Assembly (NCBI GenBank): GCA_977020255.1
Contig: CDROCS010001688.1
Span: 124,001 to 188,000, forward strand
Source of the DNA: Obrimoposthia wandeli
Taxonomy: Eukaryota
Length of the DNA stretch: 64,000 nt
Reading direction: 5' to 3'
Below, piece by piece: positions 1-64,000 of this stretch; within the stretch, counting starts at the first letter, position 1, and each line of letters opens with the position of its first letter. Below the pieces are notes generated by a model. That model made no database searches, was not told the origin of the DNA, and saw only the letters and a program-made list of their open reading frames with translations. A program made the position numbers and the translations under genes.

Positions 1-1
1 A

Positions 2-79
2 GTGCATCCTTTGCGAGGGCTTGCTAAGCACTCCCGACTATCGCCAATAACTGACACTACAGAAATCGAGGGTTATTAA
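2..79 (+). CDS. 3' end of an upstream CDS cut by the window edge (..VHPLRGLAKHSRLSPITDTTEIEGY*)
   Basis: Open frame from the window start to TAA at 77-79, two nt before the next ATG; product unknown. Confidence 0.4.
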   Translation: MHPLRGLAKHSRLSPITDTTEIEGY

Positions 80-81
80 TT

Positions 82-849
82 ATGCAAAAAGGATCACGAG
101 TAGAATTAGATCAGCAACGTCGTCAGTTTATCGGCTCTAGTTTTGCGGTTTTTAGTGTGGCCTGTATGGCCGGGGTATCAGCTCCGGTATTTGCCAACAA
201 TCATTTATTAACGGACATTGCTTCTCAAGGAAACCTCAGTCGAATTACGCAAGAGCAGGTTGCTTCAATGGAAATAAGCGCACCAACCTTTACGGTTGAA
301 ATGCCTGAAGGTGAAACGATGACATTAACACGTCAGTTGCGTATAGCACGTCGGTATCAGGATCTCTTGTATCTTTCATACCAGAACGAGCCTTCAATTC
401 ATGTCTATGATTCAGCCTCTTTGCAGTATCGTTTCGAAATCCAATTTAGTGATCAATTAGGTATATTGAAAGATTTTGCAGTGAGTGATAATGGCGATGT
501 TTTTGCGCTGTTTACCGGTCAGCACGCCATTACTCATCTGAGTTCCAATGGGGCGTTTGTCCAAAAAATAGGTGAGTTTGGAATTGATAAACAAGAGCAG
601 CTGAACGGGCCCAGCTCACTAACTATAGATTCCTTGGGCAATATTCATGTTTGGGACTTAGGTGCACGACAAATAAAAGTATTTACTTCTAATAACCAAT
701 TCGTGCGGCAGTATGGTCAAGCGCGGCTAAGTCCGGTGCAAAGGGTGAGAAGTATTGATGGGCGAGACTCTTTGGTCGTGAAAGGTGGCGTATTGGGCGA
801 TAGAGAGTGGTACTTTACGCCGGACGGGAATGCGCTACCAACCATCTAA
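82..849 (+). CDS. NHL-repeat/beta-propeller protein with a Tat-like signal
   Basis: N-terminal RRQFIG twin-arginine-like motif followed by a hydrophobic stretch; NHL-type repeat QLNGPSSLTIDSLGNIHVWD..RQIKVF. Confidence 0.7.
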   Translation: MQKGSRVELDQQRRQFIGSSFAVFSVACMAGVSAPVFANNHLLTDIASQGNLSRITQEQVASMEISAPTFTVEMPEGETMTLTRQLRIARRYQDLLYLSYQNEPSIHVYDSASLQYRFEIQFSDQLGILKDFAVSDNGDVFALFTGQHAITHLSSNGAFVQKIGEFGIDKQEQLNGPSSLTIDSLGNIHVWDLGARQIKVFTSNNQFVRQYGQARLSPVQRVRSIDGRDSLVVKGGVLGDREWYFTPDGNALPTI

Positions 850-1038
850 AACAACACAACGAGGCTTGATGAGTTGCCTATCGCGAAGTGTTAAGGTCTA
901 TTTAGACTGGCTCTTATATCAAAAAAATGAAAATTATCGATTCTTATAGCTTTTATTTATGACATAGAGGTAAACGGTATTTTTCTTTCTTACTGATCTT
1001 TCACGATAATGAGAGAACAGAAGAAAAGGATAGTGTCT

Positions 1039-1248
1039 ATGTATAAATGGATTGGCGCCGTGGTTGTTTTATTGTTGATACTTGGGTCTTTGATGACATC
1101 AGGCTTAGTAACGGCATTATTCGATCTTACTGCTTTTTTGGTTTTATTAGCTTTAGTGTGGATTCGAGCTGTTAAATCATCAGATAAGAAGCAACAAAAG
1201 CAGCAAAGCAACGGAAGTGATAGCACACCCGTTTTTAAAGCAGATTAG
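1039..1248 (+). CDS. Small two-TM membrane protein
   Basis: AAGGA RBS before ATG 1039; two hydrophobic segments; followed by a terminator. Confidence 0.6.
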   Translation: MYKWIGAVVVLLLILGSLMTSGLVTALFDLTAFLVLLALVWIRAVKSSDKKQQKQQSNGSDSTPVFKAD

Positions 1249-1259
1249 ACTATAAAAAA

Positions 1260-1279
1260 ACGAGTGCGGCTGCACTCGT
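1260..1279. terminator. Bidirectional intrinsic terminator
   Basis: Perfect stem ACGAGTGC-ggct-GCACTCGT between convergent genes, A-run on the left. Confidence 0.8.
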
Positions 1280-1301
1280 CTTGTCTTTGTTGCTCATTTA
1301 T

Positions 1302-2282
1302 TTACGCAACATTCAGCAATATATAGCTTAAAGAGCCCGTACCAATAGCCACCCAGAGTAAAACGCCCAATAGCAGTGGCTTCAGCCCTGCTGCGCGTAG
1401 CTTCTGAATGGTAATGCCTGAGCCGATTAAGAATAAGCACAGCACTAATAGTCGTTTAGATGCAACGAATACGTGGCTATAAACACTTTCTAAAGACGGA
1501 ACAAAGTGCGCGAATACAATCGCAAGGCAATAAAACAAAATAAAGTAAGGGATACCAATTTTCTTATTGTCACCTTTAAATAGAAATGCACTTAAAAAGG
1601 CAATGGGTACAATCCATAATGCACGTGCCAGCTTAATGGTTGTGGCCGTTCGTAATGCTTCATCACCGTAAGCGCCCGCAGCACCCACCACCGATGATGT
1701 ATCGTGAATAGCAATTGCAGCCCAAGTACCAAAAGCGTGTTGGCTCATTTCAAGTAAATGACCAATCGCAGGGAAGATAAACAACGCAATGGAATTCAAT
1801 ACAAATACCGTTGCTAATGCTAAAGAGGTTTGATCGTCTCGAGCATTAATCGCAGGTGCGACGGCAGCAATGGCACTACCACCACAAATAGCGGTACCTG
1901 AAGCAATTAAATGCCCGGTCTTTTGGTCTAAACGTAGCGCCTTGGTAAGAAACCAGCCGAAAATCAGAGTGAAAAAAATTGATCCGACAATTAAGCCAAA
2001 GCCTTGCGTACTGGCAGAAATCGCCTGATCAAGGTTAATGCCAAAGCCAAGGCCGATAATTGAATAAGCGAGTAATTTCTTAGTGGCTGCGGCTATGTTT
2101 AGTTTGGTTGGAACAAACCCGAAGCTGGCTAATGTAAAGCCTAAGATAAGCGCGACGGGTGAGCTGATAACTGGCAGCAGGCATAAAAGTGCAATGATAA
2201 AAAATAGGGAGTCAGACGCCTGGAATTCTTTCCCTTTTAACTGAAAAGTATACGGTTTACGAGAAGGTTTATTAGATGACAT
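1302..2282 (-). CDS. YeiH/UPF0324 family putative sulfate exporter
   Basis: Multi-TM; motifs [34 protein letters not shown]. Confidence 0.85.
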
Positions 2283-2456
2283 TGATTACACTAAAATGAG
2301 GAAATAAAAGTGAGAGAAGTATACGTGCTGAAAAACATTCCGTAGATTTAAATATTTTGATGCTAGGGTTCAATATTATTGAACATATGGTTAAGCGGTT
2401 CTAAATAGCTTTTTATTTTGATCACGGTAAGATTTATATCGAACAAAAGCAAGGTA

Positions 2457-2780
2457 TTATTTTTTATCCCATTTACCGGAAGGTGTTTGGTAATAATGCC
2501 CACGTTGCGTTTTTTCGAGTGCTTTTTTGGCGGCAAGTTTACCGACTTCTACGTTGCTTAATCCGTGAGAGACTGCGATTTTTTTATAGCGACTTTTACG
2601 CTGTGAATTAACTTGAGACACAAGTTTTTTCACATCAGAAGATGCGCTAGAGGTAACCACAGCGATATAGCCTTTATTGGTTTCACCCACTAAACCTTGT
2701 GATTTAGCTTGTTGTAAGTCAATTGCGAGCACACTTGCACTCATGAATAGCGCGATACAAAATAGTAGTAAATTCTTCAT
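2457..2780 (-). CDS. ydbL: YdbL/DUF1318 family periplasmic protein
   Basis: AKSQGLVGETNKGYI motif; third gene of the ydbH-ynbE-ydbL operon; start taken at MKNLLL after GGAG. Confidence 0.85.
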   Translation of the reverse strand: MKNLLLFCIALFMSASVLAIDLQQAKSQGLVGETNKGYIAVVTSSASSDVKKLVSQVNSQRKSRYKKIAVSHGLSNVEVGKLAAKKALEKTQRGHYYQTPSGKWDKK

Positions 2781-2798
2781 GGCATTCTCCCTGCGCAT

Positions 2799-3008
2799 TC
2801 AGAATACATCATCATCACTAAATAAATCATCAATTTCTTTATCAACTTTTATTCTGATCTCGTGTTCAATCTTAACATTGAGGTTAATTTCGATGGGTTT
2901 ATCTGATGCCGCGACTTGTACTGTTGGCGTGCAACCCGTAGTCATCGATAGCATTAGAGCCAATGTAAGAACTATGAGTATGAACGAAAATTTTAGTTGT
3001 ATATCCAT
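2799..3008 (-). CDS. ynbE: YnbE family lipoprotein
   Basis: Lipobox TTGC then TPTVQVAASDKPIEINLNVKIEHEIRIKVDKEIDDLF. Confidence 0.9.
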   Translation of the reverse strand: MDIQLKFSFILIVLTLALMLSMTTGCTPTVQVAASDKPIEINLNVKIEHEIRIKVDKEIDDLFSDDDVF

Positions 3009-3054
3009 GGGGCTGTGACCTTCTTAGCCTTGTTTAATACTTGCGCGAAAATAG

Positions 3055-6000
3055 CTACTCATCTATACCCAACTGCTTTAAAAAAAGACCTTCCAATTGT
3101 GATGAATCAATGGCGTTCATCGTTTTTAGTAATGCTGGAATGTTGTCTTCAATATTCAGGTTTAAATTCACTGGTCTTCCATTTTGAAATTGAGGATTGC
3201 GACCTTTAAATCGTGAACTTGCCTTTAATTTACCTTCTTTAGAATAGTCTATATCAATAGCAAGTGCGTCGTAGTTATAATTTTTGAGAATCTTGCTAAC
3301 TACTAGTATGCTATTTTCTCCTGCCGCCTCTACGTTTTTGTCGATACGCGATCCCTCTAAGTAACGTAATACGCCACCGGGGTAGCGAGAGTGAAGTGTA
3401 CCGTTCGTTACAACGGGCAAACCGTCATGAATAGCCAATGGTATTTGGCCATCTAGAATACCCGTTAACTCTATTTCTTCATGCTCGATATGTGCCAAGG
3501 CTTGTTCAAGGTGAAGGTTATGTATCACTATAGGGATATGTTCTATCGTAGTCAGGCTATTACTTGATACATTGTGCGTACTAATATTACCCCCGAAAAC
3601 CTCGGCAAATACACGATTTAACTGATATTTTTCTTTTTCTGTATCTAATTCAAACACCATAGAGATATTGTTAAATAGCACACCCAAATGGACTAATTCG
3701 GCATGAATACTAATGGGGTATTTTGATTTAATACCCAGTGGAGAAAATAATAGTGTGGTCGATGAATCAACATTCGCAAAATGAAACCCTTTATAGTAGC
3801 CCGACAAGCTATTTGCGAAGAGTGATACATCTCCAGATGTAACCCCTTTATCGATAAGAACATTGGCCTGCAAGGTAATAGAGCCTTGGTTAAGATCGTA
3901 ATCAATCGGTAAATGTGGCAAGAAGTGTTTTTTCAAAGAATGGGCTGATGAAAAAGTAATTTCATTACGGTGTAACTCTATTTGGGTTTTTTGACGTTTC
4001 AAATAAGAGTTAACAGTAAAACGGACTAAACGTGCCATTTTATAATTGGTTAAATCACCAGAAACGATTAGATTGTCAGGATTAAAAGAAAGGTTTCCTT
4101 GGCTGGAAAAAGGAGGTAATCGCTGCTGATTCTGTTTCATGCTTATTGTTGTTTGGTAATGACTTTGCAGTGTTAGCTGATTATCAATAGGCTTATTTAA
4201 GCGAAATTCAGAGATGTTAAGGTCAAGCTTTCCATTGTATTTTTGAGTGGGAATCGGTGTGTTTTTAGCCACAATCTGTTGGTGTTTTTGTTCTGAAATC
4301 GGGGCGTTATCAATGATTTTTTCTGCATATAAACTCGCAGAAAAAGAGGCATCTGTTGGTTTCGGTTGGGTTAATGTTAGGCCGTTGATTGCGCTATAGC
4401 GCAGTATCATGTTATCGATGTTTAATTTGGCATCAGAGGCTTCAGAAATCAGAAATTCAGGACGACCGGAATACACTAATTGCTCGCTTGTTATTTGAGT
4501 CTTAAGAAAAGAAATTGCGGTATTACGTCCTAATTGCATATCAATATTTGAATGTAGTGAAAGATCCTTTAAATGCAGATTTTCGATGGGAGATATGAAC
4601 GGTATTTTCGCTTTTACTGTGCCTTTTATGTGACATTGTAACGCGCGTTGTGAGATGTTGCTTTCACACATTAAGACATTAAGTTTATGCGTAATCTCTG
4701 ATTGCGTCTTTTTGTTTTTTAAGCGTATTGTTTCCGATTTATTGAGTAAGGTTAACTTGAGTGTTTCTTTATGGTAACGCGCGATTAAACGTAATTGTCC
4801 GTCTGTTAAGAGTTCGATATTGGCAACGGTTTGTAATGGTTGAAAATACACAGCGTAATGATTGAGTTCGACGGGCAACGACTTGGGTAGTGAAATGTCG
4901 ATCTGATACTTTGCATCGATGACTTTGTTATCAATCACCACATTTTTTTCATCACTCTCCAGTTGTTTCGCTGTAATAACGATAGGGTGAGTGAGCTTCG
5001 CGCTGGGTATATTGTTAAGTTTAAATCGCTCGGTAATATCTTTGGTGTTTTTAAAATCTGCACTGCAGGTTAAGTCTTTAGGTAATGGCTGGCTAAAGCG
5101 AATGTTTGCCTTACAGTTAAGCGAATTACCTTTAGGGCCCGACATCAAGCCAGTAAAATACGCATCGTCTTTATTTAAATGCTTGATGTGTACATTAAGA
5201 TCGTAAGGGTTGGGGGCGAGTGCTTTACCTTTTAGGGTGAACTTTGCCAGCTTAGATTTTTTACCTGATCGTAGCGTTGGCGTTTCAAGCACGAGCTTGG
5301 CATCAAGAATCAGTTGTCCGTAAGTGAATTTTTTTACTTTTAGCTTTTTAAAGGGCAATTGGGCGAGGTTTGCAATGGTTTGCCCTAAATGAATGCTTTT
5401 GTTTTCGTTATCAGGTTGTTCGATAAAGCTAGGTAGTCGGGTCGGTTGATCGAGTAAGGCCGTGTCTGCATGTAACATCATGGTTTTTGTTGGGCGGTTG
5501 ATATCCATGTCTAGCGATGCATTGGTAACGTGCTGTTTAAATCCTTCATTAATGGTTTTCCACGTAGGTTCAATTTTAGCGATGTGAATCGATAACGGTG
5601 TACTGTTAGGACGCCAAGCAATCGAGAAATTAGCTTTATTAAACCGCAGTGGATAATGGGGTGATGTTTTTAAGTTAGGAAAAAAGAGTGAAAAGTCCCC
5701 TTGCTGAATCATTCCGCTGATTGTGAAGTCTGGTTGTGTTGCGAGCACTAAATCCACATTGTTAACGGCTTGCTTTGCTCTAAGCTCTGTACCATCAGAA
5801 TGAAATGCCGCGGTTGTGATACGTCTAGCGTGGGCGCTGAATATATAGGGGGAAGATAAATCAGTAAAGTTAAGTGAGGTGTCGAATAAGTGGATATATT
5901 GCAGGCGTATCCCTTGCTTATTTAGCGCATCTTCTACCTCTGTGGGTAATCGGATGTCTGTTTTTTCTGCAAATAAACGCCATGATGCGGCAGATATAGC

Positions 6001-6288
6001 ACTTTCATTATCAATAAATCGCCCGACAGAAATATTGGTGAACCTTAATCGATATTGACTTATCACCACAGAGATCTTCTCTATCATCAAACCATTTTTA
6101 ATATTAACCCCAGAAATTGACGTGATCTCTATCCCTTTGGTGGCTAACCAAGGTGGAATGAAAATGCTGGGTAGCAAAAGGCTGATTAATAAAAACAGCA
6201 GAATGAAGCGTAGATAACGCTTTTTGTGAGTTCTTAATGGTGTTGAACTCGTTGTTTTTAATGGATCGTCAGGTTCGGTTGGCGTCAT
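3055..6288 (-). CDS. ydbH: YdbH-family AsmA-like intermembrane bridge protein
   Basis: 1077 aa, single N-terminal TM, C-terminal GRNP..QNGRPVNLNLNIEDNIPALL; upstream of ynbE. Confidence 0.85.
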   Translation of the reverse strand: MTPTEPDDPLKTTSSTPLRTHKKRYLRFILLFLLISLLLPSIFIPPWLATKGIEITSISGVNIKNGLMIEKISVVISQYRLRFTNISVGRFIDNESAISAASWRLFAEKTDIRLPTEVEDALNKQGIRLQYIHLFDTSLNFTDLSSPYIFSAHARRITTAAFHSDGTELRAKQAVNNVDLVLATQPDFTISGMIQQGDFSLFFPNLKTSPHYPLRFNKANFSIAWRPNSTPLSIHIAKIEPTWKTINEGFKQHVTNASLDMDINRPTKTMMLHADTALLDQPTRLPSFIEQPDNENKSIHLGQTIANLAQLPFKKLKVKKFTYGQLILDAKLVLETPTLRSGKKSKLAKFTLKGKALAPNPYDLNVHIKHLNKDDAYFTGLMSGPKGNSLNCKANIRFSQPLPKDLTCSADFKNTKDITERFKLNNIPSAKLTHPIVITAKQLESDEKNVVIDNKVIDAKYQIDISLPKSLPVELNHYAVYFQPLQTVANIELLTDGQLRLIARYHKETLKLTLLNKSETIRLKNKKTQSEITHKLNVLMCESNISQRALQCHIKGTVKAKIPFISPIENLHLKDLSLHSNIDMQLGRNTAISFLKTQITSEQLVYSGRPEFLISEASDAKLNIDNMILRYSAINGLTLTQPKPTDASFSASLYAEKIIDNAPISEQKHQQIVAKNTPIPTQKYNGKLDLNISEFRLNKPIDNQLTLQSHYQTTISMKQNQQRLPPFSSQGNLSFNPDNLIVSGDLTNYKMARLVRFTVNSYLKRQKTQIELHRNEITFSSAHSLKKHFLPHLPIDYDLNQGSITLQANVLIDKGVTSGDVSLFANSLSGYYKGFHFANVDSSTTLLFSPLGIKSKYPISIHAELVHLGVLFNNISMVFELDTEKEKYQLNRVFAEVFGGNISTHNVSSNSLTTIEHIPIVIHNLHLEQALAHIEHEEIELTGILDGQIPLAIHDGLPVVTNGTLHSRYPGGVLRYLEGSRIDKNVEAAGENSILVVSKILKNYNYDALAIDIDYSKEGKLKASSRFKGRNPQFQNGRPVNLNLNIEDNIPALLKTMNAIDSSQLEGLFLKQLGIDE

Positions 6289-6892
6289 TTGGTGTTGTCG
6301 TGTTCCTTTTTCTATTTATTTTGTTTGCTATGTACGCTTCTCATGAATTTGAATGAATCATGGTGGGGCATAATTATTATCTGTATCAGGAAGATAGCTG
6401 TCTGATAAGGTCTTTTAAGCATAAACCGTGAAGCGTGTATTAGGCATTTTTTTTTCGTCTATATTATGAGAAAAATGTTTTGAGAAAAAAGGTACATATT
6501 AAAGAGAGAACACCAAGAATAGTGCTTGGATGAGGCTTTAATGCAATAAGTTGTACTATTTTCCCCTGCCGACATGCAGGCGAGATAAGTAGGAAGAGCC
6601 TAGATGAAAATCCTGACTTTCTAAAATGGCGCTGAAATAACAGGTTTTTTTTATTGTTTTTTTTGTCATCTATACCAGATATCAGATCTGTTACATGATT
6701 GTAAAATAGATGCAATTACTGGTTATTGATCATTTTGTAGTTTAATCGACTTTATCAGTCATTTTGAAGGGTTGCTAATTTTGTTTAAAACTGAGAAAAA
6801 AGGCTATCAGCGTTAAAACATAACCTGAAAGCACTAAAAATATAAATAAAACGATTATAAAAATAATAGGCCAAAATCATCAGGATGTGATT

Positions 6893-8173
6893 ATGCAAAA
6901 TACCGCTTCAGCTTCTTCTACTGGTTCTGTATCAAGTAGTCGGATAAAACAACTAATACACTCCCTTGGTCCTGGCATCATGATGGCAACTGCTGCTGTT
7001 GGTGGTTCTCACCTTGTTGCATCGACAAAATCAGGGGCTATTTTCGGCTGGCAATTAGCGGGGCTTATTCTGTTAGTTAACTTTTTTAAATACCCATTTT
7101 TTAGAGCCGGTGTCCAATATACGATGGGCACAGGTAAGAGCCTCATTCAAGGTTATAGTGAAATGGGGCGTGGTTACTTATGGCTATTTACTGGGCTTAA
7201 CTTAATTTCAGGTATTGTGAATACGGCAGCCTTGTTGCTGTTTAGTGCGAGCTTATTAGGCTACTTCTTACCGTTTGAATTGCCGTTAACAGCGTTAGCG
7301 GGGGTTGTGATGGTGGCATGTCTGGCTATTTTGTTTGCTGGGCACTACAAGGCGCTGGATTCGTTATCGAAAACCATTATGGCTGTGCTTGTTATCGCAA
7401 CTGTCAGTGCGGTGATTGTAGCGGCAAGTAAGGGCAGTGTTGCCCCTGCTGATTTTGAAGCTCCCTCACCATGGACAATTGCTTCTATTGGTTTTCTTGT
7501 TGTGATGATGGGGTGGATGCCAGCCCCAATTGAAATTTCCTGTTTGACGTCTTTGTGGTTGAAAAGCCAACGTAAAGAGCAAAATGTAACGGTGAAGTCT
7601 GCTTTGTTTGATTTTAATGTGGGTTATATCGGCACTGCATTATTGGCTCTCGTATTTTTAGCGTTAGGCGCATTAGTATTAAACGGTAATGGTGCAGAGC
7701 TGAAAACATCAGGTATTGGTTTTTCGCATCAGCTGGTGAGTATGTACGCTTCAACGATTGGTGAGTGGTCTCGTTACCTTATTGCAGTTATCGCCTTCTT
7801 TTGTATATTCGGCAGCGCTATAACGGTAATAGACGGCTATTCTCGTGCATTAGCGGAAGCCAACTTACTTATTCAGAAAAAAGAGCTTGATCAGCGTCGT
7901 TACCATCACGGTTGGATGTTAGTTGTTGGCGGCTGTGCAATGGGAATCTTACTGTTCTTCACGTCGGCGCTTATGCCTATGCTGGATTTTGCCATGATAT
8001 TGGCATTCATGACCACGCCAATCTTTGCTTTAGTTAACTACTTGCTGGTGACACGTACTAAATTGCCTGAAGGGTTATCGATGAGTCGTTCGATGAAAGT
8101 ATTGTCTTGGGCTGGCTTAACGTATCTATTTGGCTTCCTTGCGATATTCATTTGGTGGAAGTGGTTAATGTAA
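6893..8173 (+). CDS. NRAMP-like divalent metal cation transporter
   Basis: LGPGIMMATAAVGGSHLVAST motif; about 11 TM helices. Confidence 0.8.
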   Translation: MQNTASASSTGSVSSSRIKQLIHSLGPGIMMATAAVGGSHLVASTKSGAIFGWQLAGLILLVNFFKYPFFRAGVQYTMGTGKSLIQGYSEMGRGYLWLFTGLNLISGIVNTAALLLFSASLLGYFLPFELPLTALAGVVMVACLAILFAGHYKALDSLSKTIMAVLVIATVSAVIVAASKGSVAPADFEAPSPWTIASIGFLVVMMGWMPAPIEISCLTSLWLKSQRKEQNVTVKSALFDFNVGYIGTALLALVFLALGALVLNGNGAELKTSGIGFSHQLVSMYASTIGEWSRYLIAVIAFFCIFGSAITVIDGYSRALAEANLLIQKKELDQRRYHHGWMLVVGGCAMGILLFFTSALMPMLDFAMILAFMTTPIFALVNYLLVTRTKLPEGLSMSRSMKVLSWAGLTYLFGFLAIFIWWKWLM

Positions 8174-8235
8174 TCGCGCTAGCTTAAATGATTAAGCTGT
8201 TAAATCGATAAGCTTAAATCAGTATGTTAATAAAG

Positions 8236-8263
8236 AAGCCCTCAAACTGTGAGGGCTTTTTTT
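8236..8263 (+). terminator. Intrinsic terminator
   Basis: AAGCCCTCA-aactg-TGAGGGCTT followed by a T-run. Confidence 0.8.
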
Positions 8264-8299
8264 GTGTTATTTATTACTGTTTCATATCACTCTGACGAT

Positions 8300-8680
8300 T
8301 TACCCAGCAAGCGAGGGGTCACATTCATATTTGAAAAAAGATTTCATTGGTGATTGATGATTAATTGAATGCATGGCCGAAAATAACGCATCTTGGAGCA
8401 AGTCTTTATTATTGGTATCAAGCCCATTGATTGCAGTATTAAGAGACGCTTGTATGTGTTCAATATGTTCTATCGTGCGTTCTATTTCGAGTAAATTGTT
8501 TAACGCTATTTCGCGAATATCATGAGATATCACATCATCAATGCTTTGGTTCGATGTATCTATGATTTGAGCCGTGTGTTGTTTTAGCGATAAGATCGTG
8601 TCTGTCAGAGATTTTTGTAGCATGCATATTATCCTTAATATTTGCTTTGAAGAGTATTTACGTTTCGTTTGTAGATTCAA
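8300..8680 (-). CDS. Hypothetical helical protein
   Basis: 126-aa ORF filling the gap between convergent and tandem genes; no motif recognised. Confidence 0.55.
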   Translation of the reverse strand: MNLQTKRKYSSKQILRIICMLQKSLTDTILSLKQHTAQIIDTSNQSIDDVISHDIREIALNNLLEIERTIEHIEHIQASLNTAINGLDTNNKDLLQDALFSAMHSINHQSPMKSFFKYECDPSLAG

Positions 8681-8868
8681 TACTCTAGCAACATCTGACA
8701 GAGTTTTCTTCGGTGGACCACACTATTGTTGAAATATAATTTATTCACTCTAATGACTAAATTATCGCTATGGTTAGAAAATTCTCGAGGGGAATACATA
8801 TGTTTTTGAATGTATATTCACTTTATTGATTGTTTAAATGTGGTTGGATACCTGGTTTAATGACTAGA

Positions 8869-9759
8869 TTAGTTTAAATACCTTAACCAATTTCGAGAAA
8901 TTGATTCATATTCATAAATGCAGGTATCTTCACGTTCTTGTTGTGAACCATCATCTATTTCTGATAGCAAACTTTTATATTCGTCAGGATCACTGCCATA
9001 AATTAAGCACAGCATATGAAAGTAACGTTGAATATCTAAACTATGTTCATCGATAAAGTCGAGGTTATCGAATGTGTCTATGTCTTGATCTTCAAAAGCG
9101 AAGAGGTCAGCTGAACTGATTGCAATATCGGCACCATTGTCGACATAGTTGAGTAGTATTATTGTTGCAAAATTATCGACGGCATCTTCTTCTTTACCCA
9201 AGATAGGAATGTCTCTGTCTGCGATAAATGCATGGCCTAATTCATGAAGTAATGTATGCGCTAAAGTGTCGAGTGTCGCTTGAACTTCATCTACGCCTGT
9301 TTCCGCATAATGGTTTTGAGTAAAGCGTATCATCGCGTCATTGATGTATTGATAGGGAATCTGAATTTGATGGATTTCAGGATCATAAAGAGGGCCATCC
9401 TTTGCACCGAAAACAATAGTGAGCTGGGGTGAAAATTGCACATACTGTTGGCTTATGTCACTTACCATTTTAATCGCATCTGATTGCTTAATTAATTGCA
9501 TGGCTTTTTTATCTTGCGCTGAATTAGCTTCTAGATATTGGTATGTAACGGTAGGGATAGATGTTATTGGCGTTGTCACAGCTTGTTCGGAATTGGCATG
9601 CACTGAAAACGAACTGGCTAGCCATAAAATAACCGCAGGTTTAACACAAGAACGAATACATTGAGAAGAAAAGCTTAATGCGATAGCTAAGGGGGATCTT
9701 ATATACATAGTGGTTAGCATCCATGATGTAAAAAACGAATAAGTATAGTCAGTTAACAA
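8869..9759 (-). CDS. DUF4344-type putative zinc metallopeptidase, exported
   Basis: HELGH zincin motif, ILGKEEDAVD, DEHSLDIQRYF; true start probably downstream of 9759. Confidence 0.8.
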   Translation of the reverse strand: MLTDYTYSFFTSWMLTTMYIRSPLAIALSFSSQCIRSCVKPAVILWLASSFSVHANSEQAVTTPITSIPTVTYQYLEANSAQDKKAMQLIKQSDAIKMVSDISQQYVQFSPQLTIVFGAKDGPLYDPEIHQIQIPYQYINDAMIRFTQNHYAETGVDEVQATLDTLAHTLLHELGHAFIADRDIPILGKEEDAVDNFATIILLNYVDNGADIAISSADLFAFEDQDIDTFDNLDFIDEHSLDIQRYFHMLCLIYGSDPDEYKSLLSEIDDGSQQEREDTCIYEYESISRNWLRYLN

Positions 9760-9971
9760 GAAAGTGTTGCGATGCTTGTTTGTCCTTCTGAAAGCGTTGA
9801 CTTAAAAACCAGTGATCTATAACGTGTAATATCAGTCTAGACAAGTACCTGACCATCCTTGCTGGTTAAAATCGCTTATAACTGCGTGATAAATTTTCTA
9901 ATTATAATGACTAGTTACTATAAATTAATAGTGGCATATATACGCTAAACAATTCATAGATTGGAGATGTC

Positions 9972-10865
9972 GTGAATAAATTATTATCTTTTGAAGCTTT
10001 GATTGTCCTTGATGCGATAGATCGTCGGAAAAGCTTTGCAGCAGCCTCAGAAGAATTAGGCAGAGCACCATCTTCATTAAGTTATCAAGTTCAGAAGCTT
10101 GAACAAGATCTAGATTTAGTTATTTTTGATCGTTCAGGACACCGAGCGGTTTTTACTAAAGCTGGGCAATTGTTGCTTGAACGTGGTCGATTATTATTAT
10201 TAGCTGCCGATGAAATGATTGCAGATGCCAGTGCACTCGCGCATGGATGGGAGCTTGATTTAACCATTGCCTATGATGGGCTAGTGAGCGTAAATAGTAT
10301 GCTACCGCTGGTGGCAGAGTTGGGGAAAAAAAGTAAAACCCGAATTCGCTTTAAAGAAGAAATTCTTGCTGGTTGTTGGGAGGCATTAGCGCAAGATCGT
10401 GCCGATTTACTGATCGCGCCTGCACCGACTGTAGCGCCTCCTGAAGTGAAAATTCAGCCATTAGGTAAATTAGCGACTCTGTGGGTTGCTCATCCTGATC
10501 ATCCTATTCATAAACAAGAGAACCCGTTAGATCCTGCTGTGCGTAAGCAATATCTGGCGATTGCGGTTTCCGATACTGCACGTAATATGCCGCCTATGTC
10601 GCATAATATTTTAGAAGAACAAGCACTTCTTACTGTCAGTACCATGAATGATAAGCTGGCGGCACTGAAAACAGGTATGGGAATTGGTACATTACCTATG
10701 TGTTACGCCCAGTCGGCACTTGATAGCGGTGAGCTGGAAGTGATTGGTGATGATCCTATTTACGAGCTTGATATGGTGCTTGCATGGAATCGAAATCAAA
10801 TGGGCAAGGCAAAAGTATGGTGTATTAAAAATATTGAAAAGCTTTGGAGAAAACAGCTTAACTAG
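9972..10865 (+). CDS. LysR family regulator (YhaJ-like)
   Basis: HTH SFAAASEELGRAPSSLSYQVQKLEQDL..FDRSGHRA. Confidence 0.9.
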   Translation: MNKLLSFEALIVLDAIDRRKSFAAASEELGRAPSSLSYQVQKLEQDLDLVIFDRSGHRAVFTKAGQLLLERGRLLLLAADEMIADASALAHGWELDLTIAYDGLVSVNSMLPLVAELGKKSKTRIRFKEEILAGCWEALAQDRADLLIAPAPTVAPPEVKIQPLGKLATLWVAHPDHPIHKQENPLDPAVRKQYLAIAVSDTARNMPPMSHNILEEQALLTVSTMNDKLAALKTGMGIGTLPMCYAQSALDSGELEVIGDDPIYELDMVLAWNRNQMGKAKVWCIKNIEKLWRKQLN

Positions 10866-10958
10866 TATTTAATTCAGCACAGTTTCTTGCCGCTGTTTTG
10901 ATAGTGTAAAGCGAGATAAGCATAGAATAGTGTCGTTAATACAGAATATAAGAAGGGT

Positions 10959-11013
10959 GAGTTAATAACGGTTAGTATTATTATTAATGTTATCGTTATT
11001 AACTCGTTTTTTT
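10959..11013. terminator. Long hairpin terminator between convergent LysR and patZ genes
   Basis: 12-bp perfect arms GAGTTAATAACG/CGTTATTAACTC then a T-run. Confidence 0.7.
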
Positions 11014-11015
11014 GA

Positions 11016-13748
11016 TCATTCTGCTGGTGTATCGTTTGTTAATGGCAAAAGCATTTCAACAACGCCATCAGCCATTTGAACGTCAATCTCAAAACCAACC
11101 TTTTGGGCGAGCATTATCATGCCTCGGTTAGAAGGCATCGTCATTCCGGTTATTCTTTTAACACCACTTTGTGTGCAGTAACGGATGATTTTTTCCATTA
11201 AGATCCGGCCTAATCCTACGCCTTTCAAATCAGATCTTACTAAGATCGCAAATTCAGACTCGACATTTTCAGGATCCGATAAAGCACGCGTTACACCAAT
11301 GATAATTTCTTCTGGTTTTCCTTCATCGTTGGTGATTAGGCTGGTGGCGACGAATGCCATTTCTCTGTCGTAATCAATCTGAGTGAAATTGGCTAACGCT
11401 TCATGATTAAATTCGCCAACATCAGAGAAGAAGCGCTTATATAAATCGTCAACAGACACATGAGAGATAAAATCTTTATGCTTGGGTTCATCTTCAGGCA
11501 AGATCGGCCTTAATAAGATTTCACGCCCATCTTTTAAGGTAAATGATTCTTCATGTTCTTTCGGATACGGGCGAATAGCCAAGCGTGCTTGTTTGTCGCC
11601 ACTGAACGGATGTAACGTCATTGATGCATCAATCACTGTCATATCAGTGCCCGATGCTAACAGTGGGTGAATATCAAAATCGACGATTTCAGGGCAATCG
11701 ATGATCAGCTGCGATATCTTCACTAATAAATTACACAGTGCAGGAATATCAATTTGCTCAAGATTACTGCGTTGTCTGATCTTACCCGTTTTAATTGCAT
11801 TGATAACCATATAGCGGGCTAACGCCATATTCAAAGGAGGGATCGCAACAGCGGCATCTTTGTGAATATTCCACGCAGCAGCATCTTCACCCATTAAAAT
11901 CACAGGGCCGAATACCGAATCATTGTGAACAGAAACACGTAACTCCTGTGCGCCAGAACGGCTTGCCATGCGCTGTACTAATAAGCCATCGATACGTGCA
12001 CTTGGGTAATTCATTGAAACGCGGTCTAAAATAGCTTGTGCGCCATTAGCTACTTCATCGGCAGTGCGCAAGTGCAACAACACACCGTGTACTTCTGATT
12101 TATGGCGAATATCTGGTGAGCGAAGTTTAATAGCAACGGGGTAACCAATTTGTTCTGCAATATGCACGGCTTCAGCAGGGTCAGATGCAATCCACGTTGG
12201 TAGCGTTTTAAAGCCATAGCTTTCAAGTACAGGGCGTACTTCATGTGTTTCTAAATGGGTGATGTCTTGTGCTAGCAAGTGGTTCAATACATCGTGAACG
12301 TGGCGTGGGTTACGTTTGTTTTCACCCGATACAATCGATGTATCACCAAATGAAATAGGTGTTTCCATCAATTGTTTTTGATTTCGTCGGTATTCGACTA
12401 AGTGCATGAAAGCTGAAATAGCACTTTCTGGGGTACGATAAGCGGGAAACCCTGCTTCAGTGAAGATTTTTCGTGATTGTGCTGCTTCGTTCTCACCCGA
12501 CCAATTGGTAAGTACATTAAAGCGCTTAGTGCGAGGGTGAGCGGCTAATACTTCCGTTAAACGTTGCGCTGTTTTATTACCAGGAGCAATAGCGGATGGT
12601 GAATGCATGATTAATAACGCATCGAAATCATCGCTGTCTAACAACACATTGACTGCTTTTTCATATCGTGTGATATCAGCGTCGCCAATAATATCGACGG
12701 GGTTTGCATGTGACCAGCAAGAGGGTAAAACGTCTGATAACTTCTCGATGGTTTCATTGCTTAACACTGCCAGCTTTCCGCCACGATCCGATAAGGCATC
12801 TACCGCCATAATTGCGGGCCCGCCACCATTGGTAATAATGGCTAATCGTTCACCACGTAATGGCACTGAGTGCGCTAATGTTTCTACCGCAGCGAATAAC
12901 TCGTGGGTATTGTGTACGCGCAACATACCTGAGCGTCGAATAGCGGCATCATATACCGCATCAAGCCCAATTTCACCGCCAGTATGTAGGTGTGCAGCTG
13001 CACTACCTGCTTCTGTTCTGCCACTTTTTAATACAAGAATTCGACGATTTCGCGCAGCGGCTCGAGCAGCAGACATGAATCGACGAGCGTCTTTTATTGA
13101 GTCGACATACAATAAAATAGCTTCGGTTTTACTGTCTCTACATAAGTAATCAAGCAACTCTGCAAAGTTAACATCACACGCATCACCCAGCGAAAGGAAA
13201 GTAGAAAAACCAATGCTTTTGTTTTTCGCCCAATCAAGAATCGTGGTGCAAACTGCAGCAGATTGAGAGATAAATGCAATGTTACCTTTGTTGGCTGAAA
13301 TAGGGGAAAACGATGCATTCAAATTCAACCAAGGTAAGATTAGCCCCATACTATTAGGGCCCACAATACGCATTCCGTGCTGCTTGGCGATGTTATACAT
13401 TTTTGTTTCTTCCGTTTCACCTTTTGACGAAACACTCATATTCATACCCGCCGCTAAGACGATAGCGAACTTCACGCCTTTTTTCCCGAGTTGATCAATA
13501 ATCTCGGCATTACGATGGGCATTGGTACAAAGGATAGCAAGGTCGGGAATACGGGGAAGGCTGTCTATAGTGGGATAAGCAAGTACGCCAGCAACGGCAT
13601 CATATTTTGGGGTGACAGGCATTATCGGACCATGAAAACTCCCAGCGAGCAAATTACGAATAACAACATTACCCGCTCTATTTGGGTTATCTGATGCACC
13701 AATAACAGTAATGGATTTTGGCTTAAGCAGTTTATCCAATCCATTCAT
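11016..13748 (-). CDS. patZ: Protein lysine acetyltransferase (NDP-forming acyl-CoA synthetase-like domain plus GNAT)
   Basis: PKSITVIGAS CoA-binding start, FISQSAAV, ATP-grasp-like region, C-terminal GNAT EFAILVRSDLKGVGLG. Confidence 0.92.
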   Translation of the reverse strand: MNGLDKLLKPKSITVIGASDNPNRAGNVVIRNLLAGSFHGPIMPVTPKYDAVAGVLAYPTIDSLPRIPDLAILCTNAHRNAEIIDQLGKKGVKFAIVLAAGMNMSVSSKGETEETKMYNIAKQHGMRIVGPNSMGLILPWLNLNASFSPISANKGNIAFISQSAAVCTTILDWAKNKSIGFSTFLSLGDACDVNFAELLDYLCRDSKTEAILLYVDSIKDARRFMSAARAAARNRRILVLKSGRTEAGSAAAHLHTGGEIGLDAVYDAAIRRSGMLRVHNTHELFAAVETLAHSVPLRGERLAIITNGGGPAIMAVDALSDRGGKLAVLSNETIEKLSDVLPSCWSHANPVDIIGDADITRYEKAVNVLLDSDDFDALLIMHSPSAIAPGNKTAQRLTEVLAAHPRTKRFNVLTNWSGENEAAQSRKIFTEAGFPAYRTPESAISAFMHLVEYRRNQKQLMETPISFGDTSIVSGENKRNPRHVHDVLNHLLAQDITHLETHEVRPVLESYGFKTLPTWIASDPAEAVHIAEQIGYPVAIKLRSPDIRHKSEVHGVLLHLRTADEVANGAQAILDRVSMNYPSARIDGLLVQRMASRSGAQELRVSVHNDSVFGPVILMGEDAAAWNIHKDAAVAIPPLNMALARYMVINAIKTGKIRQRSNLEQIDIPALCNLLVKISQLIIDCPEIVDFDIHPLLASGTDMTVIDASMTLHPFSGDKQARLAIRPYPKEHEESFTLKDGREILLRPILPEDEPKHKDFISHVSVDDLYKRFFSDVGEFNHEALANFTQIDYDREMAFVATSLITNDEGKPEEIIIGVTRALSDPENVESEFAILVRSDLKGVGLGRILMEKIIRYCTQSGVKRITGMTMPSNRGMIMLAQKVGFEIDVQMADGVVEMLLPLTNDTPAE

Positions 13749-13927
13749 ATTCTCACCCCGAATTTATATTGAAATATCATAATGATATTAGCGGATGACG
13801 AAGGGAGTTTCTGACTAATGTATGGGAGCTGTGATCAAACCCAAGGACTTTCTATCCGTAGCATCCCTGAGTTTATATTTTAAGTAAAGAGTGCCAATTA
13901 CCTTGAAAAACACAGCTGAGTGGGAAT

Positions 13928-14437
13928 TTATACTTGGTAACGTGTCTTGTCGCCAATATCGTAATGCAGTGGCATACGCCATTTAGAGAAAGCCGTAACC
14001 GCCAGTAAAATTGAACCAGACATGCTAAAAGCAATACTAATGTGTTCTTGTCCGAACACGAGGCAGAACCAAAAGCCCGCAAGCGCAAGAGGTGTTAGCA
14101 TTAATATTTTCAGCTGAAAGCAGAAGTATTCTTTAATTGCTAATGCACTAAATGCAAACAGCGCAGCCCCTAATGCTAAAGGTTGCCATAAGCCTGAAAT
14201 TAACCAGACTGCTGCAAATAAGCCACTGCCTTGAATTAGCCAACGAAAACGCTTGTCGTAAATGTGTACAGTAGATGATGCAATCAGTGCCGCTATAACC
14301 AAGGCAGGAATAGCAAATGTAGGCTCCCATGCAACAATCGACATGGTTACTGCAGAAAAGGTAAGGGCGCAGCGATACAGTAGAACGGTAAGTTTATCTA
14401 ACCCGTCTAATTCGCACTTAATATGAGGATCTGCCAT
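13928..14437 (-). CDS. DUF2301-type integral membrane protein
   Basis: MADPHI..LD.LDK start, KEYFCF and K.RMPLHYDIGDKTRYQV motifs. Confidence 0.75.
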   Translation of the reverse strand: MADPHIKCELDGLDKLTVLLYRCALTFSAVTMSIVAWEPTFAIPALVIAALIASSTVHIYDKRFRWLIQGSGLFAAVWLISGLWQPLALGAALFAFSALAIKEYFCFQLKILMLTPLALAGFWFCLVFGQEHISIAFSMSGSILLAVTAFSKWRMPLHYDIGDKTRYQV

Positions 14438-14608
14438 TGTTAACTCCAAAATTGTTAATAGCACAACATTGTACGGCTGTTATATGGCTAATTGAACCCA
14501 ATTCATGTGACTTATGACCGATAGTTATTGATCTATCTTAAGCTTAGGCTTGATTGGTAATCCATACAGCTGCAAAATAAAAGCAGATATCGTTTTGGTA
14601 GAGAAGTA

Positions 14609-15148
14609 ATGAAAAAAATAGCTGTTTTAGCCGTAGTCACGGTATTAGCGGGTTGTGCGTCAGATTCAGAAACAATGCAACTTACGACGTCTTCGTCTGA
14701 AGAAGTGTATTCAGCAGAGCAAATTGCAATGATGGATCATCTGCAAGAAGCAAAAGTTGAAAACGTAACGAAAGATACAATCGTTGCCTACCAAGAAGAA
14801 GCTGTACCTGAACCTGTAAAGCCAGTAAAAGAAACTAAAAAAACGGTTTATAAGTACGCGGATGTAACAAAGCAAGGTTACACCATTCAAGTGCTAGCAT
14901 TGAGCCATAATCAAAATTTCACAACTTACATGAATAAGTTACCGTCGAACCAGCCTGTGTGGATGAATAAAAAAGAGTTACAGGGACTGCCGTGGTACAC
15001 CTTACTGTACGGACAATTTGATAGCCGTGCACAAGCTAAGCGTTTTCTTAATGCATTACCGCAAGATGTTAAAGATTACGGCCCCTTTATTCGTAGCCTA
15101 GATGATATTAAAGCATCAGCTACACCAAAACTTTCCCGTTTGAATTAA
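14609..15148 (+). CDS. SPOR-domain lipoprotein
   Basis: Lipobox LAGC; C-terminal GYTIQVLAL..WYTLLYGQF.SRAQAKRFLNALP. Confidence 0.85.
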   Translation: MKKIAVLAVVTVLAGCASDSETMQLTTSSSEEVYSAEQIAMMDHLQEAKVENVTKDTIVAYQEEAVPEPVKPVKETKKTVYKYADVTKQGYTIQVLALSHNQNFTTYMNKLPSNQPVWMNKKELQGLPWYTLLYGQFDSRAQAKRFLNALPQDVKDYGPFIRSLDDIKASATPKLSRLN

Positions 15149-15213
15149 TCTTACAAAGAGAGCTCTTCAGCTCTCTTTTTTATAGATATCAATCACCAGC
15201 CACCATGATGGTT

Positions 15214-15221
15214 GGGTAGGG
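15214..15221 (+). other. KOPS motif GGGTAGGG pointing towards dif
   Basis: Matches GGGNAGGG on the + strand left of dif, the expected polarity; single site, could be chance. Confidence 0.45.
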
Positions 15222-15233
15222 TAATTAAGCAAA

Positions 15234-15797
15234 ATGAATGAATTAGATAAAATGCGCTCAGGGTTGTTATTCGATGGTAACGACGTATCAATTGATACTT
15301 TGCGTCAACAATCAGAATTACTGATTATTCAGCTACGATCGTCGCCTTCATCTCAACACCAAGCATTATTGAAGCTGTTACTCGGCTCTATTGGATTGAA
15401 CTCCGTTATACGTATGCCTTTCAGCTGTGAGTTTGGTAAAACCATTCATATTGGTAATAATACCTTTCTTAATGCAGGCATTGTGATGCTCGATAATGCC
15501 GATATTTATATTGGCAATAACGTGCTAATTGGCCCGTCGACGCAGTTTTTTACGCCAACACACTCACTCGATCATGAATCTCGTCGACGATGGGAGTCGT
15601 GGTGTAAGCCAATCACGGTTGAAAATGATGTGTGGATTGGTGGTAATGTATCGATCTGTCAGGGGGTCACCATTGGTGCGCGTTCAGTTGTTGCGGCTGG
15701 TAGCGTTGTTACACACGATGTTCCGCCTGATACGCTTGTTGGTGGTACACCAGCGAAGGTTATTCGATTAATTAACAGTAGTGATTCACCTAGTTAA
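15234..15797 (+). CDS. Sugar O-acetyltransferase (maltose/galactoside acetyltransferase family)
   Basis: Hexapeptide repeats; VWIGGNVSICQGVTIGARSVVAAGSVVTHDVP. Confidence 0.9.
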   Translation: MNELDKMRSGLLFDGNDVSIDTLRQQSELLIIQLRSSPSSQHQALLKLLLGSIGLNSVIRMPFSCEFGKTIHIGNNTFLNAGIVMLDNADIYIGNNVLIGPSTQFFTPTHSLDHESRRRWESWCKPITVENDVWIGGNVSICQGVTIGARSVVAAGSVVTHDVPPDTLVGGTPAKVIRLINSSDSPS

Positions 15798-16016
15798 TGC
15801 TACTTATTTGGGCATATTATCTGGATTAAGGTATAAATTTGAGATAAATGCCCAATAGAAGTAAGAGAAGGTGCAATAGTTCGCTTTTTTTTATTAATAT
15901 GGGGTTCTATTTATTGTGTTGGCGTGCTTTTTTGCAATTTTCTGCATACGCCATTACAGACAAACTAATTTAGTCGGTCGATACATCTAGCCGACAGTGT
16001 ACAAAAAGGGATAAAA

Positions 16017-17009
16017 ATGAGCTCGATCCATGTTTTATTACTCTGCGGCGGTGGCAGTGCCGAACACGAAGTTTCTCTCGTATCGGCTAATTATATCGAG
16101 CAACAATTAAAGATCATTAACGGTGTATCTTACACCCGTGTAGAAATGAAAGCAGAAGGTTGGTTTGATGCGAATAATGCATTGTGCCAGCTAAACCTCG
16201 ATCGTACGCTTCAAATTGGCGACGATAAAACACCAATTAATTACGTTATTCCATGTGTTCACGGTTACCCTGGTGAAACAGGTGATTTGCAATCATTTTT
16301 AGACATGGCGGGTCTGCCTTATTTGGGCTGTAATGCTGAATCTAGCACGAATTGTTTTAATAAGATCACCACTAAACTGTGGTTTGACGCATTAAATATA
16401 CCGAATACGCCTTATATTTTCTTAAGTGAAAATGATGAAGCTGCGCACCAATTAGCAGCTAAAGCATTTGATGACTGGGGCAAGGTCTTTGTTAAGGCGG
16501 CCTCTCAGGGTTCATCGGTAGGTTGTTACAGTGTCGCAAATAAAGATGAGCTGGCAGAAGCGGTAAACAATGCGTTTACCTACTCTAATCAAGTGCTGAT
16601 TGAAAAAACAATTAAGCCGCGTGAATTAGAAATTGCAGCCTATCAATACGGTGATGAACTTGTTATTTCAAAGCCTGGTGAAGTTGCTTGTCCTGATGAT
16701 AAGTTCTATAGCTACGAAGAGAAATACAGTACCGATAGCCATTCAGTTACCACGGTTGAAGCTGAAAACTTAACTGACGAACAAGTTGAGTTAATTCGCG
16801 AATATGCGCGTAAAGCTTTTACCCAGATGAAATTAAAAGATCTTTCTCGTATTGATTTCTTCTTGAGTGAAGACAACGAAATCTTACTGAACGAAATTAA
16901 TACGTTCCCAGGTATGACGCCCATATCAATGTTCCCTAAAATGTTAGAACATCATGGGCACAGCTTTGCAGGGTTTATCGAAACAGCAATAAAAACTGCT
17001 GCTAAGTAA
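16017..17009 (+). CDS. ddl: D-alanine--D-alanine ligase
   Basis: GGGSAEHEVSL, HGYPGETG, VKAASQGSSVG, RIDFF, NEINTFPGMT. Confidence 0.97.
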   Translation: MSSIHVLLLCGGGSAEHEVSLVSANYIEQQLKIINGVSYTRVEMKAEGWFDANNALCQLNLDRTLQIGDDKTPINYVIPCVHGYPGETGDLQSFLDMAGLPYLGCNAESSTNCFNKITTKLWFDALNIPNTPYIFLSENDEAAHQLAAKAFDDWGKVFVKAASQGSSVGCYSVANKDELAEAVNNAFTYSNQVLIEKTIKPRELEIAAYQYGDELVISKPGEVACPDDKFYSYEEKYSTDSHSVTTVEAENLTDEQVELIREYARKAFTQMKLKDLSRIDFFLSEDNEILLNEINTFPGMTPISMFPKMLEHHGHSFAGFIETAIKTAAK

Positions 17010-17035
17010 AACGTAATGTGTGCTTAGCATTCTAG

Positions 17036-17068
17036 AAGCCATTCTGGTTATTATCAGAATGGCTTTTT
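17036..17068 (+). terminator. Intrinsic terminator after ddl
   Basis: AAGCCATTCTG/CAGAATGGCTT stem plus T-run. Confidence 0.8.
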
Positions 17069-17126
17069 AATTGGCGTTTTTTCTTAATCCTGTAATACTC
17101 GTAGTAGATAGTCATCAAGGAAGATC

Positions 17127-17351
17127 ATGCCAAAAGAAGCGCATATGCTAAAAGCTGAAACGACGGAAAATACCGAATCAAAGCTAACGACAGCTCAAAT
17201 GCGTAAACATTTTAAGCGGTTATCGTCACGTAACTACAAGGCTAGCCTTCAATTGGAAGGGTTTGATATAGAGCCTACAAAACGTGAAACGAAGAGCACT
17301 CAATCGGAAAAAGAACAGATAGAAAGTTTGATACGATATTATGATAGATAA
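17127..17351 (+). CDS. yhfG: YhfG/DUF2559-type Fic antitoxin
   Basis: NYKASLQLEG contains the (S/T)xxxE(G/N) Fic-inhibition motif; overlaps fic. Confidence 0.8.
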   Translation: MPKEAHMLKAETTENTESKLTTAQMRKHFKRLSSRNYKASLQLEGFDIEPTKRETKSTQSEKEQIESLIRYYDR

Positions 17352-17976
17352 GTATGGTGTTAGTCATGATCCAGATTGTTACCCAAATACATCGGTATTG
17401 ATTAACCGTTTATCGATTACTGACGAAGACACACTTGCCTTGGCTGAAAGAGACTTCACAAAAGTGCGAGCTGAACATTTTGAGCCTGAATTCGAGCAAT
17501 TTAACCTACAATACCTTTGTAAAATTCACTTCACTTTATTTCAAGATCTGTACCGTTGGGCTGGTCAAATTCGCAGTGTCGATATTACGAAAGGACAAAC
17601 ACGGTTTTGCCATGTTCATAATATAGAGCGAGAAACAGAACGTCTTTTCATCCAGCTTAACAATGATAATTTATTGCGTAATTTACCGTTTGATGCCTTC
17701 ATTAAACGCATCTCTCATTATTACTGCGAGCTAAATGTTATCCATCCATTCCGAGAAGGCAATGGCAGGGTACAGCGGATATTTTTTGAAATTCTAGCCA
17801 TCAATGCTGGCTATGAAATTTGCTGGGAGGGCATCAACTTAAAAGAATGGGTTGATGCCAATCAAGCCGGATACTTTGGTGACTTACATCCTCTAGAAAA
17901 ACTATTTGAACGCATTACGGTACATATAGATGTTCAACAAGGCTATAAAGAACATTGGACCGATAGCCCTAGCTAG
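17341..17976 (+). CDS. fic: Fic-domain AMPylase (class I Fic toxin)
   Basis: Canonical HPFREGNGRVQR motif; DKYG..DPDCYP.TSVLIN start. Confidence 0.92.
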   Translation: MIDKYGVSHDPDCYPNTSVLINRLSITDEDTLALAERDFTKVRAEHFEPEFEQFNLQYLCKIHFTLFQDLYRWAGQIRSVDITKGQTRFCHVHNIERETERLFIQLNNDNLLRNLPFDAFIKRISHYYCELNVIHPFREGNGRVQRIFFEILAINAGYEICWEGINLKEWVDANQAGYFGDLHPLEKLFERITVHIDVQQGYKEHWTDSPS

Positions 17977-18014
17977 AAGTACATATGGTAATTATGAGTC
18001 TCTCAAGCGGAATA

Positions 18015-18989
18015 TCAGCTCTCCCAAGGTTTATCTTTTAAAAATTTCGCCATTTCTTGATCTCTTTTTTCTGTATTTCCCACATATTGCGCAGGCATCG
18101 CAGGGCTCTTCCAACGACCATGGCTTTGTATTTCACTGATCGATAACCCAGCATCTGATAAGTCTCTAGCGGCACCTACGCGTGGAGATTGACCTGAAAA
18201 GATAACATCAGTAGGCAACCCCAACTCTTCGCTTGCCCTACGGAATACGCGGTATATTGAAGAATGATCCAAAGGTAAAACCCCTATATTACTGTGGCGA
18301 TCAATGCGTCTGAAAATGTATCCAGTATCAATAATGCCGATAGTTATCCAGCGCTGTAGGGCGTTTGACGCAACAGAACTGAGCGAGATAATACGATCGC
18401 CTAATGTAATATTAATTAAGCCTTCAGAGTCTGTTTCTAATTTATCTACGGTTAAGTCAGACAACTCACTGCGTTTTAGCATTGCTTCAAATGCGACCGA
18501 CCAAATCGCCATATCTCGAATATCTTTTACTTTTGGCGAGGTTTCAAATAGAGTAATCAATTGTTGTAAATGGTCATCACGGAAACCACGAGCATTGTTA
18601 TAATCATCATGCTTATCAATGCGTTGCTTTCTCATTACTAAGCGTATTTCAGTGTGAGCACATGGGTCTGGTAGGGCATGACAACGGTGCACTAACCCTA
18701 TGGTTACAATGTAACGTTTTAGGCTCGCTAGTTTTCGCTTTTTTGCCATTAACTCGATAAAACCATGTACTGTGTCGACTGATGCTGGCAATACTTTTCG
18801 ATTATGACTTTCGCAGAAAAGGATAAAGTTATTCCAATCGTTTTTAAAAGCGAGGAGTGTGTTTTTAGCGTATTTTTGATGTGTTAATACTTGCCAAAGT
18901 TCAATACTATCCATAATAACGGAGAATTTAGAACGGCTACTTTGTAGTTCTTTTGTATCTTTTATCGCCTGGATACCTTTCGTCATCAC
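18015..18989 (-). CDS. Cre-like tyrosine recombinase family protein
   Basis: N-terminal SAM-like core-binding domain; LKRSEL, FSGQSPRVGAARDL, GRWKSPAMPAQY. Confidence 0.85.
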   Translation of the reverse strand: MMTKGIQAIKDTKELQSSRSKFSVIMDSIELWQVLTHQKYAKNTLLAFKNDWNNFILFCESHNRKVLPASVDTVHGFIELMAKKRKLASLKRYIVTIGLVHRCHALPDPCAHTEIRLVMRKQRIDKHDDYNNARGFRDDHLQQLITLFETSPKVKDIRDMAIWSVAFEAMLKRSELSDLTVDKLETDSEGLINITLGDRIISLSSVASNALQRWITIGIIDTGYIFRRIDRHSNIGVLPLDHSSIYRVFRRASEELGLPTDVIFSGQSPRVGAARDLSDAGLSISEIQSHGRWKSPAMPAQYVGNTEKRDQEMAKFLKDKPWES

Positions 18990-19231
18990 TACCCCTCTAA
19001 TGCACTATAACTTTATATCTGTTAGTTATTATAATAGCAGGAATATCAATAATTGTAGACTAGCAGACAGAATTAACATTTATTGGCTTGGAAAGCAAAA
19101 TGCGGTCTATACAGATAAAGCTATTAATAATATAAATGTTACAAACATAAAAAAGAATAATTTGGATGATGTTTATTATTCAAAATTACAGCTTGCTATT
19201 TTACTGAAACTTCCAACAAGGAGTTGTTGAG

Positions 19232-19597
19232 ATGAGAAAAAACCTGCTTCATCGTAGTTATATATTAGAAAATAGCTCTGGTGCGCCTGATGGTTGGAAG
19301 ACATCGATTAATGGTAATCCTGTATCAGGAAAATTATCGTTACTTAAAAAAAGTGTCGATTGGTGGTGTGATATGAAAGCATTTTTACCACCAAACAGCT
19401 TTGAAGGCATTAACTCTCGCCAGAAAGAAACAGTAGCGCAGCAATTAGATGATTATAGAGGTTTTAAGCTAATTAATGATAGTGGCAAACCCAACGAGTG
19501 GTATGTGATCTTACGTGGCCAACTATTAAAAGGCCCAGCGGTTAAACTAAAAAAGCACCTCGATATGGTAATAATCAAACTGAATGCACGAAAGTGA
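19232..19597 (+). CDS. DUF3319-like Vibrionaceae protein
   Basis: LKKSVDWWCD motif recalled from the family found next to yciH in Vibrio. Confidence 0.6.
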   Translation: MRKNLLHRSYILENSSGAPDGWKTSINGNPVSGKLSLLKKSVDWWCDMKAFLPPNSFEGINSRQKETVAQQLDDYRGFKLINDSGKPNEWYVILRGQLLKGPAVKLKKHLDMVIIKLNARK

Positions 19598-19721
19598 CAC
19601 CGCTATATATTTACGATGTCTATTATTAATAACATTCAGTAAGCAAAAACGCCCAACAGGGCGTTTTTATTGAGTAATTATAAACGGGCAGTACTCACTC
19701 AAGAATGAGTGAATAGGGGAA

Positions 19722-20234
19722 TTAATCGTCATCATCCGACTTTTCCACATCAACTAAATAGCTTCCCTCAAGCCAATTACGACCGATAAGAAGTTTGTAA
19801 TCAAGCTTGCTGCGATTACGTAAGTTAACCGCAACGGTTTTATGTTGACCATTCCATCCTAAATCCATAACAACGGCATAACGGCGTTCAACACCTTGCG
19901 CATTACGAATTTTGCTTACTTTTATAATTTCCCCTTTATATGTCGCTTCTTTTCCATCTTCATTTTTGGTTTTAAATTCAACCATGTCACCAAGGTGATC
20001 GCGCATGTCATCACTGTCGCTATCTTCACCGGTCACTTTAATATCATAAGCATTTATCGATGTGGTGGCAGCACCCGTATCAATTCGGGCTTTATAATCC
20101 ATCCCAAGCTCATGAATTTTAATCGTTTCCACTTGACCTACGATAGATTTATCACTAGACACTTTATTGCCTGCCATTACAAAAGGTGAAGCGGTTGAAA
20201 GTAAAATCAAGGCTGATAAAAAAACTTTTTTCAC
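19722..20234 (-). CDS. Exported RimK/LysX-associated retropepsin-like protease
   Basis: Signal peptide; KARIDTGAATTSI and V.L.NRS.LDYKLLIGRNWL. Confidence 0.85.
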   Translation of the reverse strand: MKKVFLSALILLSTASPFVMAGNKVSSDKSIVGQVETIKIHELGMDYKARIDTGAATTSINAYDIKVTGEDSDSDDMRDHLGDMVEFKTKNEDGKEATYKGEIIKVSKIRNAQGVERRYAVVMDLGWNGQHKTVAVNLRNRSKLDYKLLIGRNWLEGSYLVDVEKSDDDD

Positions 20235-20350
20235 ATTGTCTCCTAACTATAAACATTTGTATTACTATGAATAATAGACATTGAATCAGTGTTGTTGTTC
20301 AACATATTAAAAATAATGAATATACAGATAGCACTTTAATACTTATTCAT

Positions 20351-20956
20351 TCAATTTATGTTAAGTGTACTTTTGATTTGTTTATAACAATCACTGGACT
20401 GGTTAAAATGTATCGTTTTAAAACCTAAAGATCGAGCTGTATTGATATTTTCTTCATTATCATCAATGAAAAGTGATTCAGAGGCATCCAATTCAAAACG
20501 TGCTTGTAATAACTCAAAAATTTCAGCTTCTGGTTTGATGACTAACTCGTTACCTGACACTAGACCTCCTTTAAAAAAAGCAATAAAAGGGTGGCGTTCA
20601 TTAAGTGTTTCAAAGAAAGCGTTACTCATATTGGTTAGGTAATACAGTGAGTAACCTTGATCTAACACTTTATAGAAAATAGATTCCGTTAAGCTGATTT
20701 TTTCAAGACTGTTTTGAATATGTTCAAAAAAATCTTCCATTCTAGCTTCAGGAAACCCAGTGCGAGCTGCAAACTTAGGAATAACTTCAGCCATCAGCAT
20801 AGTACCGCGATCAAGAGCTAGCCAATCAGGATGATTGAGCACTTCATTTAATAGCATCTCTTGTTCAAAGACTGAATCAGTATAAGTTTGAACAATTTTG
20901 GTCGGTTTCCATTCAAATAGAACAGCACCGAAATCAAAAATCACGTTACGAATCAT
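20351..20956 (-). CDS. HAD-family phosphatase (YihX-like)
   Basis: VIFDFGAVL motif I, LTN motif II, KPEAEIF, FIDDNEENI. Confidence 0.9.
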   Translation of the reverse strand: MIRNVIFDFGAVLFEWKPTKIVQTYTDSVFEQEMLLNEVLNHPDWLALDRGTMLMAEVIPKFAARTGFPEARMEDFFEHIQNSLEKISLTESIFYKVLDQGYSLYYLTNMSNAFFETLNERHPFIAFFKGGLVSGNELVIKPEAEIFELLQARFELDASESLFIDDNEENINTARSLGFKTIHFNQSSDCYKQIKSTLNIN

Positions 20957-21075
20957 TAGAGTTTCCGTTTGACTACCTTTTATTGATAGTATGCGATAAA
21001 AGGTAATACGCAAATTGAATGCGTAATCTTAATACCACACTCACAATTAACTGAAAATTCATGGATTATTACATA

Positions 21076-21399
21076 ATGAATGATAACAGCCGTTTAGTCT
21101 TCTCGACAGAGACAGGCCGTATTCCAGAAGAAAAAGCCAAACCTCAACGTCCAACGGGTGACGGCATTGTTCGTATACAACGCCAAACAAAAGGCCGTAA
21201 AGGTAAAGGTGTTTGTATTGTGACAGGTCTTGATATGGAAGATGCACAACTCAAATTGCTGGCTGCTAAACTTAAAAAAGTATGTGGTTGTGGTGGCTCT
21301 ATTAAAGACGGCACCATTGAGATTCAAGGTGATAAGCGTGAAGTGATAAAAGCAGCGTTAGAAAAAGAAGGACACACCGTTAAACTTGCCGGCGGCTAA
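21076..21399 (+). CDS. yciH: SUI1-family translation inhibitor/factor YciH
   Basis: LVFSTETGRI, RQTKGRKGKGV, LKKVCGCGGSIKDGTIEIQGD. Confidence 0.95.
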   Translation: MNDNSRLVFSTETGRIPEEKAKPQRPTGDGIVRIQRQTKGRKGKGVCIVTGLDMEDAQLKLLAAKLKKVCGCGGSIKDGTIEIQGDKREVIKAALEKEGHTVKLAGG

Positions 21400-21431
21400 G
21401 CGATGGCAACGATTGCTTCGTTGTTATTGAG

Positions 21432-21461
21432 AAAGCCTGAAGCTATATCTTCAGGCTTTTT
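21432..21461 (+). terminator. Intrinsic terminator after yciH
   Basis: AAAGCCTGAAG/CTTCAGGCTTT stem plus T-run. Confidence 0.8.
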
Positions 21462-21694
21462 AATTTGATGTAAGCAATGACGCGTAGCGTAGTAATGAAT
21501 ACAGAACTTGAAGTACCAAGCAAACTGACCATTTGCAGCAGTACCTTAAAGTAAGGTGTTAATTACCTATTTTATGGTAAATAGCGCCTTACTGTTAAAT
21601 AGCACGTATCCAGGTAAGCAAAAAAGGATCTCAGTTAAACAGCGGGGAACAAGATGAAGGCATACCAAGAGTAGACTAAATCACCTTAGATCCT

Positions 21695-21722
21695 ATTTAA
21701 CATAAGGTACATAATGCGTACT
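21695..21722 (-). other. dif: Chromosome dimer resolution site dif (XerC/XerD site)
   Basis: Minus strand reads AGTACGCATTA-TGTACC-TTATGTTAAAT: exact XerD arm, near-consensus XerC arm, 6-bp spacer; adjacent to yciH as for V. cholerae dif2. Confidence 0.95.
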
Positions 21723-21727
21723 GGCGG

Positions 21728-23289
21728 TGTAGCCGCAAAGCTAAAGTGTCTCTTTTCTGCAAAGCGAAAATGTCCTGTTTTTCCTATGGTGATCAGTATC
21801 TATCTGATCTGTGTGAGATTAACAAACGATGTTGGTAACCATGAATGAAAAAGAGATTTTACGCCTGAATGCTATTCGCGATGTTTGTGAGAAACGAATC
21901 CGACGATCAGATGCTGCAGGTATTCTGTCGCTGAGTGTTCGACAAGTTCAGAGACTGATTACTCGCTTTCGTCAGCTTGGCGCTGTTGGTATTACTCATC
22001 AGCGCCGTGGTTTGCCATCTTCGAACAAAATTAGTGGAGATGTTCGGCTCAGTTGCCTCGAAATAATACATCAACATTATTTTGATTTTGGACCCACGCT
22101 TGCGCATGAGAAATTGGCAGAGGTTCACGACATTCATATCTCGTTAGAAACGCTGCGCCAATGGATGATTGCCGATGGCCTTTGGGTGCCGCATGCCAAA
22201 CGTAAGCCACGGATTTATCAACCTCGTCACCGTCGTGATTGCCTAGGTGAATTGATCCAAATCGACGGCTCACACCATGATTGGTTTGAAGGTCGCAGCG
22301 ATAAATGCTGCCTGCTGGTTTACATTGATGATGCCACCGGTCGTCTAATGAACCTGCGCTTCAGTGAAACTGAATCCGCCTTTGATTATATGGCGGCAAC
22401 GCGCGAATACATTGAACAACACGGTAAACCGTCGGCCTTTTACAGCGATCGCCATGCGGTATTCCATGTCAGTAAACGTGATGCTCAAACTGAACGGTTG
22501 ACCCAGTTTGGTCGAGTGTTGAATGATTTAAACATTGAACTGATTTGTGCCAACAGCTCACAAGCCAAAGGCCGCGTTGAGCGTGCGAACAAAACATTAC
22601 AAGATCGCTTAGTCAAAGAAATGCGCCTACAAGGTATTGATACAATTGAACAAGCGAATATCTGGCTGCCCGACTTCATCGCTGATTTTAACCGACGCTT
22701 TGCCAAACCAGCCTGTTACCCCAAAGACATGCACCGCACCGTCAGAGAAACACCTGAAGACTTGGACGATATCTTTGCCTGGCACGAAATACGTAAACTA
22801 TCGAAATCACTGACTTTTCAGTACGACAAGGTTCTTTACCTTATTGATCCTACAGAAGAAAACAGCCGGCTAACCCAAGAAGCTGTGAAAGTGTTGGATT
22901 ATCCCGATGGCACCATTGCGATCCAGTACGGCCATCGAAAATTAGAATTCAAAATCTTCGACAAATTGGCTGATGTCGACCAAGGCCAAGTGGTTGATAA
23001 TAAACGCCTCGGCGCGGTATTGAAATTTGCCCAAGAAAAACAACAAGAATTCGAGCAGCAACACAAACGCAGCCGCAGTAAAAAGGCCCCCAAACGGACC
23101 GCCCAACAACGAGCAGTACAACAATTACGGGCACTCAACCCAGTCTTAGCCAACCCTGAAACGTTCAAACCCAGCACCAAGAAAGGCTGACTTCCCTACT
23201 CTACACGCCACATCAGCGCACACTGAACTACCTTGAAAAGAGACAGTTTAATCTGGGAATAAAGCAGACAGCTTAAAGCGGGATAAACA
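21728..23289 (+). mobile_element. IS1202-family (formerly ISNCY) insertion sequence, about 1.56 kb
   Basis: Both ends read inward start TGT and have TAA at 15-17 and TGTC at 20-23, with a second TGTC repeat 24-25 bp further in; one transposase gene. Confidence 0.8.
21829..23190 (+). CDS. DDE (rve-type) transposase
   Basis: N-terminal HTH (AAGILSLSVRQVQRL); catalytic IQIDGSHH, FYSDRH, AKGRVERAN; frame intact. Confidence 0.95.
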   Translation: MLVTMNEKEILRLNAIRDVCEKRIRRSDAAGILSLSVRQVQRLITRFRQLGAVGITHQRRGLPSSNKISGDVRLSCLEIIHQHYFDFGPTLAHEKLAEVHDIHISLETLRQWMIADGLWVPHAKRKPRIYQPRHRRDCLGELIQIDGSHHDWFEGRSDKCCLLVYIDDATGRLMNLRFSETESAFDYMAATREYIEQHGKPSAFYSDRHAVFHVSKRDAQTERLTQFGRVLNDLNIELICANSSQAKGRVERANKTLQDRLVKEMRLQGIDTIEQANIWLPDFIADFNRRFAKPACYPKDMHRTVRETPEDLDDIFAWHEIRKLSKSLTFQYDKVLYLIDPTEENSRLTQEAVKVLDYPDGTIAIQYGHRKLEFKIFDKLADVDQGQVVDNKRLGAVLKFAQEKQQEFEQQHKRSRSKKAPKRTAQQRAVQQLRALNPVLANPETFKPSTKKG

Positions 23290-23297
23290 GATCGTGG

Positions 23298-23330
23298 TAA
23301 ATGTAACATATAATCAAGTAGTTACATTTA
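23298..23330. promoter_or_regulatory. 10-bp perfect inverted repeat, possible operator
   Basis: TAAATGTAAC-13 nt-GTTACATTTA upstream of the phage regulator gene. Confidence 0.4.
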
Positions 23331-23555
23331 GACTGTAATATTTAAAAGGTACGATTTTATGACTATTGATATCAAAGGTTTAATTATATAACCCAATTTT
23401 TTAAATGCTTGGGCGTCACTCATTGTTCGGCATGGTGAATACAATCATTTCACAACATTTTGCGGGTGTATCGGTTTAATCGTTATCCCCGATTAACTCA
23501 TATCTCACCAATCGGAAAAAACATTCAAACTAGAATAAAATTTGTGAGGTTTATC

Positions 23556-24007
23556 ATGCTGCATGAGTCATTCGTAAAACTTTTTTGGCGAACTTTTGAT
23601 GATGTTGGGCAAGGAGCTGCTTGGTTTCATGTAAAACCGATCACTGTTCAACGTTGGTTAGATGGTCGCAACGATGTAAATCCTATGGCTGAAAAGCTGC
23701 TTATTATACGTAATCGAGGCTATCTGCCAGATGATACACGTTGGCAAAGCGTTTTCGAATCGATGAAGATTACGCAACCATTATTACACCTGAAGGACGA
23801 CGTTTCAGCCCTAAAGAATTGGAATCTTGGGCGTTACGCTTCGATGAATACCACACACTTAAGCGTCTGTACGAACTAGATTACATTCCTATACGTTCTC
23901 ATGTTGTTACGCCGTTGCCATTTCGTGGTGGTCGCCGTTTAGAGAAACCAACTTGTGAAACTGTAGCAAAGGACAAAAAGAAAATGTATCGAAGAAAAGC
24001 TAAGTAA
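23556..24007 (+). pseudogene. Frameshifted phage HTH + DUF3653-like regulator (XafT-like), copy 1
   Basis: GAGG RBS and ATG 23556; MLHESFVKLFW..HVKPITVQRWLDG..DDTRWQ continues in another frame as FRIDEDYATIITPEGRRFSPKE; frameshift near 23745-23752. Confidence 0.75.
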
Positions 24008-24157
24008 GATCCCTAGCCTTTATTTCATTCAAAGCCCGTCATATCGGGCTTTCATTAACGACCAATAAGCCACGTTTATTGATACTAATTATTCAAACAA
24101 GCCATAACCATGTAGCGTATTTTGCTTTCAAATCTAATCAGAAATATGGACATAATA

Positions 24158-24820
24158 ATGAAAAAAGCAGTTGGACTAATTGTATCTGTGGTTTTACTTT
24201 CAGCCTGTGGTAGTGACGAATCGTCGAGTTCGACTACGCCCGCAGTAAAGCAAGATCCAAAGTTAAGCGGTATTTATCAATCAAGTGACGCTGTAATGCT
24301 TGTAGATACCAGCCTAAAGAATGGCGTTATTACAGCTGATTCAAGTGGTAATGTCTTTACATTCGATAACGTCACGCAGAACAACAACGAATTAAACCTC
24401 AAGGGTGTTCACTTGTGGTCTCCTTCGGTCGATTTCTACGATTCATCTTTAAGCTTAGCAGTTTCGTTCAGTGGTAATGTTGCAAATGCAATGGCGATTA
24501 TTGATAACAAATCTTTTGTACGCACATTTAAGAAACAAGCTGACAGTTTACCGCTTAACAAATTGGTTGGAACACACACGAACGAAGCTGATGGTTCAAC
24601 GTGGACAATTGATGCTAACGGCAATCTTGCGATAAATGGCATGTGTACTTTCACGGGAAAGATTACCGCGAAAGATTATTACTATAAGGCAACAGCTGAC
24701 GCGACTGGATGTTCTTCTAGTACTTATGACGGTAAATATGAAGGTTATGCGCTGACGGTTAACGAAAGCGACCATATGTATTTCACTGGTGCGCTGTACA
24801 ACGACGACAACATGGTTTAG
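24158..24820 (+). CDS. Phage cargo lipoprotein, possibly truncated by a late nonsense codon
   Basis: Lipobox LLSAC with a Ser-rich linker; TAG at 24818-20 is followed in frame by GAVRL-TAA. Confidence 0.75.
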   Translation: MKKAVGLIVSVVLLSACGSDESSSSTTPAVKQDPKLSGIYQSSDAVMLVDTSLKNGVITADSSGNVFTFDNVTQNNNELNLKGVHLWSPSVDFYDSSLSLAVSFSGNVANAMAIIDNKSFVRTFKKQADSLPLNKLVGTHTNEADGSTWTIDANGNLAINGMCTFTGKITAKDYYYKATADATGCSSSTYDGKYEGYALTVNESDHMYFTGALYNDDNMV

Positions 24821-24858
24821 GGGGCGGTTAGATTATAACTACCCTAGCCTTTAGATGT

Positions 24859-24887
24859 AAAAAAGCCCGCAGTAGCGGGCTTTTTTT
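24859..24887. terminator. Bidirectional terminator
   Basis: AAAAAGCCCGC-agta-GCGGGCTTTTTT between convergent genes. Confidence 0.85.
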
Positions 24888-25752
24888 AATAAGATTGTTG
24901 ACTATAATCTTTTTTATTGTTTTTTTTAAGCATTTGAATAATATCTGATAAGTGGTCAATGGATTTAATTGTTGGCTTTATTATTGGAACCGTTAAAATT
25001 TCTTTATATTCATCGCTTACAACTATATCTGCTTTAATTTTATTATCTTGTACGACCTTATAAAAATTTGAGATTTCTTTTTGACACTTCATTAAAGAGG
25101 TTATCGTATTATCAATAGATATGATCATTTGCTCTGTACATGAATATAGTTCTGCGACTTCTTTGAAACCAACCTTATTAACCAATCCTAATAAATCAAC
25201 GTCATATGTTGATTTTGACTTATGGAATTCATCGATTATTGTATTATATTTTTTTGTCCTATAATTCCATATATTTAGTGTTGAATTATAGGCGTCTTGG
25301 CTTTCTAAAATATTAGTAACTATATCGTATCTGTCATACTCACTAAAAACTAAAACATCATTTGACTGTATGTGTTCTGATGATGTCTTGTAATTTATAA
25401 CATCTTTTAATCCAACGAATCGCATTTTATGTTGTTCAATCTTTTTTATTTCACATTTTAGACTAAATAATGCATTTATTTGCCTTGTTACATCAAGGAA
25501 TACTTTATCTAAACTTCGTTTGTCATTTTTTCTCTTTTGTAGAGTCTCTTTTCTAGTATTCAAAATATATGCAGCCATAACACCAAAAAATGGCGCTATA
25601 ACAAATTTTGATATTCCGTCTGCAATTTTATAAAGCGAATCAATATTTATTTCTTGAATACTTCCCGTAAACAAAAAAGGAAGGAAGGCTAATAATAAAA
25701 GCGAAAGTTCAGCTAATAATAAAACTATAAACCATTTGAAAATATCTTTCAT
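24886..25752 (-). CDS. AT-rich orphan protein with two N-terminal TM helices
   Basis: Intact 288-codon frame, visibly much lower GC than its flanks; no motif recognised. Confidence 0.7.
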   Translation of the reverse strand: MKDIFKWFIVLLLAELSLLLLAFLPFLFTGSIQEINIDSLYKIADGISKFVIAPFFGVMAAYILNTRKETLQKRKNDKRSLDKVFLDVTRQINALFSLKCEIKKIEQHKMRFVGLKDVINYKTSSEHIQSNDVLVFSEYDRYDIVTNILESQDAYNSTLNIWNYRTKKYNTIIDEFHKSKSTYDVDLLGLVNKVGFKEVAELYSCTEQMIISIDNTITSLMKCQKEISNFYKVVQDNKIKADIVVSDEYKEILTVPIIKPTIKSIDHLSDIIQMLKKNNKKDYSQQSY

Positions 25753-25824
25753 AAACACCCTAAAAAACGCAGAAGACACTTAAGCATCTAATTAAAAAGG
25801 ATATTATCATGAATTATCACATTC

Positions 25825-25977
25825 TTAAATCCTATCTTCAAGTCGTGTCAAACGAGAGTCCATTTTTTGAATTATTGTTTTCATCCAAGCAATATCTGTT
25901 TTCATAGCAATACCAGTACCAAACGCCGAGCAAAAACCAGTTGCCGCGGCAACTAGTACAGTTTGATATAACTCCAT
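25825..25977 (-). CDS. 50-aa phage TM + coiled-coil protein (not in ORF track)
   Basis: AAGGA RBS; MELYQTVLVAAATGFCSAFGTGIAMKTDIAWMKTIIQKMDSRLTRLEDRI*. Confidence 0.65.
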   Translation of the reverse strand: MELYQTVLVAAATGFCSAFGTGIAMKTDIAWMKTIIQKMDSRLTRLEDRI

Positions 25978-25986
25978 CCAGATTCC

Positions 25987-26184
25987 TTATTTCTTCTCTT
26001 TACGGAACGTATCCCACAAGCCGATCAACATGGTCACTACAATGGGAATCGTGCCGCCAACTTGTGTACCTGATTCAGTTACACTCATATCAACAAGATC
26101 CTGGTTACTAACCAAGCCAGCTATCGCACTGGCGAGAAGGATTAGACCTGTTTTAGTGCTTTTCTGTGATAAATCGATGTTCAT
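25987..26184 (-). CDS. 65-aa two-TM phage membrane protein (holin-like)
   Basis: Two hydrophobic segments and a basic C-terminus RKEKK; ATGA overlap with the upstream ORF. Confidence 0.65.
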   Translation of the reverse strand: MNIDLSQKSTKTGLILLASAIAGLVSNQDLVDMSVTESGTQVGGTIPIVVTMLIGLWDTFRKEKK

Positions 26185-26279
26185 AGTACCTTCCATTGTT
26201 TAAGGTATTTCAGCGCGAATGCGCCAGCCACGACACCAACTACGCTGATGCCAACTTTCTTCCAATTCGCTTTTGTCAT
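26181..26279 (-). CDS. 32-aa single-TM phage peptide (not in ORF track)
   Basis: MTKANWKKVGISVVGVVAGAFALKYLKQWKVL*; ATGA overlaps with both neighbours. Confidence 0.65.
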   Translation of the reverse strand: MTKANWKKVGISVVGVVAGAFALKYLKQWKVL

Positions 26280-26469
26280 GCTAACGTCACTCCTTCCATG
26301 ACTGCCCTCATCGGATATTTACGACCGACTTCTATACGCGCCATGGCTTGCAGTACGTTATCTAAAGCATTAATCGGTTCGTTCTTAGGAATACCCGTCC
26401 ACTTGCTGACCATATCTGCGTAATGGTCGAGTCATTTTCGTTGGCTGGTGCGAATGTGTGTACGATGCT
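26276..26469 (-). pseudogene. C-terminal fragment of a PM2 P5-like virion/lytic protein
   Basis: SIVHTFAPANENDST-(1-nt frameshift)-YADMVSKWTGIPKNEPINALDNVLQAMARIEVGRKY..GVTLA*; N-terminal half missing. Confidence 0.65.
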
Positions 26470-26471
26470 GT

Positions 26472-26813
26472 AAAATTACTAAAATTTACTTTAAAACAAT
26501 TTCTCGCCCGTTGGCGTTCTTGGCAGGTATTGCTGTCTCCTACTTCATTTTTGATTCGGGCAATGACGGGATTATTTCGCAAGCGGTTGCCAGTGTTGAG
26601 TCAGTGGATGTGTCACCGTATAAAAATTATAAGATCGTGTCTTATTCAAAAATGCCCAATGCCACGCCGTTCTATACGCTCAAGTTAGATGACAAAACTA
26701 TCACCTCAGATGAACTGACAAAATTAGGGTTAACCCTGACCAATGTGTCTCGCTGCCAGTTGAAAATCGCTAATCAAAAGCAAGAATCACTCTCTCTAAC
26801 GTGTGGGCGCTAA
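26472..26813 (+). pseudogene. C-terminal fragment of inovirus pI/pXI (Zot-like assembly protein)
   Basis: KITKIYFKTISRPLAFLAGI resembles M13 pI KLTKIYLKKFSRVLCLAIG; TITSDELTKLGLTLTNVSRC resembles LINSDDLQKQGYSLTYIDLC; ATPase domain missing. Confidence 0.75.
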
Positions 26814-26814
26814 T

Positions 26815-27992
26815 ATGAAACGTTTCTTTTTCCTTGTTGCTATATTCCTTGCCTTGCCTGTTAATGCCAAGTTGATTGATGGGTTCGAGGCGCGTTGAAA
26901 TTGAATGTGATTGTCGATGATGGTGTTAAGGGTGCGGTGTCTTTCTCTGCTCCCGAATTAGACACTAACGACTTTCAGCCTTTTGTTGATGCGGTACTGG
27001 TTTCAAATGGCTTTAAGATGACGCCTGATGATGGTTTCTATCGTTTATCATTGGTTGCCCTAAATGATAGTAAGAAAGACGAAAAGCTGGTCATTGTACC
27101 GCCAGTGACGAAGTTCTACGATTTGAACTATGTGGAAAACGTTAAGATAAGTGATTTGATTCAAGCGGTGTTGACGGCGTATTCAAAAAATACAGGTGAG
27201 ATGCAAACTGCCTATTCAGTGATTACCTTGCCCAATATCAACTCGATGATTGTTACGGGGTCACCTTCTCAATTGACGCAAATTAATAACCTAATTACGC
27301 GTGTTGATGTCAGGCGTAAACAAGTGTTGATTGATGCCGTTGTGATGGACACCCGTCTTGGTGACAGTGAATCGATGGGTGTGAGCTTAGATGTGCTGTT
27401 AGAGGGCGCTGGATTTCGTTTGATTTCTAATCCTGTCACATCGATTAAGGAATCGTTGAAAGGTAGCAATATTATCTATGACAAAGGTGATGTGAGCGCC
27501 CTCGTCACGGCCATTACTCAAAATCAGAATACTAAGCTCTTATCTAAACCGTATCTGTTAGTGATGGATAGAGAAAAAGGGTCTATCAACGTCGGTCAGA
27601 ACGTGCCCTTCTTAGTCTCCACTGAAACCTCAAACAACGGGTCATTAGTGCAAAAAATAGAAAGGCAAAATGTGGGGCTTGGTTTGAGTGTTGTGCCGCA
27701 TATCGTGAATGATTCGGTAATACTTGCGATTAACCAAACATCATCGAGCGTGTCTGATAGTGATATTGCCTCCGATATTATTACCAACAATCGAGAAATA
27801 AACACGGTGGTTCAAGTGCTGGATGGTCAGTCCATAATTTTAGGGGGCTTGGTGTCGGATGAATCGAGAAAATCAGAATCCGGTGTGCCGCTATTGAAAG
27901 ATATACCGTGGATTGGTGGGTTATTCAGAACAACTTCTGATAAGTCGGTAAGCTCTCAAATGTCTGTATTAATCAAGGTCACGGTAATATAA
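26815..27992 (+). pseudogene. Inovirus pIV secretin, broken near the N-terminus
   Basis: Signal peptide ORF MKRFFFLVAIFLALPVNA..FEAR* (26815-26898) is out of frame with the secretin body ending GQSIILGGLV..SGVPLLKDIPWIGGLFR. Confidence 0.85.
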
Positions 27993-27993
27993 A

Positions 27994-28145
27994 CCACCGC
28001 ACAATATTGAGTGGTTGACTGCCCCATGGCGCAGCCATATAAGACCACTCTCTATATCTCAATTTTTCGGCATAGCTCGCTGGTCGAAACCGCTACTGAC
28101 TCAACAATACACATTAACCGCCCTTCACACTACTAAGCCGTTTTT
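27994..28145. other. Hairpin-rich intergenic region after pIV (possible packaging signal/origin remnant)
   Basis: AACCAC..GTGGTT and AGTGGT..ACCACT stems; same position as the Ff intergenic region. Confidence 0.35.
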
Positions 28146-28275
28146 GCTCTAAAATCTGATTAATGTCAGTTAAACTATACATTTACGAATAAAAAGAATG
28201 ATTTTATGTACACAAGCGTTTAGGATCTCCCAGCCAAAGGCAAATCTAATGATAATTACAAATTAAGGTTATATT

Positions 28276-28650
28276 ATGGGAGAAACAATAATGGAAATTT
28301 TATCAAACCCAGTAGTAGCAGTTATTGGTTATATTTTGACTGTGATTTCTGGGTTAATTGCAATTAAAGAGTATTTCGCAAAAAAAGAAGCTGAAAGTAT
28401 TATTTTCATAAAATCAGGTGAGAATATAACGTTAAACAAGAAGGTGTCTGAATTTAAAAGTACTATCACTCAATTACAAGCAGAAGTTAACATTCAAGTT
28501 AATAAGAATAATCTAACACAAGAAACTTTAAATGAAATAAAAATAGAAAATAAAACATTGATAAATAAAAACAAAGAAGTAAGCCAAGGTGATAAGAGTC
28601 AGTATTTTGAGAAAAACAATGGCATGGTAAGTATTGATAACCGAGGTTAG
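28276..28650 (+). CDS. Single-TM coiled-coil protein with an N/Q/G-rich C-terminal motif; putative Lamassu effector
   Basis: TM PVVAVIGYILTVISGLIAI, heptad-like region, tail SQGDKSQYFEKNNGMVSIDNRG; stop is 1 nt before the next ATG. Confidence 0.7.
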   Translation: MGETIMEILSNPVVAVIGYILTVISGLIAIKEYFAKKEAESIIFIKSGENITLNKKVSEFKSTITQLQAEVNIQVNKNNLTQETLNEIKIENKTLINKNKEVSQGDKSQYFEKNNGMVSIDNRG

Positions 28651-28651
28651 T

Positions 28652-29203
28652 ATGTCTTCTCAAGGAGTAGTTTTTAAAGATAATCTTGGTCCTGTTAGTG
28701 TCACTACGTCACCTATTATGAATAGACAAAGTGCAATAGCTAGCCTGATTGAGATTATAGCTGATACGTTTAGTTTTGACGAAGACATGTCACGAGAACC
28801 CGCAGAAGTAGATGTAAAAATAGATTTTAACAATCTAGAAAGAACTGTTTGGATTGTTGACTCATATAAAGAGTCAGCATTGATAATTGATAGCGCAATT
28901 GATTCATTAGACCTTAGCATTATAGATGGAAGTAAAAAACTAAAACGTCAAATAAATCAACTGTACAAAAAATCATTGTCAAAGTTTAATATAAATACAC
29001 GTCTTATTGACCTCGAATTATTGAGAATTCATTCTGACAACATTGTAGAAGATGTTCATCAGCAAGTAAAAAATCTTGTTGAAAACAGCAAAAACCTAGA
29101 TGATACTTTCTTAAGTGAAGATATTGATAATGGTGTTATTTTAATTGTGAGTTATTGCATTGTTGAGTGCGTCGTATTGGAGAACCCCAATGATTACAAT
29201 TGA
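28652..29203 (+). CDS. Stand-alone ABC-three-component CTD (LmuA C-terminal domain-like)
   Basis: GAGG RBS and ATG 28652; EPAEVDVKIDFNNL and C-terminal IVSYCIVECVVLENP resemble CTD motifs; no room for a catalytic effector domain. Confidence 0.7.
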   Translation: MSSQGVVFKDNLGPVSVTTSPIMNRQSAIASLIEIIADTFSFDEDMSREPAEVDVKIDFNNLERTVWIVDSYKESALIIDSAIDSLDLSIIDGSKKLKRQINQLYKKSLSKFNINTRLIDLELLRIHSDNIVEDVHQQVKNLVENSKNLDDTFLSEDIDNGVILIVSYCIVECVVLENPNDYN

Positions 29204-29420
29204 CAGTCACCCCAAAGCAAATCTTATTTATCTAGGTGCATTAATTGTTTCATATTTATCAAAAAATAAACGAACCAGTTATGACCTTGACGATACTTAT
29301 AACTATTTAAGAAGTGAAATTGATATTTCATTCGAATTATACGTTTACACTTTAGATTGGCTATATCTCTCTGGCATCATCGATCTAAACGAAGAAGGTG
29401 AAATTATTTATGCGTCTTAA
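29190..29420 (+). CDS. lmuC: ABC-3C middle component / LmuC-like small protein
   Basis: 76 aa; LIYLGALIV..FELYVYTLDWLYLSGII pattern; overlaps both neighbours. Confidence 0.75.
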   Translation: MITIDSHPKANLIYLGALIVSYLSKNKRTSYDLDDTYNYLRSEIDISFELYVYTLDWLYLSGIIDLNEEGEIIYAS

Positions 29421-31107
29421 CTCATTAATTGTAACTGTTAACTCTAAAATAATAAGAGATGTTGTTTTTAAAGATGGCTTAAACTTAATTGTAAATAAAT
29501 CATCCGAACTATTTAAAACAGGTAACAGCGTAGGTAAATCTACTCTATCACGTTTGATTGATTATTTATTCATGTCTGATGGTAAAGATATCCATACAGA
29601 TGATGAATTTAAAAAAATAATCCCTGAAATTGAATCATTGATAATAAATAATAGTGTTGTAGTAACTTTGAATTTTACAAGTTACAACAATAAACCCCAT
29701 CAAATATCAAGGTCTCTAGCTATGAAGGCTAGTGATTCAGATTTTTGGGTTGACAATAATGAGGTTGACAAAAATACTTATTTAAAATTCATATCATATT
29801 CTATCTTTGGTCTACTATCAGACAAACCAAGTGTTCGTAATTTATCTCATAAATTCATCAGAAATACGCATACAAAGATGCAGAAAACCTTGAAAGTTCT
29901 TTTCACAAAGACATCTCCTGACATTTATGATGAGCTATATCTTTTTCTTTTTAACTTTCAAGGTTTACCGCTTTTAAAGGATAAAGCAAAATTAAGACGA
30001 GAAATTAACGCATTAACTCGAGACCTTACTGCTTATAATAAGCCAAATAAACAAAGTGTTCTAAAAAAACTAATAAAACCTCTTGAACTAGATGTAAAAT
30101 TGATTGATGAAAAAATAAATTCTTTTGATTTCACCGATAGCCATGATATTTGCGTAGACAAATTAGTTGAAATTCATTCGGAAATTTCTGATTTAGTTGT
30201 TAAGCACTCTAATATTTCAATTAAAGCAAATCAATTAAAAAAATCCATACGCAATATTAATACCTCCATTACAGACGTAAATGGGCAGGATTTAAAAGAC
30301 ATCTATAGTGGAGCTAATGTAGCATTGTCTGATGGTGTTGTGCATTCTTATAAGGATATGGTTTTATTTCACAATAAAGTTATATCAAATAAAGTTAAGT
30401 TTCTTTCTGGCGATTTGGTGAAGCTAGATAATGAACTCCTTAAATTAAATGAATGTATAAACGTACTACATAATGATGAATCTACACTTTTCAAAACAAT
30501 TGTAGAACCTGACGTGTTATCTTCTATATCTCAAATGTATAATAAAAAAACGCAACATATTGAGAAAATAGCTGAAGTGAAATCAACAATCAATAAGATT
30601 CAATCTACAGAGGAAATAAAAAATAATAAGGAAAATGAGCAATGTTCAATTTCTGAAAGAATAGAAAAAAGCATAATTAATCTTGATTCTAATTTGGAAT
30701 TGTTTAATACATTCTTTTCGGAGCTGACAAATGTATTTTATGGAGAACGTTACGTTTTCGATATTAACTTCAATTCAGACAAGGCCAAGTGTGATTTTGA
30801 CATTTCATCTTCAAGCCCTAACCCAACTGGCGGGAAAAAGAAAGGTGAACTTACATCATTTGATTTTGCTTACATTAAATTCATTAAAAGTATTAATTTA
30901 AACCGACCATCATTTATCATTCACGATAGTATTGAAGATGTTGATGTAAATCAGATATCTGACATTTTCAGAGAAGCATCTGTTCTTGATGGGCAATATA
31001 TTGTATCTGTACTAAGTGATAAACTTTCAAATTCTAGCCTTTCTAGCTATCTTGAAACATCGGTTATATTGGAACTATCTGAAAATGATAAATTTTTCAA
31101 GATTTAG
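29410..31107 (+). CDS. lmuB: Short SMC/Rad50-like ABC ATPase (DUF2326 / LmuB-like)
   Basis: F.DGLNLIV, Walker A GNSVGKSTL, long coiled coil, signature GGKKKG, Walker B FIIHDSIE. Confidence 0.85.
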   Translation: MRLNSLIVTVNSKIIRDVVFKDGLNLIVNKSSELFKTGNSVGKSTLSRLIDYLFMSDGKDIHTDDEFKKIIPEIESLIINNSVVVTLNFTSYNNKPHQISRSLAMKASDSDFWVDNNEVDKNTYLKFISYSIFGLLSDKPSVRNLSHKFIRNTHTKMQKTLKVLFTKTSPDIYDELYLFLFNFQGLPLLKDKAKLRREINALTRDLTAYNKPNKQSVLKKLIKPLELDVKLIDEKINSFDFTDSHDICVDKLVEIHSEISDLVVKHSNISIKANQLKKSIRNINTSITDVNGQDLKDIYSGANVALSDGVVHSYKDMVLFHNKVISNKVKFLSGDLVKLDNELLKLNECINVLHNDESTLFKTIVEPDVLSSISQMYNKKTQHIEKIAEVKSTINKIQSTEEIKNNKENEQCSISERIEKSIINLDSNLELFNTFFSELTNVFYGERYVFDINFNSDKAKCDFDISSSSPNPTGGKKKGELTSFDFAYIKFIKSINLNRPSFIIHDSIEDVDVNQISDIFREASVLDGQYIVSVLSDKLSNSSLSSYLETSVILELSENDKFFKI

Positions 31108-31232
31108 CTTGATGTTCCATTGAAAAAAACTGTACTTTAATGGGTTTAAAATTATAACAATAGACAGTCAGGTGGAGCATTTACTTCAGTCAGTATGCAC
31201 ACCTGATTGAAATCATCATATAGAGAGATACG

Positions 31233-31985
31233 ATGAACATTGAAGATTATATGGAATATATTAATCACCGTTTTACAGTAAATTTATTTGAAGGACAGTT
31301 TTCAAACGAATATAGATGTTCTAAGTGTGGTGATGGTGTACTTACTTTTGTTCCAGAACAATTCCATAAACATGAAACACAAGAATCTTTAAATTGCCGT
31401 CATGACGAAGATTGGGAACCTGATTGGATTCAGTATATATTTACTGCATGTTTAGTATGTAAGAGTTGTTCTGAAAATTATGTTGTCTCGGGCACTGGTC
31501 ACCTTCAAAATGAGTGGGATAATGAGGAAGGTTCAATTCATTATGATATTTTTTACCCTAAATTTTTCATACCTACGATTCATATATTTTCGATACCTCC
31601 AAACACTCCTAACTTAATAGCTAATATTATAGAAGCGTCATTTTCTTTAGCTTGGACTGATTATTCAGGGGCTGGTAATAAACTTCGTGTTGCTCTAGAG
31701 TTAATTGTTTCGGGGCTTGTTGCAGATGATACTTTGTCGCTAGGTCACAAAATTAATGCTATTGATGATGAACTAAGCGACATACGTGAAATGCTAAAAG
31801 CCATTAAATGGTTAGGTAATCAAAGTAGTCATGAGGCTAAACTTGAAGAATATGATTTAGCATTCGCGTTTAAAATCACGAAAAGTATTTTGCAACAATT
31901 ATATCCAGCACCTGATGAAACAAAAGCTCTAATGGCTCAAGTCCAAATGGTAAATTACGCTAAAGGCTCTATCGCAAAAAAATAA
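31233..31985 (+). CDS. DUF4145 (HEPN-like) protein with an N-terminal zinc-ribbon
   Basis: CSKC and CKSC pairs; A.NKLRVALELIV, LGHKIN, IKWLGNQSSHE. Confidence 0.75.
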   Translation: MNIEDYMEYINHRFTVNLFEGQFSNEYRCSKCGDGVLTFVPEQFHKHETQESLNCRHDEDWEPDWIQYIFTACLVCKSCSENYVVSGTGHLQNEWDNEEGSIHYDIFYPKFFIPTIHIFSIPPNTPNLIANIIEASFSLAWTDYSGAGNKLRVALELIVSGLVADDTLSLGHKINAIDDELSDIREMLKAIKWLGNQSSHEAKLEEYDLAFAFKITKSILQQLYPAPDETKALMAQVQMVNYAKGSIAKK

Positions 31986-32073
31986 GATCACTTGAAAATA
32001 GTATTCTAGTTAGTTATCCCTAGTGCAGTTAGCATAATGTAATCAATAATTAATATGATAGGAAGAAGAAATA

Positions 32074-32286
32074 ATGAACTCTACAAATGCAAAAGAAATA
32101 GCTCACATGGGAGCTAATATCGAGTTAACAGCGGAATGTGGCATCAATTCTACGAATGCAAAAGAGATTATAAAAATTGTGGTTCAAAACAAAAAGAAGA
32201 TTGTTGTAAGTGCTAAGTGTTATAACTCATTAAATATTAAGGAGATGGTAAAAATTGGTGGAGATTACATCACCATAACAATATAA
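32074..32286 (+). CDS. 70-aa protein with three internal repeats
   Basis: NSTNAKEI / NSTNAKEI / NSLNIKEM repeats; GGAAG RBS. Confidence 0.7.
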   Translation: MNSTNAKEIAHMGANIELTAECGINSTNAKEIIKIVVQNKKKIVVSAKCYNSLNIKEMVKIGGDYITITI

Positions 32287-32311
32287 CAATATAACAATAG
32301 CTTAGAGTGAT

Positions 32312-32353
32312 TAAATGGCTGTTCTAACAGTCAACTCATAGCTGACTGTTAGA
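32312..32353. terminator. Bidirectional hairpin between convergent cargo and regulator genes
   Basis: TTCTAACAGTCA/TGACTGTTAGAA 12-bp stem; a degenerate copy lies at about 33282-33312. Confidence 0.6.
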
Positions 32354-32367
32354 ATGAGAACTACTAA

Positions 32368-32709
32368 TTAACTGCCTCTACGGCTCTTCGGTAGTTCTTT
32401 CAATTGCCTTGCCGTTCTAATTATTTTAGACATGTATTCCCTATCGCCTTCAGCACCAATTTCAATTAAAGCGTTCCCTGTGATTATCCTGTCAGGTGTC
32501 AATCCCCAACCGCTTGGCGTAATCAATTCCCCTTTAGACATACGCCACTGCCTCCAATTATCATCAATTGAAGACAATTCCCGTCCAGAATAAAATTTCA
32601 TTAAGCGCCTACACTCTAGAGGGATCGCCTTTTCATTATCCCACTCAGTGACAGTCCTCACGCTTTTAAAACAAAGTTCTGCTGTCTCTTTAATACTTAG
32701 CTTGTACAA
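32368..32709 (-). CDS. HTH + DUF3653 phage protein (XafT/VC1465-like), copy 2; N-terminus possibly damaged
   Basis: ETAELCFKSVRTVTEWD..IPLECRRLM and W..W.M..GELITPSG; homology extends upstream (ITDNFIFR) to an in-frame TAG. Confidence 0.75.
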   Translation of the reverse strand: MYKLSIKETAELCFKSVRTVTEWDNEKAIPLECRRLMKFYSGRELSSIDDNWRQWRMSKGELITPSGWGLTPDRIITGNALIEIGAEGDREYMSKIIRTARQLKELPKSRRGS

Positions 32710-32804
32710 ATATATACGAAAAATAAAGTTATCAGTTATCTAGTTACTATTATTCAATTGGATACTATTTTTAAAACAATAGATTAAGCCAGAATATGTA
32801 ACTC

Positions 32805-32834
32805 GTTTGGCATAACGAAACCATAATGCACACA
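32805..32834 (-). other. Degenerate dif-like att junction
   Basis: GTTTGGCATAA-CGAAACCA-TAATGCACACA versus dif ATTTAACATAA-GGTACA-TAATGCGTACT; same orientation; about 100 bp upstream of the XafT-like gene. Confidence 0.5.
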
Positions 32835-32838
32835 GAGG

Positions 32839-33285
32839 GTGTTTACTGTTTCCATATCATCTAAATCAGCGCAAAAATCTAGAAATAATGATGCTCTCAA
32901 TTGTAGTGTAAGCAAAAACGTAATTTACGATGTATTCTTTGATAGGTACAAGTCCATTTACTGTCAATTATTGGCGCATACAATGCTTTTACCTGATGTT
33001 GACTATTGTGGAAAAGACTTAATCACTGAAACTGTAAGAAAAGTGTATGCGAAATGTCTTCTTGGAGCGTTTAATATGAATTTAATTAATATAATTAATG
33101 CAACAGATGAAGTGTCTCGGTTAATACTGGAGCTAAAAGAGTCAGGTGCTGAGTTAGATGAATATCAGTTCCAAATATTTGAAAAATCTTTACAAAACTT
33201 AGTTTCATCAACTACTGGATTAAAACCAAACCTAAAAGATTGCGAGCATTGTAAAGGTAAGGGGTATGTAGATTCGATAACATAA
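32839..33285 (+). CDS. Hypothetical cargo protein ending in a CxxCxGxG motif
   Basis: Open 148-codon frame; C-terminal CEHCKGKGY; start uncertain. Confidence 0.5.
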   Translation: MFTVSISSKSAQKSRNNDALNCSVSKNVIYDVFFDRYKSIYCQLLAHTMLLPDVDYCGKDLITETVRKVYAKCLLGAFNMNLINIINATDEVSRLILELKESGAELDEYQFQIFEKSLQNLVSSTTGLKPNLKDCEHCKGKGYVDSIT

Positions 33286-33532
33286 CAGCCAACACCCTGC
33301 TGACTGTTAGAAAAGAGAGCTATTTATTAACTGCCTCTGCGGTTATTTGGTAGTTCTTTCAACTGCCTTGCGGTTCTGATGATTTGTGCGCTGAGGGTGT
33401 TAGAGCCATTTAGAAATGGTATAGATGCGTCACTAACGAAACGTTTACTAATAATGCTTTTAACGCTTTGGTTATCGGGCTGGATGGCTTGGCGTGACGT
33501 ACGTGGGGGTCATTAGGGATTATTAAAATTAA

Positions 33533-33552
33533 TTGTACTTATGATTGTACAA
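33533..33552 (+). promoter_or_regulatory. YefM-type operator pair
   Basis: TGTACT and TGTACA cores 12 bp apart upstream of the antitoxin, as in the E. coli yefM-yoeB operator. Confidence 0.7.
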
Positions 33553-33593
33553 CTATATACTATTCCTAAATAAACACAGCAAAGGCAAACTAA

Positions 33594-33866
33594 ATGGAAA
33601 TCTATACTTACTCAGAAGCTCGACAAAACCTGAAGTCTGTAATGGATAAAGTTGAATCAAACTGCGAAGAAGCAATTATTCATCGTCGCGACGGCGAGAA
33701 TATGGTGCTAATGAGCGAGTCAGAATACAACGGTTGGGTTGAGACAATGAGAATTTATTCTAACCCTGCTCAACGCAAGCACATTGAAGAGTCTATCGAG
33801 CAATTCAAATCTGGTGATGTAAGTGTCTTCTCGCTTGAAGAACTTGAGCGATTATCTAATGACTAG
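33594..33866 (+). CDS. yefM: YefM/Phd antitoxin
   Basis: YTYSEARQNLKSVMDKV..IIHRRDGENMVLMSESEYNGWVET. Confidence 0.93.
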   Translation: MEIYTYSEARQNLKSVMDKVESNCEEAIIHRRDGENMVLMSESEYNGWVETMRIYSNPAQRKHIEESIEQFKSGDVSVFSLEELERLSND

Positions 33867-34122
33867 GCTTATAGCATTCAGTGTAAAATCACTTGCTGAC
33901 TATAACGAATGGGCGTTAATGGACAAAAAGGTGTTCAAGCGCATTGGTAAGCTAATTGTATCTGTCCTTCGCGACCCATACCAAGGAGAAGGAAAGCCTG
34001 AACCACTCAAGCATAACCTTTCTGGTTATTGGTCACGTCGAATAACGCAAGAGCACAGGTTGGTTTACCAAGTAACCGAAACCCACATAAACATAGTCTC
34101 GTGCAAAGAGCATTACAGCTAA
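33859..34122 (+). CDS. yoeB: YoeB/Txe mRNA interferase toxin
   Basis: RDPYQGEGKPEPLKHNLSGYWSRRITQEHRLVY; ATG overlaps the yefM end. Confidence 0.95.
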   Translation: MTRLIAFSVKSLADYNEWALMDKKVFKRIGKLIVSVLRDPYQGEGKPEPLKHNLSGYWSRRITQEHRLVYQVTETHINIVSCKEHYS

Positions 34123-34596
34123 TCACTACACATACAAAAAACAGTGAACAGGTGGCTTCAATCAAAGCGTTCTCTGCAATTATCCTATCAGGTGTTACTT
34201 GACCACAACAATCCCCCAACCGCTTGGCGTTATCAACTCCTCTTTAGACATTAGCCTCTGCCGCCTACTATCATCAAATGATGACAATTCCTGTCCGGAA
34301 TAAAGTTTCAAGAGTTAAAACGTAAAGTGACACTGTGACTAAACAATACATGTCACCCATAAGCTTACGACTTGAACCCGCCTACCCTTAAAAATCTATA
34401 TCGCCCTGTAAGAAGGTAAAGTTTTTTCTTCGAATGCGGTAGCGATCAGCGCTTCGATCGTTTACATGCGGCCTTATTTGACGTCTTAATTTGGCGATTT
34501 GAGTGATTTTAAGTCGCTGTTTTTTATGGGGTTGTTTTTGTTGGCGCTATTTGTGTTTGGTGATAACCTTCGATTCAATATTAGCGAGGAATACTT

Positions 34597-35253
34597 ATGG
34601 CAAAAGATTACGAGGTATTTAATCAAGTCGATTTTTCTAATCAAGATCTGAGTGATTCATATTTTAAGGGCTGTAAATTTTTTAGGTGTGACTTTAACCG
34701 TGCAAACCTAAGAGATGCACGCTTTGATGACTGTGTCTTTATTGAGCAAGGTGCTATCGAGGGCTGTCATTTCGATTATAGTGATTTACGCGATGCATCT
34801 TTTAAGAACTGCAAACTTTCAATGTCTAATTTCAAAGGTGCTAAGTGTTTTGGCATTGAATTTAGAAGTTGTGATTTAAAAGGTGCCAATTTCATACAAG
34901 CAAGCTTCTCTAACCAAATTAGCAATAGTATGTATTTTTGCTCTGCTTATATCACAGGCTGTAACCTTTCCTACGCTAACTTTGAACGACAATGCATAGA
35001 GAAATGCGACTTGTTCGAAAATAGGTGGATGGGCGCTAATCTGCAAGGCGCTTCTCTTAAAGGTTCAGATTTAAGCCGAGGTTCATTTTCTGAAGATTGT
35101 TGGGGTCAGTTTTATATACAAGATTGTGACCTAAGTAATTCAGAATTAAACGGCTTAAACCCACGAAAAGTCGACTTAAGTGGTGTAAAGATCTGTGTAT
35201 GGCAACAAGAGCAATTACTAGAGCAGCTTGGGTTAATCGTATTACCTAATTAG
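34597..35253 (+). CDS. qnr: Qnr pentapeptide-repeat quinolone-resistance protein (QnrVC/QnrC-like)
   Basis: 218 aa; YFCSAYITGCNLSYANF, CDLFENRW, WQQEQLLEQLG. Confidence 0.95.
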   Translation: MAKDYEVFNQVDFSNQDLSDSYFKGCKFFRCDFNRANLRDARFDDCVFIEQGAIEGCHFDYSDLRDASFKNCKLSMSNFKGAKCFGIEFRSCDLKGANFIQASFSNQISNSMYFCSAYITGCNLSYANFERQCIEKCDLFENRWMGANLQGASLKGSDLSRGSFSEDCWGQFYIQDCDLSNSELNGLNPRKVDLSGVKICVWQQEQLLEQLGLIVLPN

Positions 35254-35428
35254 TGTATTCGCTGCGCTTGGTGGAAACACCGTAGCGCGGCTTTAACAAG
35301 ATTGTGACCAATCCAAAAGATGTTAACGCACTTGGCTTTTTTGAACTACCTTACATAGTAGTTTTTGGCTAGCACCGATGTTTACACGTACTCGAATGCT
35401 GTTCTTCAATTTATACAGGTAGTTACAC

Positions 35429-35824
35429 ATGATTAGATTTCTTACATTCACTCTGTTGGCGGTGTCGATTAGTGCCAATGCTGCAACCTCTACAGATTTA
35501 GTAAAAAGCACGACAACATGGGATGGCCATAAACTTCCACCCTATTCGCTTGTGCAACCAGAAGTGACGATAAAAGAAATTATAATAGAACCAGGAGAAA
35601 AACTGCCATGGCACCAACACCCTGTTATAAATGCAGGAGTGCTAATCAGCGGTGAGTTAACGGTTCATACCGATAAGCAGCTTTTGAAGATGAAAGCGGG
35701 TGATAGCCTTGTTGAATTGGTTAACACCTCTCATTATGGTGAAAATACAGGTAAGGTGCCGGCAAAAATTATTGTTTTTTACCTGTCGGAAAAGAATCAA
35801 AAAGTAACCGTATTGGATAAGTAA
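35429..35824 (+). CDS. Exported cupin-domain protein
   Basis: Signal peptide; PGEKLPWHQHP..GELTV..G.SLVE..NTSHYGEN. Confidence 0.85.
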   Translation: MIRFLTFTLLAVSISANAATSTDLVKSTTTWDGHKLPPYSLVQPEVTIKEIIIEPGEKLPWHQHPVINAGVLISGELTVHTDKQLLKMKAGDSLVELVNTSHYGENTGKVPAKIIVFYLSEKNQKVTVLDK

Positions 35825-35921
35825 CGTTATTGAATAAATAACCGTGCAGGATAAGACGCAGTAATTAACGTTGCTTAAACTAACGCTTATGCCTTAAAGG
35901 AATGTGGTAATTGAACGTTTG

Positions 35922-36245
35922 TTAATCGAGTAACCATGTAGAAAGCGAAGCTCTTACATCTGAACAATGCCCAAATTGCACTAAAGGTCTATTGGGGTAG
36001 TCTTGGTCTTTTAACTGACTAATTTGAATAAATGTTTCAGCGTTCACATCGATATGGCTCGCAAAAACCCCATCATCATATTGAAATATAAGGTTATCCC
36101 TTGTTGCGAAAATCAAATCATCTGCTGTATATGTTATTTTTACATTTGAGTTTGATATGGTGCAGATGATGGGAAGCTCCCGAGCAACAACGCTAGATAC
36201 TGAAAATAACAAAGACGCTAGAGTAATCCCCTTCAATATCCTCAT
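35922..36245 (-). CDS. Hypothetical exported protein
   Basis: Signal-peptide-like N-terminus; two Cys; GGAG RBS. Confidence 0.65.
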   Translation of the reverse strand: MRILKGITLASLLFSVSSVVARELPIICTISNSNVKITYTADDLIFATRDNLIFQYDDGVFASHIDVNAETFIQISQLKDQDYPNRPLVQFGHCSDVRASLSTWLLD

Positions 36246-36448
36246 AATTAAACCTATCTCCCATTTATAACAAGAAACTTGCAGAGTTACTCATCAGCTT
36301 AATACTCTTATACCAAAGTATTATACCTATTTATCAACTTATTATACTCAACGCGTAGTATATAGAATGAGTGTATGTTAATGTTTCTTGGTGTTACAGA
36401 TAAGTATATAAGAAGTAACGGCGTGTATCTTAGAGTTAGGGGAATGAT

Positions 36449-37324
36449 ATGGAAATCAAAAAAGCTGAGACTCAAACTTTTGACGCAGATGTAATCCAGC
36501 TCTATTTGCGCGAAATCGCATTAAAGCCTCTTTTAACTAAACATGAAGAAATTTTGTATAGCCGCAAAAGCCTTACTGGTGACAAAGAAGCCAAAAAAGT
36601 TATGATAGAGAGTAACTTGCGTCTTGTTGTGAGTATTGCCAAGAAGTATCGTGGTAGTGGCATGCAACTAAGTGATCTAATTGATGAAGGAAATATCGGT
36701 TTAATTACGTCAGTTGAAAAATTTGACCCAGAGCGTGGATTCCGTTTTTCGACCTATGCAACATGGTGGATCAAACAAACCATCGAGCGCTGTATTCATA
36801 ATCAAGCGCGTACAATTCGCCTTCCTGTTCATGTTTCTAAAGAAATTAATACAATCATTAGAACGCATAAGCAACTAATGAAGAAAAATAACCAAGAGCC
36901 AACACGCGAAGAAGTCGCTGAGAAGTTGGAACGTAGTGTTGACGATATTTCTTCTGTGTTAGCTTACGATGCCCCTATTGTTTCTTTTGATCAAACAATT
37001 AACGATGATGCTAATTCGCAGTCAATTTCAGTCTTTATTGCTGACGATTCTTCTGATAAGCCAGAAACCCAAGTAGATAAAGACGATATAAAAAACCTTG
37101 CTTTAGCAATGCTAGAAAACTTAAACCAGCGAGATCGTGAAATTTTGTGTCGTCGCTTTGGTTTGCTCGGCTATGAAGTTCAGACGCTTCAGCAAGTTGC
37201 GAATGAAGTGGGTTTAACACGCGAACGTATTCGTCAGCTGCAAGTGAGTTCGTTGAAAAAGCTGAAAAACACGCTAGAAAGAGATAATTACGACTTAGAG
37301 TTACTGTTTGCTCAGTCTGCATAA
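36449..37324 (+). CDS. RpoS-like group 2 sigma-70 factor (orphan paralogue)
   Basis: Region 1.2 QLYLREI, NLRLVVSIAKKY, FDPERGFRFSTYATWWIKQ, RTIRLPVHV, GLTRERIRQLQ; no nlpD upstream. Confidence 0.9.
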   Translation: MEIKKAETQTFDADVIQLYLREIALKPLLTKHEEILYSRKSLTGDKEAKKVMIESNLRLVVSIAKKYRGSGMQLSDLIDEGNIGLITSVEKFDPERGFRFSTYATWWIKQTIERCIHNQARTIRLPVHVSKEINTIIRTHKQLMKKNNQEPTREEVAEKLERSVDDISSVLAYDAPIVSFDQTINDDANSQSISVFIADDSSDKPETQVDKDDIKNLALAMLENLNQRDREILCRRFGLLGYEVQTLQQVANEVGLTRERIRQLQVSSLKKLKNTLERDNYDLELLFAQSA

Positions 37325-37562
37325 TACTGATAGAGAAAAGCATCTAATCAAATTAGGTGCTTTTTTTTATCTCTAAAACGTTACACCGTATCATTTCCTT
37401 TCCCAAGTAGTTACAAGCCCTCGGTTTTATACAAATAGAGTATTAAAATTAGCCAGACAACACTTGTTTAGTCAAATTATTACATTTGTGATAGATATAT
37501 GAATGATCAATGCTGATAATTATGTAGTCAGTTTAATTCATTAGTATTGAGTAGGTCTTATT

Positions 37563-38099
37563 TTGAAATACATTATTATTTTGTTGGTGCTGTGTGTCTC
37601 TGGTTGCGCTAGTTACAGTGTCACAGAGGGTGAAATTCAAGATTATCTAGATAGCCGTGCGACCTTTGAAAGAACCGTTGGAATTAAAGGCCTCGCTCAT
37701 GCCAATGTTCAGTTTAACGATGTAAAAGTTGGAATTGGTCGGATTGCTAATGATCGCGTAAACCTGTCATCAAAAGCACAGGCGGAAATTATGATAACAG
37801 GACAACCAAAGCAATCGGTAGAAGTTGATATTGATTTTAGTGCTATCCCTTTTTATGACAAAGATGAAGGTGCCATTTTTCTGAAGGATTTAAACGTAGA
37901 GTCGTTAAATGTTACACCCGATAACCTCGGTATTTTTGCTAATAAACAGTTCATCTCACCCATTGTTAGTATTGTGGGGCAAATATTATCTACACGACCG
38001 GTCTATCGTTTGAATGATGATGATTTTAAAGAGTCATTGCTTAAAACTGCGGGACCAGAATTGAAAATAAAAAATCATGAGCTTGTTGTAGGGCTTTAA
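37563..38099 (+). CDS. DUF1439/YceB-like lipoprotein
   Basis: Lipobox VSGC; YSVTEGEIQDYL, PFYDKDEGAIFLKDL, PVYRL. Confidence 0.85.
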   Translation: MKYIIILLVLCVSGCASYSVTEGEIQDYLDSRATFERTVGIKGLAHANVQFNDVKVGIGRIANDRVNLSSKAQAEIMITGQPKQSVEVDIDFSAIPFYDKDEGAIFLKDLNVESLNVTPDNLGIFANKQFISPIVSIVGQILSTRPVYRLNDDDFKESLLKTAGPELKIKNHELVVGL

Positions 38100-38145
38100 C
38101 GACGTATTAATAGGCTCTCTTATTTAGGAGCCTATTAATGAAGAC

Positions 38146-38442
38146 TTATTGTGTTTGTTTAGATTGCTCTAGAAAGTTGGTACCTGCCGCTTCATCAATA
38201 ATATACACTGCTCGCTCTGCTTCGAATGCTTTTTTCATTGCCTCTGCCGCATAGTTTCTAACAGTTTTACCTTGCGTTGAAACCACTAACGTTATTATCA
38301 TAAAAATACTAAAAACGGTACAACCAGCCGTTACTACCATTTTTTTCATCACTCGTTTTTCTGACTCTCGCAATTCACTTCGCACCATTTCAAGTACATC
38401 ATAATTGGTCAAATTTGGGCGAACTTTTCTATTTAGCGACAT
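38146..38442 (-). CDS. Hypothetical single-TM protein
   Basis: 98-aa ORF ending at a bidirectional hairpin (38106-38139). Confidence 0.55.
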   Translation of the reverse strand: MSLNRKVRPNLTNYDVLEMVRSELRESEKRVMKKMVVTAGCTVFSIFMIITLVVSTQGKTVRNYAAEAMKKAFEAERAVYIIDEAAGTNFLEQSKQTQ

Positions 38443-38654
38443 AATACTAAGCCTTATTATTCCCTGTCGGCATCATACCAACAAAAACTTAACGATAGCT
38501 TAATCATAAACATACAAAACGCAGAGTAATAAGTCATTGAACTTGTGTTGTTATTTTGGTAGTAAGTGTATAGTTATAGTGCACTAGAGTGGGAGGTTAT
38601 AAGCTACGATTTTACGTAACTTATAACTTTCATATTGGATTTACCAAAATAGCT

Positions 38655-39821
38655 CTAAAGCAAAAAATCTATCACTACCTTGTAAACAACAAATAACACT
38701 GCAAGTAACCATACTGGGCATCGTTTGTATTTTAATAAAACATAACCCGTGATAACTGTAACAATATCAAAAATAGAGCTAATCGATGTCGTGATAACTG
38801 GCGTAACAAAAGCACTACCGAGCAAGCCAATGACGCTCGCGTTAACCAAAACAATAGATACTTTTAACCTTGAGTGACTAAATAGCGCTTTCCAAGCGGG
38901 TAAAAAAGCAAATAACAATAAACTACCCGGTAAAAATACGGCAACAGTTGCTAAAAAACTACCAATAATAGGCGTAGAAGGTAATGCAGAAGCACCTAAA
39001 TAACTCGCCATTGTAAACATAGGGCCAGGAACTAACTGTGCAGCAGCATAGGATGTTATGAAAGTATCAGGTTCAACCATACCTTCCATCATTGGCTCTA
39101 GCAGAGGTAAAACGACGTGTCCTCCCCCGAATACAAAGCTACCCGCCTGATAGAAAACATTGATCAGGTTTAATATTTCAGCCTGATTTGCAACCAGAGG
39201 TAATCCGATTAGTAATCCAATAAATACCGTAATGATGAAAACATTAGGACGAATAGGATCGTTCTTTATGACTGTAGTATTTACAGCACTGTCAATATTT
39301 CTAAAAGACATTAAAAAACCCGCTATGGCTGCAATCATAATCGGGGCGACTTGCCCAAGTAAACCTGAACTAAAGAAGATCCAAATAGCCGTTAGGCTTG
39401 CAACAAATAAGGTAAGCAAAGTCGTGATATTCTTTTTTGCCATCCCCCAAAGCGCATCAGCTACCACAACGACGGCCAATAATTTAGCTGCATGAATGAC
39501 AGTATCGATAATAGCCATTCCCGTTATTTGGTTATTTGCGATTGCCAAAAATGTTAGTAATACGAAAGAAGGTAGCGTAAACCCGATAAAAGCAGCCATC
39601 GCGCCCAAGTAGCCTGCTTTCTTAAATCCTATATACATGCCCAACTGACTGCTAGCAGGTCCAGGTAAGAACTGGCACAAGGCGACCGCATGAGTGAAGT
39701 CATCTTGTTTTAACCACTTTTTATTCTCAACAAATTCTCGTTGAAAATAACCTATATGTGCCGCTGGCCCGCCGAAGCTATACAAACCAAGCACGAAAAA
39801 ATTCCACAAAACATTGAACAT
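38655..39821 (-). CDS. chrA: Chromate efflux transporter (CHR family)
   Basis: SFGGPAAHIG, QFLPGPASSQ, FVFGGGHVVLP, AQLVPGPMFT. Confidence 0.92.
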   Translation of the reverse strand: MFNVLWNFFVLGLYSFGGPAAHIGYFQREFVENKKWLKQDDFTHAVALCQFLPGPASSQLGMYIGFKKAGYLGAMAAFIGFTLPSFVLLTFLAIANNQITGMAIIDTVIHAAKLLAVVVVADALWGMAKKNITTLLTLFVASLTAIWIFFSSGLLGQVAPIMIAAIAGFLMSFRNIDSAVNTTVIKNDPIRPNVFIITVFIGLLIGLPLVANQAEILNLINVFYQAGSFVFGGGHVVLPLLEPMMEGMVEPDTFITSYAAAQLVPGPMFTMASYLGASALPSTPIIGSFLATVAVFLPGSLLLFAFLPAWKALFSHSRLKVSIVLVNASVIGLLGSAFVTPVITTSISSIFDIVTVITGYVLLKYKRCPVWLLAVLFVVYKVVIDFLL

Positions 39822-40300
39822 ATTACCTCCTAAAAAAAAGATATTTTACGTCAGCTCGTATCATTAATTAAATCGTTTGGAGTGATAATAATCATGTATG
39901 AGTTTAATAGTTTAAATCCAAGAATAAGCAATTAAGTGAATAAACACAAAGCTGATCGTTATTTAATTACAAAAAGTGAGTGCTCACTGTTCACCTGTGA
40001 AGACAATAACTTTATCTGCTTGTTTTAATTGGAATAAATAAGACTAATGTTTTGGTGGCCTAGCCCGTTATCTGGCTACTGGTCTACGAAAATGTCGTCA
40101 CTAAAAAAAGAGAAGCAAAAAGATTATTTAGAATCAGATAGAATCAAATGCAATTTTATAAATCTGTTGTTATCCGCCTTCTATGCTCTCGATAATGTGA
40201 CTATTTAATTTGTTACAGTGTGACATTTATCTGCTGTATTATTAATGTCTTATATATATCAGTGTTATAATCGAAATATTGATAATCAAGGTTCTCCCCT

Positions 40301-41227
40301 ATGCTAGAAAATCTTCAACAGATGGTGATTCTTGCCACCGTCGGTCATGAACAAAACTTTACTCGTGCTGCCGAGCGTCTTGGCATTTCCAAATCACAGG
40401 TAAGTAAACAAATTCGTTTTCTTGAGGAAAGGCTTGGTTGTCAGCTTGTTCAGCGAAGTACAAGAACCGTTGCTTTAACTGATATTGGGTTGCAATATTC
40501 AGAATACGGACAACAACTTGTCGATACAGTAAATGAAGCAGAAGCGATGGTGGCAGGCTACAGAGATGAAGTGAAAGGCGTATTACGTGTTGGCGTTGCT
40601 CAATCTTTTGGAAATTCAAACATCACATCTGCTTTAGCTGAATTTCAAAAAGCACATCCCGATCTAGAGCTTGAGGTCAGCTTATTTGACCACCGCCCTA
40701 ACCTGCTTGAAGAAGGCTTTGATTGCTGGGTTGCGATTCATGAGCACCCTCCTGAAGGCATGGTCGCTCGACGATTAGCCAACTGTAATTTTGCCGTTGT
40801 TGCCTCTCCCGAATACCTTGCTGAACATGGTGTTCCCCAAGTACCCGGTGATTTACGACGACATAACTGCATTACTTACCAAAGTCGTGAGCGCAAGTAT
40901 GTAAATTGGGAGTTTACACGTGATGGTGTGCACCAATCGATTCGTGCACGTGGTAATTACCGTATTGATAATGCCCCAGCAGTACTTGATGCGGCGACAA
41001 GTGGCTTAGGTATAGCGTACTTATCGACATATCTAATCACCGATGAATTGGTCAATAATAAATTAGTACAGCTTTTGCCAGAGTGGAAAGCAGACGTTGA
41101 ATTGCCCATTTACGCCGTCTATCCAAGACGTAAATATCTAGCACCGAAAGTGCGAAGTTTCATTGATTTTATGGCAGAACGTATGGCCAAGCCTCCTTTT
41201 AAAGAGCTGAACCCAATTACGTCATAA
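40301..41227 (+). CDS. LysR family regulator divergent from chrA
   Basis: NFTRAAERLGISKSQVSKQIRFLEERLG..LVQRSTR. Confidence 0.92.
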   Translation: MLENLQQMVILATVGHEQNFTRAAERLGISKSQVSKQIRFLEERLGCQLVQRSTRTVALTDIGLQYSEYGQQLVDTVNEAEAMVAGYRDEVKGVLRVGVAQSFGNSNITSALAEFQKAHPDLELEVSLFDHRPNLLEEGFDCWVAIHEHPPEGMVARRLANCNFAVVASPEYLAEHGVPQVPGDLRRHNCITYQSRERKYVNWEFTRDGVHQSIRARGNYRIDNAPAVLDAATSGLGIAYLSTYLITDELVNNKLVQLLPEWKADVELPIYAVYPRRKYLAPKVRSFIDFMAERMAKPPFKELNPITS

Positions 41228-41351
41228 CCCCATCAATGTAAAAGGTGATTTCTTATCACCTTTTAAAGAACATACATGATTCTCAATTCTTCAGTTGTGC
41301 TTTCCTAGATATGATCTAAACCTATAAGGTATTCATCTTGGTTTAGGTTAT

Positions 41352-41990
41352 ATGCGAGATCTCAAACATTCCTTTTTATACCCTACAATATTCATTAGTT
41401 GCATGTTTTTGTTCGCATGTACAATGTTTAGCGAACAAGAAAGTGACGCTGTCACTAATAAGTCACAGGGTAACACTGAAAACACAACATCTTCACTGAA
41501 TATCTATACATCAAGTAATGAACTTAACACCTCTCGTAACTCAGCGGTTGTTACTGACTCAGTAACATTTGCAGCAACACCTGATGCGAGTATTCTTCTT
41601 GCTCAATTACCTGAACACAAAGATGTTATATATTTCGATAATAACAATTATGAATTATCACCGAAAAATCAGCAATTACTCGACCCTGTTGCCTTGCGTT
41701 TAAGGCTTCATTTAGATAGCTATTTAATCGTTGTTGGTCATAGTGATGACGCCGGCTCTGAAGAACAAAACCTTGTATTATCCTTTGAACGCGCTTTTAG
41801 TGTCGCTATTTATATCTCATCGGTATTTGGAATCGAAGAAGAGAGAATACAAATTGTCGCGCTAGGTGATGATGAACCTATTGGTAAAGGAAATTCAGAA
41901 CAAGAACGACGATTAAATAGAAGAGTTGAAGTTATATCACCTAAGGCGATTGTCAGAACGCTTAGTACAACACCTTTATATCAACAATAA
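41352..41990 (+). CDS. OmpA-like peptidoglycan-binding protein
   Basis: IYFDNN, IVVGHSD, NLVLSFERAFSV, LGDDEP, NRRVEV. Confidence 0.85.
   Translation: MRDLKHSFLYPTIFISCMFLFACTMFSEQESDAVTNKSQGNTENTTSSLNIYTSSNELNTSRNSAVVTDSVTFAATPDASILLAQLPEHKDVIYFDNNNYELSPKNQQLLDPVALRLRLHLDSYLIVVGHSDDAGSEEQNLVLSFERAFSVAIYISSVFGIEEERIQIVALGDDEPIGKGNSEQERRLNRRVEVISPKAIVRTLSTTPLYQQ
41443..41455. other. matS site (MatP binding)
   Basis: GTGACGCTGTCAC is an exact GTGACRNYGTCAC match. Confidence 0.8.
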
Positions 41991-42092
41991 GCGTACGATT
42001 ACTTTGCATTTCACCCATAAAAAAAGCGGTCAACCTGATAGGCTGTACCGCTTCTTTAAATTCAAAACTATGCCTGTTAACTAAAAACCGAA

Positions 42093-43205
42093 TTAGCTCT
42101 CTAGCTGCTTACGAGCTGGATATGCGTACATATCTTTCAAAATAGTGGCGACACCTAAAGGCAACGGAGATAACTTTTCATCAAACTTCGTTATTTCTTC
42201 TGGTGTAACGCAATCATTCTCGATGCCTGCAGCAATATAGTTGGCAGGAAATAATCGGTAATTCCCCGTTATCTGGCGATCAATTTCTACAGCTAGCTCT
42301 TCTGGTGTTTCAATAGGATCTTTGATTACATCCCCAAAGCTCACATGTATACGTCTTTTCTGACCAACAATACCTTGGAGAATGCTATCTATATCTTCAA
42401 GCTCACCTTTTTCATAGATTCCGGATGTTTGCTTTTGATAAAGCTCGTTGGCTTTAGCAACATCACAAGGGTCATTCTCGTAAGAAATAGCAATGGGTAC
42501 GATATTCAAGCTCGGCATGAATTCAGTAAAAGACTGCTTACGTTTACGCCCTTCCATAAAAAACATTTTTAAAATGGTAGGATCAGTCTTGTCGTTACCA
42601 TCTTTAGCGCGCCCTTCTTTCTGAGCAATCCAAACAGGGTTACCTGTTTCTAAAGAGTTTGAAATATAGCTAGACAGTAAACCCAACGATTTGAGTACTT
42701 CACGTGGTGCTTTTGCAGAACGTTTAACAATAAAACTTTTATTTAACCGCATCAGTTCTGTCGCACATGGTTTTTTAAGTAAATTGTCACCAATCGCAAT
42801 GCGTACCGTACTGAACTTTTTCTGAAACATACACCAATTCACCATCGCGGGATCCATCGCTATATCACGATGATTCGATACAAATAAGTATGCCTTGTTA
42901 GGGTCTAATTTATCGAGCCCCGTACATGTTACACCGTCACATGATTGATTAATTGTCGCATGCATGTACTTAGAGACTTGACGTTGAACATCTTCAACCG
43001 TTTTAACATTTGACCATTTGTTAATTAAAAAACGTTTAATTAACGGAATCAATAACCAGCCGAGTACACCAGAAAATTGAGGGAAACGGTAACGCAAGAT
43101 TGCCGTTATAAATTCTTTATCATTAACGAGTCGCTGAATAGCACCGCTCACTTCGTCATCATTGTATGGTCGAATTTCTTTATAAATATCGTTATCTGTA
43201 TGCAC
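42093..43205 (-). CDS. PlsC-family glycerol/lysophospholipid acyltransferase
   Basis: FVSNHRDIAMD (HX4D), WIAQKEGRAKDGND. Confidence 0.85.
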   Translation of the reverse strand: MHTDNDIYKEIRPYNDDEVSGAIQRLVNDKEFITAILRYRFPQFSGVLGWLLIPLIKRFLINKWSNVKTVEDVQRQVSKYMHATINQSCDGVTCTGLDKLDPNKAYLFVSNHRDIAMDPAMVNWCMFQKKFSTVRIAIGDNLLKKPCATELMRLNKSFIVKRSAKAPREVLKSLGLLSSYISNSLETGNPVWIAQKEGRAKDGNDKTDPTILKMFFMEGRKRKQSFTEFMPSLNIVPIAISYENDPCDVAKANELYQKQTSGIYEKGELEDIDSILQGIVGQKRRIHVSFGDVIKDPIETPEELAVEIDRQITGNYRLFPANYIAAGIENDCVTPEEITKFDEKLSPLPLGVATILKDMYAYPARKQLES

Positions 43206-43477
43206 AATTATGCTTCATATGAGGAGGAAACCGAGTCATTTTACGCATAAATTAGCATTAACCCAATGGGTTGATGCAATAACTGTGAAGGTAGGAGCTC
43301 TTACCAGAAAGTTAAGAGTGAATTTTAGCCGCTTTACCGCTTTTTCGCACCATACATCGGTATATTTACCCGTATTTCGATACTAAATTCACCCTTTTTC
43401 CACCCTTTGTATTTAGCTTATTGACGATAAAGCTAAAACAGAACAATATGTGCGTGCAATTTTGTTAGAGAATCCGT

Positions 43478-44155
43478 ATGAAACAGGCAATTGAATTTAC
43501 CAAAAACGAACAAACATACCTTCATGTTGGCCCTCGCCGTAAGAGCCACTCGTCGTACTTTATCGTTATAACTAAAGGTTCGGCTTTAATCCGCTTAGGC
43601 AAACAAGAATGTTTGGTGACACAAGGTACTGGTTTCTGGGTACCTTTCGATTGCCTTCACGCGTTAACAGTACTGCCTGGTAGCCACTATTTTAAAGTCG
43701 AATTCTCTGTACGCCTTACAATCCCACTTTGTCGAGAAGCTGGCTTTTTTAAAGTTACTGATTTAATGAGAGCCTTGCTGGTCGAGCTAACAAAACTATC
43801 TGAAAAAACACAAGAATGGGATGGCGCTTTTGGTCGCTTACTTTGTGTTATTGCTGATCAAGTGTCAGAATTAAAAGTCAGTAATAAACACGCTTCGCCT
43901 CATTTATCGAAACATTATAATGATGCATTGGCAGTACTGCTGGCAGGTGAAAAAGTCGTCGATACTGCCGCTTTGAACCAAATAACGAAACTCATCGATA
44001 TTACGATTCATGAATTTCAAACCTGTATTCTGTTACGTGAAGCCGTAAAGCTGTCTCGTTCTGGTCGTAAGGCGACGCAAATCGCAGAGACACTCAATAC
44101 TAACGAAGCAACATTAAACGCATTAGCAATACCCGTTCTTGGTGTACAGTTTTAA
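43478..44155 (+). CDS. Cupin-type ligand-binding (AraC-like) regulator
   Basis: WVPFDCLHALTV cupin motif; short degenerate C-terminal HTH. Confidence 0.7.
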   Translation: MKQAIEFTKNEQTYLHVGPRRKSHSSYFIVITKGSALIRLGKQECLVTQGTGFWVPFDCLHALTVLPGSHYFKVEFSVRLTIPLCREAGFFKVTDLMRALLVELTKLSEKTQEWDGAFGRLLCVIADQVSELKVSNKHASPHLSKHYNDALAVLLAGEKVVDTAALNQITKLIDITIHEFQTCILLREAVKLSRSGRKATQIAETLNTNEATLNALAIPVLGVQF

Positions 44156-44199
44156 TTGCGTATTTCAATTCATAATAAAGCGATGAAAATATCGCTTTA

Positions 44200-44736
44200 T
44201 TATTGAAATGGTATATCCAACTGAAGAAAGACATCACTCAGGTTTTCGTCGTGCCATCGATAATCAAACCTGAATCGTGGTGAATTGCCATCTTCCTCTC
44301 CAATGCCAAAACTCATCTGTAATCCGTGATTTTTTATCCAATCTTGCGCATCAGAGAACGTCTCGAGATCCATGTCATCATATTTATTAGGAAGCCAAAC
44401 ACCGAAGCCATAAAAAGTGGATTTATTCTGTTGGACTAGGAATGGAGAATCTACAGCCATATCTTCAGACCAGTCATCCCAGAACTCTCCGCTTGAAGGT
44501 GCCTTATCAATTTGCCAATCAATATTGGGCTCAGCTTGCGTTTCCAATAATAAATCATCGTCATTGGGGACTGAAAAAGTAGAGCAAGACCGAAGATACA
44601 TTTGTTTTTCATCATCAGAAAATGATGCGAGTTGAGCTTCGCTATAGGGGTTACAGGGTAAAGCAAATACGTCCCAAGAAATGAGCATAATAACAACGGA
44701 TAACAGCGTTAATAATTTAATCTTGCAACTATTCAA
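44200..44736 (-). CDS. Hypothetical exported protein
   Basis: Signal peptide; beta-strand-rich C-terminus ending DIPFQ. Confidence 0.65.
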   Translation of the reverse strand: MNSCKIKLLTLLSVVIMLISWDVFALPCNPYSEAQLASFSDDEKQMYLRSCSTFSVPNDDDLLLETQAEPNIDWQIDKAPSSGEFWDDWSEDMAVDSPFLVQQNKSTFYGFGVWLPNKYDDMDLETFSDAQDWIKNHGLQMSFGIGEEDGNSPRFRFDYRWHDENLSDVFLQLDIPFQ

Positions 44737-44760
44737 AGTACTCCTTGGGCATCATATTCA

Positions 44761-45285
44761 TTATCTAAACATAAAACGTTTTTCATCCGATAAAAGTGTA
44801 GCGACTTTTGGTGTTGTTAAGTGTGAAACATCACTATTTTTTACAATTTTATCACGAATTACTGTACTACGAATATTTACCGTCTGTGGGCAGGCCAATA
44901 CTTGCCATTTAGACAGTATTTGTTCAGCTTTATAAAACTGACTGAATTTAAGAAAGTTATCAGGGCCAACAACAAAGGTTAGCGAAGCGTTAGGGTATCT
45001 TTTCTGTAGTTCTACTAACACAGCATAGGTTGTTATTGATTCATCACCTACCGCCATTTCTTCTTCTAACCGAGATAATGTCAGATTTTTTTGTCCAATA
45101 TCACTGATAAATGCCTCTACAAGTTCGCAGCGTGCGCTGTAATCAAGCATCACTTTGCCCCAAGCATGTGCAAAACTAGGCAAAAGCAGCACTTGATCAA
45201 AATGCTTTAAACGTTCTAAAACAGATTTATGCCCCAAACTCGGTGGATTAAATGCACTACCAAAGATGGCGATAGTTTTTGTCAT
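44761..45285 (-). CDS. Nicotinate/nicotinamide-nucleotide adenylyltransferase (NadD-like)
   Basis: IFGSAFNPPSLGH, FVVGPDN, IRSTVIR; divergent from nadE. Confidence 0.88.
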   Translation of the reverse strand: MTKTIAIFGSAFNPPSLGHKSVLERLKHFDQVLLLPSFAHAWGKVMLDYSARCELVEAFISDIGQKNLTLSRLEEEMAVGDESITTYAVLVELQKRYPNASLTFVVGPDNFLKFSQFYKAEQILSKWQVLACPQTVNIRSTVIRDKIVKNSDVSHLTTPKVATLLSDEKRFMFR

Positions 45286-45498
45286 TAGTAAAATGGCCTC
45301 TTTTTATACTATTTCAGAACATAATGAGTGCAGATGCAAAGAAATATCGTCAATTTTGATTTTATTCATAATTCGGCATTGATCCTGCTATAGAGTTATC
45401 GCATGATTTTAATAAAGGTTTAATGTATTGATGTGTTTTTTTTCATTAAATCGCTTTAGTTGATTATATTTTGGGCAACGCCCTGAGGATTCATTAAC

Positions 45499-46335
45499 AT
45501 GGAACAGCTTATTCGTGCAGAAATGCACGTATTGCCAGAAATTGATGTCGATTTTGAAATTCAGCGCCGTATCGCATTTATTCAAAAGAAGATGAAGGTA
45601 TCAGGATGTAAATCAATTGTTCTTGGTATAAGTGGCGGCGTGGATTCAACAACGTGTGGTCGACTAGCACAATTAGCTGTTAATGGTTTAAATGATGAAA
45701 ACAACTCATCTGCTTACCAATTTATCGCTGTTCGCCTACCTTATGGTGAACAACACGACGAAAATGAAGCACAAATGGCGTTAACGTTTATCAAGCCTTC
45801 ACACAGTGTAAGCGTAAATATTAAAGATGGTGTTGATGGTATACATGCAAGCACACTCTTCGCGCTTAAAGATACTGGGTTAACACCCGAAAGTGACGCT
45901 AAAATTGACTTCGTTAAAGGTAATGTTAAAGCTCGAGCTCGCATGATTGCTCAGTACGAAATTGCAGGCCTTGTAGGCGGCTTAGTATTAGGTACAGACC
46001 ACTCAGCAGAAAACATCACAGGCTTCTATACTAAGTTTGGTGATGGTGCATGTGACCTAGCCCCTCTTTTTGGTTTGAACAAGCGTCAGGTACGTCTGAT
46101 AGCTTCTAAACTAGGTGCTCCTGATGTACTTGTGAAAAAAGTACCTACAGCTGACTTAGAAGAATTAGCACCGCAAAAAGCAGATGAAGATGCATTACTT
46201 GTTAGTTATGATCAAATCGATGATTTTTTAGAAGGAAAAGCTGTTGATAGTGTTGTGTCTGAACGCCTCATTAATATCTATAAAATGACCCAGCATAAAC
46301 GCCAGCCCATTCCTACAATCTACGACGACGAATAA
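45499..46335 (+). CDS. nadE: Ammonia-dependent NAD+ synthetase
   Basis: [45 protein letters not shown]. Confidence 0.97.
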
Positions 46336-46508
46336 TCGTTTTAAAGATTCAGTGTTAATTCCATACATAATTTATATAAAAAGGCTTTCGATAAAAGCCT
46401 TTTTATTTTGTACGTTTTTGCAATGAAACAACGTAACAAAACATATGACTCAAGATAAGCGACTTAAAATAAACAGTTAATGGCCTACGAGTCAGCTCAT
46501 TAAACGTA

Positions 46509-47018
46509 TTATGCTCGGCGTTCGATTAACGTATCCAGCTCCCACCAAATAGCTTCACATAACCCTTTACGATAAACAGCTTCCTTAAAGGAATTATGTT
46601 CTTGTTGGTACATTTTAAAATGCACCTCTGAGTCTGTTTTGCTTGCTCTTACATTTGCTAATCGATCACAGGCTTTAACAATTAAGGCTAACCGACCCGC
46701 TTCTTCATCGATATCCAGTGAAGCTAACCGCTGATTGATTTCAATTTTACGTTTCATACGATCTGTTAATTTGCCGTCAGTCATATACCTCACAGCATCT
46801 GCAACCAGAAAACCAAAATCAGCGGCTAATTCATCAACACTCGTTTCTGTATCTTCAATAACATCATGTAACTGTGCAACGATCATGGCATTGATGCCAA
46901 ATGGACTTGCAAGACGAGATACGGTTTCTAGATGAGAATAATAAGGGTACTCACCATACCTTTGCCCAATATGTTTTACTCGGGCTAATGTACGAGCTTT
47001 TAAATAACGGTTATTCAT
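46509..47018 (-). CDS. Stand-alone RelA/SpoT-type HD hydrolase (Mesh1/SAH-like)
   Basis: H.GQRYG.YPY..HL, LHDVIEDT, VKACDRLANV. Confidence 0.85.
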   Translation of the reverse strand: MNNRYLKARTLARVKHIGQRYGEYPYYSHLETVSRLASPFGINAMIVAQLHDVIEDTETSVDELAADFGFLVADAVRYMTDGKLTDRMKRKIEINQRLASLDIDEEAGRLALIVKACDRLANVRASKTDSEVHFKMYQQEHNSFKEAVYRKGLCEAIWWELDTLIERRA

Positions 47019-47213
47019 CCTACCTCCTCAACTAAAACCAGCATACTAACAAGGTTAGCCATCACTCAAACTGTATGATATTCCAGCAGCATTGAATTTA
47101 CTAATCTCATATAAATTGTATGAGATTCCACTCACATTTTGTACAAAAAAACGGCGCTAAAAAGCGCCGTTAATCATTGATTACATGAATGTGACTCATT
47201 ACTGAGTCAATTT

Positions 47214-47408
47214 TTAATCTTCGTCTTCGTCGTCTTCAGTTTCTACGACTTCTTGCACACCACGTTTTTTAGCGTCTGCTTCTCGAATTTCATGAGCAAC
47301 AAGCATGATAGCTTCACCGCTACTGAGACCTTTAGCCATGAGATCATGAATACGGTCAGCGGCTACTTGTTGCTCTTCGTGGTTCAGCGTAGGTGTATTA
47401 TTAAACAT
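47214..47408 (-). CDS. yoaH: YoaH/UPF0181 family protein
   Basis: P.L.HEEQQ.AADRIH.LMAKG.SSGEAI..VA.EIRE. Confidence 0.9.
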
Positions 47409-47478
47409 GCTATCTTTCTGCTTATTTCAATCGGATTGACATCTTAGGTGCAAATCTACAGTTTGTCACTTTATTAAC

Positions 47479-48684
47479 TTAACCTGGGCGTCCATCGACA
47501 CGTGGCTGAGTTAAAATTGGAAAATACACAATGCTAAAAATGGTAAATGCTATTGCCCATAACACGGCTGAAATAACGTAACTGTTCAGTATCATGGTAG
47601 GTACAAGCAAAACCATAACAGTACGAACAAGCGTCGCAATAATTAAGGCTAGAAACGCAATAATGATCCAGCGACCAGCATGTAAAGTACGGCCGGTATG
47701 CCCTAACGACACTCTAGAGATCATGGCGAGAATCATGCAGCCAACCCCACCAACTGTAATAAAGTGTAATGCGACACTGTAACTAATATCACCCGTTAAG
47801 AAGTGAATACTTAGCATGAACATGCCAATGATCATGAAGAAATACGCGGCATGTAAAGACCAAAGCAACGGTGTTTTCAACGTTTGAAAGGTTCTCCAAC
47901 GTACAAATCGAATCAAATGCGTTAAACCTGTCGCGAAAAATAATGCAGGTAATGTAACTTGATTAATAGCATTGGGAATAGGTAGTAAGACATTCGCTAA
48001 TAGTAACCAGCTTGGTATCATCGCCAATAACTCAATGGCATTCACTCGTGTAATTTGAGCAGTATCAGTACCTCGCCAAGTGAAGAACGGAATAACACGT
48101 CCACCTACAACAAGCACGATAACAGAAATAACGGTAACAACAGACAGTGATACACCGCGTAAATCAAAATCAACAAAACCCAAGACCATAAAATGAAGGT
48201 ACGCATTGAGCAGTGTTATCAGTAGTAATAGCGGCACAAAAAACAAGTTATTCCACTGTTTACGTAAAATAAGCGGCTTGGCCAAAAAATACGTCGCTAA
48301 TGGAACCCATGAAAGATCAATGATCATCCAAGCTATATTAGCGGTACCAAAGAGCAAACCAATACGCGCTATTGCCCATAAAAGAAAGATACTCGCTAAT
48401 GGCCAACCTCTAATACCTGGGTTCCCTGTCCAGTTTTGAACAGCAGTTAGCAAAAAACCAATAATAATGGCAGCCGTAAAGCCAATCAGCATTTCATGGC
48501 TATGCCACCAAATTGGATTGCCATACATCAGCATTGAAACATCTACTTTACCAGACCAAAAAAAAGCCCAGACAATCATTGCTATAGCGGAAAAGATACT
48601 CGCACCTAAAAAGAATGGGCGAAAAGCCAATCGAAAAATGGGTAAGATGCGCTGTTCTTTTTCGTTATCTAAAATCTGCATCAT
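47479..48684 (-). CDS. nnrS: NnrS family haem-copper membrane protein
   Basis: FRPFFL, WHSHEML.GF, GFLLTAVQNWTG, GGRVIPFFT, RVSLGHTGR. Confidence 0.93.
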   Translation of the reverse strand: MMQILDNEKEQRILPIFRLAFRPFFLGASIFSAIAMIVWAFFWSGKVDVSMLMYGNPIWWHSHEMLIGFTAAIIIGFLLTAVQNWTGNPGIRGWPLASIFLLWAIARIGLLFGTANIAWMIIDLSWVPLATYFLAKPLILRKQWNNLFFVPLLLLITLLNAYLHFMVLGFVDFDLRGVSLSVVTVISVIVLVVGGRVIPFFTWRGTDTAQITRVNAIELLAMIPSWLLLANVLLPIPNAINQVTLPALFFATGLTHLIRFVRWRTFQTLKTPLLWSLHAAYFFMIIGMFMLSIHFLTGDISYSVALHFITVGGVGCMILAMISRVSLGHTGRTLHAGRWIIIAFLALIIATLVRTVMVLLVPTMILNSYVISAVLWAIAFTIFSIVYFPILTQPRVDGRPG

Positions 48685-48818
48685 TTATAAACCTTACTTC
48701 ATACAACCTTAAACATGCATTAATTATACACCTTTAAGGGTGCAATTAAAATACCTGTTTATCATTCATTTGCTATAAGCATAGTCAGAAATACAGAAAT
48801 GATAATGTTCTATAAAAA

Positions 48819-49688
48819 TTAAAAACTCGGGTAATCAACGGGCCGGGTTATACGTTGAATATCTAATATTGATATCTCACCCTGCCACCGACTTTTGATT
48901 AAACCTACGCTTAACCAGTAGCGTCCATCCGGTACATCAATTTTAGGTAATACAGTTGGAAGTTTACCGTCGATTTCTTCAGTCCAAAGTGGCGTCCACG
49001 TCGTATCGTTTAAATCATATAAGTTAATCGATAATATACGCGACGGACATGAGGGGTTAGGTAAGCCTTCCTGCTCAATTCGCCAGTTTTTACTGTCTCT
49101 CCAACCGAGACTTTGTTTTATTGCGGGCTCCGATAAAACGACCCAGCTAATCCAATCTTTTTTGCCATTGGCTTTAACGGTTAGTTTATAAGCCCCTGCA
49201 CTGAGAGGCTTATCGAGACGACGAGCTTCTACTGAAAAGTACCCTCCTTCTTGAATAGCAGGTGTACTTACAATAACGTCATCTTCTGGCCATTTAGTGA
49301 AGGTTATTGCTGAAATTTTAGTTCGCGTTAAACCAACAATCGATAATTTCAATATCACCTGATTGAGGTTTTGAATAACTTCTCGCTGAATAGACAGTTT
49401 CGATAACCAACTAGGCAATGCTTTCTGCTCAAGGCTGTGCCCACAATCTTCAGTGATTGCAAATTCAAGCAATTCATTAAGATTAGCTTGTTGCTCTGTA
49501 TTCGGTGCTTGTTGCCAAGCTTGAATCATCGAATCAAAACCAGCCGATGTATTCCCTTCTAATATCCTTTGATGAGAAGTGGTATACAGATTTTGCCCAT
49601 TAAACCACTGCGCCATTACACTCGGCGTGTATAACACCGAGTGTAATAACAAGATGGAAGACGTTATCGAAAGCTTCTTCATAATCAC
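48819..49688 (-). CDS. vxrC: VxrC-like (DUF2861) exported protein
   Basis: Signal peptide; third gene after the sensor kinase and response regulator next to pntAB. Confidence 0.75.
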   Translation of the reverse strand: MIMKKLSITSSILLLHSVLYTPSVMAQWFNGQNLYTTSHQRILEGNTSAGFDSMIQAWQQAPNTEQQANLNELLEFAITEDCGHSLEQKALPSWLSKLSIQREVIQNLNQVILKLSIVGLTRTKISAITFTKWPEDDVIVSTPAIQEGGYFSVEARRLDKPLSAGAYKLTVKANGKKDWISWVVLSEPAIKQSLGWRDSKNWRIEQEGLPNPSCPSRILSINLYDLNDTTWTPLWTEEIDGKLPTVLPKIDVPDGRYWLSVGLIKSRWQGEISILDIQRITRPVDYPSF

Positions 49689-49717
49689 TAAGATCTTATT
49701 ATAACTGATACATCAGA

Positions 49718-50377
49718 TTACGATTTCATCCGGTAACCAACACCACGAAGCGTTTCAATCTCTATACCTATCAATTTCTGACGTAGCTGTAAAATATGCG
49801 TATCTACAGTACGTGTCGTCGGGTAATGATTGTAGCCCCAGACTTGATCTAATAGTTCATCACGGGTAAAAACACGCCCTGCATTTTTGGCTAGAAAAAC
49901 CAATAATTCAAACTCGGTACGCGTTAACGTGACAATGTCACCACCATGGTTAACCTCTCGGGTTTCCATATTAATTGATATTTGACCAACAGTTATGATG
50001 TTAGCAGCCAAATTATCATCTTTACCATTTCTAAGATGTAATCGAATACGAGCAAGAAGCTCTTCTTCAGCAAACGGTTTTGTTAGGTAATCTTTCGCAC
50101 CTGAATCTAAGCCAATCACTTTATCGGTAACTGACACCATGGCAGTTAATAAGATAACAGGCACATGTTTAATCGATAGCCAGCCGCTTAAAAAGTCTAA
50201 TGAATCACCTTCTGGTAATTGTCTGTCTAATACAACAAGATCTGCATCAGGCCATAAATCGGCAACTTTAGTTGCACAATCAGCATATAAACACGTATAG
50301 CCAGCTTGCTTTAAGCTTTCGAGTAAACCATCAGCAAGGTTGCGGTCATCTTCAACCAAGAGCAGAGTTTGATTCAC
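49718..50377 (-). CDS. vxrB: OmpR-family response regulator VxrB (WigR)
   Basis: LLVEDD, VLDRQLP, KPF, winged helix; GTG start after GGAGAT; synteny with pntAB. Confidence 0.85.
   Translation of the reverse strand: MNQTLLLVEDDRNLADGLLESLKQAGYTCLYADCATKVADLWPDADLVVLDRQLPEGDSLDFLSGWLSIKHVPVILLTAMVSVTDKVIGLDSGAKDYLTKPFAEEELLARIRLHLRNGKDDNLAANIITVGQISINMETREVNHGGDIVTLTRTEFELLVFLAKNAGRVFTRDELLDQVWGYNHYPTTRTVDTHILQLRQKLIGIEIETLRGVGYRMKS
49929..49941. other. matS site
   Basis: GTGACAATGTCAC is an exact consensus match. Confidence 0.8.
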
Positions 50378-51794
50378 ACGGTATCTCCAAAATAAACGTT
50401 GTAGGTGGACCTTCAAGTTTGAGGCTTCCACCCATTCTACGTATCATCGATTCAACGATTGTAAGCCCAAGCCCAAGCCCTTTTTCACTGACAAAAGGCT
50501 TTCTTAATCTAGCCCAATCTTTAGGACCTAATAGCCCATTATCTTGAACTCTTACAATCAACTTTCCATTTTTGAATGATGACGTTAATGTAATTGGCGC
50601 GTTGCCATATTTCTGGGCATTCGACAATAAATTGTCAATACATGTACCCAGCCAATAAATATTCAGTTTTACGCTCTTATCTTCTGATAAGAGCAGTTTT
50701 ACGTCATAAGGTTCACTTATATGTTCAAGCCATTCATTAAATGAATCGACCTGCTGAACACTTAACTGTTGCTGATTGGCTTGAAGATAGTCTTTACTTG
50801 CCTCGGCAAGCTGACGTAAACGTCTAGAATCGTCAGTCAATCGTCTAAATTCATCATAAAGCGATTCAGGTAATGCATCAAAATTTCGACGAAAGCCTTC
50901 AACTGTCATAGCTAAACTTGCAATAGGAGTGCGAAGTTCATGCGTCAAAATCTGTAGTACCAGCATTCTTTCTTGCATAGCTCTACGGCGGATACGCCAG
51001 CGGTACACAATCCAGCCCATCAATAAGCTTACGTTAGCAACCAACAGACTAATTAACAAATAAAAGGTTAAATAGGACTTATCATCTTCTTGCCAACAAA
51101 TGTTACCACTCTTGGCTAAGCAAAAATCAGTATTACTTAACCGCTTAAAATGTATGTCGTAACGGTTTAACACTACCGACCAAGCCGGTTGATCATAAAT
51201 ATGGTATTCATTTCCACTACGAACCCATAGTTCACCGTTTGAAATAAAAGAATCAGCACCTGAATTAAAGACCTTTATCTCTTCATTATTCATTCGTTGT
51301 AAACGCCCTAACACAGAGTTTGTGGGTGCCAATGGACGTTCTTGTATATGTAGATAATTGGCTAAAACAGTACTATCTTCAGGGTGCTTCTCTATATAAC
51401 GGTAAGCATAGCTACCACCACCGGGATGAATATATCCTGATCGCGAAAACCACCCTCTAGGTAAAGCCGTGTTATTACAAAGCGCTCGGATAAAAACAAC
51501 GGGCTGAGTAACTAAAGGGCTTACAGGCCATGGACCTTTACACGTCTGTGCGTTCTTATACAGACGTTTCATTGATAATAAAGGGTACTTCGCAGACTGC
51601 GGTAGTAAATTCGACAATAAAATTAACGGTGTCGGGTACTGACTCTGCAACTGCCTAAAATCGTACGTTGCTAGAGGATCACTTTTAAGTAAATCTGAAC
51701 GCACAGCATTCAAACGTTCAGGTAAAGTTTGCACATCTGCAAAACTAAAACCAGAGAATATGAGTGAGACTAACAATACATACTTTTTCATCAT
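50352..51794 (-). CDS. vxrA: Sensor histidine kinase VxrA (WigK)
   Basis: Cys-containing periplasmic domain, TM, H-box LTHELRTP, NLLSNA, KGLGLGL; next to pntB as in V. cholerae. Confidence 0.88.
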   Translation of the reverse strand: MMKKYVLLVSLIFSGFSFADVQTLPERLNAVRSDLLKSDPLATYDFRQLQSQYPTPLILLSNLLPQSAKYPLLSMKRLYKNAQTCKGPWPVSPLVTQPVVFIRALCNNTALPRGWFSRSGYIHPGGGSYAYRYIEKHPEDSTVLANYLHIQERPLAPTNSVLGRLQRMNNEEIKVFNSGADSFISNGELWVRSGNEYHIYDQPAWSVVLNRYDIHFKRLSNTDFCLAKSGNICWQEDDKSYLTFYLLISLLVANVSLLMGWIVYRWRIRRRAMQERMLVLQILTHELRTPIASLAMTVEGFRRNFDALPESLYDEFRRLTDDSRRLRQLAEASKDYLQANQQQLSVQQVDSFNEWLEHISEPYDVKLLLSEDKSVKLNIYWLGTCIDNLLSNAQKYGNAPITLTSSFKNGKLIVRVQDNGLLGPKDWARLRKPFVSEKGLGLGLTIVESMIRRMGGSLKLEGPPTTFILEIPCESNSALG

Positions 51795-52029
51795 TAAAGC
51801 TTATCACTCAAAATAGTTATAATGTCATAATTTTGTCAATACTTTAAAGCGGTTAGGTTTTAATCTATATACGTTCATTGGCAATTACATTTTAGCATCA
51901 CGTTACGCATTCCCAGCTTGAATGTAAACAATCTAGTATAACAACAGACTCATGGGCGTTAGTCTCCATTTTCAATAGATAAAAAAAGGGAGCCAAAGCT
52001 CCCTTTTTATTTGCTAACGATTAGCGGTG

Positions 52030-53406
52030 TTAGAGAAATTTAGAAATATTATCTACACTTTCTTTTGCATCGCCAAACAGCATCTGTGTGTTCTCTTTAA
52101 AGAACAATGGGTTTTGAACACCCGCGTAACCTGGATTCATTGAACGCTTAAACACAATAACATGCTTCGCATTCCACACTTCTAATACTGGCATACCTGC
52201 GATAGGACTATTTGGATCGTCCATTGCAGAAGGGTTAACCGTATCATTCGCGCCAATAACAAGTACTACATCTGTTTTAGACAAGTCATCATTGATTTCG
52301 TCCATTTCTAGTACGATATCGTAAGGTACTTTAGCTTCTGCAAGCAGTACGTTCATGTGGCCAGGTAGACGGCCCGCAACTGGGTGAATACCAAAACGGA
52401 CATCAATACCTTTGGCACGCAGCTTACTTGTAATTTCGTGAACAGGGTATTGTGCTTGAGCAACAGCCATACCGTATCCAGGAGTGATCACAACAGACGT
52501 TGCATCGCTCAACATTTCAGCCACTTCTTCTGCTGATGTTTCGCGGTGTTCACCTTGCTCTTCATCAGAACTAGAAGCAACAACGTTAGTACCGAAGCCG
52601 CCTGCAATTACACTAATGAAAGAACGGTTCATCGCCTTACACATAATGTAAGAAAGAATAGCACCAGAAGAACCAACCAATGCGCCCGTTACGATAAGAA
52701 GATCGTTCGATAGCATGAAACCAGCTGCTGCCGCTGCCCAACCTGAGTAAGAGTTAAGCATTGAAACAACAACAGGCATATCTGCACCACCAATTGAAGC
52801 AACTAGGTGATAACCGAACGCAAATGCAATCAAAGTAACAACAACAAGCGCAAACGTAGAACCTTCAACGTTAACGAAGTGAAGCATTAGAAGGAATGAA
52901 ATAACAATCGCGGCTAAGTTCAGCTTATGGCGATGAGGAAGCAGTAATGACTTAGAGTCAATAATTCCACGCAATTTACCGAAAGCAACAATTGAACCTG
53001 TAAAGGTTACAGCACCAATGAACACACCTAAGAATACTTCCACAAGGTGGATATTCAGTAGCGCACCCGTTAGTTCACCGTGATCAATATACGTATTGAA
53101 ACCAACAAGAACTGCCGCTAGACCTACGAAGCTATGAAGAATAGCAACCAGTTCTGGCATTTCTGTCATTTCAACTTTCTTAGCAAGACGGATACCAATC
53201 GAACCACCGATAACCATCGCAAGAAGGATCCAGCCTGTACCTTGAGCGTCAGGACCAAAGATTGTCGCTATAAGCGCAATACCCATACCCGCGATGCCGT
53301 AATAGTTACCTGCTCGCGCTGTTTCTTGCTTAGAAAGCCCAGCAAGAGACATGATAAATAGTACCGCAGCAACTAGATATGCCGCTTGTACGATTCCTGC
53401 AGACAT
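52030..53406 (-). CDS. pntB: NAD(P) transhydrogenase beta subunit
   Basis: [45 protein letters not shown]. Confidence 0.98.
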
Positions 53407-53416
53407 GTGTTACTCC

Positions 53417-54973
53417 TTATTTATCTTTACGGAACATTTCAAGCATCCGCTTGGTAACTGTAAAGCCACCAAATATGTTGATACTTGCAATAAGAACGGC
53501 AATGAATGCCAAGACAGTAACCAAACTGCTACCCTGACTTACCTGCAACACAGCACCTACAATGATGATGCCTGAAATTGCATTAGTCACTGACATAAGA
53601 GGAGTGTGAAGCGCATGAGATACGTTCCATACCACGTAGTAACCTACAACACATGCCAGTACGAATACCGTTAGGTGTGCAAGGAATTCTGCAGGAGCGT
53701 AATTTGCAACCCAACCAAATGCAGCAATACCAGCAGCCATTAAACCGTATTTTTTAACCGGTGACATTGGTACTTTTTCAACGACAACTTTGGGTTTTAC
53801 TTCAGCAGCTGGTTGTTGAGGAGCGGCAGATACTTTGATTGGTGGCGCAGGCCAAGTGATTTCACCTTCTCTAATAACAGTTAGACCACGTAACACTTCA
53901 TCATCAAAATCGATGTTGATGTTACCGTCTTTCTCTTTACAAAGAAGTTTTAGAAGGTTAACAAGGTTTGTACCGTATAGCTGAGATGATTGAGTCGGAA
54001 GACGACCTACCATATCGGTATAACCAATCACTTTTACGCCATTTGGCGTAGTAATAACTTTGTTGGCTTCAGTATAAGCACAGTTACCACCGTTAGCCGC
54101 CGCTAAATCGACAATCACACTGCCCGACTTCATTGAATCAACCATTTCTTTGGTGATCAATTTCGGTGCTGGGCGACCTGGAATGAGTGCTGTCGTAATA
54201 ATGATATCAACATCTTTTGCTTGCTCTGCGTATAAACGCTCGGCTGCTTTGTTGAAGTCATCTGACATTTCTTTAGCGTAACCATCACCAGTGCTTGTAT
54301 CTTCTTTGAAATCAACTTCAAGGAAGTTTGCACCCATACTTTCAACTTGTTCCTTAACTTCAGGACGTACATCGAAAGAACGAACAATTGCACCAAGGCT
54401 ACCAGCAGCACCGATTGCAGCAAGACCAGCTACACCAGCACCTGCCACCAACACTTTTGCAGGTGGCACTTTACCAGCAGCAGTAATCTGCCCGGTAAAG
54501 AAACGACCAAATTCATGGGCAGCTTCAATAACAGCACGGTAACCCGCAATGTTAGCCATTGAACTGAGTGCATCCAACGCTTGAGCGCGTGAAATGCGCG
54601 GCACTGAGTCCATAGCCATTACATTGATGTTTTTCGTTGATAACTTATCTAGCAACTCTTTATTTTGAGCAGGCCAAATAAAGCAGGCAATACTTGCGCC
54701 TTCTTTGATCAAATCAAATTCATCAACACCAGTTTCATCATTAACCTGAGGTGCATTAACTTTCAGAATAAGATCTGATTGCCATACATCTTCAGTTGAA
54801 ACGATAGTCGCACCTGCGGCTTCAAAAGCGGCATTGTCGAAACTAGCAAGAACGCCAGCATTTTGCTCGATAGCAACGCTGAACCCCATTTTTAACAACT
54901 GCTCAACCGTTTTAGGCGTAGCAGCAACTCGCGTTTCATTCGCGAATATCTCTTTAGGCACACCAATCTGCAT
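53417..54973 (-). CDS. pntA: NAD(P) transhydrogenase alpha subunit
   Basis: [43 protein letters not shown]. Confidence 0.98.
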
Positions 54974-55448
54974 TATTATTCCCTGAACATTGGCATAGAA
55001 GTAATAGTCTTGTATCCAACCTGCAAAGTAATTTCAAGCACTTTGTAGGATTAATACAAAAAAAACCAACAAAAACGTCGTAATTAACAACGAATGTTAC
55101 CTTCTAACGGAAAGAAAAGAACGTTTTTAACATCTGGACAGAGGTCAAACCACGTTAATAATCAACAATGTATGCAACAAAATCGCACAAATGCCCATTA
55201 ATAATGCAATCAACCTCTTTTTTGCCCAAAAATCACACTTATTGCAACCGAACTATTTGTTTAAAACAAATTAGATAATAAGGTTAAGTTCATAAAATAA
55301 GAACAACTTAACCTAACAAATTTCTTTAGAGTATTCACTCAAACGAATGTTTAAATTATATTTTTTATAATAAAAGTATCGATAGCCATGTAATATGACT
55401 TCGTTCACAATTTAAGCACTTAAATTGGTGATGGATAGGTAAATGGTT

Positions 55449-55730
55449 TTAACGACCAAACATGCCTTCACCATTTTGCTTTATAAACATTTTCGCTTTA
55501 TTGAGCATAAAAGTTTCAGCATCTTGACGCGAACCCAGTAAATCAGAACGAATAAAGGTATGTGTTTTCACGTCACCATCGATCTCTTTACAAATTCTAC
55601 CCGCTATACGAAATTGACCACCTTCAGAAATAGGTTCTGGGTAAATCAAATAACCTTCATATTCGACGGGTTCGACTTCCATTGTTTTCTGTTCTTTATC
55701 AAGACCAAATAGTTTTGAAAAAAAGCCCAC
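55449..55730 (-). CDS. HlyU-family (PF10115-type) small protein
   Basis: GFFSKLFG..EPVEYEG..I...P..EGGQFRIAG.I.K. Confidence 0.8.
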   Translation of the reverse strand: MGFFSKLFGLDKEQKTMEVEPVEYEGYLIYPEPISEGGQFRIAGRICKEIDGDVKTHTFIRSDLLGSRQDAETFMLNKAKMFIKQNGEGMFGR

Positions 55731-56009
55731 TTGATATATCTCCATTCATACCTAACTTGATAATCTCGTTGCGAGATATAGCAAGTTGATACGTCAGCTA
55801 AACTTAGCTTACACATTCAAGTTATCATGCCATATTATTGCAACAAATAATTAAAGCTATATTAAATAATGGGAAAAAAATAGTATTAAAATGTTGCCGA
55901 CAAGAAAAGAAACCTTAAACTTAACAACTAAGAGTGAAATATTTAACACGCATAAAAAAACACCAGCGAATGCTGGTGTTTTAAAGGAATTCTTTATTTT
56001 TCGTATCGA

Positions 56010-56201
56010 TTAACGGTACATACCGATATCTTTTTGAAGGTGTACCGGTAAATCAGATACATTGTATTGCTTTGGTGTTGTTGAACCACCGAATAAGATG
56101 TCTACTGCGTGTGCAATCAATCCTTTGATATTAACCGCATAGGCTCTCTTGTCCAAAGCGCCGGGAATTGCAATGGTGTCGAAATTAATAGCCTGTGCCA
56201 T
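56010..56201 (-). CDS. Small protein with a DUF1127-like C-terminus
   Basis: GAGG RBS; SDLPVHLQKDIGM motif; terminator at 55955-55983. Confidence 0.6.
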   Translation of the reverse strand: MAQAINFDTIAIPGALDKRAYAVNIKGLIAHAVDILFGGSTTPKQYNVSDLPVHLQKDIGMYR

Positions 56202-56479
56202 GATTGCCTCTTTATTTTAGTTTGTTGTTTATTGCTTAACTGAGGTAATAATAACCGCTTATTTTTCACTCTAATAATGACAATATCTCTATTGCAAGAT
56301 TAGATTTTCTAATGTGTTAACGACATTTTAAATCCATTACTGTAACGTGAAATAATTTTTCACTCACAATGCTTAACTACCCACTTTTAAACGTTAAATT
56401 AGCTTAAACAGCATAAATTTGTGTTTGCCATATATTTGTAGTAACAATGGGGTAACAATTAAAATATAAAGATTTTTTT

Positions 56480-57421
56480 ATGCTCAATTTTATATCTAAA
56501 CATTCTCCTATCTTTTTAATGCTGGCAGCGACTTTAGGCTTTGCTATACCGTCTGCTTCTGCTCTGATTTTCCCTTTTTTACCCTACATCCTTTTCTTTC
56601 TTATGCTTTTTACATTAATAGGCATGAAACAAAACGAACTGATCAAAATGCTCGGTCAGTTAGACATATGGCTTTATGCTAGTTTTCATGCTGTTGGGCT
56701 TTCTGTATTGGCCTGCTCGATTGCTGGGTTATTCGGTGCGTCGCCATCATTGTTACTCGCCATTTCAGCAGTAACAGCAACAGGTTCTTTATTTGCGACA
56801 CCTGCTATTGCACGCTCGGTTGGGCTTGATGTGTTAAAAGCGATGGCTATGACTATCGCTTCAACCTTACTAATGCCTGCGGTGTTATATGTGAATCTAT
56901 TATTATTTCAAGATAATAACGTCTCACTTGATATGCAAAGCTATATACAACGCCTCATGATTTTCATTGCGGGCCCTATGCTAATTTCAGCTATGTGCCA
57001 TCGATTTATTCCCAAAGACCTCCTACATAGAGCGCACACCAAACTCTCTCAGGTCACCATTGTTTTAGTCTTAACCTTTCCATTTGGCTTAGTCGGTGAA
57101 TTTAGAGTAATTTTCGATCAATCCATTATGCAGGGTTTAACCTACCTGCTGATTGGTGTTGCACTATGTGCCCTCTTTTTCCTTATTGGCTTTCTGTTCT
57201 ATCGCCACAAGGGATTAGACGATTCATTGCTTTCAGCCATTACTGCAGCTAATCGAAACGTTCTTCTTACTTATACTGTTGCGGGGGCATATTTAGGCCC
57301 TGAATATATGGCGCTAATGGGCGCTATCCAACTGCCTACTTATTCATTACCTTTAATAGTAAAGGCACTTTCTAAATACCTTTCAGCACCATTAACGCAA
57401 AGCGTTAAAACACCGAAATAA
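56480..57421 (+). CDS. Bile acid:sodium symporter-like membrane transporter
   Basis: About 10 TM; ATPAIARSVGLD, TAANRNVLL. Confidence 0.7.
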   Translation: MLNFISKHSPIFLMLAATLGFAIPSASALIFPFLPYILFFLMLFTLIGMKQNELIKMLGQLDIWLYASFHAVGLSVLACSIAGLFGASPSLLLAISAVTATGSLFATPAIARSVGLDVLKAMAMTIASTLLMPAVLYVNLLLFQDNNVSLDMQSYIQRLMIFIAGPMLISAMCHRFIPKDLLHRAHTKLSQVTIVLVLTFPFGLVGEFRVIFDQSIMQGLTYLLIGVALCALFFLIGFLFYRHKGLDDSLLSAITAANRNVLLTYTVAGAYLGPEYMALMGAIQLPTYSLPLIVKALSKYLSAPLTQSVKTPK

Positions 57422-57522
57422 ATAGCTTATAAAATCATCAATAAACCTCTGAGTTCAAACTTATGCCTATTACGGATAGCTTTTACTTGCCTCTCTAGTG
57501 TGTTTTTCCTAATATGTGTTTG

Positions 57523-57701
57523 AATTCTCAGGGCGGGGCGCAACTCCCCACCGGCGGTAATTCAGAGCACTCAATAGTGAGTTACCTGAAAAGCCCGCGA
57601 GCGCTTATCTTTTTTATAATGATAAGGTCAGCAGATCTGGTGTAATACTTCCTGTAAGTATGAGTCCAGAGCCGACGGTTATAGTCCGGATGAAAGAGGA
57701 T
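57523..57701 (+). ncRNA. FMN riboswitch (RFN element)
   Basis: TCTCAGGGCGGGGCGCAACTCCCCACCGGCGGTAA..AAGCCCGCGAGCGC..GCAGATCTGGTG..CCAGAGCCGACGGTTATAGTCCGGATGAAAGAGGA upstream of ribB. Confidence 0.95.
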
Positions 57702-57848
57702 CAGTGGAGGCAATACGTTGCCTCGAGCAAATTTGTATCTATAGGCTTAAATTGGGTCTATAGCTATAGTCGTTCTTCCGATCTTATCGGAATGCTGCCT
57801 TTCTATGCCCTGATTCTGGTAAATTTTTTTAAATTTGGAGTTATTACC

Positions 57849-58532
57849 ATGAATCAGTCTCTACTTACCCCTTACGGTACGGCTTTTGAACGCGTTGAAG
57901 CTGGTCTTACAGCTATTCGTGAAGGTCGCGGTGTGCTTGTTGTTGACGATGAAGATCGTGAAAACGAAGGCGATATCATTTTTGCTGCAGAAACATTAAC
58001 GTCAGAACAAATGGCGCTTATGATTCGTGAATGTTCAGGTATTGTTTGCCTTTGCTTAACTGACGAACGTGTTAAGCAATTGGAACTACCTATGATGGTA
58101 GAAAACAATACTAGCGCAAATGAGACAGGCTTTACCGTTACTATTGAAGCGGCGCAAGGCGTAACAACTGGCGTTTCTGCTGCTGACCGTGTTACTACGA
58201 TCAAAACAGCGATTGCCGACGGTGCAGTACCAGCAGATCTTAATCACCCTGGTCATGTATTCCCTCTTAAAGCTAACGCTGATGGTGTACTTGGTCGTCG
58301 TGGTCATACTGAAGCGACTATCGATCTAATGCGTTTATCTGGTCTAAAGCCATACGGCGTGCTTTGTGAATTAACGAATATCGACGGTACTATGGCGCGT
58401 TTGCCTGAAGTTATCGTGTTTGGTAAGAAGTTTAATATGCCAGTATTAACCATTGAAGATCTTGCGGCATACCGGTTAGCAAAAGAAAGTAATACAGCAG
58501 TAAACACAGCAGAAGAAATGGCTGTTGTTTAA
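57849..58532 (+). CDS. ribB: 3,4-dihydroxy-2-butanone 4-phosphate synthase
   Basis: [32 protein letters not shown]; GGAG RBS before ATG 57849. Confidence 0.97.
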
Positions 58533-58679
58533 ACTACTATAAGTTGATATTTACGACCATAATTTGATATTGCCTCTTCATAAAAGATATATTGTAAGCT
58601 TACAATATAGAGTGAAAGGGGCAATATTATTAACAAACTACTCCCCCTCCTCTGAAGTTCTAAAGCGCTTGAGCGTGCA

Positions 58680-59720
58680 TTATTCAACCCTACACAAAGC
58701 TTCTGCTTTTCTATACTCGCTTGGTGTCATATTTGTTACCCGAGAAAACTCTCGATTAAAATTTGATTTAGTCTGAAACCCTGAATTCATAAACACTTGT
58801 GTAATGGTGTTATCAGTATGGGTCAGTTCCTGTTTCGCATGCTCAATTCGATACTCATTAATCAGTTTCGATATGTTCTTCCGATGAACCAAATTCACCG
58901 CAATTGAAATCTGTTTAGCAGGAATACCCAGTTTCCGAGATAGCTTTGAAAGGGTTAAATCTGGGTCTAAATAGATAGCCTTATCTCGAATTTTCTTATC
59001 CAACATCTCTACAATTTCTTGAGCTCGTTCTTCAGTGACTAAAGGGATTAGCACTTTTTGCTCTTCTAGATCGCTTTGTTTTGGTGTTGCTTCAACTGAA
59101 GGCGTGTTGACCCCCACTATCACCACCGCAAGCGATAATACTGGCAGCAGCACCAAATGTCCGACAGTCAAAATGTATTCGGAAAATCGACCTTGATTGA
59201 CAGTAAAATCTAATGACAGAAACGTATCGATTAATGCCGAAAATAATAACATCCAGCCTGCAATATTCTCCGCTCTTTTTACACCTTCCCAATTACTTAA
59301 CGTAACGTTAATTAGCAGCGTATCTTGAGATGAGTACCGCACCAAAGCCATGCCGTAAAATAAATAAGTACCAGTAAGAAAAATATCTAAAGGTAACCCC
59401 AAAAGCGGTTGAGTCACGACACTCACAATAACCAAAGCTGGCCCTAAGAGATGCTTATAATAAATGGATTTTAAGCCTGTGCTTGCGCTGCTAAAAGCAT
59501 ACCAAGCAAAAACAGGGATAACAGAAGCTAATATTGGTTGAGCATAACTAAAGGCAGCCACATTAAACGTCCACCTTAACCCTACCATTGTTGTCGTGGA
59601 TGCACACAAGGCTAAAAAAAGGCAAACCGTCTTCGCTTGATTGCCAAATCGCATGTACAGAGTCACTGCCAGCAAAGTTAGCAGCATAGAGACAACAAAC
59701 GGAACGGGAATCGCCAACAT
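58680..59720 (-). CDS. Membrane-anchored AraC-family regulator
   Basis: About 7 N-terminal TM; YLDPDLTLSKLSRKLG, SGFQTKSNFNREFSRVTNMTPSEYR. Confidence 0.88.
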   Translation of the reverse strand: MLAIPVPFVVSMLLTLLAVTLYMRFGNQAKTVCLFLALCASTTTMVGLRWTFNVAAFSYAQPILASVIPVFAWYAFSSASTGLKSIYYKHLLGPALVIVSVVTQPLLGLPLDIFLTGTYLFYGMALVRYSSQDTLLINVTLSNWEGVKRAENIAGWMLLFSALIDTFLSLDFTVNQGRFSEYILTVGHLVLLPVLSLAVVIVGVNTPSVEATPKQSDLEEQKVLIPLVTEERAQEIVEMLDKKIRDKAIYLDPDLTLSKLSRKLGIPAKQISIAVNLVHRKNISKLINEYRIEHAKQELTHTDNTITQVFMNSGFQTKSNFNREFSRVTNMTPSEYRKAEALCRVE

Positions 59721-59908
59721 AAATAGTCCTGATAAAGAAAAGTAGGTTCAACAATAACTTAGCAACAGCATATCCGTTTGCATCCGTACAAAAAAGCATT
59801 CCGCTGACAAATACTGGTTTCAGTACATCCTAAAACAGGTTTAAGGACGTTTTTAGATCAAATCTACACCAAGATAACCTCACTAATCGACATAGGAAGG
59901 ATGGACTA

Positions 59909-60259
59909 ATGGTATTTAGCTTAATGGCGTTTTATCTGAATGCGTGGAGACGCTACTTTGATTTCTCGGGATACTCGTCCAGGCAAGAGTTCTGGATGTT
60001 TATGTTAGCTCATTTATGTGTGACGTTGTTATTTATAGCGGCAGACATCTGGCTGAAAAATTCAGGCTGGTTGGATGTTTCTTATAGCATCGTTAGCTTG
60101 ATTCCTATGTTGGCGATCATACTTCGCCGTTTACACGACATCGGCCGTTCCGGTTGGTGGAGTTGGGTGTTTATTATCCCTGCTATCGGCCCTTTCTGGC
60201 TGATCTACTTGTTAAGCCAAAAAAGTACTTCAGCTTGTAGTAATGAGAGGATTTCATGA
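59909..60259 (+). CDS. DUF805 family membrane protein
   Basis: YFDFSGYSSRQEFW, RRLHDIGRSGWW. Confidence 0.9.
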   Translation: MVFSLMAFYLNAWRRYFDFSGYSSRQEFWMFMLAHLCVTLLFIAADIWLKNSGWLDVSYSIVSLIPMLAIILRRLHDIGRSGWWSWVFIIPAIGPFWLIYLLSQKSTSACSNERIS

Positions 60260-60741
60260 TGAGATTATTTATCACTTTTCTCGCCTTAATGAGTGCATTC
60301 GCTATTGCTCAGACAACCAAAGCAGAGAGCTTACCAGAAGGAACTATGGGGATATTAACCGTTAAGAGTATGACAGAAGGACAACTATTTTGGCTTAAAG
60401 GTCGGGTGGGACAAGGTAAATATACCAGTGTCGATGAGCAACGTCGTCACTGCTCGATTGAAGTACCAATAGCGATTGGCGGTTTTTCTAAAACTCAGTT
60501 GGGAATTCATACAGTACAAGGGCTAACGATTGCTATCACTAATCGAGAGCTAAGTGATTCGCTTATGAGTGGTCAACGAATCAACAGTGATGACTGGGTG
60601 TTTCGAGCCGCAATAGAAAATCATCCTTCTGATGGATATATCATTAGCGGCATAGAGCCTACTGAACAGTTTATATTAAACTCGCGAAGGCGTTGGGTGT
60701 CTTGGTTGCTAGATGATACACCTAGGCCAATCTGTCTGTAG
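60256..60741 (+). CDS. Hypothetical exported protein
   Basis: Signal peptide; overlaps the DUF805 gene stop (ATGA). Confidence 0.65.
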   Translation: MMRLFITFLALMSAFAIAQTTKAESLPEGTMGILTVKSMTEGQLFWLKGRVGQGKYTSVDEQRRHCSIEVPIAIGGFSKTQLGIHTVQGLTIAITNRELSDSLMSGQRINSDDWVFRAAIENHPSDGYIISGIEPTEQFILNSRRRWVSWLLDDTPRPICL

Positions 60742-60746
60742 GTATC

Positions 60747-60911
60747 TTATATAAGCGTCAACAACTTGAACAAATTGATTCAGTTCTAATAAAATTAAAG
60801 GGCGGGATTGATATTAAATGCGCACATTGTGGTATATCAATACTTGAACGCTTGGATGTAGTTCCCACCGCTCAATATTGTATTAGCTGCCAAACCAAAA
60901 TTGAGAAGTGA
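60747..60911 (+). pseudogene. TraR/DksA C4 zinc-finger gene fragment
   Basis: LEQIDSVLIKLKGG..KCAHCGISILERLDVVPTAQYCISCQTKIEK*; no usable start upstream. Confidence 0.65.
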
Positions 60912-61070
60912 ACTAACTAGCGGTAAATATCAAGTCGGTTGTATTAGTACTTCAGTCGCTTCATTGCAAATCCATTAATCTGCATGCATTAAAAAGCCGA
61001 GTGATCATTACTCGGCTTTTTTAGTCTGACGCTAATGATGTTAATCTGAGGTTTCTTTTCCAAACTCTCA

Positions 61071-61163
61071 TTAAAATCCCGCGGCAGGAATCAAATAAAT
61101 AAGAACAGCCCAAGCTGTAACCCATCCCGTTACCATAACAACATCTAACCAATCACTGCTCAT
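61071..61163 (-). CDS. 30-aa single-TM small protein (not in ORF track)
   Basis: GGAGGA RBS; MSSDWLDVVMVTGWVTAWAVLIYLIPAAGF*; terminator at 60992-61023. Confidence 0.55.
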   Translation of the reverse strand: MSSDWLDVVMVTGWVTAWAVLIYLIPAAGF

Positions 61164-61380
61164 CTTTCCTCCATAAAAACTCATACCTTTACTAAGATCA
61201 TTAACGACATTATTCGTTTATTCTTTAGGCATTTAATTCATTTTTTTGGAAAAAAGATCAAACTGTGAACTCAACAAGAACCTGTCAAATTTACGTTCTA
61301 TACAATCGAAAAAAGCGCCAACTTATCGGCGCTTTATTGACTTCGGTATATAATGGCATGCATTGTTGATTAATATGCAT

Positions 61381-61646
61381 TATACCCAAGCTACCTCAAG
61401 ATGCAGGATTCAGAGTGATCTCAGCGTGTTTAATTCAAGGGAAATGTGTGTAGGAATGGCATTCCCTTTCAAACACATTTGACACAGAAGTAGATACGCT
61501 GAATCACTCCCAAAGGGCGAGTTTTGTTGGGCTCTATGCGGTGTTACTTATTTTCAACGTAGAACGACTAGGTCTATAAATAAGTGCCTTGCCTAGAGCC
61601 CAACAAATTCTCGCTGAAACGAGCATCTTGAGGTAACTTGGGTATA
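61381..61646. repeat. ERIC-like palindromic MITE with two internal hairpin modules
   Basis: 24-bp TIR TATACCCAAG(C/T)TACCTCAAGATGC (23/24 match); internal arms GAGTGATCTCAGCGT/ACGCTGAATCACTC and GCGAGTTTTGTTGGGCTCTA/TAGAGCCCAACAAATTCTCGC. Confidence 0.8.
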
Positions 61647-61669
61647 CACACTCTATTTATGTTTTTAAA

Positions 61670-63430
61670 CTAGCTCGCAGCAACTTGAGTACATTCACAA
61701 GGAATATAATAAATAAGCTTTTCTGTTGGTGCTGATAATTGCTTCATTTCACGGGCATAGTCTTCAAAGGCTTCTGCCATCGTTGCGTTAACCGCTTGAG
61801 GCTCTACAACATAATCGAGTAGCGCACTGTACCCTTCTTTGCCTGTTGCGGTATAACCGGATGAAACAGATGAATAAACGGCATTATCATCAAGGTCTAC
61901 CCATTGTCCTTGTTTTTTCATCTGCAAGATTTCTATACGAGCACCTTCTTCAGAACAACAACGGTAGGTATATTTAAGGTCGGCAACATAAGGGAAACTA
62001 CCCGTACCTGTACCTTCAACACCATTATCAATTGCGTTATTTATTGCACCTTCAAGTGCCTGTCGTACACGCTTACCTTTTACTTGGTAAACCATTAACC
62101 CTATCGCAAACGGCAGTAATTTACCTGATATATCAGCACAAGTGATTGGCCCTGGATTTAACGATGCACGAACGCCACCAGCATTATGAATGCCGAAATC
62201 AACGTTGAAACCTAGCTCTCGGGCTTTCCATACAAAACCGCTGACCACCAGCGGTGCGATTTGACTTCCGCCTTTATGATCGGGAATACGCACGTGTCGA
62301 AGTGGCTCTGTTATTTCTGCAATATGCTGAGTTTGTAACTTACGTACCGCGGGGCGATATTTCACGTTCAGAATATTTTCAATGAGCGGATCTTTTACAC
62401 AGAATCGAATATTCGATTGCTCTGTTAAGAATTGTTTTACTCGATCATGCGTATCGGCATCAAGGTGTTCTGTACGCGTTGCATCAACAGTAAACTGCCT
62501 ACCCAGTAATAGCTGATTTTTACCCGTCGCAGAAGCCAAAGTGCCATCAGCATTAAAATCGAGTTCAAGTTGACCCATTGCCAGTGCGTTACACCCTGCT
62601 TGAACAACACATGTACCATTTATTACTTTGGCATATTCATCTGTTACGCCGTAACCAAGGTTAGTAAAATCACCTTGCATGGTATGTGTGTGCCCGCCAA
62701 TGATCGCTGCAACACCATCAATCTCTTTAGCCAACAGTAAGTCACGCTCGTAACCAAGGTGACTCAAAATAACAATTTTATTAATACCATTTTGGTGAAT
62801 GGCATCAATTGTTTTGTTCGATAGTTCTACCACGTTCTTAAACGAAGTATCTGGATCGGGGTTAGCAATACCGGCCATGTTTTCAATTGCCAAACCAAAA
62901 ATGGCTACGGGTTCGCCATCTACGTCTTTCACAATATAACGACCTACATCATTACTTGCATCATAGGCGTACACGTTATGTTTATCACGCAAGGTATTAG
63001 GCTTTGTTTGATCTTCTTGTGATAAATCCCAATTAGCCACCAGCATAGGAAAATCAACACGATCTAGAAAATCGGCAACGATGCCATTCCCCATATCTAA
63101 CTCATGATTACCCAAGGCCATTGCTTCAACGCCAATCGCATTAAGCAATTCTGCATTTGCGAGACCTTTATACAATGAGAAATACAAAGTGCCTTGAAAA
63201 CAATCACCTGCATGCAAGAACATAAACTCACGTTCTTTTAAATATGCATGACTTTTCGCTTCTTTTACCGCAGAGGAAACACGAGAAAAACCACCACAAC
63301 TTGCATAAACAGATATTTCAGCATCAAGTACACTGGTTGGAAGCGTTAGCGATATTGAAGAAGGCTCGAAATGTGAGTGAGTGTCATTGATATGTGCAAA
63401 AGTAATTTTTGCGGTACGGTGTTTAGTCAT
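61670..63430 (-). CDS. Cytoplasmic bifunctional metallophosphatase/5'-nucleotidase
   Basis: HINDTHSH, HAGDCFQG, LGNHELD, LSHLG, IIGGHTH; no signal peptide from ATG 63430. Confidence 0.9.
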   Translation of the reverse strand: MTKHRTAKITFAHINDTHSHFEPSSISLTLPTSVLDAEISVYASCGGFSRVSSAVKEAKSHAYLKEREFMFLHAGDCFQGTLYFSLYKGLANAELLNAIGVEAMALGNHELDMGNGIVADFLDRVDFPMLVANWDLSQEDQTKPNTLRDKHNVYAYDASNDVGRYIVKDVDGEPVAIFGLAIENMAGIANPDPDTSFKNVVELSNKTIDAIHQNGINKIVILSHLGYERDLLLAKEIDGVAAIIGGHTHTMQGDFTNLGYGVTDEYAKVINGTCVVQAGCNALAMGQLELDFNADGTLASATGKNQLLLGRQFTVDATRTEHLDADTHDRVKQFLTEQSNIRFCVKDPLIENILNVKYRPAVRKLQTQHIAEITEPLRHVRIPDHKGGSQIAPLVVSGFVWKARELGFNVDFGIHNAGGVRASLNPGPITCADISGKLLPFAIGLMVYQVKGKRVRQALEGAINNAIDNGVEGTGTGSFPYVADLKYTYRCCSEEGARIEILQMKKQGQWVDLDDNAVYSSVSSGYTATGKEGYSALLDYVVEPQAVNATMAEAFEDYAREMKQLSAPTEKLIYYIPCECTQVAAS

Positions 63431-63731
63431 AATTAATCGATGCTCTCCATTTCGGAAATAAAATACAGCCATGTTCTTGTGTAACAGTAAGAGTGAGAGT
63501 TGATAGACAAACGAAGAAGGCATTTACTGCTGCTGATAAAAATCACAGTTCTTAGTTAAACAATGATCAACAAGACATTCAAAACGTGACAGACAACAAA
63601 TATAACACAACCTTACATATTTCCATTCATGAATCATTCCAATTTGACCATTTCTTGTCAAATGAGCATTTTCCACACTTTGCAGGTTAAGGATTATATT
63701 TAATAGACATACATCATTAATGGGCTGCTTT

Positions 63732-64000
63732 ATGCTCTCTTACATACTTCCTATCCTTCTTGTTTTTCTTGTTGGCTTTCTTGCTCAAAGAACTGGGCTA
63801 TGCATGGTAAGAGGGGTACAGGAATTATTAGCCAAACGTCCTGGCTTTCTGATAACAATTATTTGCTGCGGTTTTTGGTTTTGGCTGATCAGCCCTAATG
63901 CAGAGGAAGTATCGTTCAGTACCCCAATGCGAAGACACTCAGTAACACTCCCCTTTATATTAGGCGGCTTTTTATTTGGCCTTGGCGCCGCGATCAATAA
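63732..64000 (+). CDS. YeeE/YedE family thiosulfate transporter, 5' part (runs off the window)
   Basis: GFLAQRTGLCMV and ILGGFLFGLGAAIN motifs. Confidence 0.75.
   Translation, partial: MLSYILPILLVFLVGFLAQRTGLCMVRGVQELLAKRPGFLITIICCGFWFWLISPNAEEVSFSTPMRRHSVTLPFILGGFLFGLGAAIN

What the first reader, a model, noticed from the sequence alone, without database searches (positions are those of the whole stretch)
28276..31107. Four-gene Lamassu-type locus with a split effector and a matched, possibly amyloid, signalling motif
Seen: four tightly coupled intact genes (1-nt gap, then 14-nt and 11-nt overlaps): a TM/coiled-coil protein, a 183-aa CTD-like protein, an LmuC-like protein and an SMC-like ATPase. 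The C-terminus of gene 1 (SQG..YFEKNNGMVSI, 28582-28647) and the N-terminus of gene 2 (SQG.VFKDNLGPVSV, 28658-28702) share F-x-x-N-x-G-x-V-S-[IV], with swapped charges (E-K versus K-D). Gene 2 has its own RBS and ATG. Established: in Lamassu/ABC-three-component systems (e.g. DdmABC) LmuA is normally a catalytic effector fused to the CTD that the SMC ATPase holds inactive. In fungal NWD2/HET-S pairs and bacterial BASS/Bell pairs, adjacent sensor and membrane-effector genes share a short terminal motif that templates an amyloid fold. Inference: DNA sensing releases the CTD, whose N-terminal motif seeds assembly of the TM protein into a membrane-damaging oligomer, i.e. Lamassu coupled to amyloid signalling. 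I do not recall this architecture being described but cannot confirm novelty.
Basis: partly seen in the sequence, partly recalled or inferred. Interest (0 to 1): 0.9.

Follow-up and report, generated by a model that had tools for sequence, protein, structure and literature searches.

The report
Lamassu-like defence with matched peptide coupling
A four-gene, Lamassu-like (ABC-3C) phage-defence operon in which the usual enzyme "warhead" is replaced by a short peptide tag that matches the tail of a separately encoded small membrane protein. The layout is the same as in the amyloid-signalling Bab/Agp system, it is widespread, and I found no description of it in the papers I could search.

Summary
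Four intact, tightly coupled genes sit at 28276-31107:
- g1: a 119/124-aa single-pass membrane plus coiled-coil protein.
- g2: a 183-aa protein with a disordered 24-residue N-terminus followed by a helical CTD10-type domain.
- g3: an MC6 middle component.
- g4: a 565-aa SMC/LmuB-like ABC ATPase.

In this window alone the shared motif F-x-x-N-x-G-x-V-S-[IV] is only marginally significant (p about 0.04). It is real at family level:
- 44 related loci keep a separate small gene directly upstream of g2, and the two are never fused.
- The g1 tail is nearly invariant across 113 protein clusters.
- Across 12 CTD10 subfamilies the tail motif and the N-terminal motif change together (z = 8; 0 of 200,000 permutations reach the observed match).
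- CTD10 relatives that carry a fused HNH or SMEK domain lack the small gene.
- In one subfamily the small gene is a homologue of Bab, the amyloid-activated pore former of the E. coli Bab/Agp system.

Best reading: DNA sensing frees and clusters the CTD10 protein. Its N-terminal tag then templates the membrane protein's tail, and the assembled membrane protein kills the cell. Amyloid templating is inferred, not shown. The "swapped charges" and "split gene" ideas are not supported. No paper I could search links Lamassu/ABC-3C with amyloid signalling, but the founding ABC-3C paper could not be read.

The parts
28276..28650 (+). g1: small membrane protein (124 aa; 119 aa if it starts at 28291). 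N-terminal TM helix, long coiled region, conserved C-terminal tail. Proposed executioner.
   Evidence: ORF. Hydropathy. Family of 142 clusters, all unannotated. Alignment A3.
28309..28365 (+). g1 transmembrane helix (residues 12-30), with family-invariant N, V, G-Y and I-A positions.
28576..28647 (+). g1 C-terminal tail motif (last 24 residues; family consensus [IV]-x-Q-G-[ED]-K-S-Q-Y-F-Q-[ED]-N-S-G-P-V-N-I-D-N-R-G-stop).
   Evidence: Near 100% conserved across 113 clusters. The window copy deviates at four near-invariant positions.
28652..29203 (+). g2: CTD10-type protein (183 aa) with no enzymatic domain. LmuA-equivalent reduced to adaptor tag plus CTD.
   Evidence: Pfam CTD10 at 4.8e-4, below cutoff. 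Relatives score above cutoff. AF2 model is all-helical from residue 25. Foldseek top hit is YydB of the YydD-YydB model.
28652..28723 (+). g2 N-terminal tag (residues 1-24; motif G-V-x-F-x-x-N-x-G-P-V-x-[IV] at residues 5-17). Predicted disordered.
   Evidence: V6, F8, N11, G13 and P14 are at least 90% conserved. pLDDT is below 50 for residues 1-6 and 15-23, with no secondary structure before residue 25.
29190..29420 (+). g3: middle component (LmuC-equivalent), 76 aa.
   Evidence: Pfam MC6 7.4e-16, 58 bits against a cutoff of 27.
29410..31107 (+). g4: SMC/Rad50-like ABC ATPase (LmuB-equivalent), 565 aa, with a coiled-coil insertion.
   Evidence: PADLOC PDC-M68B 2.7e-40. AF2 model has two head halves flanking long helices. 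Foldseek hits: YydD 1e-17, Lamassu LmuB 9hqu_A, 9uxh_F and 9hqx_B at about 1e-10.
29521..29544 (+). g4 Walker A (G-N-S-V-G-K-S-T, residues 38-45).
   Evidence: G38, N39, G42, K43 and T45 are invariant in alignment A5.
30913..30927 (+). g4 Walker B-like strand (F-I-I-H-D, residues 502-506), followed by S rather than E. This is a deviant form, as reported for LmuB.
   Evidence: F502, D506 and E509 are invariant. Deviant Walker B in LmuB: bioRxiv 10.1101/2025.06.23.660979.

Best explanation
This is an abortive-infection defence operon of the ABC-3C / type II Lamassu kind, MC6-CTD10 branch.

By analogy with solved Lamassu complexes, g4 (SMC-like ATPase) and g3 (middle component) hold g2 through its CTD10 domain. 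They release it when foreign DNA is sensed. This step is inferred.

In canonical relatives the N-terminus of the CTD10 protein is a nuclease (HNH) or SMEK domain. Here that slot holds a disordered tag of about 20 residues. The tag matches the cytoplasmic C-terminal tail of g1, a separately encoded single-pass membrane protein.

Proposed mechanism: freed g2 oligomerises through CTD10 and brings its tags together. The clustered tags adopt a cross-beta (amyloid-like) fold that templates the g1 tails. The resulting g1 assembly clusters its TM helices and breaches the membrane, killing the infected cell.

Shown here:
- The four-part anatomy.
- Family membership of g2, g3 and g4.
- Conservation and subfamily-level co-variation of the paired motifs.
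- The fused-effector and small-gene layouts do not occur together in the loci read (see the Against line for how few fused loci were read).
- A Bab homologue sits in the g1 position in sister loci.

Inferred:
- DNA sensing.
- Release and oligomerisation of g2.
- The amyloid nature of the contact.
- Membrane killing.
For: Family assignments:
- g3 is MC6 at 7e-16, and g4 hits PDC-M68B at 3e-40.
- The g4 model matches LmuB and YydD.
- The g2 family is CTD10, and the g2 N-terminus is disordered.

The tag is conserved in 23 homologues of about 45% identity.

A small TM or Bab-like gene ends within -23 to +8 nt of the g2 start in 41 of the 42 scripted loci. The exception is L025, where the g1 stop was read by eye. 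L088 and L089 have gaps of 17 and 4 nt. That gives 44 loci from many Gammaproteobacteria and metagenomes.

Each motif class is matched to its own partner. Over 12 classes the diagonal sum is 486 against 286 +/- 25 for permutations, z = 8, with 0 of 200,000 permutations reaching it. Examples:
- ..NNGNNSGVISG.. with ..NCGDNSGVMVA..
- ..QKSGSHSKNNQTVV.. with ..QRAGKYSRNVQLVV..
- ..IKGDFIYN with ..IEGDFYN..

The g1 tail is about 100% conserved over 21 residues, while the rest of g1 is 30-40% identical.

N-terminal extensions of 129 CTD10 representatives are enriched in G (2.7x), N (2.1x) and Q (1.9x).

HNH-CTD10 locus L082 has three genes and no small upstream gene. Fused forms are HNH or SMEK.

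The small upstream proteins of L081, L083, L084 and L085 form one family (alignment A4). Its member L084 scores Pfam HetE-N at 1.8e-12 and matches PDB 9h9v 'Babybass' at 2.5e-5 over residues 1-78, including D2, G11, Y14 and D15, the residues mutated in the Bab study.

Bab/Agp has been shown experimentally to work by amyloid templating between a C-terminal and an N-terminal motif (bioRxiv 10.1101/2024.11.07.622273).

Lamassu LmuA is released and oligomerises through its CTD (bioRxiv 10.1101/2025.03.14.643221).

Related loci lie in P4-like satellites and a P2-like prophage, which are known defence hotspots.
Against: - No experiment or multimer model shows amyloid formation.
- The shared core in the window family is short (about 12-13 residues), against about 20 in BASS11.
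- The window's g1 is not detectably a Bell/Babybell domain. hhalign aligns only 9 tail columns, E = 0.055.
- Within the window family there is no locus-by-locus co-variation. The cognate partner ranks 25th of 42 for the window.
- The window's tail carries four rare substitutions, so this particular copy could be weakened.
- The window's g2 scores below Pfam's CTD10 cutoff.
- PADLOC's Lamassu models do not hit g4.
- Defence activity of this branch (PDC-M68 is only a candidate) was not found tested in the papers I could search.
- The claim that fused-effector and small-gene layouts do not occur together rests on few fused loci. Only L082 was read in full. In L087 the nearest upstream ORF is an unrelated 199-aa one, 105 nt away.
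Confidence: 0.55

Rival explanations
1. Same four-part system and same motif-mediated coupling, but the contact is an ordinary stoichiometric beta-strand pairing (zipper or strand augmentation) rather than self-propagating amyloid. For example, released g2 oligomers simply cross-link a fixed number of g1 tails. Alternatively, g1 tethers the sensor complex to the membrane in the resting state.
For: The shared core is short, 12-13 residues. The window-type g1 is already membrane-inserted, so only clustering is needed. LmuA-type CTDs form defined tetramers, not fibrils. Nothing computed here tells amyloid from non-amyloid beta pairing.
Against: The layout, termini, G/N/Q composition and disorder all match proven amyloid signalling pairs. 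A true Bab homologue, whose activation is amyloid-dependent, fills the same slot in sister loci. The 21-residue tail is far more conserved than a simple docking peptide would need, and more conserved than its partner tag.
Confidence: 0.3
2. The two motifs do not contact each other. Each binds the same third site, for example a groove on CTD10, MC6 or the ATPase. The g1 tail would then compete with the g2 tag, acting as a regulator or anti-toxin-like brake rather than an executioner. The toxic activity would lie elsewhere.
For: Mimicry of a shared binding site would also produce matched motifs that co-vary by subfamily. g1 has no recognisable toxic domain.
Against: The tag sits exactly where HNH or SMEK effectors sit in relatives, and those relatives lack g1. 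This argues that tag plus g1 replaces the effector. In sister loci g1 is a known pore-forming executioner family. No other candidate effector is encoded in the operon.
Confidence: 0.08
3. g1 and g2 are a recently split single gene, or are fused by programmed frameshifting, and the motif pair is a tandem repeat of one protein.
For: A 1-nt gap between the g1 stop and the g2 ATG. Two similar motifs lie about 20 residues apart on either side of the junction.
Against: The genes are separate in all 44 loci. Spacings run from -23 to +8 nt in 41 of the 42 scripted loci and are 17 and 4 nt in L088 and L089, so the frame relation is not conserved. g2 homologues keep their own Met and a length of 182 aa. 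Among the 150 listed CTD10 representatives the longer ones carry HNH or SMEK, never TM-coil.
Confidence: 0.02

Closest known systems
Bab/Agp abortive-infection system of E. coli ECOR25 (BASS11 amyloid signalling; Ibarlosa et al., bioRxiv 10.1101/2024.11.07.622273)
   Same: Adjacent genes. A small (~110 aa) membrane-targeting protein carries the motif at its C-terminus, and the sensor-side protein carries the matching motif at its extreme N-terminus. The motif is G/N-rich and about 20 residues long. The system is phage- or satellite-borne. In sister CTD10 loci the small protein is a sequence homologue of Bab (PDB 9h9v, E = 2.5e-5).
   Different: The sensor side here is a three-protein SMC-like ABC-3C module (CTD10 + MC6 + ATPase), not a TPR-GreA/B-PIN protein. 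The window's small protein is a constitutive single-pass TM plus coiled coil, not a Babybell domain. The motif sequence differs and its shared core is shorter. Amyloid behaviour is untested.
Type II Lamassu / ABC-3C systems (LmuACB, DdmABC; CTD1-12 and MC1-8 classes)
   Same: Gene order effector-CTD, middle component, SMC-like ATPase. MC6 and CTD10 families. The ATPase model matches LmuB structures (about 1e-10). Deviant Walker B. Expected release and oligomerisation of the CTD protein.
   Different: No enzymatic domain is fused to the CTD. A fourth gene supplies the presumed effector in trans through a matched peptide. PADLOC Lamassu HMMs do not hit. No sequence-level match to solved LmuA, LmuB or LmuC.
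PADLOC candidate system PDC-M68
   Same: g4 matches PDC-M68B (2.7e-40). The HNH-CTD10 protein of related locus L082 matches PDC-M68A (5.8e-34). So the window belongs to the same ATPase/CTD10 lineage.
   Different: The window has no PDC-M68A (HNH) protein, so the PADLOC system definition is not met. The tag plus g1 replaces it.
Bacillus subtilis YydB-YydD (PDB 9a6c integrative model)
   Same: Best structural match of both g2 (to YydB chain B, TMq 0.54, Foldseek E = 0.036, no match at E <= 0.001) and g4 (to YydD, 1e-17). It is therefore a pairing of an ABC-3C-like ATPase with a CTD protein.
   Different: YydB is 481 aa with a large N-terminal domain fused to the matched region. No separate tagged membrane protein is known to me for it.
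Fungal NWD2/HET-S and bacterial NLR/Bell BASS pairs
   Same: Adjacent genes. The receptor has an N-terminal motif and the membrane executioner a C-terminal motif. Motif families differ between pairs but match within a pair.
   Different: The receptor is a STAND NTPase (NLR) that oligomerises on ligand binding. Those bacterial pairs were reported mainly in multicellular Actinobacteria and Cyanobacteria, not in unicellular Gammaproteobacteria.

Membership tests
ABC-3C / type II Lamassu (broad sense) | SMC/Rad50-like ABC ATPase with the head split by a coiled coil | tested here: met
   The AF2 model (pLDDT 76) has N- and C-terminal head halves around long helices. Foldseek hits: YydD 1e-17, SMC heads, LmuB 9hqu_A/9uxh_F/9hqx_B at about 1e-10. 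Walker A is invariant.
ABC-3C / type II Lamassu (broad sense) | Small middle component (LmuC/MC) encoded between the CTD gene and the ATPase gene | tested here: met
   Pfam MC6 7.4e-16, 58.3 bits against a cutoff of 27.2. Same in all related loci checked.
ABC-3C / type II Lamassu (broad sense) | Third protein ending in one of the CTD1-12 domains | tested here: met
   The window's g2 alone is sub-threshold (CTD10 21.1 bits against 28.1). Its profile-defined family includes members above threshold (L072 g2 40.8; P0042 45.0; P0173 68.2).
ABC-3C / type II Lamassu (broad sense) | Enzymatic effector domain fused N-terminal to the CTD | tested here: not met
   Only a disordered 24-residue tag precedes the CTD. 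129 of the 150 listed representatives are full-length proteins of 165-230 aa starting with Met, i.e. CTD plus a short N-terminal extension. Seven carry a fused HNH or SMEK domain.
ABC-3C / type II Lamassu (broad sense) | Recognition by curated Lamassu (LmuA/LmuB/LmuC) HMMs | tested here: not met
   PADLOC returns only PDC-M68B for g4 and nothing for g1-g3 at E <= 0.1. DefenseFinder was not available.
ABC-3C / type II Lamassu (broad sense) | Protection against phage or plasmids; activation by DNA ends or palindromes | not testable with these tools
   Only context is available: relatives lie in P4-like satellites and a P2-like prophage.
PADLOC PDC-M68 | Both PDC-M68A and PDC-M68B present | tested here: not met
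   M68B is present. M68A is absent from the window and present in HNH-CTD10 locus L082.
Amyloid signalling pair (BASS / Bab-Agp type) | Matching short motif at the C-terminus of the executioner and the N-terminus of the sensor-side protein, encoded by adjacent genes | tested here: met
Amyloid signalling pair (BASS / Bab-Agp type) | Motif families differ between systems but match within a pair (co-variation) | tested here: met
   12-class matrix: the diagonal is best in 8 of 12 rows and 9 of 12 columns, z = 8, 0 of 200,000 permutations. There is no fine-scale co-variation inside the window family.
Amyloid signalling pair (BASS / Bab-Agp type) | Executioner is a Bell/HeLo-type helical membrane-targeting domain | tested here: inconclusive
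   Window-type g1: no profile match to Bab-type proteins beyond the tail. There is only a loose resemblance between F-L-S-N-P-x-V-G-x-I-G-Y and helix 1 of Bab. Sister loci: L084 meets this (HetE-N 1.8e-12; 9h9v 2.5e-5), and L081, L083 and L085 align with it as one family.
Amyloid signalling pair (BASS / Bab-Agp type) | G/N/Q-rich motif, disordered in the monomer | tested here: met
   Enrichment G 2.7x, N 2.1x, Q 1.9x. pLDDT is below 50 for g2 residues 1-6 and 15-23, with no secondary structure before residue 25.
Amyloid signalling pair (BASS / Bab-Agp type) | Forms cross-beta fibrils, seeds its partner, behaves as a prion-forming domain | not testable with these tools
   No multimer modelling or experiment was available.

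The most novel reading that the evidence does not exclude
A large, unrecognised branch of Lamassu/ABC-3C immunity has given up fused enzymes. This is the motif-only CTD10 type: 350 representatives of 50%-identity clusters match the CTD10 profile, and of the 150 listed, 129 are full-length motif-only proteins. It signals instead by prion-like amyloid templating from the released CTD protein to small membrane executioners, either Bab homologues or bare TM-coil proteins. There are at least a dozen mutually distinct motif 'codes'. This would join SMC-type DNA sensing to amyloid signalling and extend such signalling to ordinary unicellular Gammaproteobacteria and their P2/P4 elements.
Probability: 0.45. 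Interest if true: 0.88.

Novelty: new variant of a known kind. Interest (0 to 1): 0.8.

Why it matters
Lamassu is now understood as "sequester, release and oligomerise a fused enzyme". Amyloid signalling in bacteria has one tested example, Bab/Agp, whose sensing step is unclear.

This locus and its relatives suggest the two are combined in nature. A structurally tractable SMC-like sensor with a known release-and-oligomerise switch sits upstream of a matched-peptide relay to a membrane killer.

That would:
- give amyloid signalling a defined nucleation mechanism;
- explain why most CTD10 proteins have no effector domain;
- supply a dozen naturally distinct tag/tail pairs, useful for testing specificity and as synthetic-biology parts;
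- make many "hypothetical" 80-120-aa proteins next to ABC ATPases interpretable.

Current defence finders would miss these systems. PADLOC hits only one of the four genes.

Tried and rejected
- Single-sequence homology search with g1 found nothing. A profile of locus-derived homologues was needed.
- Sequence searches of g1, g2 and g4 against PDB chains gave no meaningful hits.
- NCBIfam gave nothing for g1-g4.
- The ESM Atlas gave only unnamed clusters for g1.
- Megablast of the operon against plasmids found no match.
- Profile-profile comparison of window-type g1 with Bab-type proteins aligned only 9 tail columns. I do not call the window's g1 a Bell domain.
- Locus-by-locus co-variation inside the window family is absent, and the residue between V and I does not correlate. 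Co-variation exists only between subfamilies.
- Charge complementarity (E-K against K-D) is not conserved.
- A recent split or programmed frameshift is rejected: the genes are never fused and the spacing and frame vary.
- A DNA-level repeat is rejected: 16/30 nt identity.
- The promoter/terminator scan was uninformative: 25 promoter-like sites against 20 expected, and no terminator.
- The founding ABC-3C paper (Krishnan et al. 2020, NAR) is not held in the library. I could not check whether it already noted tag-only CTD10 proteins with a small upstream gene.
- The BASS logos are figures and not readable. The BASS11 part of Bab is not in the PDB chain. So I could not test whether any motif here belongs to BASS1-11.


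Full report
**1. What is in the window**

- **g1** (28276-28650) has one strongly hydrophobic stretch, residues 12-30, mean Kyte-Doolittle hydropathy 2.38. An acidic segment precedes it and K-E-Y-F-A-K-K follows it, so the long coiled region and the tail should be cytoplasmic. By alignment with relatives the true start is probably the second ATG at 28291.
- **g2** (28652-29203) gives a weak Pfam CTD10 hit.
- **g3** is a clear MC6 middle component (7.4e-16).
- **g4** hits only PADLOC's candidate model PDC-M68B (2.7e-40). None of the four hits a Lamassu model.

The operon has 29.5% G+C against 38.9% for the window. Around it lie a secretin-like gene, a DUF4145 gene, a phage DUF3653 gene and a Phd/YoeB pair. 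It is therefore imported DNA in a mobile or defence-rich stretch.

**2. Is the motif match more than chance?**

In the window alone, barely.
- FEKNNGMVSI and FKDNLGPVSV share 5 identities plus I/V.
- The local alignment score is 24, and 3.75% of composition-preserving shuffles reach it.
- The coding DNA is only 16/30 identical with synonymous differences, so it is not a nucleotide repeat.

The case rests on relatives.

*g2 relatives.* g2 has 23 homologues at about 45% identity, nearly all 182 aa. V6, F8, N11, G13 and P14 of the tag are at least 90% conserved.

*The upstream gene.* Nineteen genomic loci were recovered from Kosakonia, Enterobacter, Tatumella, Photorhabdus, Vibrio, Pseudoalteromonas, Colwellia, Microbulbifer and others. 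All carry an 84-101-aa gene that ends a few nucleotides (1-5 where measured) before the g2 start. In Siccibacter (L008) that gene is frameshifted. Its tail reads Q-G-[ED]-[KR]-S-Q-Y-F-Q-[ED]-N-x-G-x-V-x-I-D-N-R-G-stop.

*The g1 family.* A profile search with these small proteins found 142 clusters, none annotated. The last 21 residues are close to 100% conserved, while the rest of the protein is 30-40% identical.

*The window copy.* It departs from that consensus at four near-invariant positions (Q to E, E/D to K, P to M, N to S).

**3. The pattern is general, and it co-varies**

A profile of g2 searched against 1.8 billion representative proteins gave 350 relatives.
- Of the 150 listed, 129 are full-length proteins of 165-230 aa starting with Met: a CTD10 domain preceded by a 10-50-residue extension.
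- That extension is enriched in G (2.7x), N (2.1x) and Q (1.9x).
- Seven longer ones carry HNH or SMEK domains in front of a region matched by the same CTD10-family profile. Pfam CTD10 itself is above cutoff in six of them, and P0110 is not.
- Locus L082, an HNH-CTD10 locus, has three genes with no small upstream gene. Its first protein is PADLOC's PDC-M68A.

A metagenome scan with a different CTD10 subfamily returned 62 loci. In those with enough flank:
- A small gene of 57-113 aa again abuts the CTD10 gene.
- MC6 and a ~565-aa ATPase follow it.
- The small protein's tail matches its own partner's tag, even though the motifs differ completely between subfamilies.

Examples of matched pairs:
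- ..NNGNNSGVISG.. with ..NCGDNSGVMVA..
- ..QKSGSHSKNNQTVV.. with ..QRAGKYSRNVQLVV..
- ..NNGIVMGDNHGTINF.. with ..NNGLSMGNNRGTIIF..
- From two further look-ups..IKGDFIYN with ..IEGDFYN.., and ..NHGVMNIDN.. with ..NYGIVNIGN...

With loci grouped into 12 classes, the cognate tail-tag score is the best in 8 of 12 rows and 9 of 12 columns. The diagonal sum is 486 against 286 +/- 25 for permuted pairings, and 0 of 200,000 permutations reach it.

Inside the window's own family there is no finer co-variation. The evidence is for subfamily-level "codes", not locus-level ones.

**4. Link to proven amyloid signalling**

In one subfamily (L081, L083, L084, L085) the small protein is not a TM protein. The four align as one family.

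Its member L084 hits Pfam HetE-N (1.8e-12). It also matches PDB 9h9v "Babybass" at 2.5e-5 over residues 1-78. The match includes D2, G11, Y14 and D15, exactly the residues whose mutation inactivates Bab in Ibarlosa et al. (bioRxiv 10.1101/2024.11.07.622273).

That study shows:
- Both peptides form amyloid.
- Phage T5 triggers Agp-dependent assembly of the motif.
- This activates Bab to kill the cell.

[quoted passage not shown] It never mentions ABC, SMC or Lamassu.

So CTD10-type ABC-3C systems use a Bab homologue in the very slot that g1 occupies in the window.

The window-type g1 itself could not be tied to the Babybell fold. Profile-profile comparison aligns only nine tail columns, N-N-G-M-V-S-I-D against N-N-S-G-E-I-K-I-D.

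**5. Link to Lamassu**

*g4.* The AF2 model (pLDDT 76) is an SMC-type head split by long helices. Its best structural matches are B. subtilis YydD (1e-17), SMC heads, and the LmuB chains of four Lamassu cryo-EM entries at about 1e-10. Walker A is invariant in the family. Walker B is deviant (D followed by S), as reported for LmuB.

*g2.* The AF2 model (pLDDT 71) has no secondary structure before residue 25 and is then all-helical. pLDDT is below 50 for residues 1-6 and 15-23. Its top match is YydB, the partner of YydD in the same PDB model. That match is weak (Foldseek E = 0.036, TMq 0.54) and no match reaches E <= 0.001.

*Published mechanism.* Recent Lamassu work equates LmuACB with ABC-3C, covering CTD1-12 and MC1-8. 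It shows that the LmuA CTD is sequestered by LmuB2-LmuC. After DNA-end sensing LmuA is freed and oligomerises through its CTD, which switches the effector on (bioRxiv 10.1101/2025.03.14.643221 and 10.1101/2025.06.23.660979).

**6. Mechanism proposed**

The tag occupies the position that HNH or SMEK domains hold in CTD10 relatives. Tag-bearing systems gain exactly one extra gene whose product carries the matching tail. I therefore read the tag plus g1 as a two-piece effector.

Proposed sequence:
1. Sensing releases g2.
2. CTD10 oligomerisation concentrates the tags, the step that nucleates amyloid in NLR and Agp systems.
3. The folded tags template the cytoplasmic tails of g1.
4. The stacked tails force the TM helices (or helix 1 of Bab-type proteins) together and breach the membrane.

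What was shown and what is inferred:
- Shown: the anatomy, family membership, conservation, co-variation, and the finding that fused and in-trans layouts do not occur together in the loci read. That last point rests on few fused loci.
- Inferred: sensing, release, the amyloid state, and killing.

Probabilities: motif-mediated coupling about 0.85. The amyloid version about 0.55. An ordinary stoichiometric beta-pairing is the main rival, at 0.3.

**7. Novelty**

- No held paper contains both "amyloid signaling" and "Lamassu".
- The three papers that contain both "amyloid" and "Lamassu" are unrelated.
- The Lamassu structure preprints that I searched for the terms do not mention membrane effectors or CTD10.
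- A 2026 amyloid review and a 2025 motif-detection paper do not mention ABC or SMC partners.
- The founding ABC-3C paper could not be read, so prior notice there cannot be excluded.

Both halves are known kinds. The combination is the new element: the in-trans, tag-coupled membrane effector, a bare TM-coil executioner, and many motif classes in unicellular Gammaproteobacteria and P2/P4 elements. I rate it a new variant of a known kind.

**8. Caveats**

- The window's own pair is the weakest in its family, and its tail carries rare substitutions. This copy may be less active.
- Start codons of some metagenomic g1 and g2 genes were assigned mechanically.
- Class boundaries were set by 40% CTD identity plus inspection.
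- Related loci share ancestry, so the permutation test supports co-variation between classes, not twelve independent events in a strict sense.

Noticed in passing
window 26895-27992 (+), with 25825-26813: A 365-aa secretin-like protein matches only the C-terminal secretin part of GspD/PilQ models (TIGR02517 5e-61, below cutoff). It looks like a filamentous-phage pIV-type gene within phage remnants just upstream of the operon.
   Followed up: partly
window 31233-31985 (+): A 250-aa protein with DUF4145 (1.6e-11) and N-terminal Cys-rich motifs, directly downstream of the ATPase gene. No PADLOC hit. It could be another defence-island gene.
   Followed up: partly
window 33594-34122 (+): An overlapping Phd/YefM antitoxin (7.7e-23) and YoeB toxin (1.7e-33) pair.
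   Followed up: partly
window 34597-35253 (+): A 218-aa pentapeptide-repeat protein (Pfam Pentapeptide 1.7e-28), Qnr/MfpA-like in form.
   Followed up: no
window 24886-25779 (-): A very AT-rich (29% G+C) gene for a 297-aa protein with an N-terminal membrane segment. No Pfam, NCBIfam or PADLOC hit.
   Followed up: partly
L008 3700-4000 (Siccibacter colletis) and L065 2720-3369: Decayed copies of the system. The g1 homologue in L008 is frameshifted between the TM helix and the tail. In L065 g1 is disrupted and g2 is truncated to 131 aa.
   Followed up: partly
L001, L004-L006 (P4-like satellites) and L089 (P2-like prophage): Window-type four-gene systems sit between Psu/Ogr-Delta genes and the integrase of P4-like satellites, and next to the gpD/gpU tail genes of a P2-like prophage. 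These are the known defence hotspots of those elements.
   Followed up: partly
PDB 9a6c (B. subtilis YydD-YydB): The best structural match for both g4 (YydD, 1e-17) and g2 (YydB, weak: E = 0.036, TMq 0.54) is a B. subtilis pair. This suggests the yyd operon is an ABC-3C system of the same branch with a fused effector.
   Followed up: no
window 28400-28575 (g1 residues ~45-100): The window's g1 carries about 30 extra residues in the coiled region compared with most relatives (84-94 aa). L088 and L089 have similarly long versions (120-122 aa).
   Followed up: partly
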